From assembly GCA_024274785.1 (NCBI GenBank), contig JAJSAM010000071.1, positions 24,733-88,732 on the forward strand: a stretch of DNA of 64,000 nt, in the 5' to 3' direction. Origin of the DNA: Planctomycetota bacterium. Lineage in GTDB: Bacteria; Planctomycetota; JAJSAM01. Every line of letters starts with the position of its first letter. Position 1 is the stretch's first letter. The notes below the pieces were generated by a model. It was given only the letters and a program-made list of their open reading frames with translations, was not told the origin of the DNA and searched no databases. The translations under genes and the position numbers were made by a program. This document shows, one piece after another, positions 1-64,000 of the stretch.

Positions 1-272
1 GGATGGGTGCGGAAGACGCCGACCGGCTTGCCCGACTGCACCAGCATGGTCTCGTCGAGCTTCAGGGTCGTAAGGGTCCGGAGGATGGCGTGATAGGCAT
101 CCCAGGAGCGGGCCGCCTTTCCGGAGCCACCGTAGACGACGAGGTGCTCCGGATCCTCCGCGACCTCGGGATCGAGGTTGTTCTGGATCATGCGGAAGGG
201 GGCTTCGGTCTGCCACCCCAGGCACGAAAGCTCGGTGCCTCTCGGGGCGTGGATAGGCTGGTAACCGGACAC
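1..272 (-). CDS. hutU: Urocanate hydratase, N-terminal part (runs off the window start)
   Basis: Not in the ORF track; manual minus-strand translation from GTG at 272: [57 protein letters not shown]...[14 protein letters not shown], the HutU N-terminus. GAGGTG RBS upstream. Confidence 0.93.
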
Positions 273-395
273 GTTTCACCTCGCAGAAAGCAAAGTCATC
301 GCAGTTCCGAAAACTAGCATGGGATCCCAACGATTGCGAAAACGATTGAGCGATTGTGGAATAGACGCAGCCCCACGGTAGTCTCAGGATTCTCC

Positions 396-1487
396 ATGGA
401 ACGGATTGGACTCGACGTCAGCATTCTGGAAGAGGCTCGCTGGACCGGCGTGGAGCGCGCGGCGGTGGGGCTGGTGCGCGCCCTCGGCGAGGTTTCCGGG
501 GGACTCGAGGTCCTGCTCTACAGCCGCAAACCGGTGCTCTGGCCGTTTCCGCTCGGCTCGAACCTGATCGAGCGGCCGGTCGGGGGACCCGGCGCCGTTG
601 CACTCTGGCGCGAAATCGCCCTCCCCGGCGCGCTTGTTCGCGACGAAGTGCGTGTCCTGCACTCCCCGGTCGCCGCGATCCCCTTGTTGACGCGCATCCC
701 CCGCATCGCCACGGTGCATGAAATGCCGTGGCTGCGGCACCCCGGGATCGAAGGGCGACGGCGGGAGCTGATCTACCGGACCCGGATCCGTATCGCCGCC
801 CGGGTGGCAATGCGGTTGTTCGTCCCGAGTGAGACCGTGGCCCGGGATCTCCTCTCGCTCGCCCCGGCCGCGGCCGGGAAAGTGGATGTGCTCTCCTTTG
901 GCGTCGAGGAGATCTTCAAGCCGCTGCCCGACGATCCCTGGCGGATACGGATGCGGCGGCGGTTGGCGCTTCCCGATGATCCGGTGGTGCTCTTCGTCGG
1001 CAAGGCCCGCCGCCGCAAGAACCTTCCCGTGCTGATCGAGGCGGTGCGGATGTTGCGCGACCACATGCGTCCGGCACCGGCTCTCGTGCTGGCCGGCGTG
1101 GATGCCGCCGAGGTGCCCGCGTCCCCCGGGGTGGTGCCCCTCGGCTACGTCCCCGATCGGGATCTCGTGCATCTCTACAACCTGGCACGGGTTCTCGCCT
1201 ATCCCTCGATCTCGGAGGGCTTCGGCTTCCCGCCGCTCGAGGCGATGGCGTGCGGAACACCCGTCGTCGCGGGTCGCGCCGGCGCCCTTCCCGAAGTTTC
1301 CGGGAGCGCCGCCCTGCTCGTCGACCCCGCCTCGCCTTCGGACCTCGCCGCGGCCCTGCGCTCAGCCATCGAGGACCAGGGGTTGCGCCGCGACCTCTCC
1401 GACCGCGGACACTCCCTCGTTCGCGCGTACCGCTGGCCGGGCGTCGCCGAGCGGGCCCTCGGCCTGTTCGGGGTGGTGGCCGCTTGA
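396..1487 (+). CDS. Glycosyltransferase family 4 (GT-B)
   Basis: TGVER, ATVHE, RKNLPVL and YPSISEGFGFPPLEAMACGTPVV motifs; start placed at ATG 396. Confidence 0.9.
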   Translation: MERIGLDVSILEEARWTGVERAAVGLVRALGEVSGGLEVLLYSRKPVLWPFPLGSNLIERPVGGPGAVALWREIALPGALVRDEVRVLHSPVAAIPLLTRIPRIATVHEMPWLRHPGIEGRRRELIYRTRIRIAARVAMRLFVPSETVARDLLSLAPAAAGKVDVLSFGVEEIFKPLPDDPWRIRMRRRLALPDDPVVLFVGKARRRKNLPVLIEAVRMLRDHMRPAPALVLAGVDAAEVPASPGVVPLGYVPDRDLVHLYNLARVLAYPSISEGFGFPPLEAMACGTPVVAGRAGALPEVSGSAALLVDPASPSDLAAALRSAIEDQGLRRDLSDRGHSLVRAYRWPGVAERALGLFGVVAA

Positions 1488-2620
1488 TCATCGCCCTGAA
1501 CGGGACGGCCTACGACGAACTCTCGAGCGGCGCCCGGGACCGATTCCTCCATCTCTATGCCGAGGCCGGGAAACTGTCCGAAGGAGAGGACCGACACCGG
1601 TTCATCATCTACTCGCCGCGAGAGTTCTCCCTCGAGGCGGCGTTTCGCGGGCCGCTTGAGAAGGGAGGGCGGACTCCGTTTTCGCCCGATCGTCCGCTGG
1701 CGCGTTTCTTGTGGAGCCGGGGCTGGTTCAGGAGGCGTCTTTGCGCCGACCGGGCCGATCTCTTCATCACCGACCACTTTCCGGTCATTCGACCGCCCCG
1801 GGGACCTGAGTTTGGAACCCTGCTCACCATCCACGACCTCCGCTACCTGGCCCTCGACGATGCGGGAAGCCTGCTCCGGCGGGCGTGGTTCCGGGCGCGA
1901 TACGCCAGCGTCGCCGGAAACGCGCGAGCGGTGGTGACCGTCTCGAACACCATGCGTGCTGAAATCCTCACGAGGCTGCGACTGCCTGAAGAACGCGTGC
2001 ACGTGGTGCCGAACGGCGTTCCGAACGGCTTTCGTCGTGCCGCTTCGGAAGAGATCGAGAGCGTGCGGAGGCGGTGGCGGCTGCCGTCGGAGCACCTGCT
2101 CTGCGTCGGTGTACTCGAACGCCGGAAGAACCTCGACCTCCTGCTCGATCTCTATGGGATCGACGCTGGGGGGAAGCGCGAACTGCCCCCTCTGGTGATC
2201 GCCGGAAGGGGGGGGCCGGAAGAAGCCCATCTGCGAAACCGGGTCGCCTCGGAGGGCCTGGGTAACCGGGTCCGCTTCGTCGGATATGTACCTGAATCGG
2301 ACCTGGCGGCGCTCTTTTCCAGCGCGTCCGCGCTCCTCATGCCGTCGATCTACGAGGGCTTCGGCATCCCGATCCTGCAAGCCTTCGCCTGCGGGACGCC
2401 GGTCGTCTGCTCCGATCGGGGCGCGATCCGGGAAGTGGCCGGCGACGCGGCCCTGCTTGGCGATCCGGGTGATCCCGGGGCGTGGCACGATGCGGTCCTC
2501 TCGATTCTGGGGGATGGAGATCTTCGGTCCCGGCTCGCCACCGCGGGCCGCGCACGCGCCGACCGCTACTCCTGGACCGCCGCCGCGAGGGCGCTGCTCG
2601 GCGTTCTGGATACGCTCTAG
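1484..2620 (+). CDS. Glycosyltransferase family 4 (GT-B), second of a tandem pair
   Basis: TIHDL, RKNLDLL and PSIYEGFGIPILQAFACGTPVV motifs; TTG start overlaps the upstream TGA. Confidence 0.9.
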   Translation: MIIALNGTAYDELSSGARDRFLHLYAEAGKLSEGEDRHRFIIYSPREFSLEAAFRGPLEKGGRTPFSPDRPLARFLWSRGWFRRRLCADRADLFITDHFPVIRPPRGPEFGTLLTIHDLRYLALDDAGSLLRRAWFRARYASVAGNARAVVTVSNTMRAEILTRLRLPEERVHVVPNGVPNGFRRAASEEIESVRRRWRLPSEHLLCVGVLERRKNLDLLLDLYGIDAGGKRELPPLVIAGRGGPEEAHLRNRVASEGLGNRVRFVGYVPESDLAALFSSASALLMPSIYEGFGIPILQAFACGTPVVCSDRGAIREVAGDAALLGDPGDPGAWHDAVLSILGDGDLRSRLATAGRARADRYSWTAAARALLGVLDTL

Positions 2621-2719
2621 ATATCAGCGCGCCATCGGGATCACGCGTTCCCTGCAAATCATCCCGTCCGCCCGACGGCCTGCGCGCTGATTTTCTCGAC
2701 CTTCGCGTACACTGTTCCG

Positions 2720-3895
2720 ATGGTGGATCAGCGGCTGTACCTCGAAGATCCCGCACGCGAGAGCGCCGAGACCGAAATCGTCTCGTCGGGCACGTCGGAG
2801 GGCACGCCCTACGTCGTCCTGCGCGAGACGGTCTTTTATCCGGAAGGCGGCGGTCAACCCGCGGATCGGGGAGCGATCAACGGCGTCGGCGTGATCGATG
2901 TGCAGACCGTCGGAGACGATATCCGCCACTTCCTCGCGTCGCCTCTCGAGCCCGGGCCGGCGCTGGCGACGATCGATGGCGCCCGCCGCTTCGACTTCCG
3001 CCAGCAGCACTCCGGCCAGCACCTGCTCACCGCCGTACTCTCCAACCGGCACGGCCTCGCCACGACCAGCTTTCACCTCGGAGAGTCCTACGTGGCGATC
3101 GAGGTTGCCGGGCCCGCTCCGGACCCGGCGATGCTGGCCGGCTTCGAGGCCGAAGTGAACCGGGAAATCCGGGCCGACCGCCCGGTGCGGACCCGGTGGG
3201 TGAAGCCGTCGGAACTCGACGCCCTCGGAGTTCGCTCGCGGGGACTTCCGGCGGATCAGCGGGGAGATGTGCGCCTGGTGGAAATCGAGGGCATCGACCT
3301 CAATACCTGCGGCGGCACGCACGTCTCCCACCTCGCGGAACTCCAGGCGATCCACCTGATCGATGCTCACCCGGCGCGAGGCGGAACCCGGATCAGATTC
3401 GTGGCCGGGCAGCGGATCTTCCGGATGCTCCACGCCGACCACGAGCGAAACGCCCGGTTGAAACGGATGCTGGGGGCGGGACCCGGGGATTTCAGCGGGA
3501 TCATCGAGGGCTGGGTCGAAGATCGCAAGGCCACCGCGAAGCGGATCAAGTCGCTCGAGGGGGAACTCGCGATCCATCTCGGCCGGGAGCTCGCCGCCGC
3601 GGGGGGAGCTGAGATCCAGGGGCCCGAGATCCAGGGGCATGTCGGATCCGGTGGGCCGGCTTTCCTGAAAGCGGTGGCTTCTGAAGTGCTTCTGCTTCGT
3701 CCGGATGCGGTGGCCGTTCTCACCGCCGAGGATCCCGCGACCAGCTCGATTTGCTTCCTGGTGCAGGCCGGTCCGGACGGTCCCTCCGATGTGAGCCGGA
3801 TCGGCGCTCGCCTCCGCGACCGTCTGGAGGCCCGGGGGGGAGGCCGGGGCCGCGTTTTTCAGGGGACCGGTGGGGTTCGGAATGGCATGAAATAG
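2720..3895 (+). CDS. Alanyl-tRNA editing protein (AlaX family) with C-terminal DHHA1-like domain
   Basis: FYPEGGGQPADRG, QQHSGQHLL (HxxxH), CGGTH (CxxxH) and terminal GGGRG...QG. Confidence 0.88.
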   Translation: MVDQRLYLEDPARESAETEIVSSGTSEGTPYVVLRETVFYPEGGGQPADRGAINGVGVIDVQTVGDDIRHFLASPLEPGPALATIDGARRFDFRQQHSGQHLLTAVLSNRHGLATTSFHLGESYVAIEVAGPAPDPAMLAGFEAEVNREIRADRPVRTRWVKPSELDALGVRSRGLPADQRGDVRLVEIEGIDLNTCGGTHVSHLAELQAIHLIDAHPARGGTRIRFVAGQRIFRMLHADHERNARLKRMLGAGPGDFSGIIEGWVEDRKATAKRIKSLEGELAIHLGRELAAAGGAEIQGPEIQGHVGSGGPAFLKAVASEVLLLRPDAVAVLTAEDPATSSICFLVQAGPDGPSDVSRIGARLRDRLEARGGGRGRVFQGTGGVRNGMK

Positions 3896-3957
3896 CAGCC
3901 GGAGAGCGACCGATCACGGTAGGCTCGGAGTTTCGTGCATGGCAGCGGGAGAGCGAC

Positions 3958-5103
3958 ATGAGTGAGACGAAGAGGACCTTCGCGGACTGGATCTGGTCGC
4001 TGGTGGGCGTTGCCGGGATCGTCTTCATCCTCGTGGCCATCTACATGCTCGTGGCACCCCGGTTCTCTTCCGACCCGGCCCGGGAAGCGTTGGAGAATCC
4101 GACCGGCGCGGCCCAGAAGCTCTGGAAGGGCGCCAGGGGCAAACTCGCCATGGGCGACATCGAGGGGGGGCTGCGTGACCTGAAGCAGGCGGTCGCCCTG
4201 GTGGAGGGGCGTCATCCGGTCTACCTGAACGACCTCGGAGAAGCCCTGGTCATGGCCGGTCTGTCGGACCAGGCTCCACCCAACTGGCTGGCGGCGATCG
4301 GCCTGCGACCCTTCTACGCGCAACCCTACCTGAACCTCGGGAAGTGGCGCGACGCCCGGGGGGAGTACGGACACGCCCTCGCCCGCTACCGCGCCGCCCT
4401 CGCTTTGCACCCCGAGCCCGTTCCCGAGGATCTCGTGGAGCGCGTCGCCCTGCTGCTTGGCCAGTTCAAGGAGCGCCGTGAGGAAGAGCTGGCGAAGATC
4501 CGGAAGAACCTGCGCGCAAACCCGGCCGACTTTCAGGCTCTGAGCCTCCTCGTCACCGCGGAACTGACCATACTGCGCGCAGACGAGGATGCCGATCCCA
4601 CCGCCGGTCTGCGCCTGGCTTTCCAGAGGATCGGCGAGTCCCTCGGCAACCTGGACGAACTGGTGCGGCGCCAGGAGTCCGGCGTGGCGGACCGCCCGGA
4701 TTCGGTGGTCGACCGGGCCGGTCTCGGAGTGGCGCTGCTGCTTGGGGGCCACCACGAACGCGCCCTCGAAGTCTTTACCACCGCGCTCGAACTGTCCGAG
4801 AATGATCGGATCAGCAACCTCGGCGCCTCCTTCGCCGCCGTCCTCAACGGCAAGGTGGAGGACGAGCGAATAGCCAGCGTGGCCAAGGGCTTTCGCGTGA
4901 ACGTGGCGGCGTGGCTCTCGTACGGCGCGGCGCTGCTCGAACGCGGCGAAACGGTGGAAGCGAGGAAGGTGTTGCTCACCGCGCTCCAACTCAATCCGTC
5001 ACTGCCGGAGACCTACCGACTCCTCGCCAGGACCTTCACCGGCGAGGATGAAACGGAGGACCGGGCGGCGGCGCTGCGCGGTTACAAACGCCTCGGGGAG
5101 TAG
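3958..5103 (+). CDS. Membrane-anchored TPR protein
   Basis: N-terminal hydrophobic helix (WSLVGVAGIVFILVAIYMLV) followed by TPR-like repeats (YLNDLGEAL, PYLNLG, ALQLNPS). Confidence 0.75.
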   Translation: MSETKRTFADWIWSLVGVAGIVFILVAIYMLVAPRFSSDPAREALENPTGAAQKLWKGARGKLAMGDIEGGLRDLKQAVALVEGRHPVYLNDLGEALVMAGLSDQAPPNWLAAIGLRPFYAQPYLNLGKWRDARGEYGHALARYRAALALHPEPVPEDLVERVALLLGQFKERREEELAKIRKNLRANPADFQALSLLVTAELTILRADEDADPTAGLRLAFQRIGESLGNLDELVRRQESGVADRPDSVVDRAGLGVALLLGGHHERALEVFTTALELSENDRISNLGASFAAVLNGKVEDERIASVAKGFRVNVAAWLSYGAALLERGETVEARKVLLTALQLNPSLPETYRLLARTFTGEDETEDRAAALRGYKRLGE

Positions 5104-5700
5104 CTACTTTCCGCCGACGACACCCGCCAGGTAGAGGCCGAGGAAGAGGCAGAGCCCGCCCACCGCGATCGCCACCAGGATCATCAGCAACTGGTGCACG
5201 AATGGACTCTGGCTCAGGTCGTCGAGGAGCACGTTCGGGTTCCTGCGGCCCTTCTTCTTCGAGAACTGGAGCGCACGGTCCTTGATTACGATCTGGTCCG
5301 CGTCGATCGAGCCCGCCGGGCCCGGGGGCGACATCGGCCTTGCGGAAACGTTGAGGTCCTCGACCTGGCGGAACGCCGGTGCCCTGACCTCGGGTTCCGG
5401 AGGGGCCACGACGGCCTCCGGATGATCGAAGCGCAGCCGCGTGGACCCCAGCAGGATCTCGTCACCGTGGTGCAGGACGCGGCGGGTGATCGGCGCATCG
5501 TTCACGAGCGTACCGTTCCGGCTGTTCAGATCGACGATGACGTACTCTTCGCCCTGGCGGAAGACCTTGGAGTGCTCGCGGGAGATCTTTCCGTCCGGAG
5601 GGCGGATGGCCAGGCCTTCACCCCGGCCGATGATGATCGGCTTGACGATTTCGTATTCTCTTCCGGAGAGCTTGCCTGCGATCACCACCAGCTTCGCCAT
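5104..5700 (-). CDS. FHA domain protein with C-terminal TM helix
   Basis: IIGR, ISREH and DLNSRNGT FHA motifs; hydrophobic C-terminus. Confidence 0.88.
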   Translation of the reverse strand: MAKLVVIAGKLSGREYEIVKPIIIGRGEGLAIRPPDGKISREHSKVFRQGEEYVIVDLNSRNGTLVNDAPITRRVLHHGDEILLGSTRLRFDHPEAVVAPPEPEVRAPAFRQVEDLNVSARPMSPPGPAGSIDADQIVIKDRALQFSKKKGRRNPNVLLDDLSQSPFVHQLLMILVAIAVGGLCLFLGLYLAGVVGGK

Positions 5701-5814
5701 GCGTTCACCGTTTCTTCAGCCAGAAATCATGAGCCGGAAATCGTGAGCCGGATACCGGCGCCGGGGACACCGGGTACTCCGGGAACTCCATTATGCCGTC
5801 CGTGGACCGGGGCG

Positions 5815-6807
5815 CTACGAACAAGCCCGCGCCAGCTTCTCCTGGTTCTCCGCGTGACCCATCGTGATCAGAACGTCATCCGGGGAGATCACGGTCTGGT
5901 GGCTCGGATTGAAGCTCATTCGACCGTCGGGCTTGCGGATCGCCACGATGATCAGCCCGAAACCCCGGCGTATGCCCGAGTCCGCCAGGGTCTTGCCGGA
6001 GAACGGACTCGAGGCCTGGATGCGGATCTCCTCCATGTCGATTTCCGATCCCGAAGTCGTCGCCGCCTCGATGAAGTCGATGACGCTCGGTTTCAGGATC
6101 GCGTGCGCCATGCGGATCCCACCGATCTCGTAGGGCGAGATCACCCGGGACGCCCCGGCCCGGGCCAGCTTTCTCGCGGTGCGCTCCTCCTCGCCACGGG
6201 CCACGATCTGGAGGCGGCGGTTCAAATCCCGGGCGGACATGGTGACGTAGACATTGTCCGCGTCCGATGCCAGCACACTGACCAGTCCGCGCGCCCGCAG
6301 AATGCCGGCCTTCGTCAGGTCGTCATCGTCCGTGGCATCCCCCCGGTGGCACAGGTAGCCTTCCTCGGTGGCGCGGTGGGCGGTGTTGTCGTCCAGTTCC
6401 ACCACCACGAACGGGACCCCGCTCCGGTGAAACTCGCGGCAGACGATCATTCCGATCCGACCGAATCCGCACACGATGTAATGGTCCGAAAGCCCGGCAA
6501 TGTCCTTCTCCATCCTGATTCTCCCGAAGATCCGCCGGACCTGGCCCTCCACCAGCAACTCCGTCAGCGATCCGATCACCACACCAAAGAAGAGCAGACC
6601 CAGCGCGATGATGGAGAGGGACACGACCTGCCCCTCGGTCGTCACCGGGACCACGTCTCCGTAGCCGACGGTGGTGAGGGTTACGAACGTGAAGTAGAAG
6701 GACGTGAAGAGTCCCTTTCCTTCAGCGTGATCGAATCCGAATGTGCCTGCGATGAGGATCGCGGCCAGCCCGATGATTCCGATTCGGATTCTGCGCATCG
6801 ATGACAT
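5815..6807 (-). CDS. Potassium channel with RCK (TrkA-N/TrkA-C) domains
   Basis: TTVGYGD selectivity filter between two TM helices; IVCGFGRIG NAD-binding motif. Confidence 0.92.
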   Translation of the reverse strand: MSSMRRIRIGIIGLAAILIAGTFGFDHAEGKGLFTSFYFTFVTLTTVGYGDVVPVTTEGQVVSLSIIALGLLFFGVVIGSLTELLVEGQVRRIFGRIRMEKDIAGLSDHYIVCGFGRIGMIVCREFHRSGVPFVVVELDDNTAHRATEEGYLCHRGDATDDDDLTKAGILRARGLVSVLASDADNVYVTMSARDLNRRLQIVARGEEERTARKLARAGASRVISPYEIGGIRMAHAILKPSVIDFIEAATTSGSEIDMEEIRIQASSPFSGKTLADSGIRRGFGLIIVAIRKPDGRMSFNPSHQTVISPDDVLITMGHAENQEKLARACS

Positions 6808-6870
6808 GGAGATGGCGCATTGTAGGGACTGGTTCGCGTGCTTGGAACCCGGAAGATCCCGGCCGGTTTC

Positions 6871-7131
6871 TCAGTCCTCGTCCGGGAGCGCGAACTTGCC
6901 GCTCCTGAGCTCCCCGATCGCCGCCTCGATGTCCGGCGCGTCATCGTTCCTCGCCAGGAGCCGCACCCAGAGAGGGGATGAGCCAGTGGCGACGGGGTCG
7001 GTGACCTTCATGTTCTCGTCCTCCATGAAGGTATCGAAACCAGACGCCTCGAGCGCGGACCGGAGGATCGTGGCTTCGCTCAGGGAACCGTGAAAGACGA
7101 CCGTCAGGTTCGGGTATTCGGCCTCACTCAT
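6871..7131 (-). CDS. DUF2007-like small putative signal-transducing protein
   Basis: EATILRSALEASGF..F..DEN..VRLL pattern. Confidence 0.6.
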   Translation of the reverse strand: MSEAEYPNLTVVFHGSLSEATILRSALEASGFDTFMEDENMKVTDPVATGSSPLWVRLLARNDDAPDIEAAIGELRSGKFALPDED

Positions 7132-7202
7132 GCCGGTATTCTACCGGCCAGCGGTGCGGAGTGCGCCCCCGGAGATTGATCCATCATGCTATCCTTCCGC
7201 CG

Positions 7203-8174
7203 ATGGAGGAGATCCGCATTCTGAAGGACGACGCCGGGCAACGTCTCGACCGCTTCATCAGGAAGTACCTGAAAGGCGCGGCCCTGCCCACCATCTACAA
7301 GCTGATCCGCACGCGGCAGGTGACGCTGAACGGCAGGAAGTCCCGTCCCGAAAAGCGGCTGGCCGTGGGCGATCTCGTCCATCTCCACTTCGCCGATCGC
7401 CGCCTGGCCGAACTTCGCGGCCCGGAGGAAAAGCCATCCACCCGCCGCCCCCCCGCTTCGGTCCGGGTGCTCTACGAGGACGACGATCTCCTCGCCCTGT
7501 CGAAACCGCCCTTCGTGCTTGTGCATCCCGGTCAGGTGAAAGACGAACCGACGTTGCTCGACTTCATCGCCGCGCATTGTCCGCCCTCCGGCGCACGGAC
7601 CTTCAAGCCCGCGTTGGCTCATCGTCTGGACCGCCTCACCTCCGGGGTAGTGCTGGTCGGAAAGAGCGCCGAAGCCCTCCGGAACCTGACCCAGGCGATT
7701 CGCCGGAACAAAATCAGGAAGACCTACCTGGCCCTGGGGTCGGGGACGCTCCCGGAGGCGAGGGGCGAGATCCGCGCTCCGCTCCGAAGGGACGACACCG
7801 GGGGAGAGGATCGCCCGAAAGTGCGCGTGGACCAGAAGAACGGCAAGCGAGCGGTGACCCGCTATGAGGTTCTGGCCGAATGCCGCGGCCTCTCGCTCCT
7901 GTCGCTTCGCCTGATCACCGGACGAACCCACCAGATCCGGGCTCATCTTCGCTACGCCGGCTGTCCCGTGGTGGGAGATCCGACCTACGGCAACCGGGAG
8001 ATGAACCGCCTCATGCAGGGTCGGTACGGCCTGTGGAGGCAATGGCTGCACGCGCTCGAAGTCGCACTGCGCCATCCGATCACCGGCGAGGACGTGCGGG
8101 TCCGGGCGCCGGTGCCCCAGGATCTGCGGCGGGTGCTGCTGGGAGAAGGGTTTGATGCGCAGGATCTTCCCTGA
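7203..8174 (+). CDS. RluA-family pseudouridine synthase (RluC-like, S4 domain)
   Basis: GQRLDRF, HRLDRLTSG, TGRTHQIRAH and GDPTYG motifs. Confidence 0.9.
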   Translation: MEEIRILKDDAGQRLDRFIRKYLKGAALPTIYKLIRTRQVTLNGRKSRPEKRLAVGDLVHLHFADRRLAELRGPEEKPSTRRPPASVRVLYEDDDLLALSKPPFVLVHPGQVKDEPTLLDFIAAHCPPSGARTFKPALAHRLDRLTSGVVLVGKSAEALRNLTQAIRRNKIRKTYLALGSGTLPEARGEIRAPLRRDDTGGEDRPKVRVDQKNGKRAVTRYEVLAECRGLSLLSLRLITGRTHQIRAHLRYAGCPVVGDPTYGNREMNRLMQGRYGLWRQWLHALEVALRHPITGEDVRVRAPVPQDLRRVLLGEGFDAQDLP

Positions 8175-8206
8175 TGGCTCTACGAGGTTGCGGGTAGCCT
8201 GCTGAC

Positions 8207-8572
8207 ATGGAACCGGTTTCCATCATGGATCACTTCGAGGCGCCGCGGAACGTCGGCGAGATCGAGTCCCCGGATGCGGAGTACCGGGCCGTAAACCCGG
8301 TCTGCGGAGACGAGGTTCACGTCACGTTCCGGCTCCGGGACAAAGGGATCGAGGAGGTGCGCTTCAAGGCCTTCGGTTGCCACGCCTCCATCGCCGCGAT
8401 CAGCCTGTTGACCGAGCGGATCACCGGCGGCTCCGTGGCCGAGGCATTGATGGTGGACCCTGCTATGCTGGCCGGCTGGTTTGCGGATCTGCCCGTGGGG
8501 CGGCGACATGCCGTGGAACTGGCGGTGGATGCGGTGCGTGGGGCGCTCGGCGGGCCGGGAGACAGACGATGA
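8207..8572 (+). CDS. IscU/NifU-N-like Fe-S scaffold protein
   Basis: DHFEAPRNVG, NPVCGD and FGCHAS motifs; the third Cys is replaced (RRHAV). Confidence 0.8.
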   Translation: MEPVSIMDHFEAPRNVGEIESPDAEYRAVNPVCGDEVHVTFRLRDKGIEEVRFKAFGCHASIAAISLLTERITGGSVAEALMVDPAMLAGWFADLPVGRRHAVELAVDAVRGALGGPGDRR

Positions 8573-9909
8573 GAATGTCGGGTGCGGAAAAGGCCGGACT
8601 GTTCGGTGGAGTTCTGTTGGCCGCGGCGGTCGTGGCCTCCGCGGTCATTCTGCTTCGGCCGGAACCTTCCCCGATACTCCCGGCGGACCTGGATGTTGCG
8701 GCGGCCACCGGCACCGCCGCAATATCCACACCGGAAGTGGACGTGGTCGACCGCCCCGGGGAACCCGATCCGGCCGGCATGCGCGAGACACCGGAGGGTG
8801 AGGCGGACCTCCATCGGGAACTATCCCGCCTGCGCAAGATCATCGAGGCCAACGGCGCCGAGATCGACCGCCTGCGGTCGCTCCTGCGAAAGGCGGAAAT
8901 CGCCTTTGAAGAGAAGGAGAAGCAGCCTGAGGTCGTGGCCCGCGAGACGATCGAGGAGCTTCAGCGCTGCGGCCCGGAGACCGATGCCACCCAGATCGAG
9001 GATCTCGTGCAACGGCTCGTCGAAGCCGGAGCGCCGGCAGTGACCGAGATCCAGGGCTATCTGGACAACGGGATGGACGTTAAATTCACCGACACGTGGA
9101 CCGTGTTGAGCGGCCGACTGCTCGGATACCCGGGGCTGAGGCTGGCGCTCATCGACGCCCTCGCACAGATCGGCGGTATCTCCGGGGATTCCGCCCTGAT
9201 CACCGTCCTGCGCGGCAACGAGGCCCCCCTCGAGATCTGCCTGCTGATCGCATACCTCGAGAGAGTGCGCAACGTCCCCGCCGTGCAGGAAGCCCGCCGC
9301 GATGCGGCAATGCGCTACCTCGATCTCGAACCACACCGGCAGGAACGCCAGGTGATCATCCCCCTGCTTGGCGTGCTGGCGGAGCTTCAGCCGCCCGAGG
9401 AGGCCGCGAACGCCCTGCTTCGCTTCATCCGCACGGATGAGCGAAACCCCGCCCAGACCGTGGGCGCCATCCATCTCCTCGACGAGTTGCCGGAGGCAAC
9501 CGCCATCGCCGCGCTGACCGCACTGGCCGTGGATCGGAACATCGGCAAGAAAGCCGAGGAGGCCGCGGAGATGCTGATCATGCGGGACGGCGCCGCGCTG
9601 AGCAGCATCCCCGACGTCCTCGCGAAGGGACACTCGCGGGTCCGCAGCGTGATCTACCGGTATCTCACGCGACCGGTACAGGCGAACCTGCAGGAAGCCA
9701 AGTCCCGCAGTGTACGCTCCGGCCTCGAAGCCATCACTCTCCTCGACGACCTCGACCGGTCCATCGCCGCACGCCGGGCCATCGCCGACGAGTGGAGGGA
9801 GAAGGAGCGGGAGACTAACCTGACCAATCAACTCCTCTCCGCGCGAAGCCGTCTGAACAAGCTCACCGAAGAGTCCGCCGCCCTGAGGAAGCGCTTGACC
9901 GTCGAGTAA
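8569..9909 (+). CDS. Hypothetical membrane-anchored coiled-coil/alpha-helical repeat protein
   Basis: ATG overlaps the upstream stop; N-terminal TM helix, coiled coil, Leu/Ala-rich helical repeats; coding-like codon bias. Confidence 0.65.
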   Translation: MRMSGAEKAGLFGGVLLAAAVVASAVILLRPEPSPILPADLDVAAATGTAAISTPEVDVVDRPGEPDPAGMRETPEGEADLHRELSRLRKIIEANGAEIDRLRSLLRKAEIAFEEKEKQPEVVARETIEELQRCGPETDATQIEDLVQRLVEAGAPAVTEIQGYLDNGMDVKFTDTWTVLSGRLLGYPGLRLALIDALAQIGGISGDSALITVLRGNEAPLEICLLIAYLERVRNVPAVQEARRDAAMRYLDLEPHRQERQVIIPLLGVLAELQPPEEAANALLRFIRTDERNPAQTVGAIHLLDELPEATAIAALTALAVDRNIGKKAEEAAEMLIMRDGAALSSIPDVLAKGHSRVRSVIYRYLTRPVQANLQEAKSRSVRSGLEAITLLDDLDRSIAARRAIADEWREKERETNLTNQLLSARSRLNKLTEESAALRKRLTVE

Positions 9910-10069
9910 GGGGCCGCGCAAGAACAACTTCGCAGGACGGAGAGCGCTGATGCGCCCGAGAAAGCGAGGCGCGAGGAGGGCGCAACCTTGCTGGTTTCAA
10001 CCGACGAGCAACGCCGCTTTGCGGGATGCAGCGGCCCTCGAATGCAGCAGGTATTTCCAGACGGGCCCC
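9910..10069. mobile_element. MITE family copy 1 (opposite orientation to the 35942 and 60937 copies)
   Basis: Begins GGGGCCGCGCAAGAACAACTTCGCAGGACGGAGAGCGCTGATGC directly after TAA 9907-9909; this is the reverse complement of the end of the 60937 copy with one mismatch. Degenerate right end GTATTTCCAGACGGGCCCC. Confidence 0.8.
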
Positions 10070-10085
10070 AATCGGCGAGCGAACC

Positions 10086-10600
10086 GGGAGAGATCGTTAC
10101 CGCACGGAAAAGGCGCTACCCGGCGGTAACCGGTCCCGACGGCACGACTGCCTGAACCTCCCTGAAATGCTGACTCGCAGGTCCGGCACGCTCCTTGCCG
10201 ATACTTCCCCCGGACCCTCGGAGGGTCCACACATCTTTGGACCGTGGAGCCCCCCGGTTCCGCGGGCTTTCCGGAGGTCGGGTTCGCGCGCTGCCGGCCC
10301 CGGAAGAACGCTTGGGGGGGGCTCCGCACCGCCCTGCGGTCGCTGGGCGACCTTCGGGGCGGCACGCGGCTTCGCCGGGTGCCGTGTTCGGATCCCCCGC
10401 CGCGCTTCTCATTCGTCGAAGTGCGGCGGGGGATCCTCACCGGTGCATCTTTTCAGGGGACCGTGGTCCCCTGCGGCTCGTGCTCGCTCCGCTCCGCGCG
10501 CGCCTACCCCTACACGCTGACGCCGGATGCGGGAGGGGAGCGAAGGTGCTTCGCGGGGTGCCGGACGCCTCGAATCTCGCTTCGCTCGATTCTCGGGGGA
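10086..10600. other. Non-coding block of about 8-9 consecutive hairpins (structured RNA or REP-like cluster)
   Basis: GTTACCGC..GCGGTAAC; GGACCCTCGGAGGGTCC; GGAGCCCCCC..GGGGGGCTCC; GGTCGC-TGG-GCGACC; CGGCAC..GTGCCG; 19-bp stem at 10390-10436; CAGGGGACC-GT-GGTCCCCTG. Confidence 0.55.
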
Positions 10601-10692
10601 GGGGGCGGGGTTTGGGTTTTCGGGAGCGGGGCGGGGCCCGGCGGGCTGAAACCGGCAGGTTTTGGCCTGACTCCCTATCACACTGGCGCACA

Positions 10693-12057
10693 ATGGGGGG
10701 CGTGCGAAGAATCCTTGTGGCCATCCTCGGGTTGACCGCCATCGCTTGCGGTGCGGGTTCTGCGGGGAATCCGCGGACCGTTCTGCTGATCACCGTCGAC
10801 ACCCTGCGGGCGGACCATGTCTCGGCCTTCGGATACTCGCTTCCGACGACGCCCTGCCTCGATGCGGTGGCGCTGCGAGGGGCCCGGTTTTCCCGTTGCA
10901 TTTCTCAACACCCGGAGACCGGCCCCTCCATCACCTCCATGCATACTTCGCGATATCCGCGCGAGACCGGGGTGCGGGAGAACGGGGATCTCCTCGATGC
11001 CGAAGTTCCAACGCTGGCCGAGCGGTTTCAGGAGGCGGGGTATGCGACCGGTGGGTTCGTCTCCACGTACCTCCTGAAGCCCCGGGCCTGCGGGCTCGAC
11101 CGCGGGTTCGACCAGTACGACCACGAGATGACCTCGCCGAACTTCGGCCACGAAGACTTCGAGCGGCCCGCCTCCGAGACGGTGGACCGGGCGCTCGCCT
11201 GGTTCGAGGAGCACGAGGGGCGAAACCGCTTCCTCTTCGTCCATCTCTACGATCCACACGGGCCCTACGATCCCGGCGACGCGATCGCGGATCGCTTCCG
11301 GCGGGACTCCGGCCGTCCACCTCTTGCGCCGGAACAGATCGTCAGGTACCAGAGGCACGATGGCAGCCTCGATCCCGATGATTACTTCGCCCGGTACGAC
11401 GGTGAGATCTTTCGCGCCGATCGCGAAGTCGGCCGGCTGCTCCAGGCCCTGCCGGAAGATGCCATCGTGGCGTTCACCGCCGACCACGGGGAGGGGCTCG
11501 GGGAAAGCGACTACTGGTTCCGGCACGGCTCGCTCCTCGATGAAGCGAGCCTCCACGTGCCGCTGCTCTTTTTCGGACCCGGCGTGCGGGAAGCCCTCAC
11601 CGTCAACGAACCCGTCGCCAACCTCGACGTGGCGCCCACGTTGCTCGATCTCGCCGGACTCGCTCCGCTCCCCGGGGCACGGGGCCGGAGCCTTCGCTGC
11701 TGGATGCGATCCCGGGATCCCGAAACGGTTCCGGTCTACTCCGAAGCGAGGCGTCGCGAGACCGTCTCCGACCGCACCGGCATCGATACCAGGTACAAGG
11801 TCTCCGTCACGACGAGCCGCCACCGCGCGTTGCTCTGGCCGGAAACCGGCGAGACCATGCTCGTGGAACCTCGCGACGATCCGGACCAGGCGGCGGACCT
11901 CACCGGGAAGTACCCCCTGGTGGCCGAACGATGGACCGCCGCCCTGCGACGCTTTCTGCTCATCGGGGATCGCCTGAGCGCCGACGATCCTCCCCCTGAC
12001 GTGGACGATGCCCTGCGCGGGCTTGGCTACTTCCGAAAAGGTGGTGAACGCAGATGA
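10693..12057 (+). CDS. Sulfatase-like hydrolase/transferase, probable lipoprotein
   Basis: LITVDTLRADH, HLYDPHGPY, FTADHGE, LHVPL and DVAPTLL motifs; signal peptide ending AIAC; ETGPS at the CxPxR position. Confidence 0.85.
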   Translation: MGGVRRILVAILGLTAIACGAGSAGNPRTVLLITVDTLRADHVSAFGYSLPTTPCLDAVALRGARFSRCISQHPETGPSITSMHTSRYPRETGVRENGDLLDAEVPTLAERFQEAGYATGGFVSTYLLKPRACGLDRGFDQYDHEMTSPNFGHEDFERPASETVDRALAWFEEHEGRNRFLFVHLYDPHGPYDPGDAIADRFRRDSGRPPLAPEQIVRYQRHDGSLDPDDYFARYDGEIFRADREVGRLLQALPEDAIVAFTADHGEGLGESDYWFRHGSLLDEASLHVPLLFFGPGVREALTVNEPVANLDVAPTLLDLAGLAPLPGARGRSLRCWMRSRDPETVPVYSEARRRETVSDRTGIDTRYKVSVTTSRHRALLWPETGETMLVEPRDDPDQAADLTGKYPLVAERWTAALRRFLLIGDRLSADDPPPDVDDALRGLGYFRKGGERR

Positions 12058-13289
12058 TCAAGAGCTCCCATGCCGTCTTCGCATTCCTGGTCGCCGTTCT
12101 CGGTGTATCGTTGCTCGGAGAGACCGCGCCGGCCGCGGACGGGGACCTGACCCGAAATGCGAAGAAGCTCTACGACACCGCGCTTCGATCGGCGAAGGCC
12201 AGAGCGATCAAGGACCAGCAGAAGCGACTCCTGGTGAAGGCCTGGAAGAAGGTGGAAACCACCGATCTGGGCCGGGTGATTGCCCGATTGCGGAAGGTGG
12301 AGAAACCTCCTCGCTCCTTCCCGGTCGTCCTCGCGCTGCTGGTGGGGGAGCACCTGCAACGGCTCTTCGGTGATGAACCGATCCGTGAGATCGAGGGGCT
12401 GGTGGACCTGCTCGCCGACGACAAGCCGGAGGTTCGGGAGACGCTCCTCGTCGAGAGCATGGGGCTTGCGGACCTGCGTTTCGCGCGACACCTTGCGGGG
12501 AAGGAGGCCCGGGCGAAAGAGCCGGCACTCCGGCGCCGGGCCGCTCTCTGCCTCGGCGACCTGGTGAACTACGGCGCGGATGACGGCAACGAAAGCGGCT
12601 CGCTCGTGGCGCTGCTCGACGACCCGGATGCCGGGGTGCGCGCCGTGGCCGCGCGTCGCGCCTTCGAGGCGCGCCTCGATGCGGTCTTCGACTGGGCCCT
12701 CCTGAATCTGGGCGACAGGGACAAAGCGACCATTCAACTCCGGGGTGAGGAGGTGACGGTCATTCCGGGAGAGGAAGCGCTCCGAGGCCTGGCCACCCTG
12801 ACGCGGATACAGGACGATCTCCTCTACCGCCAGTACCTGAAGATGACGATGCAGCAAAAGTCCACCGCCCTCGAACTCTACCGGGCCTGGTGGCGCAAGC
12901 ACGGCGAGACCTTTCCTCCACCCGGCTTCCGGGAGGCCGATTTCCGCCGCCGCCCGAGCAGGAAAAAGACCATCGTCATCGAGGCCGACGGAGAGGCCGG
13001 CGCATTTCAGTTCTGGTCCTCGCTCGACCGGACGAAGATCAGGATCGTGGCGGACGAATTGGAGCTCCGCGCCCGAAGCATGCTCGACTTCGAGGTGAAC
13101 TTTCACGTCCGCTACATGGCGCAGGGTATGCGATCCGACGACGGCGAAGGTTACCGTCGCAATCTTGCGGTGGGTGAGAGGTACATTCTGGCTCGCAAGG
13201 CAATAGGTTGCTACGTTCTCGTCTTCCAGCGGATGACCGGTGACAGACTGGCCGTGCATCTGCGGTTTCACGACCTGAAGAGCCTGTAG
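12054..13289 (+). CDS. Secreted HEAT-repeat protein
   Basis: Signal peptide; LLADDKPEVR and LLDDPDAGVRAVAA HEAT repeats; YRAWWRKHG cap. Confidence 0.7.
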   Translation: MIKSSHAVFAFLVAVLGVSLLGETAPAADGDLTRNAKKLYDTALRSAKARAIKDQQKRLLVKAWKKVETTDLGRVIARLRKVEKPPRSFPVVLALLVGEHLQRLFGDEPIREIEGLVDLLADDKPEVRETLLVESMGLADLRFARHLAGKEARAKEPALRRRAALCLGDLVNYGADDGNESGSLVALLDDPDAGVRAVAARRAFEARLDAVFDWALLNLGDRDKATIQLRGEEVTVIPGEEALRGLATLTRIQDDLLYRQYLKMTMQQKSTALELYRAWWRKHGETFPPPGFREADFRRRPSRKKTIVIEADGEAGAFQFWSSLDRTKIRIVADELELRARSMLDFEVNFHVRYMAQGMRSDDGEGYRRNLAVGERYILARKAIGCYVLVFQRMTGDRLAVHLRFHDLKSL

Positions 13290-13312
13290 GCGGCAAGAAG
13301 CGGGGGGACATC

Positions 13313-14632
13313 ATGGGCAAGCTCATCAAGTGGCTGATCGTCATCATCATCCTGGTGGGGGTGGGCGTCTGGTTCGGCGTGCCGGCGCTCCTCGGCACCG
13401 GGTTCGCGCAGGAGAAGATCCGGAAGGCGATGGCCGATGGCACCGGAAGAGAGGTCGAACTCGGTGACATCTCCTTCGGTTGGACCAGCGGACTCACCGT
13501 CAGCGACGTCGTCGTCAAACAGAAGGCCGGAGACTTCGCCGAGGAGGGGCCTCTCTTCAAGCTGAAGGGGCTGAGCCTGGACCTCGGGTGGAAGCAGATC
13601 CTCGACCAGAAGATCGAGGTGAGCGATCTCACCATCGACGGTCCCTCGATCGTGATCGTCCGGGATCGAAATGGGAACTTCAACTTCGACGACCTCATCG
13701 AGAAGACCGCCGACGAGTCGGCGCCGGAGCCGTCACCGGGAAAGAAGGCACCCCCGGTCACCGTGAACCTCTTCATCAACGCCGGCCGCGTGCTCTTCAT
13801 CGATCAGAAGGCCGGCACCCGCATCGAAATGAAGGACATCGATGCCAAAGCCCAGTGGATGGAGGGACGCCTCGTCATCGACTCCGAGTTCGACCTGAAC
13901 GGGGGAGGCGTGAGACTCGTCGCCAACGCGGATCTGTCGAAGCAGCCGTCGCCTTTCGAGGTGAAGGAATTCGTGATCGACGGCTCGACGTTCAGTGCCA
14001 ACGGCGTTCACCTCGCCTCGTTCATTCCGCTGATGGGGGACAAGCCGCAGAATGCGTCCGGGACCCTGGGATTCCGGATCGAGGGATTGAAAGCGGACGG
14101 GCTCGACATGGAATCCCTCAAGCGCTCGCTCACCGGGTCAGGGGATCTCTCGCTCGCGGCGGGGACGATGGCCAGCGGTCCGGTCACCCAGATCTACGCC
14201 GCGCTGCGCGCCATCGGCGCACGGGACCTCGGTGCCCTGGCCGCGGGTGGCGAAGGGGGAGAGGCGCTCTCGTTCGATCTCCTGCAGTCCACGTTTTCCA
14301 TTCACGACGGCCGCATCTTCACCGACGACCTCTCCTTGAAGGGGGCGGGACTGAACCTCGAGATCGCCGGTTCCACGGGACTGGATGGCACGGTGGACTA
14401 CACGATGATCGCGGCGGGACTGGATGAACTCATCGCCAGGAACAAGAACCTCGAGAAGGTCCTCGGTGACTCCGGTACGATCCCGTTCGGCTTCAAGGGA
14501 TCACTCAGCTCGCCGAAAATCACGGTGGACGCGGAAGGGGCACTGAAGAACGCCGCGGAGCGTCTCATCGACGATCAACTCGGGGACAAGGTGCCCGGCG
14601 GACTGAGGGGCCTGCTTCCCGGCGGAAAGTAG
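13313..14632 (+). CDS. AsmA family protein
   Basis: N-terminal TM helix, TGREVELGDI, RDRNGNFNFDDL and C-terminal beta-rich GSTGLDGTVDY...GSLSSP. Confidence 0.75.
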   Translation: MGKLIKWLIVIIILVGVGVWFGVPALLGTGFAQEKIRKAMADGTGREVELGDISFGWTSGLTVSDVVVKQKAGDFAEEGPLFKLKGLSLDLGWKQILDQKIEVSDLTIDGPSIVIVRDRNGNFNFDDLIEKTADESAPEPSPGKKAPPVTVNLFINAGRVLFIDQKAGTRIEMKDIDAKAQWMEGRLVIDSEFDLNGGGVRLVANADLSKQPSPFEVKEFVIDGSTFSANGVHLASFIPLMGDKPQNASGTLGFRIEGLKADGLDMESLKRSLTGSGDLSLAAGTMASGPVTQIYAALRAIGARDLGALAAGGEGGEALSFDLLQSTFSIHDGRIFTDDLSLKGAGLNLEIAGSTGLDGTVDYTMIAAGLDELIARNKNLEKVLGDSGTIPFGFKGSLSSPKITVDAEGALKNAAERLIDDQLGDKVPGGLRGLLPGGK

Positions 14633-14642
14633 AGGGGACATC

Positions 14643-15377
14643 TTGAGCGAGTTGCTCTACACCGAACTCTCGGACTGGTGGCCGGTCATGAGCGATCCCG
14701 CCCACTACGACGAGGAGGCGGATATCTTTCGCGACGCCATCGAGCAGACCACCACCATCCCGGTGCGGGAGGTCCTCGAACTCGGTTGCGGCGGAGGCAA
14801 CAACGCCAGCCACCTGAAAGACCATTGGAAGCTGACTCTCGTGGACCTCTCCCCGGGAATGCTCGAGGTCAGCGCCGAGTTGAATCCCGAGTGTGAACAT
14901 GTGGAGGGGGACATGCGCACCTTGAGGATGGGCCGGCAGTTCGATGCCGTGTTTGTTCACGATGCGATCGTCTACATGACCACCGAAGCGGACCTGCTCG
15001 CGGCGATGACCACCGCGTTTCAGCACACCCGGCCCGGAGGCGTGGCCCTCTTCGTTCCCGACTACACGGTCGAGAGCTTCGCACCCTTCACGAGCAACGG
15101 CGGACACGATCGAGGGAATCGCTCGATGCGATACCTGGAGTGGGCCTACGATCCGGACCCCTCCGACCACACCTACACCATGTCGTTCTCCTACATGCTC
15201 CGTGAGCCCGGGAAACCGCTTCGTTGCGAGTTCGAAGAGCACGTGATGGGGCTCTTTCCCCGGAAGAACTGGCTCGATCTCATCGCCCGCGCCGGATTCG
15301 AAGCCACCACCCTGCCCTACGACCACAGCAGTTTCGGGCCCAGCCTGAACTCCGAGCTGTTTCTCGGCGTGCGGTAG
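14643..15377 (+). CDS. Class I SAM-dependent methyltransferase
   Basis: VLELGCGGG, VDLSPGML, GDMR and FDAVFVHDAI motifs. Confidence 0.88.
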   Translation: MSELLYTELSDWWPVMSDPAHYDEEADIFRDAIEQTTTIPVREVLELGCGGGNNASHLKDHWKLTLVDLSPGMLEVSAELNPECEHVEGDMRTLRMGRQFDAVFVHDAIVYMTTEADLLAAMTTAFQHTRPGGVALFVPDYTVESFAPFTSNGGHDRGNRSMRYLEWAYDPDPSDHTYTMSFSYMLREPGKPLRCEFEEHVMGLFPRKNWLDLIARAGFEATTLPYDHSSFGPSLNSELFLGVR

Positions 15378-15473
15378 CGCGGAAGAGGTGCGGAATCAAG
15401 CACGCCGATCCAGGGATCGGCGCGCTTTCGTTCGGGAATTCAACAAGCCCCAACCAATCAGAAGCCCCAATAA

Positions 15474-15950
15474 CTAGAAGCCCAGCACGTCATCCAGCGC
15501 AGTCTGCGCGGAAGAGGAGAAGTCTTCGCTGATCTCCTCGTCCGCTTCACGTGGCTTATCCGAGTTCTTCGCCTCCGTGAATACTTCTTCCAGCCTTCTG
15601 GCGGTTTCGCTCGCATAGAGGCGGACCATTCCGATCGTCGTCGCCTCATCGAAGATCACCGTCAACAACGTGCGGTCTCCGATCAGAGAGAGCTGAATGT
15701 TGTCGCGGAGCCCCTGGTGGAACATGACCGAGAACTCTTCCTCACCAAGAACCCGGGCCATTTCCTTCGTGGCGGCGAACGAGCCCGCCACCAACGCGGA
15801 GATGGTGTCCGAGTCGAACGATTGCGTGCTTCCGCGCTTGGTGATCATGTGACCGCCCTTGTCCACGAGAAGCGCAGCACGGGCATTCGAGAGCCTGAGG
15901 AACTCCGACAGGATGTTGTCGATGACCGCCATGTCGTCCCGGTAGAACAC
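15474..15950 (-). CDS. mglB: MglB-type roadblock/LC7 protein (GAP for MglA); true start uncertain
   Basis: LLVDKGG, DTISALVAGSFAATKEMARVLGEEEF, FHQG and VIFDEATTIGMVRL parallel myxobacterial MglB; adjacent to mglA. Confidence 0.85.
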   Translation of the reverse strand: MFYRDDMAVIDNILSEFLRLSNARAALLVDKGGHMITKRGSTQSFDSDTISALVAGSFAATKEMARVLGEEEFSVMFHQGLRDNIQLSLIGDRTLLTVIFDEATTIGMVRLYASETARRLEEVFTEAKNSDKPREADEEISEDFSSSAQTALDDVLGF

Positions 15951-16025
15951 CAGGCGATTCTCACGGATAGAGGCATCGTCGCGCAGGAGGGGCTTTTCAT
16001 CAGCCTGGTTGTTTTGGCGTTCATT

Positions 16026-17192
16026 TCAGAGCACCCCGAACGAATTGAGGATGAGGCCGAGGGCGCCGAAGACGACGATGCCCAAGGCGACCAGTGTGAG
16101 TATCTTGCCCCGGTTGTTACCGATGGACGCATTCTGGAGCAGCACTTTGCCGGTGCGCTTCGCAGGTGCGCTGATCCTCGGCACCTGGTGCTTCTTCCCG
16201 GCGTTCTTCTTCTTCTTCTTCTTCTTCTTTTGCTGCGGTGATGCGTACTTCCTTCTTGCGGGCACCTGGGCAACCGATGGGCCCGCATCGGGAACCTGCC
16301 CGGCAGCTCTTGCCGGAGGGGCATCCGATGGGGGGGCACACTCGCCTCGTGAGGGCACGGCGGCCCGGGATGGGGCACCTTGGTTCGGCATCCCGCCCTG
16401 CTGCTGCGGCGGCGATGCGGGCGGAGGCCCAGCAGGAGCCACCCGGGGAGCCGGAGCCACCTGGGCGGCCGGTGCCACCTGGGGAGCCGGTGCCACCTGG
16501 GGAGCCGGTGCCACCTGGGGAGCCGGTGCCACCTGGGGAGCCGGTGCCACCGAAGCGGCTGCAACTGGTGCCTCTGCCTTGGCTACCGGCCTGGCACTCG
16601 TCGCGGTCCGCTGCTTGCTCAGGTTCTCGAGCACCAGCGAGGACAGCGCCTTCAATGTGGGGAAGACCCCCTCCCCGGTATTGGCAACCGCCTCGAAGGT
16701 CGGCAGGCCGCGGGGATTGAGTTTCCGGTTCAGGGTTTCAATGTCGAGGGCTCCCGGGAGATCGCGCTTGTTGAACTGGATCAGCATGGGGAGCTGTTCG
16801 AGCACCTTTCCGGCCTCGAGCAGGTTGTTTCGCAGGTTCTCCAGGGACTCCAGGTTCTCCTCGAGCTTGTCGGCCTGGGAGTCCGCCACAAAGATGATCC
16901 CGTCGACTCCCTGCAACACGAGCTTGCGGGTCGAGTTGTAGTAGACCTGGCCCGGCACGGTGTACAGCTGGAACTTCGTCCTCATCCCCGCGATGTTTCC
17001 CAGATCGAGGGGCATGTAGTCGAAGAACAACGTCCGATCACCCTCCGTCGCGATCGACGTCAGCTCACCCTTGTTGGACTCCGGAGCTTTGAGATGCACC
17101 ACCTCGATGTTCGTGGTCTTGCCGCTCAAGCCAGGACCGTAGTAGACGATCTTGCAGTTCACTTCACGGAGGGCGAAGTTGATCTGAACCAT
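16026..17192 (-). CDS. mglA: MglA small GTPase with Pro/Ala repeat linker, poly-Lys tract and C-terminal TM helix
   Basis: KIVYYGPGLSGKTTN (G1), EGDRTLFFD, YTVPGQ (G3), NKRD (G4); extension of about 190 aa. Confidence 0.92.
   Translation of the reverse strand: MVQINFALREVNCKIVYYGPGLSGKTTNIEVVHLKAPESNKGELTSIATEGDRTLFFDYMPLDLGNIAGMRTKFQLYTVPGQVYYNSTRKLVLQGVDGIIFVADSQADKLEENLESLENLRNNLLEAGKVLEQLPMLIQFNKRDLPGALDIETLNRKLNPRGLPTFEAVANTGEGVFPTLKALSSLVLENLSKQRTATSARPVAKAEAPVAAASVAPAPQVAPAPQVAPAPQVAPAPQVAPAAQVAPAPRVAPAGPPPASPPQQQGGMPNQGAPSRAAVPSRGECAPPSDAPPARAAGQVPDAGPSVAQVPARRKYASPQQKKKKKKKKNAGKKHQVPRISAPAKRTGKVLLQNASIGNNRGKILTLVALGIVVFGALGLILNSFGVL
16204..16230. repeat. (TTC)n trinucleotide repeat encoding K8 on the minus strand
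   Basis: ttcttcttcttcttcttcttcttcttt read directly. Confidence 0.85.
16435..16550. repeat. 18-bp tandem repeat (about 6 units) encoding VAPAPQ
   Basis: GGAGCCGGTGCCACCTGG-type units at 16447, 16465, 16483, 16501, 16519 and 16537 (first two variant, last partial). Confidence 0.92.
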
Positions 17193-17218
17193 GCCTCAGC
17201 CCTTTCCATCCAATGACT

Positions 17219-17575
17219 TCATGCGATGTGTATCTCCCCGAGAGCGCCGATCCGGCGCGCCGTACTGCGAATCTCGAGTTCTGCCTGTCCGAGATCGATG
17301 CCTCGGTCCATCACAACCACGAGGTATGCTTCCCCGGTGGCTTCGAAAACCATCTCGCCGTCGGATGACGTGAGGCTCAGCCGTGAAAAGGGGCCGAGTC
17401 CCCGGTCAGCGAGGGCGCGGCCGGTGCGCAACACCACGTTCGAGGCCATGGCCGCAACCCGGTCCTGATCGAGGCTTCCGCTCAGCCGGGAAGAGATGAC
17501 CATGCCGTCCCGACTCACCACCAGCGAACCGCTGATGCCGATGAGCTCGTTCAGGTCTTCGAGTACGCTTTGCAT
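17219..17575 (-). CDS. Roadblock/LC7 domain protein
   Basis: MQSVLEDLNELIGISGSLVVSRDGMVI..DRVAAMAS..YLVVV roadblock pattern. Confidence 0.82.
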   Translation of the reverse strand: MQSVLEDLNELIGISGSLVVSRDGMVISSRLSGSLDQDRVAAMASNVVLRTGRALADRGLGPFSRLSLTSSDGEMVFEATGEAYLVVVMDRGIDLGQAELEIRSTARRIGALGEIHIA

Positions 17576-17577
17576 GC

Positions 17578-18735
17578 CTATCCCTCCCCCTCCGCAGAGA
17601 GACTTCGGGCGGCAAACTCGCCGACCAATCGTCGCGCGGGACCGACCTTGAGGGGACGACCGAAGCTTGCGGCCAGTGCCACCCCCTTCAGTTGGTTGAC
17701 TGTTATTCCCCCGAAATCGCCCTCGATCGTGCACCAATCGAGGGCGCCGAATTCCATCTTCCGCGTTGCGTCTGAGGCGGTGTCCAGTATCTCGGCGGCC
17801 AGGGCAGCGAACTCTTCACAGGAGAGCTGGCTCGTGCCGCCGGCCATGTTCACCGGCCGTCCGTCGGGCCCGAGTGCCATGACGTTCGTGATTCCCTGGT
17901 GGCTCGCCAACTCGATCACGGTGTCGGAAATGCGCGCCTTGTCGATATGCGCTTCCGTGCAGATGCAACTGCTGGGATCGGTGAGTGCGCTCAGTGGGAA
18001 TCTGCCGGGGTGATGGACGAACCTCCTGTTCGCCTCGGCCGCTCGGCAACGCTCAGCAGTGGATGGCCCCGGTGTCGATGAGGGATCCTCTTCCGCGGGA
18101 ACCTCCATCGCCGTGCGGAAGATCATCAGGTCCTCGTAATCAGGTGAGAGCCTGCGGATCTCAGCCAGCTCGGCGTCGAAGTGATCCAGTGCGCCGATGG
18201 CGTAGTAGAGCTGGGCCAGGATCAGGCGCGCTTTCAGGTTCTGTGCGTTGAGCCGGAGCGCTCTTCGGAGCAGTGCTTCGCCCTCGATGCCGTCGTTGGC
18301 GAGGATATGCTGGAAGAACTTCTCTGCGTGTACCTCGCCGGCCACGAGGTAGGGCTTCTCATTCAGCGGATAGCGGCTGGCACATTCATCACAGATCGCG
18401 AGGGTCCGCTCGTGATCTCCGAGTTCAAGATAGCAATGGGCCAGGCTGTTGAAAACCGCCGGGGCGGGGTGCGTGGCCGCCTGTTTCTTCAGGCGGGAGA
18501 TCTCGCCCTTCAGCCCGTCCTTGCGGAGGTATGTGCTGATGGATGCCAACCGTTCCGAACTCGGGAACAAGGCGAGTCCGCGCTTGGCGATCCTGCTGGC
18601 GTCGCGAATCTTGCCGAGCGATATGTACCGCTCCGCAAGGTCGGCGAAGGCCGCCGGCGTGGGGGCGCGTTTGACCGCTCCCCTCAAACGATGCAGGTCG
18701 CTCATCTTTCTCAGCTTTTCAAGTACACTCGTCAC
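17578..18735 (-). CDS. TPR repeats plus C-terminal roadblock/LC7 domain protein
   Basis: TPR-like helices (AFADLAERY, FNSLAHCYLELG, ARLILAQLY); C-terminal GITNVMALGPDG..FAALA..MEFGAL..CTIEG. Confidence 0.72.
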   Translation of the reverse strand: MTSVLEKLRKMSDLHRLRGAVKRAPTPAAFADLAERYISLGKIRDASRIAKRGLALFPSSERLASISTYLRKDGLKGEISRLKKQAATHPAPAVFNSLAHCYLELGDHERTLAICDECASRYPLNEKPYLVAGEVHAEKFFQHILANDGIEGEALLRRALRLNAQNLKARLILAQLYYAIGALDHFDAELAEIRRLSPDYEDLMIFRTAMEVPAEEDPSSTPGPSTAERCRAAEANRRFVHHPGRFPLSALTDPSSCICTEAHIDKARISDTVIELASHQGITNVMALGPDGRPVNMAGGTSQLSCEEFAALAAEILDTASDATRKMEFGALDWCTIEGDFGGITVNQLKGVALAASFGRPLKVGPARRLVGEFAARSLSAEGEG

Positions 18736-18817
18736 GAGTTCGTTCCGTTCCTGTGTTGTCCGATGGTTCCCTATCGACCATTCGGTGCATCGGGATAAAG
18801 CTGTTCCCGTGCGCCAC

Positions 18818-21800
18818 TCACTTCCTCAACACGAAAATCTGACCATCTTCTGAAGCAACCAGGATCCGGTCGCCCACGGCGGTTGCCGGGACGAGGATCC
18901 GATTCACATCCTCACCGAGTTCCAATCGCCACACCATGTGGAAACGATCGTCCTTGAAGTCCATGGCGGTCAGCAATCCGTCGTCACCGGCAAAGAACAG
19001 GCGGTTTCCTGAGTGAGCGGGCGCGGTCCTCAAGGGCCTCTTCAACTCGAAGGAGTCCACCATCGCTCCGTCGCGGAGGGCGTAAACCCGACCATTGGAG
19101 GTGGCGACGATGACCATTCGTCCAAAGCTCGTGGGGGTGGTCTTGATCTCCGCCCCGGTGGCGTAGTTCCAGAGTTCCCGTCCGCTTTCGAGGTCGAATG
19201 CGTGAACGGTTCCGGTGGTGCTCACGAGGTGGAGTCTGGACCCGCTGATGCTGGGGCCGCCGAGGATGGAGCCCGCGGCACCGCGAGGCATCACGTCGAA
19301 CTCCTTTCGTCCCCGGGCAACGCTCAACCCATAGCAGTGGCCATCCTCACCCGTCACGTACACGCGTCCCTGGTGAACGACCGGATCTCCCCTTACCTCA
19401 GCCGGGAGCAAGGTCTGCCAGGCCTGTTTGCCGGTGACGGCGTCAAACGCGGTCACCCGGCGGGAGTCGTCGCAGACAATCACGAACTCGCCCGCGAGGA
19501 CCACCCGTCGGTACACCGAACCGGGGACGCGCTTCGACCACGTCGGCAGGCGGGTCGCCAGGGAGATGCGCTGCACGCTTCCCTCGATCGTCGCCAGGTA
19601 GAGGTGGCCGTCGCGGACCGCCACCCCTGCCGCGATGCCGCTCAGGCTGTCCGCCCGGTACACCTCCTCGATGGCCCGCTGCTTCGGCTTGATCCGGTAG
19701 ACCAGACTGCTGCGAGTGGCGAGGAACACGTGGTCCCCACTCACGGCCGGCAAACCCTCCACCGAGCCTTCGATCCCCTCCTGCCAATCGACCTCCTTCA
19801 CCAGATCCACGACGATCTCTTCCTGCTCGGAGAGACGCAGGATCTCGGTCTCCCGTTGTTTCAGGTCGAGCCGCAGGACGGTTTTTCCGCTGCGGGCGAA
19901 CCCGGAGTGGCGCAACTCGACAATCGCATCGGCTCCCGGGCGCCAGCGGATCCAGGACGGAGTCAACTTCCCGGTCGTCATTCCGTTCACGTGGATCTCC
20001 GCGCCGGCCGGCCAGGAATTCACCCGAAGAGGGACCCGGACGCGGTCGAGCACCTCCCGGAGGTAGTAATCCCGGATGAGGGCGATCGCGATTTCTCGCG
20101 CATCTCCGAACCGGCCGTCGTCGAAGAGGTTGTCCATCTCCCGTATCCGGTCCGCCACCACAGTCAGGCTCTTCTTCAACTCCTCGATCTTCTGGGGAAC
20201 ATTCAGGTTCTGCAGGGGAGTGTGATCGATCGCCATGTCGGTGGCCCGCTGGTACTTGATCAGTGCCGCGCTCGGTTCGCCCTGCATGAGCAGTTTTTCG
20301 GCGTCGCCCACCAGTCTCACGCTGCATTCCTGGATCTCATCTCTGGCTGCGGCGACGGAACTCTCGAACCTCTCCTTCAGAACATTGAGCTCTTCCTGCT
20401 TCCGGACCGAGTCCTTGTAGGCGGAGGTGTATCTGAACTTCTCCGCGACAGTCATCAACTCCTTGATGTCCTGGTCGATCTGAACACTGAACCGATCGAG
20501 CAGCGCTTCCGCTTCCCGGTAGGTGGCGACCAGGCTCACCACGTTCAGGTCGCCCTTGCTGAGCTCATCCTGCAGTTGTGACAACCTGGCGCTGGCTTGG
20601 GCGATGTTCTTCGACATTTCGGCCAAAGCCTTGCCGGCGCGCTTCTCCTCCGCGGCGAGGGTCGCCTTGCCATCGAGTTCATAGGTGATGTAGGCGTAGC
20701 CGAATCCGCCGAGGACCAGGCAGACCAGGAACGCGATGGCGACCCGCTTCAGCCCCCTGCTCTTGTGCTCCTGGCGGGTCAGCAGGTGCTCCAGCCGCTG
20801 CCTCACATCCGCACGTGAACGATCGATGACGAGGATCTTCCGGAGGAGATTCGTCACCTGCGGCCAGTCCTTGCGCTGGGAATACCAGTCGACCATGGTC
20901 TGGTATTCGGCGACCGCTTCCACGGACATCTTGCCGGACAGGTAGACGCTCACCAGCAGGTGGCGCAGCGCGAATTCCTCCGGCGCCAGGCCGATGGCAC
21001 GCTGAAGAACCTCGATGGCCTGTTCGGTCCGAGCGAGTTCCAGGCAGATTCCGGCGACCACTCTGGCGCGCTCGACGATCTCTTCAGTGCAATCTTCCAG
21101 GTCCCGCTGGTTCTCCGTGTAGATCCGGATCAGGCGGTCCGATGCCGCGAGATCGGTGGGGAGCATCGTTACGATCTTGCGACTGATGTCAAACGCTTCC
21201 TGGGCGTTTCCCGCGGCGAGATTCTGGTCCGTCAGGCGGCGATAAAGGTCGGCCGCGGCCTTGAATTCTCCGGCGCCTTCGTACGCCGCGGCCAGCGCGA
21301 GCTGCTGATCGGGGCTCTCGGCGCCGACTTCGGCAACACGCTCGAGAAACCTGATTCCCTGCTCGACGTCCCCACGCTCCAGCGCTGCCGTTCCCTCCCG
21401 CATGAGCTCGTCCGCGGGGAGGGGCTCCACCGCGCCGGCATCGACGAGAAGCGCCAGGATCTTCAGCACCTCGAACTTGCTGACGTACGAGGAATCGATG
21501 ATCTTCTCGATGTCGCTCCGGCCGTCAATTGCCGCCAGCACCCGGTCGCACCACGGTTCCTCGAAGATGGGGTCCGTCAGGTCCATGTTGCGGCCGGTGT
21601 AGCGGAAGACCACACGCACGGAATCGACGCGACTCTGGATCATCTCCGACTCGTCGATCCGACGGGCGGCCTCCATGATCAGGCTGTTCACGTTGAAGGT
21701 CAGCCGGGAAAGATCCCCTTCGGCCGGGCCGCGATGATCAGTCGGGGCACCTTCAATGAACTCGAAGCTGGCATCCTTCCAGATGAAGAGATTGTAGATC

Positions 21801-22141
21801 TCCTCCTCGATTTCGAGCCGGAGAGCGTCCTGAATGACCTCTCGGGGCACCATCGCGGTCTCTTCCAGTACCGCCCAGAGAGGCTTGTTGTCCTGCTCCT
21901 GGAGGTTCCTGGCAGACTGGAGGTCCTCTTCCGTGATGCGCTGGAATCGCAGCAGGATTCGGCCGAGGGAATCCGAATCCGCAGAGCCTCGGGACAGCAT
22001 GGAAACGCCGTCCTTCGAGAAGTAGATCGACTTGCGCGTATCGCCGTCGAAGATGTTCAGCGTGCCTTCCTTCCTATTGATGGAAAGCATCTGAAACACG
22101 TTCGCCAGATCTACGCTGTTGAGGTTGCCTTTGAGGGCCAT
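18818..22141 (-). CDS. DUF4388-TPR-TM-coiled coil-PEGA-PQQ-like beta-propeller membrane protein
   Basis: MALKGNLNSVDLANVFQML (DUF4388), SLIMEAARRIDE, TPRs, TM helix VAIAFLVCLVLGGFGYAYI, VNSWPAGAEIHVNG..GKLTP (PEGA), repeats such as AFDAVTGKQAW and AFDLESGRELW. Confidence 0.8.
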   Translation of the reverse strand: MALKGNLNSVDLANVFQMLSINRKEGTLNIFDGDTRKSIYFSKDGVSMLSRGSADSDSLGRILLRFQRITEEDLQSARNLQEQDNKPLWAVLEETAMVPREVIQDALRLEIEEEIYNLFIWKDASFEFIEGAPTDHRGPAEGDLSRLTFNVNSLIMEAARRIDESEMIQSRVDSVRVVFRYTGRNMDLTDPIFEEPWCDRVLAAIDGRSDIEKIIDSSYVSKFEVLKILALLVDAGAVEPLPADELMREGTAALERGDVEQGIRFLERVAEVGAESPDQQLALAAAYEGAGEFKAAADLYRRLTDQNLAAGNAQEAFDISRKIVTMLPTDLAASDRLIRIYTENQRDLEDCTEEIVERARVVAGICLELARTEQAIEVLQRAIGLAPEEFALRHLLVSVYLSGKMSVEAVAEYQTMVDWYSQRKDWPQVTNLLRKILVIDRSRADVRQRLEHLLTRQEHKSRGLKRVAIAFLVCLVLGGFGYAYITYELDGKATLAAEEKRAGKALAEMSKNIAQASARLSQLQDELSKGDLNVVSLVATYREAEALLDRFSVQIDQDIKELMTVAEKFRYTSAYKDSVRKQEELNVLKERFESSVAAARDEIQECSVRLVGDAEKLLMQGEPSAALIKYQRATDMAIDHTPLQNLNVPQKIEELKKSLTVVADRIREMDNLFDDGRFGDAREIAIALIRDYYLREVLDRVRVPLRVNSWPAGAEIHVNGMTTGKLTPSWIRWRPGADAIVELRHSGFARSGKTVLRLDLKQRETEILRLSEQEEIVVDLVKEVDWQEGIEGSVEGLPAVSGDHVFLATRSSLVYRIKPKQRAIEEVYRADSLSGIAAGVAVRDGHLYLATIEGSVQRISLATRLPTWSKRVPGSVYRRVVLAGEFVIVCDDSRRVTAFDAVTGKQAWQTLLPAEVRGDPVVHQGRVYVTGEDGHCYGLSVARGRKEFDVMPRGAAGSILGGPSISGSRLHLVSTTGTVHAFDLESGRELWNYATGAEIKTTPTSFGRMVIVATSNGRVYALRDGAMVDSFELKRPLRTAPAHSGNRLFFAGDDGLLTAMDFKDDRFHMVWRLELGEDVNRILVPATAVGDRILVASEDGQIFVLRK

Positions 22142-22386
22142 CTTGCTCCTCGGCCACCGGTTCCTCTACCGGCGGCAGCCTCTCCTTTTCCTTTGTCAAC
22201 CCCCTCCCCGCGACTACGATCGCCGCCGGAAAGAGGTTGGATCCGTGCCACCCCGAACGGTCTTCTCGGGAGCCGGGTCATGCCCCCTGAAAATCGCCGG
22301 GGCCAGGGCCGGCACCTGATCCGTCAGGTTCGCTATCGACCTTCTCCGTCTGGTCACTTGAGGGGGAAAGGGAGGGCGAAGGAGTC

Positions 22387-22953
22387 ATGAAGGGGCTCGC
22401 CATGCGAGTCAGGAACGTGTATCGGCGCTTTGCCGTGCTCCCATTCCTGTTGATTGCCGCCCGCTATCACCGCTACCGCTCCGACCTCGGACAGGCCCGG
22501 GACCACCTGATCAGCGCGACCCGGCTCGTTCCTCGCTGCTTCAAAGCTCACCTGAGACTGGGCGCGCTCTATCTCGAAGAACATCGGTTCCAGCGGGCGA
22601 AACGCGAGTTCCTCCTGGCCCGGGAAATCAACCCCGGCAAGTTCCGGAGACTCTACCCGCTGATCACCGGTCGATCCGGGGACATCAACATCAACCTGTT
22701 CTACTTTCCGGGCTTCACCGATCTGGAGTCGGAACAGGCGCCGGAGGACTTCCTGCGGGAGTTCATCGGTGAACCGCTCGACGAACTCGGCGCGGGGGCC
22801 GGCGACGAAGGTGTGGTCTGGGGAGATTTCGCGTCTTACCGCGAGTTTCGGAAGTTCCAGGAGATGGGGCCGTTTCAGCCCGAGGAGACCGATCAGGTCG
22901 ATTGGAACGAGATCTTGCGTCGCCTGCCTGACGAGGACGAGCCGACCGGATAG
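22387..22953 (+). CDS. Hypothetical protein with a TPR-like motif and acidic C-terminus
   Basis: AHLRLGALYLEEHRFQRAKREF TPR-like segment; AGGAG RBS. Confidence 0.6.
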   Translation: MKGLAMRVRNVYRRFAVLPFLLIAARYHRYRSDLGQARDHLISATRLVPRCFKAHLRLGALYLEEHRFQRAKREFLLAREINPGKFRRLYPLITGRSGDININLFYFPGFTDLESEQAPEDFLREFIGEPLDELGAGAGDEGVVWGDFASYREFRKFQEMGPFQPEETDQVDWNEILRRLPDEDEPTG

Positions 22954-22965
22954 GATGACCTGTCC

Positions 22966-24321
22966 ATGTGTGAGGGAAAGTCCGAGCAGAACCCCGACCG
23001 GGATCCGGATGGGAATCACGGCGGGGACCACGATGCCACAGAAACCGGCTGCTTCCGGCCCGGCGATACCTTCGCCGGGTTCCTGACCGGGGACCGGGAG
23101 CGCGACCGGCGTAACGTGGACATTCTGCTGGACACGATCGCCGAGGTGAATCGCACCCGCGACCTCGAGACGCTGCTGGTCTCGGTGGTCGACCGCACTC
23201 TCCGGTTCACGATGGCCGAGCGCGGCATCCTGATGCTCTACGATTTCGCGGGCAAGCTCCACATCCACGTGGCTCGCGACAACTGCGGCAACTTCCTCGA
23301 CCACCATCTCGACTACAGCCGGCCCGTTCCGAACCAGGTCCTCGAGGACGGCAAGGCGGTCTGCATGACCTCTACCGCCAGCGAGAACCGGATCTCCCTG
23401 ACCCAGTCCAGCCAGCACCTCGGCCTGCTCACGGTGATGTGCGCTCCCCTCTCGGTCCAGGGCCGCGTCATCGGCGTCCTCTACGTGGACAGTTCGGCCC
23501 GCTCCCGCAAGTTCACCGACGGGGATTTCAGCCTCTTCAAGGCCCTCTCCTACCAGTTGGCCATCGCGATCGAGAATGCCCGCATGGCCAGGAAAGAGAG
23601 CGGTCTCTCGCTCGCTCGCGATCTGCAGCGCAGCCTGATGCCGACGGAAGCCGTCGCTCTGCCCGGATTCGACATCCATGGCCTCTCCCGGATGTGCGAC
23701 GAGGTCGGCGGTGACTATTTCGACTACATCCGGCACAAGGAGGGGCGGCTCGGCCTGGTCGTCGGGGACGTTTCCGGGCACGGATTCGTCGCCGCCCTGC
23801 TCATGGCCACCGGGCGGGCGCTCCTTCGGGCCTACGCTTCGACCGAATCGGACCCGGCGCGCGTGGTGACCCTCCTGAACCGCGAACTCGCCCGGGACCT
23901 GGCGACGGACCAGTTCATGACGATCTTCTACGGAGACCTCGATCTTGAGCGGCGATCGATCCGTTACGCCACGGCGGGGCACTGTGATCCGATCCTGCTT
24001 CGCGGAACCTCGGGTAATATCGAGACCCTCGCCGGTCGTGGGATGGGGCTCGGCTTCGACCGGAACTACACCTACTCGGACTTCGGGCCGGTCAGCCTTC
24101 GAAAGGGCGACGTTCTCCTGATCTACACCGACGGCATCCCCGAAGCTCGCAACCCCCAGGGTGGCTTCTTCGGCATGGAACGGGTCCACGAGATCCTGGC
24201 CGAGCGGCACGACACCGCCCGGGCTCTCGTGGAGCAACTCGTCAGCGAGGTTTCGGAGTTCTCAGGGGGAACCGGCTACGCGGACGATCTGACCGTGATC
24301 GCCGTGCGCGTCACGGAGTGA
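22966..24321 (+). CDS. GAF + SpoIIE/PP2C serine phosphatase (RsbU-like)
   Basis: VMCAPL..IGVLYVD (GAF); VGGDYFD, VGDVSGHG, YTDGI and DDLTVI (PP2C). Confidence 0.9.
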   Translation: MCEGKSEQNPDRDPDGNHGGDHDATETGCFRPGDTFAGFLTGDRERDRRNVDILLDTIAEVNRTRDLETLLVSVVDRTLRFTMAERGILMLYDFAGKLHIHVARDNCGNFLDHHLDYSRPVPNQVLEDGKAVCMTSTASENRISLTQSSQHLGLLTVMCAPLSVQGRVIGVLYVDSSARSRKFTDGDFSLFKALSYQLAIAIENARMARKESGLSLARDLQRSLMPTEAVALPGFDIHGLSRMCDEVGGDYFDYIRHKEGRLGLVVGDVSGHGFVAALLMATGRALLRAYASTESDPARVVTLLNRELARDLATDQFMTIFYGDLDLERRSIRYATAGHCDPILLRGTSGNIETLAGRGMGLGFDRNYTYSDFGPVSLRKGDVLLIYTDGIPEARNPQGGFFGMERVHEILAERHDTARALVEQLVSEVSEFSGGTGYADDLTVIAVRVTE

Positions 24322-24423
24322 GGTGGGCCGACCGCGTGCCGGCGCGGCACGAGCATCGCCACAAAGAGCCATGTCCGCCTGCACCCATTCGGGCCGCCGT
24401 CCCGTTCTCGACTCACCCGAACA

Positions 24424-25245
24424 TCACCTCCCCTGCCCCTGCTCCTCCTCCGCTTCCTCCGCCTCCCGCTCCTCGATCTGCTGCAGCACCCAGCGGATGT
24501 AGACGGCGAACGCCTTCAAGGACCGGAAGCGATGGTCGCCGCCGGTCATGCCCGAAAGCCACACCTCGGTGCGAGGGGGGAGTTCCACCGCCGGATGCCT
24601 TGCCTTGATGTCTCCGAGCAGCAGTTTCAGGTTCTCCCGGCTGGTGGGCCGCATCCGGGTCTTCAGGTAGTCGTAGGAGAAGTTCCCGGCGTCGATGGCG
24701 AAGGTCGGTTTCTCCTCGCCGAAGCCCACGATGGCCATCAGCAGCGGACTCCTGGATTTCCCCCGCGTGGTGGCCATGGCCGCGGAGCCGATGGTGTGGT
24801 CCGCTCCGCGAGTGGGCGTCGAGGATGCCTCTCCACCCTTCCAGGCTCCGTAGACCCGATCCTCTTCACCGGCGGCCAGGGTCACCTCACCCACGGCCAC
24901 CAGCTTGATCTCCTTCCAGGGCAGGAAGGGCGGAGATGGCGGCTCGGCCGCCCTGAGGAACAGCCCTTTCTGCATGGGGTCGGCCTGCCGGACGCGGAGC
25001 GCGGGGAGAAGCCGGGGCATGTGGATCTCGGGAATCGCTTTCGCCACGACCTCCGCCTTGCCGAGGGCCGCAAACACCGCGTCGAGGTGAGCGGCATCCA
25101 CGGATTCGATCAGGATCCAGGGGTGTTCCCGCAAGGCGCGGGTCAGTGCACCGGTGGGACGATCGAGGATCTCCGCGAGGTGCGCGGCGAGGGCCGGGGC
25201 GGGGACGTTCGACTCCGACTTCAGCAGGACTGCGTAGCTCTCCAT
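24424..25245 (-). CDS. Hypothetical protein
   Basis: ATG at 25245; globular-looking sequence with coding codon bias, downstream of the lipoate ligase gene. Confidence 0.6.
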   Translation of the reverse strand: MESYAVLLKSESNVPAPALAAHLAEILDRPTGALTRALREHPWILIESVDAAHLDAVFAALGKAEVVAKAIPEIHMPRLLPALRVRQADPMQKGLFLRAAEPPSPPFLPWKEIKLVAVGEVTLAAGEEDRVYGAWKGGEASSTPTRGADHTIGSAAMATTRGKSRSPLLMAIVGFGEEKPTFAIDAGNFSYDYLKTRMRPTSRENLKLLLGDIKARHPAVELPPRTEVWLSGMTGGDHRFRSLKAFAVYIRWVLQQIEEREAEEAEEEQGQGR

Positions 25246-25270
25246 GACCGACCATTCTAGTCGCTGCGGC

Positions 25271-26005
25271 CTATCGCTTGAAGAGCCAGTCCTCCGTTGC
25301 GTACCGATCCGCGGCGAGCCTCCCGGCGGCCGCGGCCTCGTCGCGCGTCGGAGCACCGGGGATCATGCGGATCCCGAGGGCGCGTTCCGCCGCACGGGCC
25401 ATGGCGCTCTCGAGATCTCCGCAGGTGACGTCAGCCACCGCGGCTTCGGGGGTGAAGGGGTTCGGAGCGATCGGGATGGAACCGTGCATCAGGAAGCCGC
25501 TTCCGGACCGGCGCTGGGCTGAACCCACCAGCTTGCGGTCGCCGAGGACCAGGTCGAAGGACGTGGAGTGATAGAAGCACCAGAACTCCCCGGGATCGCC
25601 CGTATCCGATCGCAGCGGGCGTTTCCGGCGCATCTCCACCGGAGCGCCGAGTTCTCCCATTGCTTCGCGGATAAACCCGTGTACGACACCGTACGCGCCT
25701 TCCGCCTCCCGGGGGAAACCGGGTTCGTCGAGCGGGCAGACCACCGCGTAGGTGAGCTCGGGGCCGTGAAAAATCGCCCCGCCGCCGGTGGGCCGCCGGG
25801 TGACCCCGAAGCCCTCATCCCGCACCATGGCCAGCCGGTTCGGGTCCGCCGTCTGGAAGTACCCGAGCGAGAGTGTCCACGGATCCCACGAGTAGGTTCG
25901 CAGCGTGGGGACGATGGGGTCCGCCCGCAGGAGCGCTTCGTCGAGCGCCATGTTCTCCGCGGATCCCAGTGGACCGGACCTGATCCATCGCCATTCCCGT
26001 AACAT
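25271..26005 (-). CDS. Lipoate-protein ligase A family protein (LipM-like octanoyltransferase)
   Basis: NMALDEALL, LSLGYFQ, RRPTGGGAIFH, KLVGSAQRR and HGSI motifs. Confidence 0.88.
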   Translation of the reverse strand: MLREWRWIRSGPLGSAENMALDEALLRADPIVPTLRTYSWDPWTLSLGYFQTADPNRLAMVRDEGFGVTRRPTGGGAIFHGPELTYAVVCPLDEPGFPREAEGAYGVVHGFIREAMGELGAPVEMRRKRPLRSDTGDPGEFWCFYHSTSFDLVLGDRKLVGSAQRRSGSGFLMHGSIPIAPNPFTPEAAVADVTCGDLESAMARAAERALGIRMIPGAPTRDEAAAAGRLAADRYATEDWLFKR

Positions 26006-26071
26006 GGCGACGAGGATACCCCTCCGAAAGGGTGAGCCGTGTCGGGAAATGCAGGCTAAGATTCCCGGTCC

Positions 26072-26773
26072 ATGAAACGATCGTGCAGCGCAAGGCAACC
26101 TCCGAAGTTCCGCGAACGGGCGAGGGTATGGTACGAGCGCCGGGGGCTGAAGAAGGGGATCCGTCATCTGGTCAACATCGGGGCGCTCACCCTGCTCGGA
26201 CACTCGGATGACCTCACCGATGAGCTGGACTGGGCTCTCGAACGACGGGTCTCGGTCGATCTGATCCGGGAAGTGTTCCTCCAGACCATGCTCTGCGCGG
26301 GCTATCCCCGTGCTCTGCATGCGTTCGAGAGGCTCGATGATGTCCTTAAGTCCAGGAAGCTCAGGGTTGCTCCGAGGTGCGACCGGGTTCCGCATCGCGC
26401 CACGGCCGGGGTGTTCTATCGCCGCCGCGGGCGGGAACTGTTCGAGGAAATCTACCGCGACGACACCTCGCTGGTGATGGCGAGGATCTCCGGTTTCCAT
26501 CCGGAGTTCATGGACTGGATCACGGAGGATGCCTACGGGAAGGTGCTTTCGCGGCCGTACCTCGACCTGATGACCCGCGAGATCCTCTCGTGCTGCCTGC
26601 TGGCGATTCTGAAACTCCCCCGCCAACTCACCCCCCACATTCGGGGTGCGCTCCGGGCGGGGGCGAAGGTCCGGGAGATCTCCGAGGCGATTTCGCAACT
26701 CGAACTGTTCATTCCCAGGCGCGCGGTGAAGGCGGCCCTGCTTCGCCTCGAGCGGGCGAGGACCACGCTCTGA
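26072..26773 (+). CDS. Tandem carboxymuconolactone decarboxylase (CMD/AhpD-like) family protein
   Basis: EVFLQ..AGYPRAL, AYGKVLSRP.LD..TRE and HIRGALRAG motifs. Confidence 0.72.
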   Translation: MKRSCSARQPPKFRERARVWYERRGLKKGIRHLVNIGALTLLGHSDDLTDELDWALERRVSVDLIREVFLQTMLCAGYPRALHAFERLDDVLKSRKLRVAPRCDRVPHRATAGVFYRRRGRELFEEIYRDDTSLVMARISGFHPEFMDWITEDAYGKVLSRPYLDLMTREILSCCLLAILKLPRQLTPHIRGALRAGAKVREISEAISQLELFIPRRAVKAALLRLERARTTL

Positions 26774-26777
26774 CTGT

Positions 26778-26801
26778 GGGGCCGCGCAAGAATAACTTCG
26801 G
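26778..26801. repeat. Solo terminal repeat of the MITE family
   Basis: GGGGCCGCGCAAGAATAACTTCGG matches the MITE ends and runs into the GGAGG RBS of the next gene. Confidence 0.7.
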
Positions 26802-26812
26802 AGGAACACCCC

Positions 26813-28171
26813 ATGTTTCGCTCGGTACTCGTAGCAAACCGCGGCGAGATCGCCCAACGGATCCTCAAAGCCTTGCAGGAACTCGGCATCCGATCGGTGG
26901 CCGTCTTCTCCGAGGCCGACCGGGATTCGCCGCATCTCGAGTGGGCGGACGACGCCATCTGCATCGGGGGATCACGGAGCGGGGAGAGCTACCTGAACAT
27001 GGACGCGGTGATTCAGGCTGCGCTTCTCTCGGACTGCCAGGCGGTCCATCCGGGGTTCGGTTTCCTTGCCGAGAACGCGCTCTTCGCCGCCATGTGCGGA
27101 CAGGCGAAGCTCACCTTCATCGGTCCCTCGCCCGCCGCCATCCGCGACATGGGCGTGAAAGCATCGGCGCGCGAGACGATGCGCGCGGTGGGGCTGGAGC
27201 CGATTCCCGGTTCGAAGGGTATTGTCCGCACGCTCGCCGCCGCCCGCGAAGTGGCCGCATCGATGGGCTACCCGGTGTTGCTGAAGGCCAGCGCCGGCGG
27301 TGGGGGGCGGGGGATGCGCGTCGCGGAGGACGAGGCGGGTCTTTCGACGGCGTTTTCCCAGGCGAGGATGGAATCCGAGAAGGCGTTCGGCAACGCGGAT
27401 CTCTATCTCGAGAAGTTCATTCGGGGTGGTCGCCACATCGAGTTCCAGATCCTGGCCGATGTCTACGGCAACGCCGTTCACCTCGGGGAGCGCGAGTGCT
27501 CGGTCCAGCGTAACCACCAGAAGCTGGTGGAGGAGTCGCCTTCGCCGGTGGTTTCAGCGAAGCAGCGCGCGGAGGTGGGGGCCCGGGTTGCCGCGGCGGT
27601 GGCGAAGATCGGTTATACCAACGCCGGCACGGTGGAGTTCCTCCGGGACACCGACGGCACCCTCTACTTCATGGAGATGAACACCCGGCTGCAGGTGGAG
27701 CACCCGGTGACGGAGATGGTCACCGGCTTCGATATCGTGAAAGAGCAGATCGCCATCGCCGCGAACCGCAAGCTCTCCATTTCGCAGGACAACGTGAAGA
27801 TGACCGGCCACGCGATCGAGGTGCGGATCAATGCGGAGGATCCGGCCGAGAACTTCCGGCCGACACCGGGAGAGATCCGGGTCTTTGCGCCGCCGGCGGA
27901 GGGCGATGGTGTCCGGGTCGATACGCACGTCAGGCCCGGCACCGTGGTGCCGCCCTTTTACGACTCCATGATCGCCAAGCTGATCTGCCGCGGGCCGGAC
28001 CGGGCCTCCACGATCGAGAAGACGGTCGAGGCCTTGCACGACTTCAGGATCGAGGGGGTCAAGTCCACGATCCCGATCCACCTCGAGATCCTCGCTTCCG
28101 AGGAGTTTCGGAGTGGTGCATACGACACCCGGCTCGTGGCGAGCCTTCTTGAGAAGAACGGGGTGGACTGA
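26813..28171 (+). CDS. accC: Biotin carboxylase subunit
   Basis: [47 protein letters not shown] and RINAED motifs. Confidence 0.92.
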
Positions 28172-29895
28172 TGGCCAGGGTACTTCTGCAATCGATCGGT
28201 TCTCCCCTCGAGGAGATCATGACCGCGAAAGCAGCGAAAGCGAACCGAACGGCCATGGCCGGCTCGGCAGCCCCGGTGGTCGATGGCCGCGTCTTCGTGA
28301 AGGGCGGCTGGGGCGAGGAGTATGTCGCCCGCGTGCACAAGAAGGGCAAGCTCACCGCCTGGGAGCGGATCGAGCGACTGAAGGATCCGGGCAGCAACGT
28401 GTTGCCGGTGAGCACGTTCGTCAATCACGGGGTGGAGTTCGAGGGCGGGAAGCAGTGTCCGGGCGCGGGAGTCGTCACCTGCTTCGTCAAGGTCCACGAG
28501 CGCTGGACGGTGGTGATCGCCAACGACAATACGGTGGCTTCCGGGGCGTGGTGGCCACTCACGCCGGAGAAGATCGAACGGGCCCAGGAGATCGCCAGGA
28601 GGCTCAGGCTGCCGGTGGTCTACCTCGTGGACTGCAGCGGTCTGTTTCTGCCGGAGCAGTCCCGCAGTTTTCCGGGCCCGGTGGGGGCGGGGCACATCTT
28701 CAAGATGAACAGCCTGCTCTCCGCGGAGCACGTGCCCCAGATTGCCGGCGTCTTCGGTGATTGCATCGCCGGCGGCGGGTACATGCCGATTATTTCCGAC
28801 CGGGTGTACATGACCGAGCAGGCCTACATGGTCATCGCCGGCGCGGCTCTCATCAAGGGCGCCAAGTCGCAGAAGATCACATCGCTCATGATCGGCGGCC
28901 CCGACATCCACGTGCACCTCAGCAACTGCGCGGACTTCCGGGGCCCCGACGACGAAACCGTGCTCGACATGATTCGCCGGGACGTGTCGCTGCTACCCTC
29001 CACCGCGATCGAGTACTACAAGTACGGCGGCGACACCGCGGAACCGCTCTACCCGCCTGATGATCTCGACAGCCTCTTTCCGGCCGACTACCGGATGCCC
29101 TACGACACGCGCCAGCTGATCGCGAGGCTCGTGGACTCGAGCCTCTTCTGGGAGCTGATGAGCCACCGCGGCGAGGAGATGATCACCGGGGTGGCCCGGG
29201 TGGGGGGCCTCTACGCCGGGTTCATTGCCAACAACCAGTTCCTGATCGACCACCCCGACCTGCCGGACCAGAAGCGCCCCGGTGCGATCCTCTACAAGGA
29301 GGGGATCGCCAAGATCTCCCAGTTCTCCCGCGCTTGCGAATCCGACGGTATTCCGATCATCTGGCTGCAGGATATCTCCGGCTTCGACATCGGTGCGGAG
29401 GCGGAGAAGGAGGGGCTGCTCGGTTACGGCAGCAACCTGATCTACACGAACTCCACCAACCACGTGCCGATGATCACGGTGCTGTTGCGCAAGGCCTCCG
29501 GCGCCGGCTATTACGCCATGGCCGGGGCGCCCTACGATCCGGTGATCCAGCTTTCCACTCCGATCACCCGGCTCGCGGTGATGGAGGGTCGGACGCTCGC
29601 GATCGGTGCCTACCGAACCCGGCTCGACGACAACTTCGAGATCATCAGTGACGATCCCGAGGAGCGGGCGAAGGTCGAGGGGGGCATGAAGAAGGTGGAG
29701 GATCGCATCACCGCCGACATGAACCCCCTGCACTCCGCGGCGCTGATGGATACCGACGAGGTGGTGCTCATGGGCGAGTTGCGCGAGTACCTCCGGGCCA
29801 TGGTGGAGATGTGCTACCAGGGCACCGGGTATCGCCGCGTGAAGAACCCCCGGATCTGGTCGATGCATGATATTGCGGTGCTGACCGAGGATTGA
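28171..29895 (+). CDS. Acyl-CoA carboxylase carboxyltransferase subunit (divergent, MccB/AtuC-like)
   Basis: [45 protein letters not shown] and GAGYYAM motifs. Confidence 0.85.
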
Positions 29896-29898
29896 GCG

Positions 29899-30477
29899 AT
29901 GAAAGACACTATGGTTCTGATCCAGAGCGGAGACCACCTTCGGGCGCCCACCGTGGGCCGGTATCTTCACGCTCCGCCGGTGGGCACCTACCTCTCCCCC
30001 GGCGCACCGGCGGGCAGTCTGAAAGTGCTCCAGCGCGTCTTCGACCTCGTGGTTCCCGCCGGCGGTGGAGGCATCGTCAAGGAGGTCCTGGTGTTCGGCC
30101 GGGCGGTGCCGGTGGAGTATCGCCAGCCGATCCTCAAGCTGACACGCGAAGCGGATCAGATCGACTTCGGCGTCACCTGGGACACGGGCGTCACCGACTC
30201 ATCGGAGGAGGCCATCCCCGAAGGCATGTTCGCCCTGCGCGCTCCCACCGACGGCATCTTCTACCGCCGGCCGTCCCCGGACGAGCCCCTCTACGTCAAC
30301 GAGGGCGACACGGTCACCCGTGGCCAGGTTCTCGGCCTGGTGGAGGTGATGAAGTGCTTCAACCAGATCACGTACGGCGGCGACGGCCTGCCGGAGACGG
30401 CGAAGGTGCACCGCATCGTCTCCGAGGACTCCGGCGAGGTGAAGCTGAACCACCCGCTGTTCATTCTGAAACCGTAA
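29899..30477 (+). CDS. Biotin carboxyl carrier protein with two barrel-sandwich domains
   Basis: APTDGIFYRRPSP and VEVMKCFNQI (biotinyl-Lys); N-terminal degenerate copy APTVG..LKVL..VEYRQPI. Confidence 0.85.
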   Translation: MKDTMVLIQSGDHLRAPTVGRYLHAPPVGTYLSPGAPAGSLKVLQRVFDLVVPAGGGGIVKEVLVFGRAVPVEYRQPILKLTREADQIDFGVTWDTGVTDSSEEAIPEGMFALRAPTDGIFYRRPSPDEPLYVNEGDTVTRGQVLGLVEVMKCFNQITYGGDGLPETAKVHRIVSEDSGEVKLNHPLFILKP

Positions 30478-30686
30478 GGGGAGGGGCCGGAAAGAGGGGG
30501 TGGAGCCCATTGACCTGCCGGTTGCGAACGCAGCGGTATGATGCGCGAAGCCGGCCACCACCATCCGCATCCCTGATCACACCTCGGCCCAGCCGTAATG
30601 GAGGGTCGACCTCCGGGCGACCGCGCCGGCTGTCCGGGAATGTCACGCGGGTGCTGCGAGCGCTGCGAAGAATTCGAACGTCAGTA

Positions 30687-32390
30687 CTACAGCCCGGACA
30701 GGAAGAACGCGAAGCGCTCCTCCAGATCGCGGCGCAGGCCGATCGAGGCGAAATCGGAGATGGAGTCCTCGGTAGAATCGACCGCAAAGTCCATGCTCGC
30801 GGTGAAGGCTCCGAGGATGCTGCGGCGTTCCCGGTCGAAGAGGGCATCGATCGAGGAGTCTCCGTCATCCGATCGAACCAGCATCACGAAGAGCGTGAGC
30901 TTCGGCGTGCCGTGATGTTCCCGGTACCAGTTCTCCCCCGGTCGCGGGAAGACGAGCGGGACCACCTCGCCGCCCACCCCGAGCTTCCGCAGGTGTTCGG
31001 CGAGCCGGGGGGATGCCTTCAACCGATCGAGGATCTCCTGAGCGAAGGCCGGATCCCGGCGGGTGCGGTAGATCGGCGCCTTCACGAGCACGAGACGCGT
31101 CGAGGCGTTGGCGCCGGGAACCATCGGCACATCTGCCGCCGCACCACCTTCGGTCATCTGCTCGAGCACCTGCCTCGTCACAAATGCGAAGCGGTCTTCG
31201 CCCGGGAACCTCGGGCCGGGCCGGATGAACTCGCCGGCCACGATCTCCTCGCCCTTCGGACGTCCGAGGTCCACCTGCGCCTGGCAGGCGCCCTGGATCC
31301 TGCGCTTCGCCGGATCGGCGACGGCGGCCTCGACCGATGCGCCGGCTACCCTGCTCATGCGGAAGAGGAAGAGGGTGGCGCGGTCCGTCCCGAAGGGGTC
31401 GGGAGCCGGGCCACGGTTTTGCTGTTCCCGCGCACCTGGATTCCCGGCCTTACGATCGAAGGGCAGCCCGAATACGACGGCCACGTCGGCACCGGGCTTC
31501 TCGAGGAACGCGAGAAACGGCGCGAGACGCGCGGAGTCGCGCAGCCGGAGAACGACGCGCTCGGCAAAGCCTGGTGCGGCGGCGGCGCGGTAGGGGCCTC
31601 GGATCGCGACGATGCGGCCATCGGTCACGTACGGCAATCCGCCGGCAGTTCCGGCCTGAAGATCGACATCGGGCCGCGCCGGTTGATCGGCGAGTTCGAG
31701 TTCCGTATCGAGATACGGCACCACCAGCGTGGCCTTTTTCACCGCTCGGATCAGCCCCATCGATCCGACACAGAGCGCCGCCGCGAGAACGACCGTTCCA
31801 ACGAACCGCAACCACGCCGGGACTCCCACATCCCAGAGGCGCGCGGAGATACCGCGCAGGTGGCGATCACCCGGAATGATGAACGAGGTGCGTGCCCGAT
31901 AGAGTTCGTACTCCTCGCCGAAGAGAGCAATGCACTTGCGCTCTTCGAGTTTCGTCAGGTGGTAGTAGAGGAGCATCATCGCGAACGCCGCAACGAAGGC
32001 GATGGCGCGGCCCCAGGTGAGCAGGATGCCGAGGGAGAAGAAAGTCAGCGCGATGTACTGGGGGTGGCGGACGATCCGGTACAGCCCGGTTCTGACGAGT
32101 CCGGTCTTCCTGAATTTTGCCGTGTAGATCTGTGCCGCGCCCACGAAAAACAGCAGTAGGCCGATCAACGAAAGCAATGGCCCGAACAGCCCGATGGTCA
32201 TCACCGGGAAGACGAAGTGGGTGAGCCAGGCGGTGGACGGGTTCGCCGAGAGCGACTGGATGTTCAGCACCGAACCGTAGAGGAAGCCCGCAAAGGGCAG
32301 CAGCATCCAGATCGGTTCGAGGATGAGAAAGGCGGCGAGGATCTTCAGGAGCACGCGTCCGAGCTTCTTCAACACCTCTGGCGCTTTCAT
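30687..32390 (-). CDS. ICMT/PEMT-type membrane methyltransferase fused to a duplicated soluble domain
   Basis: Multi-TM N-terminus with LVRTGLYRIVRHPQY and EERK...FGEEY..Y...T..IIP. Confidence 0.78.
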   Translation of the reverse strand: MKAPEVLKKLGRVLLKILAAFLILEPIWMLLPFAGFLYGSVLNIQSLSANPSTAWLTHFVFPVMTIGLFGPLLSLIGLLLFFVGAAQIYTAKFRKTGLVRTGLYRIVRHPQYIALTFFSLGILLTWGRAIAFVAAFAMMLLYYHLTKLEERKCIALFGEEYELYRARTSFIIPGDRHLRGISARLWDVGVPAWLRFVGTVVLAAALCVGSMGLIRAVKKATLVVPYLDTELELADQPARPDVDLQAGTAGGLPYVTDGRIVAIRGPYRAAAAPGFAERVVLRLRDSARLAPFLAFLEKPGADVAVVFGLPFDRKAGNPGAREQQNRGPAPDPFGTDRATLFLFRMSRVAGASVEAAVADPAKRRIQGACQAQVDLGRPKGEEIVAGEFIRPGPRFPGEDRFAFVTRQVLEQMTEGGAAADVPMVPGANASTRLVLVKAPIYRTRRDPAFAQEILDRLKASPRLAEHLRKLGVGGEVVPLVFPRPGENWYREHHGTPKLTLFVMLVRSDDGDSSIDALFDRERRSILGAFTASMDFAVDSTEDSISDFASIGLRRDLEERFAFFLSGL

Positions 32391-33073
32391 CCGTTCGTCT
32401 CCGCTTTGGTCGCGATCCAGATCGTGTGGCGGGCCCCGCGTCGTCGTCGACCGGGACGAACCCTGGTGATTTCGACGGTGAAACCCTCTGTTTCGAGGCG
32501 CGCGGTGAACTCCTCGTCGGGGGTCGCGGACCACACCGCGAGGATCCCGCCGGGCCGGAGTGCGTTCCGGGTCGCGGCCAGGCCATTCCGGGAGTACAGG
32601 CGGTCGTTCGGTTTCCTGGTGAGCCCCTCGGGCCCGTTATCGACATCCAGTAGAATCGCGTCGAAGGATGTTCCGGCCCGGCCAATCACGTGAGCGACAT
32701 CCGCGATGGTGACGGTGACTCTCGGGTCGTCGAGCGGCCGCCCGGCCACCGGGGCAAGATACTCCCGGTGCCAATCGACGACGACGGAAATCAACTCCAC
32801 CACGTCGATGGATCCGTCCGGTGGGAGGTCGGCCAGCGCGGCGGCCACGGTGAACCCGATACCGAGGCCGCCGACCAGAACCCTCGCCGCCGGTCGGCCG
32901 GAGATCTTCTCCATGGCGAGGTGCGCCAGCTCGTCCTCGGAGCCATGGACGCGGCTGTTCATCAACTCGAAGCCCGCCACCCGGATCGAGTACTCGGCGT
33001 CTCGCCGGAAGAGGCGGATCTCGCCGCCGCTTCCGGGAATCCGGGCGGTATCGATCAACTCCCAGGGTTTCAT
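32387..33073 (-). CDS. Spermidine synthase-like SAM-dependent methyltransferase
   Basis: ELMNSRVHGSE, VLVGGLGIGFT, FDAILLDVDNGP and LAVWS motifs; ATGA overlap with the upstream gene. Confidence 0.85.
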   Translation of the reverse strand: MKPWELIDTARIPGSGGEIRLFRRDAEYSIRVAGFELMNSRVHGSEDELAHLAMEKISGRPAARVLVGGLGIGFTVAAALADLPPDGSIDVVELISVVVDWHREYLAPVAGRPLDDPRVTVTIADVAHVIGRAGTSFDAILLDVDNGPEGLTRKPNDRLYSRNGLAATRNALRPGGILAVWSATPDEEFTARLETEGFTVEITRVRPGRRRRGARHTIWIATKAETNG

Positions 33074-35862
33074 TTCCGCCACACATACCGGCCGCTGTTC
33101 TGTGCGGCCAACTCCTTCATCAACGGTGAATCAAAGCCCACCGCGATGCAGTGGATGGCGATCCTTCTGGTGCGATTGATTTTTCTGACTTCCCGGAGGA
33201 TGTCCTCCTGCTGCACAAACTTCCCGGAGCCCGGCGAGCCGTCGGAGAGGAGGTAGATCGTGTCCACGCCCCTGGTCAGCAGTGCCATCTCCAGTCCGTC
33301 GTAAAGGTTCGTCCCTCCCATGGGCCGCCTGGACAACAGGTGTTTCTTCAGCGCGCCGCGGGTGTTCGCATTCACTTTCACCAGTTGCTTTTGCCAGGGG
33401 TGGATCCTCGTCTCGAAGAGGATCACGTTGAGTCGGGCGTTCTTGCCGAGTGACCTGACGACCTTGAGGGTCTGCTCCACCGCGACCTGGAGGTTGGTCC
33501 TGCCTCCGGAGAGTGAACTCATCGAACCCGACTGGTCGATCACGAAGATCATCCGGTCGGTCTCCACCGGGACGCCGTAGAAGCTCGCCACGCTCCGGCC
33601 GCTGTGGTCGTCGGGCTTGATCTCCGGGATCTTTTCCGGGACCTCGAAGTCCTCCCCGTGTTCTTTCCACCAACGCTCCCACAGCTCGACGATGTCGTAG
33701 AAGTTCCGGCCGGTGGTGCGAAACAGGGTGTTGGCGATCGCCGCGACGATCCGTGGAACCTCCTCCTTCGAAAGTCTCCTGATCAGCGGCAACACCGCTC
33801 GGCGGACGCGGACCTTTCCCAGTCCCTCCACCGCGGTCAGGCGGACCTGCCAGGCCTTGTCATCGATGTGATCGAGCAACAGGTCCGCGGCGACCTCGCC
33901 CCCGGCTTTCCCGGCTGCGGAGATCGCTACCACCCGCACCTCGAAGTCCCGCGAGCGGAGCGCCTTCTCGAAGAAGCGCCGCACTTTCGGGCTGTCCAGG
34001 CCGAAGGCCGCCAGGGCGTCGAGCGCCGCGGCGAAGGCGAGGGGATCGTCCTTTGTGCCTTCCGCCGCTTTCACGATCTTCGCGTCCGCTCCCGGAGGGC
34101 GATGCACGCCGAGCGCGCGAATGATCGCGGTGAGCACCTTCGTGTCCTTTTCCGACCGCAGGCGGGTGAGGAGAGCCCTGGTCGTCTGGTCGGTCCGGAT
34201 CGTGGTGAGCACCTCCGCGGCCAGCGTGCGCTGCGGCGGGGTTCCCGTGGCGAGACGGTCGCAGAACACGTTGATCGATGCCTGATTGCGGACCGGAGAG
34301 AGCAGCTTCACCGCCGCAAGGTGTTCGGTCGCGTCCAGGCCGGCCGCCGCGGCGAAGATCTCGACCACCGCGGCGGGGTCGTTTTGCGTCGCGAGGAGCC
34401 GGACGGCAGCCAGCCGGACCTTGCCGTCGCGGTCCTTCAGGGCCGCCGCGCCGAGATCGATCGATTCCGGCAAGCCGAGCATCAGGGCATGCTGGAGCCC
34501 GAGGGCCCTCATCCGGGGATACGATGACACCGCCGCGCCGATGACCATCACCGCGGGTGGGGGACCGGTGCGATAGCGTGAGGCGATCTGGTAGGCCTGG
34601 TAGCGGAAGTTCTCCCGGGGGTCTTCGGTGGCGAATTCCTCGAGCAGGGCCAGGCCCTCTCTGCTCCCGAGGTAGGCCAGGTTCCGTCCGGCGTCCGCAA
34701 AGATCGATTCCTCACTGGTGCTCTTCAGGATCTGAAGCAGGAGCGCCTCGCGGTCCGGGGCGTCCATGCCGTGCAGGGCGGCAAACGCGGCCATGCGCAC
34801 GGCGACGGGGCCGGATCCCCGGGCGAACTCGAAGATCGCCGCCGAGTACGGACGGTAGCAGAGGTATCCGGTGGCCCGGAGCGCGTTCGACCTGATGTTG
34901 ATGTCGGGGTCGCTCTTCGCGAGGCCGACCAGGAACCGGAACGCCTCCCGCGTCCGGGTCTTGCCGATGTCCGCGATGACCTTGTTGCGGCTCGTCGAGA
35001 CGCCCGTCCCGGCGGCGCGGTCCTTGTCCTCCGCCTGCGCGTACTGCTTCTTCAACTCCGCGAACGTCGCGACATGGCCGGTGACTCTCCTCCCGGCGGC
35101 GACGGTGTTGATCCGGGGCCAGGACGCCTCATCGGGAGCCGGGGTCCGGGCGGCGGCCTCGAACGTGACCTCTCCGTGTCTCGAGAGCCTGGCGATGAAC
35201 CCGAAGTTGCCGAGGCGGAAAGGCTTGCCCGGCTCGATCATCTCGTGACCGGAACTCGAGGCCCGGACCTCGGTGTCGCCGTCGAGATCGAGGTAGAGCC
35301 GGTCCTGCTCCGGGGTTTCGAACAACAGGTCGTGATCGCCGTCGCTGAGCACCACCTTGCGGATCCGCCCCGCGAGCACGACCTCGCCCTCCTTTCGCAC
35401 CGGCACCGCGAGATGCAGACAGTGGCTCGTCTTGCTCCTGTGATGGACGAAGCGGAGGGTGATCTTTCGCGGGGCGCCCATCGGGTCGAGCGGGACTTCC
35501 ACCTCGATGAGCGCCTCCCAGGCCGTCCCGGAGCCGACTTGCGTCAGGTAAAACGGCTCCTCGTTGGCCAGATCGCCGTCGAAATCGCGATCGACGCGGA
35601 TCCATGCGGGCTCCGGGCGAAACCGGACCGCGAGCAGCAATTCCCGGCCCTCCCCGAAGTTGCGTTTGACGAATCGGGCGTCCTCCATGCCCTCGGGAAT
35701 GGTCAGCCCCTCGGGCGGCTCTTCTTCCGGGGAGATCGACACGAGAGGGTAGCGCGCCGGATCGCCGATCTCGAAGGCTAGTTTCGCGGTGACTTCGTCG
35801 CCGGCGAAGACCGGGAATTGTGTGAGCCAGAGCGTCAGCAGCAGGATCGGAAGACTTCTCAT
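33070..35862 (-). CDS. Secreted HEAT-repeat + vWA domain protein
   Basis: Signal peptide; many HEAT repeats; vWA MIDAS FVIDQSGSM, GGTNLYDGL and LLSDG. Confidence 0.85.
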   Translation of the reverse strand: MRSLPILLLTLWLTQFPVFAGDEVTAKLAFEIGDPARYPLVSISPEEEPPEGLTIPEGMEDARFVKRNFGEGRELLLAVRFRPEPAWIRVDRDFDGDLANEEPFYLTQVGSGTAWEALIEVEVPLDPMGAPRKITLRFVHHRSKTSHCLHLAVPVRKEGEVVLAGRIRKVVLSDGDHDLLFETPEQDRLYLDLDGDTEVRASSSGHEMIEPGKPFRLGNFGFIARLSRHGEVTFEAAARTPAPDEASWPRINTVAAGRRVTGHVATFAELKKQYAQAEDKDRAAGTGVSTSRNKVIADIGKTRTREAFRFLVGLAKSDPDINIRSNALRATGYLCYRPYSAAIFEFARGSGPVAVRMAAFAALHGMDAPDREALLLQILKSTSEESIFADAGRNLAYLGSREGLALLEEFATEDPRENFRYQAYQIASRYRTGPPPAVMVIGAAVSSYPRMRALGLQHALMLGLPESIDLGAAALKDRDGKVRLAAVRLLATQNDPAAVVEIFAAAAGLDATEHLAAVKLLSPVRNQASINVFCDRLATGTPPQRTLAAEVLTTIRTDQTTRALLTRLRSEKDTKVLTAIIRALGVHRPPGADAKIVKAAEGTKDDPLAFAAALDALAAFGLDSPKVRRFFEKALRSRDFEVRVVAISAAGKAGGEVAADLLLDHIDDKAWQVRLTAVEGLGKVRVRRAVLPLIRRLSKEEVPRIVAAIANTLFRTTGRNFYDIVELWERWWKEHGEDFEVPEKIPEIKPDDHSGRSVASFYGVPVETDRMIFVIDQSGSMSSLSGGRTNLQVAVEQTLKVVRSLGKNARLNVILFETRIHPWQKQLVKVNANTRGALKKHLLSRRPMGGTNLYDGLEMALLTRGVDTIYLLSDGSPGSGKFVQQEDILREVRKINRTRRIAIHCIAVGFDSPLMKELAAQNSGRYVWRK

Positions 35863-35941
35863 TCGCAAGCTCCATGCGGGTTCTGCATGGTAGTCGAGAT
35901 GGTGGGATCGATCCATGGGGATGGGGGCATCTACCGGTTTA

Positions 35942-36073
35942 GGGCCCGCGCAAGAATAACTTCGGGATCCGAGGGCTGCTGCATCCCGCCCAGCCGCGTT
36001 GCGCCGTCCTCGCGCCTTGCTGGGCGGGCGCATCAGCGCTCTCGGTCCTGCGAACTTATTCTTGCGCGGCCCC
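35942..36073. mobile_element. MITE family copy 2 with TTA target-site duplication
   Basis: tta-GGGCCCGCGCAAGAATAA...TTATTCTTGCGCGGCCCC-tta; has an internal deletion relative to the 60937 copy. Confidence 0.85.
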
Positions 36074-37829
36074 TTAGTCGCGCCAGGCCGGCGGCGGCCA
36101 CAGCGTTCCTGGTCCGGTCGGGCAGGGCTTCCCACGATCTGCGGTAGTGCCCGACGGCGAGGGGAAGATTCCCGATCGCCTCGGCCTCGGCCGCGGCCCG
36201 GTTCCAAAGTGTGGCGATCGCCGGCGTGAGATCGCCGCCACTCTCGTAGCCCACCTCCTTCGCCTTCGCCAGGTTCTTTGCGGCGGAGGCGTATTGGCCG
36301 AGTTCCTGGCAGGCGAGGGCGGCGTTGTACCAGGCCGACGGGGCGAGTTGCTCTTTGTCCGCGGAGATCCGGAGCGCCTGGTCGGCGGCCTCGAGTGCCT
36401 CTTCGGGACGCCCGAGAAGCATCAGCGCATTCGCTTTCATCGACAGCGCACGGCTCCCGAGGAGGTCCGGCGGCATTCCGATCTCGTCCCGGTACAGCCC
36501 GATGAGTTGATCCGTCCGGCGGATCACCGCTTCGGCGTGCCGCCGCACCGCCGCGGCCTGTTCGCGTTTTCGGCCGAGGGGAGCCGACCGGAGCTTCTTC
36601 TGCGCCTCATGCGCGGCCAGCAAGTCCTTCGAAATGAGCTGGGACAGTCCCCGGGGGGTGGCGGCCCTGGCATTGGTGGCGCCCCAGAGCGCCTCCATGC
36701 TCCGCCAGTCGTAGCAGCGGTGAAACGTGAGCAGGAAGAAGCAGGCGAACACCACGGCGACCAGTCGGGGCTTGAGACGGGCCAACCACGGCGAGACGAG
36801 GATCATCACCCCGACGGCCGGGACGTAGAGGAACCGCTCGGCGGTGGGGATGCCCACCTTGATCATGAGGTTGCTGACCGGGAACAGGGCGATGAAGAAG
36901 AACGCCAGGGCGAGCCGCGAGCGTGCCCCTCCCCGGATGGCGGCGGCAAGGAGCGCAACCAGCACCGCGATCGACACCGCGCTCCCGACGTCGATTCCGC
37001 CCAGGGCCGGCACGTGGTAGTCGATCAGGAGATCAACCGGAAACAGCAGCCGGTGCAGGTAGAGCAGATAGCCCTTCGACATGGTGAGCAGGTTCGCCCC
37101 GTAGCTGCCGCCCCACCATCTCGAGAGGTGCCCCGGCATCTGGATGAACTCCGGGGATGGCATGATGAGGTTCCACAGCACGACATAGCAAAGCGCGATC
37201 GCGGTGTAGACCCCGTACCATCCGTACCGGCGCTTCTCGCCACGATACAGATCGACGACCACCGCCAGACCGACGAACACGACCGCCGACTCCTTGGAAA
37301 GGAGGGCGATCACCAGGATGATCGCGGCCGCGACCCGCTTTCCCCGGAGATGTGCGAGCAGGGCGAGCATGAGGAAGACGAGGACCAGCACGTCCCCACG
37401 GCTGGTGATCCAGGCGACGGATTCCGTATGCACCGGATGGAGGGCGAAAAGCACGGCGCCCGGGAATCCCGCGCGAGTCGCAAAGGACTTGCCCCGCTGC
37501 GCGAACAGCTCCATCAGCACCAGCATCAGGAGTACCGAGCCGAGGGCGTGATAAAGGACGTTGCGCAAGTGGAAGAACCACGGCTTCCCGCCGGAGATCG
37601 CCCAGTCGATCGCGAAGTCGAGGGTTCGAAGTGGCCGGTAGATGCCCTTCCAGCCGACCGGGGCGAGGGTGGCCGGGTCGGTGAAGAAGGAGGCGATACT
37701 GCTCGGAGCCAGGCTCCGGATCGCTTCGTTGTCCTCGACGAAGCGGACGTCGTCATAGAGGAACTCGCCGGAGAGCGAGGGGTAGTAGGCGGCCAGGCAG
37801 AGGCCCAGGATCACCAACGCATGGCGCAC
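36033..37829 (-). CDS. TMTC-like GT-C membrane glycosyltransferase with C-terminal TPRs
   Basis: FLYDD, YRPLRTLDF, HPVHTESVAWITSR, LLSKES and AERFLYVP motifs; TPR tail; stop codon lies inside the MITE. Confidence 0.82.
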   Translation of the reverse strand: MRHALVILGLCLAAYYPSLSGEFLYDDVRFVEDNEAIRSLAPSSIASFFTDPATLAPVGWKGIYRPLRTLDFAIDWAISGGKPWFFHLRNVLYHALGSVLLMLVLMELFAQRGKSFATRAGFPGAVLFALHPVHTESVAWITSRGDVLVLVFLMLALLAHLRGKRVAAAIILVIALLSKESAVVFVGLAVVVDLYRGEKRRYGWYGVYTAIALCYVVLWNLIMPSPEFIQMPGHLSRWWGGSYGANLLTMSKGYLLYLHRLLFPVDLLIDYHVPALGGIDVGSAVSIAVLVALLAAAIRGGARSRLALAFFFIALFPVSNLMIKVGIPTAERFLYVPAVGVMILVSPWLARLKPRLVAVVFACFFLLTFHRCYDWRSMEALWGATNARAATPRGLSQLISKDLLAAHEAQKKLRSAPLGRKREQAAAVRRHAEAVIRRTDQLIGLYRDEIGMPPDLLGSRALSMKANALMLLGRPEEALEAADQALRISADKEQLAPSAWYNAALACQELGQYASAAKNLAKAKEVGYESGGDLTPAIATLWNRAAAEAEAIGNLPLAVGHYRRSWEALPDRTRNAVAAAGLARLRGRARISSQDRER

Positions 37830-37855
37830 GGTCCGACCCTGCTCGCGCGTCAGAC

Positions 37856-38653
37856 TCAGGCTTCCGGCCTTTCGGACCACTTCGGCCGCCGCTTCTCGAA
37901 GAACGCGGCCATGCCCTCCTGCGCTTCATCTCCGACCCGGAGTTCCGAGATCATCTTCGCGGTGTACGGCCCGGCTTCGTCGAGCGTCATCCCCGGAAGT
38001 TTCCCGATCAACTCCTTGGCGTAGCGGAGCGCGTCCGGCCCGCTCGTCAGGATGTCCCGGACGTATTCGTCGACTCTGCTCGAAAGCAGGCCCGCGGAGA
38101 CGGCTTCGTTGACGAGCCCGAGTACCGCGGCCCGGTCCGCCGAAATCCGGCGCCCGGTCAGGAACAACTCCCGCGCGGCGCGCTCGCCGATCCGCTTGAT
38201 GACGAACGGTCCGATGCACGCCGGTACCAGGCCGATCTTCACTTCGGAAAGCGAGAACTCCGCGCGGTGGCTCGCCACGGCGATGTCGCAGGCGGCCACC
38301 AGGCCGTTGCCTCCGCCGATGGCCGCGCCGTTCACGGCGGCGATCGTGGGGATGGGGAGCAGATAAAGCCTGCGCATCAGGTCGGCCAGCGGGAGGGCGT
38401 CGGCGAGATTCTCTTCGAACGAGAACCCTCTCATCCGGCCCATCCATTTGAGGTCGGCCCCGGCGCAGAAGGACTTGCCGCGGCCGGTGAGGACCAGCAC
38501 GCGGATGTCAGCGGACTCTTCGATCCGGCGGAGAGCGTCGTTCAGCTCTTCGATCAGGATTTCGTTGAACGCGTTGCGGACTTCCGGCCGGGCGAGCGCA
38601 ATACGCGCCACCCGACCGGAGAGGTCAGCCACGATGGTGGTGTAGCCGGCCAC
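37856..38653 (-). CDS. Enoyl-CoA hydratase/crotonase, methylglutaconyl-CoA hydratase (LiuC)-like
   Basis: RPEVRNAFN, FCAGADL, AIGGGNGLVAACD, SEVKIGLVPA and EAQEGMAAFFEKR motifs. Confidence 0.85.
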   Translation of the reverse strand: MAGYTTIVADLSGRVARIALARPEVRNAFNEILIEELNDALRRIEESADIRVLVLTGRGKSFCAGADLKWMGRMRGFSFEENLADALPLADLMRRLYLLPIPTIAAVNGAAIGGGNGLVAACDIAVASHRAEFSLSEVKIGLVPACIGPFVIKRIGERAARELFLTGRRISADRAAVLGLVNEAVSAGLLSSRVDEYVRDILTSGPDALRYAKELIGKLPGMTLDEAGPYTAKMISELRVGDEAQEGMAAFFEKRRPKWSERPEA

Positions 38654-39048
38654 TACGCCGGCACCACCTTGTATCCGTAGAACAGGACTCCGTCCGCGCC
38701 GTCTTCCCTGATTCTCCGGAATTCGATCTTCACCGGGAGGCCCATCTCGATTTCATCCAGATCGACATCCACGAGTTGACTCATGAGCCGCACGCCGTTT
38801 TCGAGTTCCACCAGGCAGACCGCGTACGGCGAGAGGTCGGTGAACTCGTCCGGCGCCACGCGGATCACGGTCCAGGTGATGACCTTGCCGGTGTCCGGCA
38901 GGACGACGGTTTCGAACTTCTGCTTGCCGCACTTCATGCAGATGCGTCGCGGTGGGAAGTGGATCTCCCCGCAGGCCGTGCACTCGCCGGCCTCCATGCG
39001 GTAGCGCTGCGGAACTTCGCGCCAGTATCTGGCTGTGGTCAGTCCCAT
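38653..39048 (-). CDS. DUF35 Zn-ribbon/OB-fold protein
   Basis: CTAC..FPPR..CMKC, GKVITWT, PYAV..VEL and YGYK motifs. Confidence 0.9.
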   Translation of the reverse strand: MGLTTARYWREVPQRYRMEAGECTACGEIHFPPRRICMKCGKQKFETVVLPDTGKVITWTVIRVAPDEFTDLSPYAVCLVELENGVRLMSQLVDVDLDEIEMGLPVKIEFRRIREDGADGVLFYGYKVVPA

Positions 39049-40205
39049 CAGATCACCTCCAGGATGTGCACGGTGGAGCTGGCGCCGGTGCCGCCCATGT
39101 TCTGGGCGAGACCGCGTTTGGCATCCTTGACCTGCCGCCCGCCGGCGTTGCCGCGAAGCTGGGTGACGATCTCGTGGATCTGGGCGATGCCGGTGGCGCC
39201 CACCGGGTGCCCCTTGGACTTCAGCCCACCGCTCGTGTTGATCGGGATCCGGCCGTCGAGCGCGGTTTCACCCGCCTCAACCGCCTTGCCGCCCTGGCCC
39301 TGCTCACAGAAACCGAGGGCCTCGGTGACCATGATCTCGGCGATCGTGAAGCAGTCGTGCACCTCGGCGAAGTCGATGTCGCCGGGGCCGACGCCGGCCA
39401 TGTCGTAGGCCACCTTTGCGGCCAGTGCGGCCGACTCGATGGCGCAGATGTCCTTGCGCTGGTGCAGGGCGATGGTGTCGGTGGCCTGACCGCTGCCCGT
39501 GACCCTGATGGCCTGGCTCTTCGTGAACCGGCTCACCATGTCGAGGGGGCAGAGGATCGCCGCCGCCGCGCCGTCGGTGACGGGTGAGCAGTCGAGGATC
39601 CGAAGCGGGTCGGCTACGCGCGTGGCAGTCAGCACCTGCTCGAGGGTGACCTCGAAGGGGGACTGGCCGTGCGGGTTCATCGCGCCGTTTCTGTGGTTTT
39701 TCACGGCGACCATCGCGAGCTGCTCGCGGGTGGTGCCGTACTTCGCCATGTGCGCGACGGCCATCATGGCGTAGAGGCCGGGGAAGGTGACGCCGTGATA
39801 GGCCTCGTATTCCTGATCCGCGGCCGCGGCGAGCGCACGCGTGGTGGCGCCGCCGTCCACGTCGGTCATCTTTTCGACCCCGCCCGCCAGCACCACGTCG
39901 TGGTAGCCGGACGCCACGGCCATCAGGCCGGTGCGGAAGGCGGTGCCGGCGGAGGCGCATGCCGACTCGGTCCGGGTTGCGGGGATCGGGCCCATGCCGA
40001 GATAGTCCGCGGCGAGGGCGCCAATATGCTCCTGGCCGGCGAAAAGACCGCCGGACATGCAACCGATGAACATCGCGTCGAGCTTCTCGACGCCGGCATC
40101 GTCGACCGCGTTGACCGCTGCCTCGGTGATGAGGTCGCGGAGCGATTGCTTCCACACCTCGCCCCAGGCGGAAAGGCCGACTCCGATTACTGCTACGTCT
40201 CTCAT
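39048..40205 (-). CDS. Archaeal-type acetoacetyl-CoA thiolase (SCP2-thiolase type)
   Basis: [40 protein letters not shown] and NMGG motifs. Confidence 0.9.
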
Positions 40206-40209
40206 CGTG

Positions 40210-41253
40210 TCATCCTTTCCTGATCTTGCCGCGGTACTTCGCGTAGGTGCCGTAGTCCAGGTAGATCTTGTTCTTGTCCAGGTAGTCCGTGGTCAACGGC
40301 GCCAGATTGCGGACCTCGTCGATCTTGTCCGTCACTTCGAAGACGAAGCCGTCGCTGCCGGAGCCGGAGCCGTAGGAGACCATGAGGATGGTGTCTCCCG
40401 GCTTCGCGACGTCCAATGTCGCGGAGAGGCCGATGGGGGAGGCCCCGGAGTAGGTGTTGCCGAGCCGCGGGGAGAGCCAGCCGGGAACGATCTGCTCCCT
40501 GGTGAAGCCGAGCTTCAAGGCCGCGCGCAGCGGGAACTTCCCGTTCGGCTGGTGGAAGATCGCAAAGGTGAAGTCTTCGGGGGTCATCCCGGCCCGCTCC
40601 ATCGTGCCGGTGGCGCAGGAGAGCGTGTGCTGGAAGTACGCCGGCTCGCCGGTGAAGCGTCCGCCGTGCTTCGGGTAGTGTTCATACTCCCGTCGCCAGA
40701 AGTCCGGCGTGTCGGTCATGTACGCGTAGGTCTCCCTGACCTCGGCGACGACGTTGTCCTTCCCGAAGAGGAACGCTGCGGCGCCGGCCGCCGCGGAGTA
40801 CTCGAGGGCGTCGCCGGGCGCGCCCTGAGACGTGTCCGCGCCGATCCCGAGGCCGTACTTGACGAGCCCCGCGGTGACAAGCCCGAAGGATACGTACATC
40901 CCCTCCGAACCGGCCTTGCAGGCGAACTCCATGTCCGCACAGTGGATGTCCGGGGTGGCGCCGATCGCCTCCGCTACCACGGTGCCGCTGGGCTTTACCG
41001 CGTAGGGGTGGGATTCGGATCCGATATAGATGCACCCGATCTCTTTGGGGTCGATCCCGGCACGCTTGATCGCGTTCCGTGTCGCTTCGACGGACATGGT
41101 GATCACGTCCTGGTCGGGCGCGGGGACCGACTTCTCCTCGAGCATCAGGCCCTTCTTGTAGCTCGGCGCGTCCGCTCCCCAGACCTTGGCGATCTCTTCA
41201 ACCTTGATTCGCTGCCGGGGAACGTACGCTCCATAGCCGATGATGCCTGCCAT
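40210..41253 (-). CDS. Archaeal-type hydroxymethylglutaryl-CoA synthase
   Basis: [18 protein letters not shown] (catalytic Cys), [30 protein letters not shown] and SYGSGSGSD motifs. Confidence 0.92.
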
Positions 41254-41423
41254 GCAAACCTCCTGTGGCTAGCCTCTGAAAAGAGCGCAGAGCCCGCATT
41301 CTACCGGTTCCCCGGTCGTCTGAATGCCGCTAAAACGACCAAACGTACGGTTGGCGAACAGCGCCGCCGGCTGCACCTTCACCGCTCCGGAAACCCGCAG
41401 ATCGGGGACTTCCTCCATGAATC

Positions 41424-41452
41424 GAAAAGGGCCCCGAGGAGGGGCCCTTCGG
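41424..41452 (-). terminator. Intrinsic terminator downstream of the PEP-CTERM gene
   Basis: Minus strand GGGCCCC-TCCTC-GGGGCCC followed by TTTT. Confidence 0.65.
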
Positions 41453-41471
41453 ATCGGCATGATTCCCGGCG

Positions 41472-42122
41472 CTACTTCGCCTTGTGTGCCCTGCGGCGAC
41501 GGTGTGCGAAGAAGAGCCCGGCTGCGCCGAACCCGAACAGGATGAACGTCCCCGGCTCCGGTGCGTGGGCGACGAAACCATCGATGTTGTCCAGGGTGAT
41601 CCCGCCGGACTGGCCGAACTGCGTGGTCAGGACAGTCTCCGATCCGGTGCTGACCCAGCCCACGAAGTTGGTGGTCGCCGGGGCGCTCGCGATCACGGCG
41701 CTCGTGTCGATGCCCGCGGTGTTGACGAAGGACACGGTCTGGCTCACCTCGTTGCCGAAGTCGAAGGAGATGGCCTGCAGGCCGAGACCGGTGCCGCCCG
41801 GTCCGGTCATCGAGGCGAAGGACTGGGAGCCATCGGGCTGCATCCAGGAGTTCCCCGTGGCGCCGAAGCTTCCGACGAAAGCATTCCCGCCATCCACCAC
41901 CTGCGCCAGACCGCCGCCGATCAGCAGCGGGTCACTGACGGGGCCGGCCGGGGTGCTCTCGAAGTCCTCCGTCCAGGACGGCGCCAGGCCGAGCCCGGCC
42001 ACGGCGTTGTTGAAGGCCGTCTCATCGGTGTAGACCACGCCCGCCTCCGCGGAGCCCGCGGAGAGGATTACCATCGAAACCACGAAAAGCGAGGCCAGAA
42101 CCGAACCGTTCCGGATCACCAT
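41472..42122 (-). CDS. PEP-CTERM sorting-domain surface protein
   Basis: Signal peptide and C-terminal APEPGTFILFGFGAAGLFFAHRRRR. Confidence 0.9.
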   Translation of the reverse strand: MVIRNGSVLASLFVVSMVILSAGSAEAGVVYTDETAFNNAVAGLGLAPSWTEDFESTPAGPVSDPLLIGGGLAQVVDGGNAFVGSFGATGNSWMQPDGSQSFASMTGPGGTGLGLQAISFDFGNEVSQTVSFVNTAGIDTSAVIASAPATTNFVGWVSTGSETVLTTQFGQSGGITLDNIDGFVAHAPEPGTFILFGFGAAGLFFAHRRRRAHKAK

Positions 42123-42270
42123 AACTCACACCTCTTCAAATCATCACGAGTGGCGAAGGGATGCCCCCCTGATCCATAGAGCCAAAGGCTATCCCCACAA
42201 ATGGCCTGTGCCAAGCAAAGAAATACGAATTCTCGTAGGATGGGGGGGCGGATTGCAACCGGAGGAGCAC

Positions 42271-43518
42271 ATGAAGCGATTTCGGATCTGGTGGGGCGTG
42301 ATTCTGTCCGTGGCCCTTCCGGTGATCTCGGCGGCATCCGTTGCCGCCGCACCGGAGGTCGTCCCGATCAGGACCTCGGACGGATTGACGCTGGCCGGCG
42401 ATCTCTACGCCACGGGAGCGAAGGGGGCGCCGGCGGTGGTGGCGCTCCACATGTACCGCTCGGACCGGAAGGCGTGGTTGCCGGTGGTGAAGCCGCTGCA
42501 CGACGCCGGCATCGACCTCCTGACGATCGACTTGCGCGGGCATGGCGACAGCGCGATCCAGGGGAAGGTGAACCTCTCCGAGCGTGTGGCCGAGCGCGAT
42601 CCGGAGCTCTTCCAGTCGATGTGGCGCGACGCCTTCGCCGCCATGGACTTTCTCATCGCCCGCGGCAATGACCCCCGGCGGATCGCCTTTCTCGGAGCGA
42701 GTGTCGGCTGCAGCGTGGCCATCGACGCGGCGGTGCGGCGGGAGACGGTCCGGGGCGTCCTGCTCATGACCCCGGGACTCGGCTATCTCGGCATTCCCAC
42801 CTCGCAGCACATCCGCGACTACGGGGCCCGGCCCATGAAGATCCTCTGTTCCACTTTCGAGGCGCCGCATGGGACCACCGCGATCAAGGAGGCGGTGGGA
42901 CCGACCTGCAGCGTCTATCTCTTCGAGGAGCGCAACAGTCACGGCACGCAGATGTTCAAGACCCGAAAGGGCGTGGAGGAGCGGATCGCCAACTGGTTCC
43001 GGACGATTCTCGCGGGTGGGGTGGCGCTCGACGGGGAGTTCAGTGAGGCGGAGGGGAAGGGGCCAGGCCTCCACGGGGAGTTCACGGTGGAAGGCGGAAC
43101 TCTCAAGGCCTCGGCGACTCGGCGGGGGAGCTACCTGCATGCCGTCCTGACCGGCCGGCCCGAACTGCTCCCGAAACGGTTCGTCGTCGCCTACGCCGGG
43201 AAGAAGATGCTGGCCGAGGCCGTGGCGCTCACGGTTTATCCGGACCGCGTCGCCACCCGGCATCTGCTGCTCCGCGACGGCGTCTTCGTCCCCGTGCGGG
43301 AGCGCCGTGCTCCCCATCGGGCCCGGCCCGGAGCGGTGCGGGGGGTGGTGCTGGAACTACTGATCCCCATGTCCCTGATCGACACCGGCTTCGATCCCCG
43401 CGAGGGCTTCCGCCTCGCCTTCGCCATCGGCACCGCGGATCTCACGGAGAAACTCACCTGGTCCGGCCAGGCGAAACCGGATGACACCAGGACATGGAGC
43501 GCCTTTCCGAAGAGGTGA
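42271..43518 (+). CDS. Secreted alpha/beta hydrolase with C-terminal beta-rich domain
   Basis: Signal peptide; IDLRGHGDS, GASVG nucleophile elbow and SHGT. Confidence 0.82.
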   Translation: MKRFRIWWGVILSVALPVISAASVAAAPEVVPIRTSDGLTLAGDLYATGAKGAPAVVALHMYRSDRKAWLPVVKPLHDAGIDLLTIDLRGHGDSAIQGKVNLSERVAERDPELFQSMWRDAFAAMDFLIARGNDPRRIAFLGASVGCSVAIDAAVRRETVRGVLLMTPGLGYLGIPTSQHIRDYGARPMKILCSTFEAPHGTTAIKEAVGPTCSVYLFEERNSHGTQMFKTRKGVEERIANWFRTILAGGVALDGEFSEAEGKGPGLHGEFTVEGGTLKASATRRGSYLHAVLTGRPELLPKRFVVAYAGKKMLAEAVALTVYPDRVATRHLLLRDGVFVPVRERRAPHRARPGAVRGVVLELLIPMSLIDTGFDPREGFRLAFAIGTADLTEKLTWSGQAKPDDTRTWSAFPKR

Positions 43519-43548
43519 TCCGAGTCGCGTGGTACGGAAGCTGCCCCG

Positions 43549-44055
43549 TCACTCGAGAGTGACCAGCGCGTCCCCCTTGTTCACCGTCTGGTTCGCCCCG
43601 GCGTGGACGGTCTTGACCACTCCCGGCAGGGCGGCGCGGATCTCGTTTTCCATCTTCATCGCTTCGAGGATGAGGAGCGGCTGGCCGGCCTCCACCTCGT
43701 CGCCCGGGGTGACCATGATCTCGCGGACGATGCCCGGCATCATCGAGAGGATCACCTTGCCGTGGTCCTGCCGGCCGCGGTTCCCGGAAACGGCGCGGGC
43801 GGCGCGGGTGCGCTCGTCCTCGACCCGCGCCACGTAGGACTCGCTCATCATGGTGACGGAGAGTCCGTCCGGGCGGGATTCGAAAGAGACCTGGCGGGAG
43901 AGGGTGTCCATCAGGAGCGTCCCGGCGGAGCCGCCATTGATGGTGCGGAAGTCCACCTCGCGTTCCTTTTCGCCGACCCGCGCGAAGGTCTTCCCCTCTC
44001 GTTTCAGGATCTCGACCTCGATGTCCTCGCCGTCGATGGCCACGTAGTATTTCAT
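43549..44055 (-). CDS. Biotin carboxyl carrier protein
   Basis: MKYYVAIDG start; MPGIV..V..GD.V and LEAMKMENEI motifs. Confidence 0.9.
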   Translation of the reverse strand: MKYYVAIDGEDIEVEILKREGKTFARVGEKEREVDFRTINGGSAGTLLMDTLSRQVSFESRPDGLSVTMMSESYVARVEDERTRAARAVSGNRGRQDHGKVILSMMPGIVREIMVTPGDEVEAGQPLLILEAMKMENEIRAALPGVVKTVHAGANQTVNKGDALVTLE

Positions 44056-44060
44056 TTTCC

Positions 44061-45560
44061 TCACCTCCCGCATCCGTGCCGCCGCCCGGCGAGCGTCCAG
44101 GGGTTCATGCCACCACCGTTGCTTTCTCTTCGCACCGGGGCCTTCGTCTCGGCCTCGTACCGGCAATGCATCACCGCGGCCACCGCGGCGGCGATCCGGT
44201 GACGGCCTTCTCCTTCGCCGCCGAGGTCCTCCAGGTGGCGGTCCACGAAGGAGGTGTCGAACTCTCCGGACTGGAAGCGGGGATGATCGAGGACCCGCAT
44301 CAGGAAGGGGATGGTGGTCTTGATCCCGTTGATCTGGAATTCCCGAAGCGCCTGCCGCGCGCGGCGGATGGCGGATTCGCGACTCGATCCGAAGGTGATC
44401 AGCTTGCCGAGGATCGGGTCGTAGTAGAGGGAGATCTCCTGGCCCTCGTACAGGTTCGTGTCGAGGCGCACTCCCGGGCCGCCGGGAAGCTCCAGGTGCT
44501 CGATCGTACCCGGCGAGGGCAGGAAGTTCGTCTGGGGGTCCTCGGCGTAGATCCGGCACTCGAGTGCGTGGCCCATGCGCCGGACGTCCTCCTGCTTGAG
44601 CTTCAGCTTGCCACCCTGCGCGATGCGAATCTGCTCGCGGACGAGATCCAGCCGGTAGACCATCTCCGTCACCGGGTGCTCGACCTGCAGCCGCGTGTTC
44701 ATCTCGAGGAAGTAGTGCTTCCCATCGGTGTCGAGCAGGAACTCCACCGTTCCGGCGTTCACGTAGCCGACCGCCTTTGCCGCGCGCACCGCCGTATCGC
44801 CCATCTCCTGCCGCTTCGCCTCGTCGATCACCGCGGAGGGCGTCTCCTCGATGATCTTCTGGTGGCGGCGCTGGATGGAGCACTCGCGTTCGCCGAGGTG
44901 AATGGCATTCCCGTGGCTGTCCGCGAGGATCTGCACTTCGATGTGGCGGGGCCGTTCCAGGTACTTCTCGACGTAGAGAGAGGGGTTGCCGAACGCATTC
45001 CCCGCTTCGGAAGATGCGCGGTCGAAAGCCGGGCCGAGCTCGCTCGGTTCGCGCACGATGCGAATGCCCTTCCCGCCGCCGCCGCCCACCGCCTTCAGCA
45101 TCACCGGGTAGCCCATGTCCGCGGCGATGCCCACGGCGGCATCGCGATCGGACAATGGCTCGAGCGTCCCCGGCACCACCGGCACCCCGGCGGCCTCCAT
45201 GGTCCGGCGGGCGGTGATCTTGTCGCCCATCCCGCTGATGTGCTCCGCCTTCGGCCCGATGAAGATGAGCCCCGCGTCGGTCACCGCCTGCGCAAACGCG
45301 GCATTCTCCGAGAGGAAACCGTAGCCGGGATGTACGGCGTCGGCCCCGGTTCGCTTCGCCGCATCGACGATCCGCTCGATGTTCAGGTAGCTCTTCGCCG
45401 GCTCGGGCGGACCGATATTCACGGCTTCACTGGCCATGCGGACGTGGAGTTCGGCGCGATCGACGTCGGAATAGACGGCGACGGTTTCGATTCCCTCGAT
45501 CCGGCAGGCACGGACGATGCGGACGGCGATCTCACCCCGGTTGGCGACAAGGATCTTCAT
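44061..45560 (-). CDS. Biotin carboxylase (propionyl-CoA carboxylase alpha-like)
   Basis: [36 protein letters not shown] and RIYAED motifs. Confidence 0.92.
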   Translation of the reverse strand: MKILVANRGEIAVRIVRACRIEGIETVAVYSDVDRAELHVRMASEAVNIGPPEPAKSYLNIERIVDAAKRTGADAVHPGYGFLSENAAFAQAVTDAGLIFIGPKAEHISGMGDKITARRTMEAAGVPVVPGTLEPLSDRDAAVGIAADMGYPVMLKAVGGGGGKGIRIVREPSELGPAFDRASSEAGNAFGNPSLYVEKYLERPRHIEVQILADSHGNAIHLGERECSIQRRHQKIIEETPSAVIDEAKRQEMGDTAVRAAKAVGYVNAGTVEFLLDTDGKHYFLEMNTRLQVEHPVTEMVYRLDLVREQIRIAQGGKLKLKQEDVRRMGHALECRIYAEDPQTNFLPSPGTIEHLELPGGPGVRLDTNLYEGQEISLYYDPILGKLITFGSSRESAIRRARQALREFQINGIKTTIPFLMRVLDHPRFQSGEFDTSFVDRHLEDLGGEGEGRHRIAAAVAAVMHCRYEAETKAPVRRESNGGGMNPWTLAGRRHGCGR

Positions 45561-46049
45561 GGGCGCCAATCCTACCGCCCGGAATCCAGAGGTGAAAGTC
45601 TCCGCTTCGATCCCGAGACGCCGGCCGCCTTCCTGACGGTGGAGCGCTGCCTGGTTCTTCGGGCCGAAGTTCCACGCTCGGCTCGAAGGAGAGTGGCAGA
45701 TCCTCGCCCTCTTCACGGAAACACCCGGGTACGCCGTCCTCCGGGACCTGCCCGGCGGCGCCACGAGGATCACTGCCGAATTCGGATCGCGCAGTAACGC
45801 CAGGACGAGGCGAAGCGGCAGGTCGCGAAGCCTGCTGCCAGATGTCGAGCAACCGCGCCGTCCGGACATTGCCCTCCGCCTCCGCCTCGGAGCGGATGCT
45901 CTGCACACATCCGGTGACGCTGCCGTCCGCCGGAACGGCCAGGCCGCCAGTCCCGTCTTTCCATCCCCCCATAGTAGATCGGATTGCACCGGCCATTATC
46001 CCGGTACCCCGGATGGGGCTCACTCTTTGCGGACTGCTCTGAGTCCGGA

Positions 46050-46370
46050 TCAGTAGGAGATCACCTGCAGGCCGACGACTCGTTCGAAGTGACGCACATT
46101 TCGGGTGATGACCGGGTGCCCGGCCTGAAGGGCGGCCGCTCCGATCAGGGCATCCATGTCACCGATGGTCGTGCCCCGGGCTTGCAGGTGCCCCACCATT
46201 CGACCGAAGATCTCCGCGGGGTCAGCGTGGAACTCGAGGATCGTGAACGGGCGGAGCAAGTGTTCGATCTTGCCGCGTTCGGTATCGGTATCTTGTGCCC
46301 GAGCCACTCCGACCAGGAGTTCGGCCACGTTGAATCTGGTCGTTGCTAGGGGTTCTTCTTCGCCCTGAGC
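46050..46370 (-). pseudogene. N-terminally truncated VapC/PIN-domain toxin
   Basis: LATTRFNVAELLVG, IGDMDALIGAAAL and ITRNVRHF present; the frame closes at a TGA shortly upstream and the N-terminal LDT motif is missing; no antitoxin gene. Confidence 0.65.
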
Positions 46371-46419
46371 CGGGGGCCGCGGCCGGAGATTCCTGCCGGA
46401 TGCCTGAACTCACTCGCCG

Positions 46420-47238
46420 TCAGAGTTGGAAGTGCACGCCCGCTTGCGCCACCTGCGCCCGCTCCCCGAGTGTCTTCGCTTCGGGCGAGTCCGGGACCCA
46501 GAGCGGGTTGGTGTGGTTTAAGTGGACGAAGTTGATTTCCGCTTTCGGCTTCAGGGCCTCGAGCAGTACGAGCGTGTCAGCCACCAGGGGATGGGGGATC
46601 TCCGCGAGGTCGCGGTTCCGGAGTTCGGCGCCGGAGTAGAACGTGCCGTCGAGGAAAGCCACGTCCACCCCGAAGAGCAGATTCGAGAGGGAGTTCGTAC
46701 CGAAGGCGTCGATGTCGGGTACCCACAGTAGCGCTCGACTCTCTCCGGCCACCTTGAACGCGAACGTTTCCGACCACTCCGCGCGGTGCTTCACCGGGAC
46801 CGGGATGACGGTCAGACCATCGTCGAGTTCGACCGGTTCATCGGGTCGGAGGATCCGAGGCATGAGGTAGCGATCCCGAATGAGCGAGGCCCAGGGCTCG
46901 TTTCCCGAGAGGTGCTCGAACATCCGTGGTCCCACCCAGAGCGGCAGTTCCCGGACCGCCATCGCCTCGCGGCCGAGCCAGAGCAGGCCCGCGACGTGAC
47001 CCATGTGGGCGTGGGTGAGCAGAATGCCGGAGAGCTTCGGCAGCTGCGTCACCTGCTCGCGAAGATCGGGTGTAGCGTCGATCAGGAAGCCGCGACCGTT
47101 TCCGGAGATCAGCCCCAGACAGGAAACGAGACGGTGCCGGGAGGTGTCTCCCCGCGCCGTGGAACAGTTACGGCACTCGCAGCACGGCTGCGGCAGCCCA
47201 CCGTCCTGGGCGGTACCAAGGACGATGGCTTCGCTCAC
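46420..47238 (-). CDS. MBL-fold metallo-hydrolase, PqqB-like
   Basis: LGTAQDGGLPQ.CC.C..C, IDATPD, LTHAHMGH, LDGTFY and HLNHTNP motifs; GTGA overlap with the upstream gene. Confidence 0.85.
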   Translation of the reverse strand: MSEAIVLGTAQDGGLPQPCCECRNCSTARGDTSRHRLVSCLGLISGNGRGFLIDATPDLREQVTQLPKLSGILLTHAHMGHVAGLLWLGREAMAVRELPLWVGPRMFEHLSGNEPWASLIRDRYLMPRILRPDEPVELDDGLTVIPVPVKHRAEWSETFAFKVAGESRALLWVPDIDAFGTNSLSNLLFGVDVAFLDGTFYSGAELRNRDLAEIPHPLVADTLVLLEALKPKAEINFVHLNHTNPLWVPDSPEAKTLGERAQVAQAGVHFQL

Positions 47239-47675
47239 TTCACGAACCGGATGCACATGGGATATCGGTACATCACCCCCTCGTTCGCCTTGATACCCGC
47301 GATGATCGTGAGGACCAGCGCCCCGACGGAGATCACGATGATGAGCAGAATTCCGATGAAAATGAACACCAGCGGAATGCAGACGATCACCGCGATGTAG
47401 ACCGTGATCTGGAAATTCAGCGCTTCCCTGGCGTGATAGTCGACATAGCTGAACTCCTTGCCCTTGGTCAGCATCACGATGAGCGGTCCGAGGAAGCTGA
47501 ACCCGGCGATGCCTGCAATGAGAGCGGAGAAATGGGCGAGCATGCCCCAGGTGCGCTCATCGCTGGACAGGCCTCCTCCGAAGTTCGATGGTGGCCGCAT
47601 CTGATCCCCGCGCGGATCGTCATCCCGGTACTCGTTCAAATCCTGGTTCGACACGTTCTGCTCCGTTCCCCCCAC
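47235..47675 (-). CDS. DUF4870 membrane protein
   Basis: ERTWGMLAHFS, LGPLIV, HAREALNFQIT and YRYP motifs. Confidence 0.85.
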   Translation of the reverse strand: MGGTEQNVSNQDLNEYRDDDPRGDQMRPPSNFGGGLSSDERTWGMLAHFSALIAGIAGFSFLGPLIVMLTKGKEFSYVDYHAREALNFQITVYIAVIVCIPLVFIFIGILLIIVISVGALVLTIIAGIKANEGVMYRYPMCIRFVK

Positions 47676-47678
47676 TTC

Positions 47679-49229
47679 CTACAGCGGGATATTGCCATGC
47701 TTCTTCGGCGGGTTCTGATCCCGCTTCGTTTCGAGTAGCGCAAAGGCCTCCACCAGCTTCCGGCGCGTCTCCGACGGCATGATCACGTCGTCGATGTAGC
47801 CTCGCTCCGCCGCGATGTAAGGGTTGGCGAACTTCTCCCGGTACTCGGCGACCTTCTGCTGTTCCAGTGCCGCCGGGTCGTTCGCGGCCTTGATGTCCCG
47901 CTTGAAGATGATCTCCACCGCACCCTTCGGCCCCATGACCGCGATCTCCGCCATGGGCCAGGCCAGGTTCACATCCCCCCGGACGTGCTTGCTGTTCATG
48001 ACGTCGTAGGCGCCGCCGTAGGCCTTCCTGGTGATCACGGTCACCTTCGGCACCGTCGCCTCGCAGTAGGAGTAGAGCAGCTTGGCCCCGTGCTTGATGA
48101 TACCGCCCCACTCCTGGTCCGTGCCCGGCAAGAACCCCGGTACGTCTTCGAAGGTAAGCAGCGGGATGTTCATGGAGTCGCAGAAGCGGATGAACCGTGC
48201 GCCCTTCAACGATGCGCTCGAGTCCAGGCAGCCGGCGAGCACCGCGGGCTGGTTGCCGATGATGCCGATGGACCGGCCGTCGATCCGACCGAAGCCGACG
48301 ATGAGGTTTTCGGCGAAGTGCTGGTGCACCTCCATGAACTCCCCGTCGTCGAGCACCTCGGCGATGACATCCTTCATGTCGTAGGGCTTGTTGGGGTCCT
48401 CCGGGATGATGTCATCGAGTTTCCCGCAGACGCGGCGAGGGTCGTCCCGCGTTCCCGTCGCCGGTGCGTCCTCCATGTTGTTCAGCGGGAGATATGCCAT
48501 CAGCCTGCGGACCTGCGCCAGGCAGGTGGCGTCGTCCGGGCTCGTGAAGTGCGCGACGCCCGACTTGACCGCATGGGCCGAAGCCCCGCCGAGTTCCTCG
48601 AGCGTCACTTCCTCGTGCGTGACGGTCTTCACGACGTTCGGTCCGGTTACGAACATGTAGGAGGTGTCTTCGACCATGAACACGAAGTCGGTGATGGCCG
48701 GGGAGTAGACCGCGCCGCCGGCGCAGGGCCCCATGATCGCGGAGATCTGGGGCACCACCCCGGAGGCCATCGTGTTTCTGAGGAATATGTCCGCGTAGCC
48801 TCCGAGGGAGATCACTCCCTCCTGAATGCGGGCGCCGCCCGAGTCGTTCAGCCCGATCACGGGCACCCCGACCTTCATCGCCATGTCCATGATCTTCACG
48901 ATCTTGCGGGCGTACGCCTCGGAGAGCGACCCCCCGAAGATGGTGAAGTCCTGGGAGAAGACGAACACCCTGCGCCCGTCGATCAGGCCGTGGCCGGTGA
49001 CCACGCCGTCGGTGAGCGGGCGCTTCTCCTCCATGCCGAAGTCGCGGCACTGGTGGGCGGCGAAGGCGTCGGTCTCGACGAAGGAGCCCTGGTCGAGCAG
49101 GAGGTCGATCCGTTCGCGGGCGGTGAGTTTGCCGCGCTGGTGCTGGCGCTGAACGGCCTCTTCACCGCCGCCCTTCCTGGATGCTTCCCGAAGTTCCTCG
49201 AGCCGGCGGTACTTGTCCTCGTGCGCCAC
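47679..49229 (-). CDS. pccB: Propionyl-CoA carboxylase beta / methylmalonyl-CoA carboxyltransferase subunit
   Basis: [52 protein letters not shown] and KKHGNIPL motifs. Confidence 0.9.
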
Positions 49230-49272
49230 GGTCGGCCTCCTCAGATGATGCTGGTGAAGCGGAAGATCCGGC

Positions 49273-49679
49273 TCAGTCGGCCTCTCCCTCGACGATCTCG
49301 ATGAGTACGCCGCCGAACGACTTCGGGTGGGCGAAAGCGATCCTGTTGCCCATGGCGCCGATCTTCGGAGTCTCGTCGATCAGGGCGATGCCGGCGGCCT
49401 TCATCTTCGCGAGCGCGGCCTCGATGTCGGGGACCGAAATCGCGATGTGGTGCAGGCCCGGGCCCTTCTTCGAAAGAAACCTGCCGACCGGCGTGTCCGG
49501 CCCGAGCGGCTCGGTGATCTCCAGGTGGCTGCCGCCGGCGTCGAGCACGATCACCTTGACGCCCTGCTCCTCGACCACGGTCTCCTTCACCACCTCCATG
49601 CCGAGGGCCTCGGTGAGCTTCCTCGCGAGTCCCCCGGCGTCCGGCGCGGCGATGTTGACATGATCGAGGCGGCCCGCCA

Positions 49680-49680
<1 letters not shown>
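49273..49680 (-). CDS. mce: Methylmalonyl-CoA epimerase
   Basis: [21 protein letters not shown] and [16 protein letters not shown] motifs. Confidence 0.9.
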
Positions 49681-51290
<1,610 letters not shown>

Positions 51291-51315
51291 CTCGCGAATC
51301 CAGCGGCCGGCGGGG

Positions 51316-51999
51316 TCATCCGGACCGGGCGCGGTGGCGGGCGGGGGGGGCTTCCTCCCCCTCGGGCTCGGGAGGCGCCTCCACGGGCTCGGGCTCCAGG
51401 TCCACGACCTCCTCGGTGCCCCTCACCGGATCGGGCATCTCCCCGGCTTCCTCCGCGAAGATGCCGAGGTCGAAGCCGTCCTCCTCCTCTTCCTCGGGTG
51501 CCGGCTTCGCGATGGGTCTGGAAGCAGGTTCCGGGACGGGCTCAACTGCCTGCTCCGGGGCCACCTCGGGGTCGAAGTCGTCCTCGACTTCATCCTCGCC
51601 ATCGAGCGCGTCCTCGATTTCGTCCCACCACTCGACGCGCTCGTCTCCGGTGGGGGCCGGAACTTCGGAAAGTTCCACCGGGATTTCGTGCTCCACCGGG
51701 GCCGGCCGCTGTTCCGGTCGGCGACGGCGGCGGCTTTCCCCGGAGCGCCGGCGGGAGCGCCGTTTGGGCTTCGGCCTCTCCTCCGGCTCCGGGGTGGGCT
51801 GCCGGGAAGCATTCGGCGCCAGCCCGGGGGGCTCGTCGTAGATTCCCGCTTCCCGGGCGGCTACCTCCTCGCGGTCCAGCGCCGGATCGCGTGCGACCCT
51901 CCGCGCGGCATCCTCGTCATAGGGGATCGCTTTGCCCTCACGCGAGGGCTTCCTGCCGCGTCCTCCCCGTCTTCTTCTTCCGTCCTTGCGATCAGCCAT
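51316..51999 (-). CDS. Arg-rich/acidic low-complexity protein; probably the N-terminal extension of the mutase, split by a frameshift
   Basis: Strong coding bias until the C8 run (51343-51350), after which it ends in a short off-frame tail. Confidence 0.6.
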
Positions 52000-52060
52000 G
52001 GAGGGTATTCCTAAAACAAGCGTCTTTTCCGTTCCAAGAAGAAATGAATCTCATGCCCCA

Positions 52061-53029
52061 TCAGGAGTGCTCGCTTCGCAGGTGATCGAGCAGGCTCTGC
52101 ATGTCCGGAGCCAGGGGAGCTTCGAAGGTGACCATCTCCCGGGAGAGGGGGTGGCGGAATGTGATCCGCCTCGCGTGCAGCATCTGGCGGTGCACCACTT
52201 TATCGAGCTCACCACCCTTTCCGCCGTACAGCTTGTCACCGACGATCGGGTGGCCGATGGCGGAGAGATGGACCCGAATCTGGTGCGTCCGCCCGGACCG
52301 GGGCCGGCATCGGAGATAAGTGTAGCGGTCAAACCGCTCGATGACCTCGTAGAAGGTGTCCGACGCGCGTCCGATATCGTGCCGCACTGCCATCCGCGTG
52401 GGGCGATGCCGATCCGGGCCGAGGGGCAGGGAGATCAGGTCGGAGTCGAATTCCACGACTCCGTGAGAGATCGCCCGGTACTCCTTCTTCACCGTCCGCT
52501 CCCGGAACTGCCGTGCGAGAAAGTGGTGGTTCAGATCGTCTTTCGCCACCATCAGTACTCCGGAGGTGTCCTTGTCGAGTCGGTGCACGATGCCGGGGCG
52601 AAGCTGGCCCTGGACGTGGGACATCTGGCCGAAGCGGTAGGCGAGGGCGTTCGCCAGGGTCCCGCGGCGCTGGCCGGCGCCGGGATGCACGGTCATGTTC
52701 GAGGGTTTGTTGATCAGGGCGAGGGCCTCGTCCTCGTGGATGACGTCGAGGGGGATGTTCTCGGGGATGGCGTAGGCCCTGGTGAGCTGCGGGAGCCGGA
52801 TGTCCACCCGGTCGCCTTCCTCGATCGCCCGGCCGGGGCGAATAACCTTCCCGTTGACCCGCACGTGACCTTCCTTGCAGAACTTCTGCAGCATGGTCCG
52901 GCTGTATCCCGGAAAACGGACGACCAGGAACTTGTCGAGCCGGATGCCCCCGTCCACCCGGAGCGCCGTGAATCGATGACGCACGAGGCTCTCGTAGTCG
53001 GGCTCGAAGCTCTGAGGTTCGCCGGGCAT
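52061..53029 (-). CDS. rluD: RluA-family pseudouridine synthase (RluD-like)
   Basis: RLDKFL, PENIPLDV, RPGIVHRLDKDTSG and GRTHQIRVH motifs. Confidence 0.85.
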   Translation of the reverse strand: MPGEPQSFEPDYESLVRHRFTALRVDGGIRLDKFLVVRFPGYSRTMLQKFCKEGHVRVNGKVIRPGRAIEEGDRVDIRLPQLTRAYAIPENIPLDVIHEDEALALINKPSNMTVHPGAGQRRGTLANALAYRFGQMSHVQGQLRPGIVHRLDKDTSGVLMVAKDDLNHHFLARQFRERTVKKEYRAISHGVVEFDSDLISLPLGPDRHRPTRMAVRHDIGRASDTFYEVIERFDRYTYLRCRPRSGRTHQIRVHLSAIGHPIVGDKLYGGKGGELDKVVHRQMLHARRITFRHPLSREMVTFEAPLAPDMQSLLDHLRSEHS

Positions 53030-53151
53030 GAAGCGCCCATTGTGAAGGGGCGGTGCGGGTGGGTAAGAGAATTCCCCCGGCCCTCAGATCGTATGCCCCG
53101 GCGAGAGATGCCGGTTAAGGTGTTGGCGGTCCAGATTCAGGAGCTCGAAGC

Positions 53152-54663
53152 ATGGCAGGCGGAAACCCGATGAAGTGGCTCGTGAGCCGATGGCGGCGGT
53201 GGATCCTCGCGGCGATGGCGGTGGGCCTGGCCCTCTTTGTATTCTGGTCGATCTTTGGAAAGTCGATCGAGGTCAGCCGGACCCTCGCGGGCTATGAGGA
53301 CGATCCCGGGTCGACCGAGGAGGCTCTCCTCGCCTACGGTCTGGAGTATCGCGCGGAAATCCGGGAGGCGCTGTTGGCGGGGGGACGCAGCTTCCCGGCG
53401 CAGTTCCGGTTCTCCCGGCTCCTGGCGTTCGCTCCGTTCTATGACACCGTAACGCTCGAGCGGGCCCTCACTTCGGATGACCTGACCGTGAAGCGGGCCG
53501 CGGCGATGGCGTTGCTGAATGCCCGTCGCACCGCCCCACCCCGCCCGTTGCCGGGCGACATCCTGGCGGTCTACGAGGAGTGGACGGAGGATCTGGCCTC
53601 ACCGGAGCTCGACATGGGCCTGGCGGAGCTCTCCTTCTGGCGCGACCCCCGGGTGGCGAAAATGCTCGTCGGGATGTTGGTGAAGCGGTCGGAAGAAGAG
53701 GTGAGCGGCATCGTGCCGAAAGGCTACGCCAACCGGAGCCGGGAAGTCGCCGCCCGGCAGCTCAAGTACTACACCAGCGATCCCCGGGTCATCGAGGCTC
53801 TCCGCACCGTCGCCTCCCGGGAGACGGAATCGTCGCTCGTGATCATGTACGCCTACAAGGCGATCATCAAATCCGGCTACTCGAAGGACCTCGGCATCTA
53901 CTGGCAGGCCGCCCGCTCCTCCCATATCCCCGTTCGGCAAGCCCTCGCCGCGGATCTGGAGAACGTGAAGAATCCGGAGGTCATTCCGATCCTCGAGTAT
54001 CTGACCAATGACGTGAACGAGGTCGTCCGGCGTCACGCGGTGGATACGCTGATGGACAAGCGCGCCCCGAGTCTGATGGACAACCTCGAGTATCTCGCGG
54101 AGGACTGGTGGGCTTCCCTCCCCGGCGACCTCGCGTGGGCGGTGCGGCACTATCGCCGCGACGACAAGATCCCCTTTGTCGTGCATTGCCTGAAACACAC
54201 CGACCCGGTGGTGGTGGAGAAGTCGCTGGTCGTGCTCTTCTCCATGACCCGGCGGCATTTCGGATTCACCGACGAGGCGTGGAAGAAGTTCTCCTGGGAC
54301 ATGCCGCTCATGGCCGGTGAAGGGGGCCGCACCCGTTCCGCCGCGGTCCGCGAGTTCATGAACGACGAGCCGCGGAAGAAAGCGGCCATCGCAGAATGGA
54401 ATCGGCTGGTCCCTCCGGCCTACACCGACCAGGACCGGCTGCCGTACCTGGTTCGCCAACTCGCCCACGCCGACTCGCGAAACGTCCGGCGCGCCATGCG
54501 GGAACTGAAGAGAATCACCGGTCGTGCCGAGGGCTTTCCTCCCCTCTGCCTGGATCCGGCTGCGGATGTCACCGAGGAGGCGAGCGCGGTCTACAAGTTC
54601 ATGACCGAAGACAAGGCAGCGGTCATTGCCGACTGGGAGAGGTGGCTTGCGGAAAGGAAGTAG
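53152..54663 (+). CDS. Membrane-anchored HEAT-repeat protein
   Basis: N-terminal TM helix; HEAT repeats (LTNDVNEVVRRHA, LKHTDPVV, LAHADSRNV). Confidence 0.72.
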   Translation: MAGGNPMKWLVSRWRRWILAAMAVGLALFVFWSIFGKSIEVSRTLAGYEDDPGSTEEALLAYGLEYRAEIREALLAGGRSFPAQFRFSRLLAFAPFYDTVTLERALTSDDLTVKRAAAMALLNARRTAPPRPLPGDILAVYEEWTEDLASPELDMGLAELSFWRDPRVAKMLVGMLVKRSEEEVSGIVPKGYANRSREVAARQLKYYTSDPRVIEALRTVASRETESSLVIMYAYKAIIKSGYSKDLGIYWQAARSSHIPVRQALAADLENVKNPEVIPILEYLTNDVNEVVRRHAVDTLMDKRAPSLMDNLEYLAEDWWASLPGDLAWAVRHYRRDDKIPFVVHCLKHTDPVVVEKSLVVLFSMTRRHFGFTDEAWKKFSWDMPLMAGEGGRTRSAAVREFMNDEPRKKAAIAEWNRLVPPAYTDQDRLPYLVRQLAHADSRNVRRAMRELKRITGRAEGFPPLCLDPAADVTEEASAVYKFMTEDKAAVIADWERWLAERK

Positions 54664-54744
54664 GGTCCCGCCTCCACCCTGGAGGGCGCCGGTCCCCCGG
54701 CGGCGTCGTTTCTTTTCGAACGCTCCTTGATCTTGTGCGGCCCT
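54662..54744. repeat. Degenerate MITE-family remnant / terminator between convergent genes
   Basis: Right end TCTTGTGCGGCCCT resembles the TIR; left end AGGGTCCCGC follows TAG; internal GC hairpin with T-tract. Confidence 0.45.
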
Positions 54745-56124
54745 TCAGTACCGCAGGATGATCTGCGGGTCCTGCCTGATCGTCAGGAGCGCCTTCGTGC
54801 GGCCGTCCCTCACCTGGTCGCGGAGAACCCTCGCCCGGACCGCCTCGAAGGTGGGGGCGGGTTCGACCTCCAGGAGCTTCACCAGGTGGTAGCCGTAGGG
54901 GGAGCGGATCGGTCCGATCACGTCGCCGATCGGAGCGCTGAAGACGGCTTTCTTCCAGGACTCCGGCAGGGGGGAGGCGCGGGTCACCCGGATGGGGCGG
55001 TCCGGACGCTTGAACTTGTCGCGATCCTCCGAAGCATCCATCACCAGCCTTTCGAAGGGCGTCCCCCGGAGATACCGGGCGTACACCGCGTCGATGATCT
55101 CCCGGGCCTTGCGGTACGAGCGTGACTTGCCGCCGAACGGCGTCGAAGGCCGGTCGTCCGCCCGGATCAGGAGGTGGATGAAGGTGCGGCGTTCGCCGTA
55201 CCGGTCCCGGTTCTCGCTCCAGTGTTTCCGGACATCCTCCGCGGTGATCTCCGCGCGGATCATCCGGGCCAGACCCACCTGCGCGAGGAAGAGCGGGTCT
55301 TTTCGCAACTCCGGGATGGTCAGGCCGCGGGCCGCTTCCACGTACTGGGCGAAGGTGAAGGTCGTGTTCTTGAAACGTGTGTCGGCCTTGAACTCCTCCT
55401 CGAGGTCGTCCATCGCCCGGTCGATATCGGCTTTTTCGATCAGGATGCCGGCGGCCTTCAGTTTGAGCTGCACCGCCCGGGAAATGGCCAGGTCCCAGAG
55501 CGCGCTCTCCAGTTTGGACTTCGGCAGGAACTCGAGCAGCTTCGCACCGAGGTCCTTCTTCGTGATGACCCGATCGCCGACCCGGGCGAGGGCTCCCGCG
55601 GGGACTCCGGGGCCCTCGAGCACCACACCGCGCTTCTCCTTCAGGTCTTCGAGCCAGATCCCGAGCGCCTGCTGATTGATTTCGCCCTGGATCCCGGTGT
55701 CCGCAGCCGCCATCCGTTGCCGGGCGAGATAGTCTCGCGCGACTTCCGCGAGTTGCTTCCGCGTTGATCCCTTCTCCTCGAGCACGTCGTCGAGGGTGCG
55801 GGTTCCGGCGGTGGCCTTGATGACGTCGCGCTCCAGTTTGGCGATCCGCCGGTTGATCTCCTCGTCGGTGATGTGAATCCCCCGGATCTCCTTCTCCCGG
55901 CGGATCAACTCCTCTTCGGCGAGGGTCTCGACTGCCTTTTTTCCATCCTCGGTGCGGGCGTATCGCTTGACGAGCACGTCGCGGAACTCCGCGATGGTGA
56001 TGAACTCACCGTGAACGATGCCGGCGACGTTCTCCGGAAGGCGTACCGGTTTCCGCCGCTCCTGTCCCAGGGCAGCGGTGGTCGTGAGCAGCAAGAGGGC
56101 TGCGGCGAGGGCGTAGCATCTCAT
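54745..56124 (-). CDS. Secreted parvulin (PpiC)-type peptidyl-prolyl isomerase / SurA-PrsA-like chaperone
   Basis: Signal peptide; HLLI, FERLV..ASED and GPIRSPYGYHLVKL; two SurA-N-like repeats. Confidence 0.8.
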   Translation of the reverse strand: MRCYALAAALLLLTTTAALGQERRKPVRLPENVAGIVHGEFITIAEFRDVLVKRYARTEDGKKAVETLAEEELIRREKEIRGIHITDEEINRRIAKLERDVIKATAGTRTLDDVLEEKGSTRKQLAEVARDYLARQRMAAADTGIQGEINQQALGIWLEDLKEKRGVVLEGPGVPAGALARVGDRVITKKDLGAKLLEFLPKSKLESALWDLAISRAVQLKLKAAGILIEKADIDRAMDDLEEEFKADTRFKNTTFTFAQYVEAARGLTIPELRKDPLFLAQVGLARMIRAEITAEDVRKHWSENRDRYGERRTFIHLLIRADDRPSTPFGGKSRSYRKAREIIDAVYARYLRGTPFERLVMDASEDRDKFKRPDRPIRVTRASPLPESWKKAVFSAPIGDVIGPIRSPYGYHLVKLLEVEPAPTFEAVRARVLRDQVRDGRTKALLTIRQDPQIILRY

Positions 56125-56235
56125 GGGACCGAGGCTAAGCCGGTTCTGTCCCGGAATCATGGAATTCCCCGGGGCTCGACCCTCCGAGGGGATTCGGGCA
56201 CTCAACCTGAGTCGACTCGATACCCCTCATGCGGG

Positions 56236-57573
56236 CTATTCGCTGAAACCACCGTGGGCTCTCACCGCCTCGATCAAGGCGTCCCGCATGGGGATGCCGG
56301 AGTCCGCCATGCCCTCGATCCCCTTCGGGAAGTAGCGCTCGTGGTGGCCGGCCACGTAGGAGTTCGTCGCCACGGTGTAGACCTCCTCCGGGTCGACCTC
56401 ACCCAGTTGCTCCCGGGCCCAGGCCGGGAGCGCGCCGCCCCGGATCCGGACCGTGATCAGGGTGTTGTCGAAGGGGTGCACGTTCCAGACGTCGCGCACG
56501 GTGATATCGCCCGCGGCCACGGCCGCCCGGACCCCGCCCTCGTTCTGGAAACCGAGGTCGGTGCCCAGCGCCTCGCGGAAGACCCGGGCGGCGTGCGCAC
56601 GGAGTTCCGGCCGGCCGATATCGCTCGACGTCCGGCCAATGACCGCGGAGACCCGCTCCGCCACCTGGTCCTCCCAGACCATCACCGCGCTCCGCACCGC
56701 CGGGTCCGCCGGAAGCTGGTCGTTCACGGTGATGAGCGAGCCGTTGGCGGTGACGATCGTGCCGGTCTCGCGGTCCACGGTCAGTTCCAGGCGCCCGATC
56801 CTCCGGCCCTCCGCCGACGCCTGGACGATCAGGGTGTCGCCGATACGCTCCGGTTCGGGAATCGCGGTATGGGAGTGCCCCCCGACGATCAGGTCGATCT
56901 CCGGGACGGCCTTCGCGAGCTTGCGGTCAGCCTGGACGCCCTGGTGGCTGAGGACGACGATCAGGTCCGACTGCGGCGTGAGCTCCGGCAGCAGCGCCCT
57001 GACCGTCGGTGCCGCGGGAAGGAACTCACAGCCGGTGGTCTTTCCCTTTGCGGTGTGCTCCGGCGTGGTGGGGGAGAGGATGCCGATCACGGCCACCTTG
57101 AGCCCGCGGACGTTGATGATCCGGTAGGCGTCATCGGCGATCAGCTTCCCGTCCGGGCCGGTGACGTTCGCACCCAGGATCGGAAACTCCGCAATCCGAC
57201 GGTACTCCTCGATCAGAGGCCAGCCGTGGTCGAATTCGTGGTTGCCGAGGGTCATGGCGTTGTAGCCCATCACGCTCATGACGTGGAAGATCGGCCGCCC
57301 TTCGTAGATCGACGATGTCGGCGTCCCGGTCACGCCGTCCCCGGCGTCGAGGAACAGAACGTCGGCCCGCCGGGACCGCTCCCGGTCGACATAACCCGCG
57401 ATCCGGGCGAGCCCTCCTTCTCCGTCCGGGTGGGGGAGGAAGTTGCTGTGCAGGTCGTTCGTGTGCAGCACCAGCAGCGTCGCGGTGCCCGATTTCCCGG
57501 GGGCTGAAGCGCACGAGACGAGGAGGACGACAAGGAGCAATGTGGCGAAAAGTCGTGACGGATTCGTGTCCAT
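56236..57573 (-). CDS. Bifunctional metallophosphatase/5'-nucleotidase lipoprotein
   Basis: LVSC lipobox; HTNDLH, DAGD, LGNHEFD, GGHSH and NEGGVR motifs. Confidence 0.9.
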   Translation of the reverse strand: MDTNPSRLFATLLLVVLLVSCASAPGKSGTATLLVLHTNDLHSNFLPHPDGEGGLARIAGYVDRERSRRADVLFLDAGDGVTGTPTSSIYEGRPIFHVMSVMGYNAMTLGNHEFDHGWPLIEEYRRIAEFPILGANVTGPDGKLIADDAYRIINVRGLKVAVIGILSPTTPEHTAKGKTTGCEFLPAAPTVRALLPELTPQSDLIVVLSHQGVQADRKLAKAVPEIDLIVGGHSHTAIPEPERIGDTLIVQASAEGRRIGRLELTVDRETGTIVTANGSLITVNDQLPADPAVRSAVMVWEDQVAERVSAVIGRTSSDIGRPELRAHAARVFREALGTDLGFQNEGGVRAAVAAGDITVRDVWNVHPFDNTLITVRIRGGALPAWAREQLGEVDPEEVYTVATNSYVAGHHERYFPKGIEGMADSGIPMRDALIEAVRAHGGFSE

Positions 57574-57684
57574 GGCGAACGGATGATAACGTGAAGCCGG
57601 TCAAAACAGTGCAGGTCACGGCAGTCGGGCGCTATCATGCCCCCGCAAGCCGGAGTCAGTCCGATCAGTGTCCCGGGTTCCGCC

Positions 57685-58266
57685 ATGAGAATTCCCAGCT
57701 ATCTTCTGTTTCTCTTCGTGATTCTGCTCGCGGCCTGTTCGTCCGCGCCGAGCGGGAACTCCGGTTCCGGCGGCGCGGAACCCGAGGAGGTGAGCGACGT
57801 TCCCACCGTGACCGGCCGCATCATCCGGGTCGAGTGGGTCAACCTCGATCCCAGACGGAACGATCCGCCCCTCGGTCTGATCAACCGAAGCTCCCCGGAA
57901 CTCCGCCAGGTCTACGCGAATCCCAGTGCGTGGACGCACGTGAAGCCGATCGACGACCTCACCATGGCCAATCTTCTGACCGCCTTCAAGGAGTACGACT
58001 TCTTCGACGAGGCCAGCAAGGGTCGCAGCGTGGAGTCGCTCCGCATGGGCGAAGGCAAGGGCGCGGTCGTCGTCAAGAACGGAGACGAAAACTGGGCGCT
58101 GGTCTTCGGGCCGGGTATGGCGGATACCGTCATTCCCGAACTCTACCGGAACGTGAAGCACGCGGTCATCGCCCTCCACAGCAGCACGTACTGGCTGGCG
58201 CCGGCCTCCGAGCAGGATCCCAACCGCACATTCCGGATTCCCTCGAACGCCCGACGAGTCCGGTAG
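57685..58266 (+). CDS. Hypothetical lipoprotein
   Basis: MRIPSYLLFLFVILLAAC lipobox; coding bias. Confidence 0.7.
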   Translation: MRIPSYLLFLFVILLAACSSAPSGNSGSGGAEPEEVSDVPTVTGRIIRVEWVNLDPRRNDPPLGLINRSSPELRQVYANPSAWTHVKPIDDLTMANLLTAFKEYDFFDEASKGRSVESLRMGEGKGAVVVKNGDENWALVFGPGMADTVIPELYRNVKHAVIALHSSTYWLAPASEQDPNRTFRIPSNARRVR

Positions 58267-58274
58267 GAGACGCC

Positions 58275-59021
58275 TTGGCCATCCTCGTCGTCCCCGCGCG
58301 CTATGCCAGCAAGAGACTGCCGGGGAAGCCTCTCCTCAAAGAGACCGGGACACCACTGATCGTCCACGTCCTCGAGCGTGCGCTCGAAGCGAAACTCGTC
58401 ACGCGGGCGGTGGTGGCCACCGACGATGAACGGATTCTCGAAGCCGTCCGGGCCGCCGGCGGAGAAGCCGTGATGACCGGGGGCCAGCACACCTGCGGCA
58501 CCGATCGCATCGCGGAAGTGGCGGCGGGTTTCGCGGACGAGGCGTTTTTCGTGAACCTCCAGGGGGATGAACCGGAGATCGACCCGGCGGATATCGACCT
58601 TCTGGTCTCGACTCTGACGACGGCGGGGACGGAGATGGCTACGCTGGCTTCGCCCCTGACGGACGCTTCGGAGTTCGCCGACCGTTCGGTGGTGAAGGTG
58701 GTGATCAACGAGGCCGGCGACGCACTCTACTTCAGCCGCGCGCCTGTTCCGTGCGACCGGGACGGCGACGGGGCTGCCGTGCGCTACCGGCACCTCGGCA
58801 TCTATGGATATACCGCTTAGGCGCTCCGGCGCTTCGCCGCGCTCGGGCCGACCGGCCTCGAGCGGACCGAGAAACTGGAACAACTCCGCGCGCTCGGCGC
58901 GGGTATGAAGATCCGGGTGGCGCTCGTTGCCTCGGCCCCTCCCGGAATCGACACGATGGAGGCCTATCGGGCTTTCGTGAAACGCTTTGCATCCCGAGCC
59001 GAAGGGCCGGGAAAGGGATAA
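58275..59021 (+). pseudogene. kdsB: CMP-Kdo synthetase interrupted by an in-frame TAG at 58818-58820
   Basis: VPARYASKRLPGKPL, GTDRIAE, NLQGDEP, ALYFSR and HLGIYGY before the stop; [13 protein letters not shown] and GIDT after it, in frame, to TAA at 59021. Confidence 0.85.
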
Positions 59022-59025
59022 CCGC

Positions 59026-60672
59026 ATGCCCAAGTACATCTTCACGACCGGCGGAGTGGTCTCCTCGCTCGGCAAGGGCCTGACCTCGGCGGCCATCGGG
59101 CTGTTGCTCGAGGCCCGCGGTTTCAGTGTGGCGCTGCAAAAGCTCGACCCTTACATCAACGTGGATCCCGGGACGATGAACCCATTTCAGCACGGCGAGG
59201 TCTACGTCACCCGCGACGGGACCGAGGCCGACCTGGACCTGGGACACTACGAGCGGTTCACCCACAGCGACATCAACCGCCACAGCAACTACACCACCGG
59301 GCAGATCTACAACGAGGTCATCCGCAAGGAGCGCCGCGGTGACTATCTCGGGGCCTGCATCCAGGTGGTGCCTCACGTCACCAACGCCATCAAGGAGTGC
59401 ATCCGGCGGGTGAGCGACAGCGTGGATGTGGTCATCACCGAACTCGGCGGTACGGTCGGTGACATCGAGGGGCTGCCCTTTTTGGAGGCGATCCGGCAGA
59501 TGGCGCTCGACGAGGGACCGGGCAACACCATGTTCATCCACCTGACCCTGCTCCCGTATCTGCCCACTTCCGGTGAGACCAAGACCAAGCCGACGCAGCA
59601 CTCGGTGGCGAAGCTGCGCGAGATCGGTATCCAGCCGGCCGTGGTGATCTGCCGCAGCTCGGTGCCTCTCGAGGAGGAGCACCGCGCGAAGATCAGCCTG
59701 TTCTGCAACGTCCCGAAGGAAGCGGTCATCGAGGAGCGCGATGTCGACCACTCCATCTACGAGGTCCCGCTGGTCCTCCGCGACGAGGGCCTGGACGACC
59801 TCATCATCGACCATCTGCGGCTCGAGTCTCCCCACGCCCCGGACCTCTCCGACTGGGAAGAGCTGATCGAGGCGATCAAGACGCCCCACGGCGAGGTCGA
59901 GATCGCGGTGGCGGGGAAGTACATCGAACTGCACGACGCCTACAAGTCGATTTACGAGTCCCTCTCTCATGGCGGCATCGCCAACCGGGTGAAGCTCAGG
60001 TTCCGTAAGATCGCCTCCGAACGGATCGAGGAGGAGGGCGCCGGGGCCTTGCTCGAGGGCGTGCACGGCCTGCTCGTTCCGGGCGGTTTCGGGGAGCGGG
60101 GCATCGAGGGGAAGATCCAGGCGATCCGCTATGCCCGGGAGAACGGCATTCCGTTCTTCGGGATCTGCCTTGGCATGCAGTGCGCCACGATCGAGGCCGC
60201 GCGGAACCTCGCCGGCCTCGAGGGCGCCCACAGCACCGAGTTCGTGAAGGACGCCGCCCACCCGGTCATCTCGCTCCTCGAGGAGCAGCGCGAGGTAGTG
60301 GACATGGGCGGAACGATGCGGCTCGGCAACTACGACTGCCGGCTCACGGACGGCTCCCGGGCGGCCGCGGCCTACGCCGAGAGCGACATCGAGGAGCGGC
60401 ACCGTCACCGCTACGAGTTCAACAACGAGTATCGCAGCCGGCTCACCGAGAGCGGTCTGATCCCGACCGGGGTCAACGTGGATCACGACCTGGTGGAGAT
60501 CGTCGAGATTCCCGGCCACCCCTGGTTCGTCGGCGTGCAGTTCCACCCGGAGTTCAATTCCAGGCCTACCTCTCCGCACCCGCTCTTCCGCGACTTCGTC
60601 CGGGCGGCGGCGGCGCGGGCGGGGATTTTCGAGGCCGGCGACCCGACGCGTTCGGAGGCTACCGATGAGTGA
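59026..60672 (+). CDS. pyrG: CTP synthase
   Basis: [44 protein letters not shown] and QFHPE motifs. Confidence 0.97.
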
Positions 60673-60937
60673 AGAGCAGGCGCCCCTGCCCCAGCCGGAC
60701 TTTGCGTTCTTCTGCTACTCGATGGGGTCCCAGGCGATGGTGCATCTGGGGCTCGCGCCGAACCCGGTGTCCGGCGAGACGGAGCCGGACCTCACCCAGG
60801 CGAAGTACACGATCGACCTGCTCGAGATGCTGAAAGAGAAGACGGAGGGGAACCTGAGTGAGGATGAGAACAAGATTCTCATGAGCCTCCTCTTCGACCT
60901 CCGCATGCGCTACGTCGAGCGCAGCCGCGGATCCTAG
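60665..60937 (+). CDS. DUF1844 domain protein
   Basis: [28 protein letters not shown] and LRMRYV motifs. Confidence 0.85.
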
Positions 60938-61093
60938 GGCCGCGCAAGAATGACTACGGGATTCGAGGGCAGCAGCATCCCCTTGACCCGCGTTGCTCGT
61001 CTGTTGAAACCAGTAAGGTTGCGCCCTTCCCGCGCCTTGCTGGGCGGGCGCATCAGCGCTCTCCGTCCTGCGAAGTTATTCTTGCGCGGCCCC
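60937..61093. mobile_element. MITE family copy 3
   Basis: GGGCCGCGCAAGAATGA...TTATTCTTGCGCGGCCCC inverted termini, beginning at the TAG of the DUF1844 gene. Confidence 0.85.
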
Positions 61094-61230
61094 CCAGCCC
61101 GGATCCTGGCCCGCGCCACACACAAATCCGCATCTACGATCCTTTGTAGGTGGATGCCCCGTGTGCCTCCCGACACTACAAGATATAGGGCGTCAAATTC
61201 ATTGAGTCCCTGCATCTTGCAAGAATGCTC

Positions 61231-61258
61231 TTGACCTAAGTGGTGCGGGGGCTACACT
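61231..61258 (+). promoter_or_regulatory. Possible sigma70-type promoter upstream of the sigma factor gene
   Basis: TTGACC-N16-TACACT in an AT-richer intergenic region. Confidence 0.35.
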
Positions 61259-61521
61259 TCGGTTCAGGGTTATGAAGGGCAAACAAATCACCCGATGCGC
61301 CGGACGAACCGTGGATGGTGTGCGAATCCCCGTCGCCGGCGCGCGTGTCCTCGATCAGGAACTCAGCCCACGAACTGTCGGGGGATCAGGGGAGTTCGGT
61401 TGGATCCCCGATCTGACGCGGATGGGCGAGGACCGCGGGTCGAAGCGCTTGTGTGGGAAGGTCCCGAGATCGCGTGGACTTCCCGGCGCTCGCACCGCGG
61501 CCAGATGGAAAGGGGTACGCT

Positions 61522-62295
61522 GTGGTAAAGGCGACCGCAGAAACGGAAAGACTCTGGAAACAGTATAAACGGACGGGTGACTCGGTCGTCCGCAACCGCC
61601 TTCTCCTCCGATATCTTCCACTCGTGAAGTACATCTCGGATCGGATCTTCTCGCGCCTGCCGAAGCGGGTGGACATCCGTGACCTGCGGTCGGCCGGCAT
61701 CTTCGGGCTGATCCGGGCGATGGAGAAGTTCGACATGGCGCGGGGCATCAAGTTCGAGACTTACTGCTCGGTTCGCGTCAGAGGTTCCATTCTCGACGAG
61801 TTGCGCGCGCAGGACTGGGTGCCCCGGCCGGTGCGCCACCGGACCCAGAAGCTCAAGGTGGCGCAGGCCGAGCTCAGGATGGAACTCGGCCGGGTCGCCA
61901 CCGACCAGGAGCTGGCGAGCCATATGGGCGTCGAGATGAAGGAGCTTCAAAGCCTCGGTCGCGAGTCTGCGGCGACCACCTTCGTCTCCCTGTCCGGCTC
62001 GGGTGACGACAGCGACAACGGCGGCGGCTCTCCTCGTCTCGACCTCCTCGCGGAGGGTGCCGAGAACGACCCCGTGGAGCAGATCCAGCGCGCCGACATC
62101 GCGGAACTGATCAACCGCAATCTCGATGAGAAGGAACGCCAGGTTCTCATCCTGTATTACTACGAGAACCTGACCATGCGGGAGATTGGTCGGTTCCTCA
62201 ACCTGTCTGAATCGCGAGTCTGTCAGATCCACGCGCGAATCATGGGCCGTCTGAAGGAGGAGCTGGCGCCGCAGGAAGCCGAGTTGCGCGTATAG
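61522..62295 (+). CDS. FliA/WhiG family RNA polymerase sigma factor
   Basis: YLPLVKY, FETYCSVRVRGSILDELRAQDWVPR and LYYYENLTMREIG..LNLSESRVCQIH; GTG start with AAGGGG RBS (start inferred). Confidence 0.9.
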   Translation: MVKATAETERLWKQYKRTGDSVVRNRLLLRYLPLVKYISDRIFSRLPKRVDIRDLRSAGIFGLIRAMEKFDMARGIKFETYCSVRVRGSILDELRAQDWVPRPVRHRTQKLKVAQAELRMELGRVATDQELASHMGVEMKELQSLGRESAATTFVSLSGSGDDSDNGGGSPRLDLLAEGAENDPVEQIQRADIAELINRNLDEKERQVLILYYYENLTMREIGRFLNLSESRVCQIHARIMGRLKEELAPQEAELRV

Positions 62296-62466
62296 CAGCC
62301 CGGCCCGAAACCCCCTGAACGCTGACCGTACAGAAGCCGGGTTCGCGAGATATCTCCGGGGCGCAAGGCGCCGGGAGAAGACGGAACCGGACCCGATTCC
62401 TGCGGAGGAAACCGCGCCCGGCCGTGGGAGCAGGACTCCGGATCGCCCGGGGGAGACGCCTGCCTG

Positions 62467-63903
62467 ATGTTGTTCAACTCCATCGATTTCATGGTGTTCC
62501 TGCCAGTTGTGTTCTTCGTCTACTGGTTTGTCGTCAGCAGGAACCTGAGGATGCAGAACGCGTTTCTCCTCCTGGCGAGCTATGTCTTCTATGGATGGTG
62601 GGACTGGAGGTTTCTCTCCCTGATCGTCATCAGTTCCGTGGTGGACTATCTCGTGGGAATCGGGATGTCCATGACCGCGCAGAGACTCCGCCGGAAGCTA
62701 CTGCTCCTCGCGAGTCTTGTCGTCAATCTCGGAATCCTGGGGCTCTTCAAGTACTTCAATTTCTTCCTGGAGAACTTCGTGGAGGCGTTCAGGCTTCTGG
62801 GACACCCCATCAATCCCCAGGGGTTGCGAATCATCCTGCCCGTGGGCGTGAGCTTCTATACGTTTCAGACTCTCAGCTACTCGATCGACGTCTATCGCCG
62901 GAGGATGGAGCCGACGAAGGATCTTCTCAATTTCTTCGCGTTCGTCAGCTTCTTCCCCCAACTGGTGGCCGGGCCGATCGAGAGGGCGGCCGACTTCCTG
63001 CCCCAGTTCTCGAAGAAGAGGACCTTCGAATATGGGGAAGCCGTTGATGGGATGCGACAGATCCTGTGGGGCCTGTTCAAGAAGATCGTGGTTGCTGACA
63101 ACTGTGCCGTGGTCGTCAATGAGATCTTTGCCAATTACTCGACGCACACCGGGAGTACGCTTCTCCTGGGTGCCGTCGTATTTGCATTTCAGATCTACGG
63201 GGACTTCTCCGGTTATACCGACATCGCCATAGGAACGGCGCGGCTCTTCGGGATGAGGTTGACGAGGAACTTCGCCTTTCCGTACTTCTCGAGAGACATT
63301 GCGGAATTCTGGAGAAGATGGCACATCACGTTGTCCACCTGGTTCAGGGACTACGTCTACATCCCCCTGGGGGGTAGTCAGGGAAGCAACTGGAGAAGGA
63401 TCAGGAATACGTTCATCATCTTCAGCGTGAGTGGCCTGTGGCACGGAGCGAGATGGACGTTCGTGGTCTGGGGGCTCCTGAATGCCCTCTATTTTCTGCC
63501 GTTGCTGCTCCTCGGCCGGAACCGAAGGAACACGGACACCGTGGCGGAGGGAACCCTGCTGCCGAATCTCGTTGAGTTGGCGCAGATGACCGTCACGTTC
63601 GGGCTGACTGTTCTCGCGTGGGTCTTCTTCAGAGCGGAGTCGTTGGGAGATGCGTTGGGGTATCTCTCCCGCATCTTCTCGGGAACCCTGTTCTCCTGCC
63701 CCGCCATCCTGCCCAGGAGGGTGCTTTCAATGATCGGCGTGTTGATCGTGGTGGAGTGGATGCAGAGAGGGAGGGAGCACGGCCTGGCATTGAATGGGAG
63801 GAGAATACCGCCTCTGGTGCGTTACGGGATCTACTGTGGGATTGTGCTGGCGGTCCTTTATCTCGGAGGCAGCGGTCAGCCATTCATCTACTTCCAGTTC
63901 TGA
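62467..63903 (+). CDS. MBOAT family O-acyltransferase (AlgI/DltB-like)
   Basis: MLFNS, LPVGVSFYTFQ, FFPQLVAGPIER, FWRRWHITLSTWFRDYVYIPLGG, SGLWHGA and FIYFQF motifs. Confidence 0.93.
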   Translation: MLFNSIDFMVFLPVVFFVYWFVVSRNLRMQNAFLLLASYVFYGWWDWRFLSLIVISSVVDYLVGIGMSMTAQRLRRKLLLLASLVVNLGILGLFKYFNFFLENFVEAFRLLGHPINPQGLRIILPVGVSFYTFQTLSYSIDVYRRRMEPTKDLLNFFAFVSFFPQLVAGPIERAADFLPQFSKKRTFEYGEAVDGMRQILWGLFKKIVVADNCAVVVNEIFANYSTHTGSTLLLGAVVFAFQIYGDFSGYTDIAIGTARLFGMRLTRNFAFPYFSRDIAEFWRRWHITLSTWFRDYVYIPLGGSQGSNWRRIRNTFIIFSVSGLWHGARWTFVVWGLLNALYFLPLLLLGRNRRNTDTVAEGTLLPNLVELAQMTVTFGLTVLAWVFFRAESLGDALGYLSRIFSGTLFSCPAILPRRVLSMIGVLIVVEWMQRGREHGLALNGRRIPPLVRYGIYCGIVLAVLYLGGSGQPFIYFQF

Positions 63904-63910
63904 GGGATGT

Positions 63911-64000
63911 ATGAGGAGATTCCTGCTGAAGACGGGACTTGTCGCGGGTCTGGCGTTGATACTGCAAGTGGTGGGATACATCGGGCTTTCCACCGGGCAC
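63911..64000 (+). CDS. Start of a membrane/secreted protein (likely partner of the MBOAT), truncated by the window end
   Basis: ATG at 63911: MRRFLLKTGLVAGLALILQVVGYIGLSTGH, open to the end of the window. Confidence 0.5.
   Translation, partial: MRRFLLKTGLVAGLALILQVVGYIGLSTGH

Follow-up and report, generated by a model that had tools for sequence, protein, structure and literature searches.

A candidate membrane-tethered MglA/MglB GTPase switch with a transmembrane partner and extra roadblock proteins in Planctomycetota

How would an MglA/MglB switch operate if its GTPase stayed tied to the membrane? The Myxococcus protein shuttles between cytosol and cell poles as it works. A version permanently held at the membrane must function in some other way, a point relevant to how small-GTPase switches became membrane-bound regulators. 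A gene cluster in a 64-kb stretch of planctomycete DNA (the window) raises this question in a phylum in which polarity, budding and division without FtsZ are not well understood. The cluster encodes a large bitopic membrane protein, here termed BIG, a TPR-roadblock fusion, a stand-alone roadblock protein, MglA and MglB (Table 1). With slightly better than even confidence, we read it as a self-contained, membrane-tethered MglA/MglB small-GTPase switch with a transmembrane platform and an extra roadblock pair.

Table 1. Positions in the window of the module genes, the segments of MglA and the divergent neighbouring genes
Feature	Position	Strand	Basis
BIG, 1107-aa bitopic membrane protein	18818..22141	-	Pfam, NCBIfam, hydropathy, AF2 model, Foldseek
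TPR-roadblock fusion, 385 aa	17578..18735	-	Pfam, AF2 model, Foldseek, hhalign
Stand-alone roadblock, 118 aa from ATG	17219..17575	-	Pfam, PDB sequence match
MglA, 388 aa (whole gene)	16026..17192	-	match to M. xanthus MglA
MglA G domain, residues 1-195	16608..17192	-	match to M. xanthus MglA and invariant residues
MglA linker, residues 196-363	16104..16607	-	translation, TRF, composition
MglA C-terminal transmembrane helix, residues 364-388, and stop codon	16026..16103	-	Kyte-Doolittle
MglB, 158 aa, roadblock GAP homologue	15474..15950	-	Pfam and M. xanthus MglB match
188-aa TPR protein, divergent, possible accessory gene	22387..22953	+	weak Pfam TPR_16/TPR_2
GAF-SpoIIE/PP2C gene, single, after the 188-aa TPR gene	22966-24321		Pfam

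The first-pass annotation had described five closely packed, co-oriented genes, and this description holds. All five are read from the minus strand between 22141 and 15474, with intergenic gaps of 82, 2, 26 and 75 nt in the order BIG to MglB. The roadblock gene starts at an ATG 2 nt downstream of the TPR-roadblock TAG stop, with a purine-rich stretch ahead of it; in many loci the stop and start codons of these two genes overlap or abut.

Is the arrangement maintained in other genomes? The order BIG, TPR-roadblock, roadblock, MglA is present in 19 of 19 relatives' loci that have downstream DNA, and MglB comes next in 14 of these, contig ends cutting the other five. In 20 more distant Planctomycetota loci, MglA is found in 18, MglB in 15 and BIG in 14. 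By blastp of open reading frames from 40 loci, the roadblock and the TPR-roadblock are each present in 39, MglA in 37, BIG in 34 and MglB in 29. The five module genes are the only widely conserved neighbours among these 40 loci, and the same blastp comparison found no effector or output gene conserved beside the module. The neighbourhood check that had been proposed thus finds the order kept in relatives and across many Planctomycetota families; its recurrence in dozens of genomes puts the arrangement far outside what chance would give. Among 401 Planctomycetota genomes sampled, the TPR-roadblock occurs in 204 and an MglA orthologue in 222. A hand tally of the two genome lists gives 196 genomes with both, 26 with MglA only, eight with the TPR-roadblock only and 171 with neither. 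Roughly one sampled genome in two has the module, which offers five concrete candidate genes for genetic study. The five-gene unit can be split: one family has two loci (L084 and L085) where the TPR-roadblock and roadblock genes adjoin alone, MglA lying elsewhere in the genome.

Is the GTPase a genuine MglA? The protein aligns one to one with M. xanthus MglA (252 bits) and scores 244 bits against the ‘Gliding protein mglA’ chain 3t12_A. Invariant across 30 orthologues are G19-T26, R53, T78, Q82 and N141-K142-D144. The first of these is the P-loop (GxxxxGK[ST]; here G19-P20-G21-x-S23-G24-K25-T26). In the stretch T78-V79-P80-G81-Q82, also invariant, Thr replaces the conserved Asp that precedes PGQ and Gln82 is the catalytic residue; the intrinsic arginine R53 occupies a position identical to that in 6hjh. 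Thr78 of MglA is named in PMC3000849, and the role of the arginine finger is described in PMC10933270. The G domain thus matches that of Myxococcus xanthus and Thermus thermophilus position for position, with R53, Thr78 for Asp, Gln82 and NKxD in common, and as in those organisms a roadblock homologue, MglB, is encoded beside MglA. As judged from its sequence, the window MglA is of the group-1 type with every catalytic hallmark. MglB has a Pfam Robl_LC7 match (8.7e-12; 45.1 bits against a cut-off of 23) and scores 94.6 bits against M. xanthus MglB (6h5b_B); its gene lies 75 nt from mglA. The score with the MglB equivalog model NF052242 is 98.6 bits, below the cut-off of 200. We take it to be the cognate roadblock GAP homologue.

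Beyond the G domain, MglA departs from the Myxococcus and Thermus proteins. It is 388 aa rather than a single domain of ~195 aa, a length that the first-pass annotation did not remark on, and its G domain is followed by a long linker and then a transmembrane anchor; open frames among the matches in the phylum are mostly of 230-600 aa. The linker (~170 aa) is Pro/Ala-rich with a net positive composition. It includes a tandem repeat of 18 nt x 6.3 (TRF, 16438-16551) and a lysine run, which TRF reports as TTC x 8.7 on the plus strand (16204-16229). Leash length is 75-234 aa, again Pro/Ala-rich. The terminal helix has a Kyte-Doolittle 19-mer mean of 2.81, and six residues lie beyond it. Such a helix, with basic residues ahead of it, is found in 29 of 31 complete orthologues; in the remaining two, from one family, a 65-aa Lys-rich tail replaces it. 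The first-pass annotation had proposed a membrane-localised GTPase. This is likely, on grounds other than those given there, because MglA has its own C-terminal transmembrane anchor. With this helix at the end of a flexible leash, the G domain should lie on the cytoplasmic face of the inner membrane.

Could the genes adjoin by chance, and the long MglA frame be an artefact of high G+C? The G+C content of the window is 62-68%, with numerous long spurious frames, and a promoter and terminator scan yielded nothing above chance level. Against this stand the short intergenic gaps and the retention of gene order and strand across many families, as well as a terminal helix that persists in MglA orthologues while the linker sequence ahead of it is not conserved. 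Contradicted by the conserved order and the conserved helix, this explanation is highly improbable.

Two further roadblock domains set the module apart from the Myxococcus and Thermus systems, one of them fused to TPRs. In a whole-genome profile search, the genome's only three Robl_LC7 matches all fall in the module, in support of the earlier description of three roadblock-domain proteins there. For the TPR-roadblock protein the Robl_LC7 score is 20.6 bits in the protein hmmscan (cut-off 23) and 23.6 bits, above the cut-off, in the whole-genome search. Its AF2 model (pLDDT 91) has TPR helices at residues 3-236 and an alpha-beta-beta-alpha-beta-beta-beta-alpha domain at 266-379, which Foldseek aligns with the solved roadblocks 9jue_F and 7yh1_A (TM 0.82, rmsd 2.1-2.3). 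This C-terminal domain has the roadblock fold by AF2, Foldseek and hhalign; hhalign pairs it with the small roadblock family at 97.7% (E 1.9e-12), and a second hhalign comparison gave 95.2%. The small roadblock has a Robl_LC7 match of 2.3e-11 (Pfam), and its top solved relative is 7yh1_D (5.1e-11). It aligns with MglB at E 1.4e-7 (hhalign), with CvnB5 (3leq) at 7.5e-6 and weakly with LAMTOR4 (E 0.025); solved MglC is absent from its PDB matches at E<=1. By these comparisons the TPR-roadblock domain and the small roadblock are mutual closest relatives. Complex prediction of the two together with the MglA G domain gave a score of 0.00, a value that carries no verdict either way.

The CvnB5 match brings to mind the actinobacterial conservons (CvnA-D), in which one operon likewise encodes an MglA-family GTPase together with a membrane sensor and an MglB-type roadblock (PMC13343842, PMC4316618). 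Might the planctomycete module pass signals from the envelope on to physiology or gene expression through its membrane sensor, roadblocks and small GTPase, with no spatial role? The genome's other two MglA-like domains are both fused to GAF-histidine kinases, and GTPase-to-signalling wiring therefore exists in this organism. However, Pfam and NCBIfam detect no histidine kinase or CvnC-type domain in the five proteins, and the module encodes a true MglB. The window MglA is furthermore a group-1 protein with the intrinsic arginine, whereas group 2, that of the conservons, is without a conserved arginine finger (PMC4316618). A purely signalling role of this kind is unlikely.

The third departure from the Myxococcus and Thermus loci is the upstream gene for BIG, a bitopic PATAN-TPR-propeller protein. 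Pfam detects DUF4388 (PF14332; 5.8e-19, residues 4-165, 68.7 bits against a cut-off of 25), TPR families across residues 248-436 and PQQ_2 (5e-33), and hydropathy reveals one hydrophobic helix at 467-485. In the AF2 model (pLDDT 88.6) the cytoplasmic part comprises PATAN/DUF4388 at ~1-240, with a helical insert at 58-118, and a TPR array at 243-459; the periplasmic part consists of a helical region to ~700, a beta-sandwich at 703-755 and a BamB-like propeller at 775-1106. The DUF4388, TPRs, propeller and single transmembrane segment of the earlier description are thus sustained by Pfam, hydropathy and the model. The PEGA domain is not borne out by its Pfam score (E 0.0095; 16.3 bits, below the cut-off of 20.8), but a beta-sandwich is seen in the model. 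Seven of 32 BIG orthologues have no segment passing the hydropathy threshold at the expected transmembrane place. The propeller shares its fold with BamB (Foldseek E ~1e-21, TM up to 0.82), with equivalog scores below cut-off (TIGR03300, 122.3 against 285.2; NF008351, 72.1 against 423). Unlike BamB, which is a separate lipoprotein, it forms the C-terminal domain of an inner-membrane protein behind a transmembrane helix.

Of interest is the helical insert, the site of an MshEN-like c-di-GMP motif. The MshEN-type model NF053729 is matched by 23 of 32 BIG orthologues at E<=1e-3, and it scores 47-61 bits (cut-off 38) in ten of ten orthologues preselected for motif-like sequence. The BIG of the window scores 21.1 bits, under the curated cut-off, and c-di-GMP input may therefore have been lost in this organism. 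The module brings together a Ras-like switch, a c-di-GMP-type motif and a periplasmic propeller.

Does BIG point to pili? The module could be a dedicated regulator of type IV pili, in which the PATAN domain of BIG contacts the PilB extension ATPase and MglA-GTP licenses pilus assembly at a given site, as with MglA/SgmX in Myxococcus and the PATAN regulators of Synechocystis. PATAN response regulators bind PilB1 (bioRxiv 10.1101/2021.06.11.447907), and MglA and the TPR protein SgmX stimulate pili (PMC11580455). The SgmX NCBIfam model is weakly matched by eight of 32 BIG orthologues, but these matches are probably generic TPR similarity, and no part in regulating pili is known for the BamB-like periplasmic propeller. 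The earlier remark that there are no motility genes is correct within the window; the genome (90% completeness) yields 14 matches to T2SSE-type ATPases and one to PilM_2, and none to the flagellar export protein FHIPEP. A T2SSE-type ATPase gene, sought as pilB/pilT adjacency, was found in none of the 40 Planctomycetota loci nor in the 64-kb window. Dedicated pilus control is a lesser possibility.

How might the membrane-tethered switch work? The two extra roadblock domains would form a heterodimeric platform that acts as a scaffold or as a second regulator of the MglA nucleotide state; indirect support for their pairing comes from the adjacent or overlapping genes and from their being closest paralogues. 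BIG would be a platform across the membrane, and would position or gate the switch in response to c-di-GMP, a cue from the envelope or both. The GTP/GDP cycle, rather than driving recruitment of MglA from the cytosol, would decide the site in the membrane plane where an envelope-spanning machine assembles. As a guess, that machine might be pili, the budding or division site, or attachment structures.

There is a resemblance to eukaryotic Ragulator-Rag, where LAMTOR roadblock heterodimers at the lysosome also combine several roadblock-fold subunits with a small GTPase at a membrane (Ragulator is described in PMC10933270). In the planctomycete module it is the GTPase that carries the anchor, where Ragulator relies on a lipidated scaffold protein; MglA, unlike Rag-type GTPases, has no roadblock domain of its own, and the roadblock heterodimer is a proposal. 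Might this be a eukaryote-like membrane-identity system in a bacterium? A membrane-fixed GTPase, a Ragulator/longin-like roadblock heterodimer and a transmembrane alpha-solenoid plus beta-propeller partner would then mark and shape membrane domains in Planctomycetota, such as the bud site, invaginations or uptake sites, and not steer motility. We consider this very unlikely.

To what extent is the tethered switch new? Makarova et al. are said to have reported in 2006 that PATAN (DUF4388) proteins are encoded near mglA/mglB. According to Wuichet and Sogaard-Andersen (2014; PMC4316618), PATAN genes occasionally occur near group 1 and 5 MglA, whose neighbourhoods vary widely. The planctomycete loci share with these the PATAN gene adjacent to MglA and MglB genes; they differ in a fixed five-gene order across a phylum and in that PATAN heads a transmembrane protein with a periplasmic propeller. 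The suggestion of an undescribed system therefore stands in part. The core is a close orthologue of myxobacterial MglA/MglB with a PATAN linkage already published in that paper, but no publication was found on the membrane-anchored five-gene form. Literature pairing MglA with planctomycetes, or MglA with ‘tail-anchored’, held nothing on planctomycete MglA or a relevant tail-anchored form, and the MglA-neighbourhood table S2 of PMC4316618 may already include planctomycete loci.

At the edges of the module, the GAF-PP2C ‘gene pair’ that the first-pass annotation had thought possibly linked is one GAF-SpoIIE/PP2C gene preceded by a TPR gene. The GAF-PP2C gene was rejected as a module partner: it has no syntenic match among the 40 loci, and its one weak match is elsewhere in L089. 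The divergent 188-aa TPR protein is found beside BIG in part of the loci (tblastn, eight of 40; blastp at 1e-8, four of 40). Near the other end of the module, a hairpin at 15403-15422 lies between convergent gene ends.

Five genes lying head to tail on one strand of the window form a module that is real, conserved and clearly delimited: BIG, a bitopic protein, followed by a TPR-roadblock fusion, a small roadblock protein, MglA and MglB. The parts and their order recur in relatives. Among 40 relatives, 20 regions were taken around the best BIG matches, and BIG, TPR-roadblock, roadblock and MglA stand in the same order on one strand in all 19 that include downstream DNA (one does not). MglB is next in 14 of the 19; the remaining five end at contig ends. 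Another 20 loci were drawn from other Planctomycetota families. MglA adjoins the TPR-roadblock gene in 18 of them, MglB is present in 15 and BIG lies upstream in 14. Two loci of family f58 (L084 and L085, from genomes G080 and G327) keep just the two roadblock genes side by side, TPR-roadblock and roadblock, and the MglA orthologue is elsewhere in the genome.

The open reading frames of the window were also compared by blastp with all 40 loci, and the only widely common neighbours are the five module genes. With matches to both roadblock genes and MglA in 37 to 39 of the 40 loci, the operon proposed in the first-pass annotation is a conserved neighbourhood. The GAF-PP2C gene, which that annotation thought might be linked, is not common to the 40 loci and drops out as a conserved neighbour. 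A divergent gene for a 188-aa TPR protein is found in four of the 40 loci at 1e-8 (blastp) and in eight by a looser tblastn.

Features of the module, its surroundings and related loci in the same genome (window positions unless a contig is named; loci matched by ORF blastp)
Feature	Position	Strand	Remark	Loci matched
Module, five genes head to tail	22141 to 15474	-	intergenic gaps 82, 2, 26, 75 nt	
BIG	22141-18818	-		34/40
TPR-roadblock	18735-17578	-		39/40
Roadblock	17575-17219	-		39/40
MglA	17192-16026	-		37/40
MglB	15950-15474	-		29/40
439-aa protein, AsmA/DUF748-like N-terminal region	13313-14632	+	Pfam	
SAM-dependent methyltransferase	14643-15377	+	Pfam; convergent with mglB	
Hairpin	15403-15422		between the convergent ends of mglB and the methyltransferase gene	
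GAF + SpoIIE/PP2C phosphatase gene	22966-24321	+	Pfam 1.8e-49 and 4.7e-17	
237-aa frame	26060-26770	+	upstream of module; matched loci all from one order	10/40
MglA-like G domain, L002	G000:C42:46692-47258 onward		44% identity to module MglA	
MglA-like G domain, L003	G000:C18:94026-94574 onward		39% identity to module MglA	
BIG-architecture paralogues	C12:25420-29166; C18:128913-130364; C22:106204-107340; C25:39578-40624		DUF4388-TPR, part with propeller	

What kind of system is this? Residues 3-193 of MglA align position for position with Myxococcus xanthus MglA (252 bits), and MglB is likewise similar to its M. xanthus counterpart (94.6 bits). The module is a new version of the MglA/MglB switch, not a separate kind of system. 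MglA is 388 aa long, a feature that the first-pass annotation did not mention. Its G domain is followed by a 170-aa Pro/Ala-rich linker of net positive charge, in which an 18-nt unit is repeated 6.3 times and lysines form a run, and then by a hydrophobic helix that ends six residues before the stop. Is the long frame an artefact? This is ruled out, because the terminal helix is kept in 29 of 31 complete orthologues (Kyte-Doolittle 19-mer mean 1.9-3.5; 2-28 residues after the helix), with linkers of 75-234 aa that are not conserved in sequence. The tail anchor, like the catalytic residues, is an observed feature of the module, and the basic residues that precede the helix are consistent with a cytoplasmic G domain. 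The two other orthologues (L081 and L082, from G024 and G185, single-contig genomes of 9.3-9.5 Mb in one family) have a 65-aa lysine-rich tail without a helix, which may be an alternative mode of membrane attachment.

In family f3 the linker has a V-[DE]-A-x-P-L motif, with I/V-R a few residues on, at a distance of about 35 residues from the TM helix on its N-terminal side in eight of eight loci (L027-L034); the rest of the linker is unconserved. The motif could be a docking peptide, for example for a TPR domain. The two other MglA-like G domains of the window's own genome (L002 and L003) are N-terminal portions of long proteins, whose downstream parts appear by eye to be GAF-like and histidine-kinase regions.

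The 385-aa TPR-roadblock protein consists of a TPR array and a C-terminal domain that reaches 20.6 bits against the Pfam roadblock cut-off of 23 in a protein scan, and 23.6 bits, just over the cut-off, in a whole-genome family search. Judged from the AF2 model (pLDDT 91; Foldseek matches 9jue_F and 7yh1_A at TM 0.82), this domain is a true roadblock fold. The small roadblock protein has 118 aa, and its ATG lies 2 nt past the stop of the fusion gene. Several points suggest that the two may form a heterodimer, because the closest profile match of the small protein is the roadblock domain of the fusion (97.7%, E 1.9e-12), with MglB more distant (94%, E 1.4e-7); because the solved structures nearest to it are 7yh1, from an Asgard archaeal roadblock protein (5.1e-11), and CvnB5 (7.5e-6), not MglB; because the fusion-gene stop overlaps the small roadblock start in many loci; and because Robl_LC7 has only three matches in the genome, all within the module.

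BIG, with 1107 aa, was read in the first-pass annotation as carrying DUF4388, TPRs, PEGA and a beta-propeller. Pfam finds DUF4388/PATAN (5.8e-19), several TPR families and PQQ_2 (5e-33); PEGA stays below threshold. Hydropathy gives a single hydrophobic helix at residues 467-485, with basic residues just before it. In the AF2 model (pLDDT 88.6, pTM 0.50) the PATAN domain contains an inserted helical segment (58-118) and precedes a TPR array (243-459), a long helix from 470, a helical region to about 700, a beta-sandwich (703-755) and a propeller (775-1106). The propeller is like BamB in fold (E about 1e-21, TM about 0.8 against BamB structures) but falls far under the cut-offs of the BamB equivalog models. 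This helical segment within PATAN corresponds to a c-di-GMP-binding motif related to MshE (NCBIfam NF053729), which is found at E<=1e-3 in 23 of 32 BIG orthologues. The cut-off of that model is 38 bits. Ten of ten orthologues preselected for motif-like sequence reach 47-61 bits, and the window's own BIG falls short at 21.1 bits.

A BIG search of the same genome gives 15 matches, and relatives also have several per genome. At L029 (G011:C282) TAG codons interrupt the frame twice in the BIG orthologue and once in that of TPR-roadblock, which may reflect decay, assembly error or read-through; a few other genomes have one in-frame stop inside the TPR-roadblock match.

Is the system undescribed, as the first-pass annotation proposed? 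A literature search of main texts found no publication on planctomycete MglA, tail-anchored MglA or this five-gene form, although table S2 of PMC4316618 may contain relevant loci; to that extent the proposal stands. It does not stand for the switch itself, which is a variant of MglA/MglB, or for PATAN proximity. According to PMC4316618, PATAN genes are occasional neighbours of MglA genes of groups 1 and 5, and the gene neighbourhoods of group 1 vary widely; for MglB near PATAN genes that paper cites Makarova et al. (2006). PATAN is equated with DUF4388 in bioRxiv 10.1101/2021.06.11.447907, which also mentions PATAN proteins annotated as GspE_N and reports that PilB1 is bound.

How might the module work? 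We infer that MglA would be held at the cytoplasmic face of the membrane by its long leash, with MglB as its probable GAP. The TPR-roadblock/roadblock pair may form a second platform, either a scaffold or a regulator of nucleotide state, and BIG would be the transmembrane partner through which c-di-GMP or an envelope cue, or the two together, act on the switch. The GTPase cycle could then fix the site where an envelope machine is built. Pili are the output candidate with the best precedent, though without genomic linkage here. The source genome (4.54 Mb in 83 contigs, with the window at C60:24733-88732) has 14 matches to T2SSE-type ATPases, none of them in the window, and one to PilM_2; no T2SSE-type ATPase is found in any of the 40 loci. 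FHIPEP, of flagellar export, has no match in this 90% complete genome.

The module parts are widespread in the phylum. Among 401 evenly drawn Planctomycetota genomes, full-length matches to a TPR-roadblock profile (E<=1e-10) occur in 204, nearly always one per genome, and in 106 of the 243 of high quality; an MglA G-domain profile (E<=1e-60) matches 222. The two co-occur: by a manual tally over these related, non-independent genomes, 196 have both, 26 have MglA alone, eight have TPR-roadblock alone and 171 have neither. Atlas look-alikes suggest that Gemmatimonadota and Zixibacteria may have TPR-roadblock fusions too, whereas most extended MglA clusters may belong to Planctomycetota.
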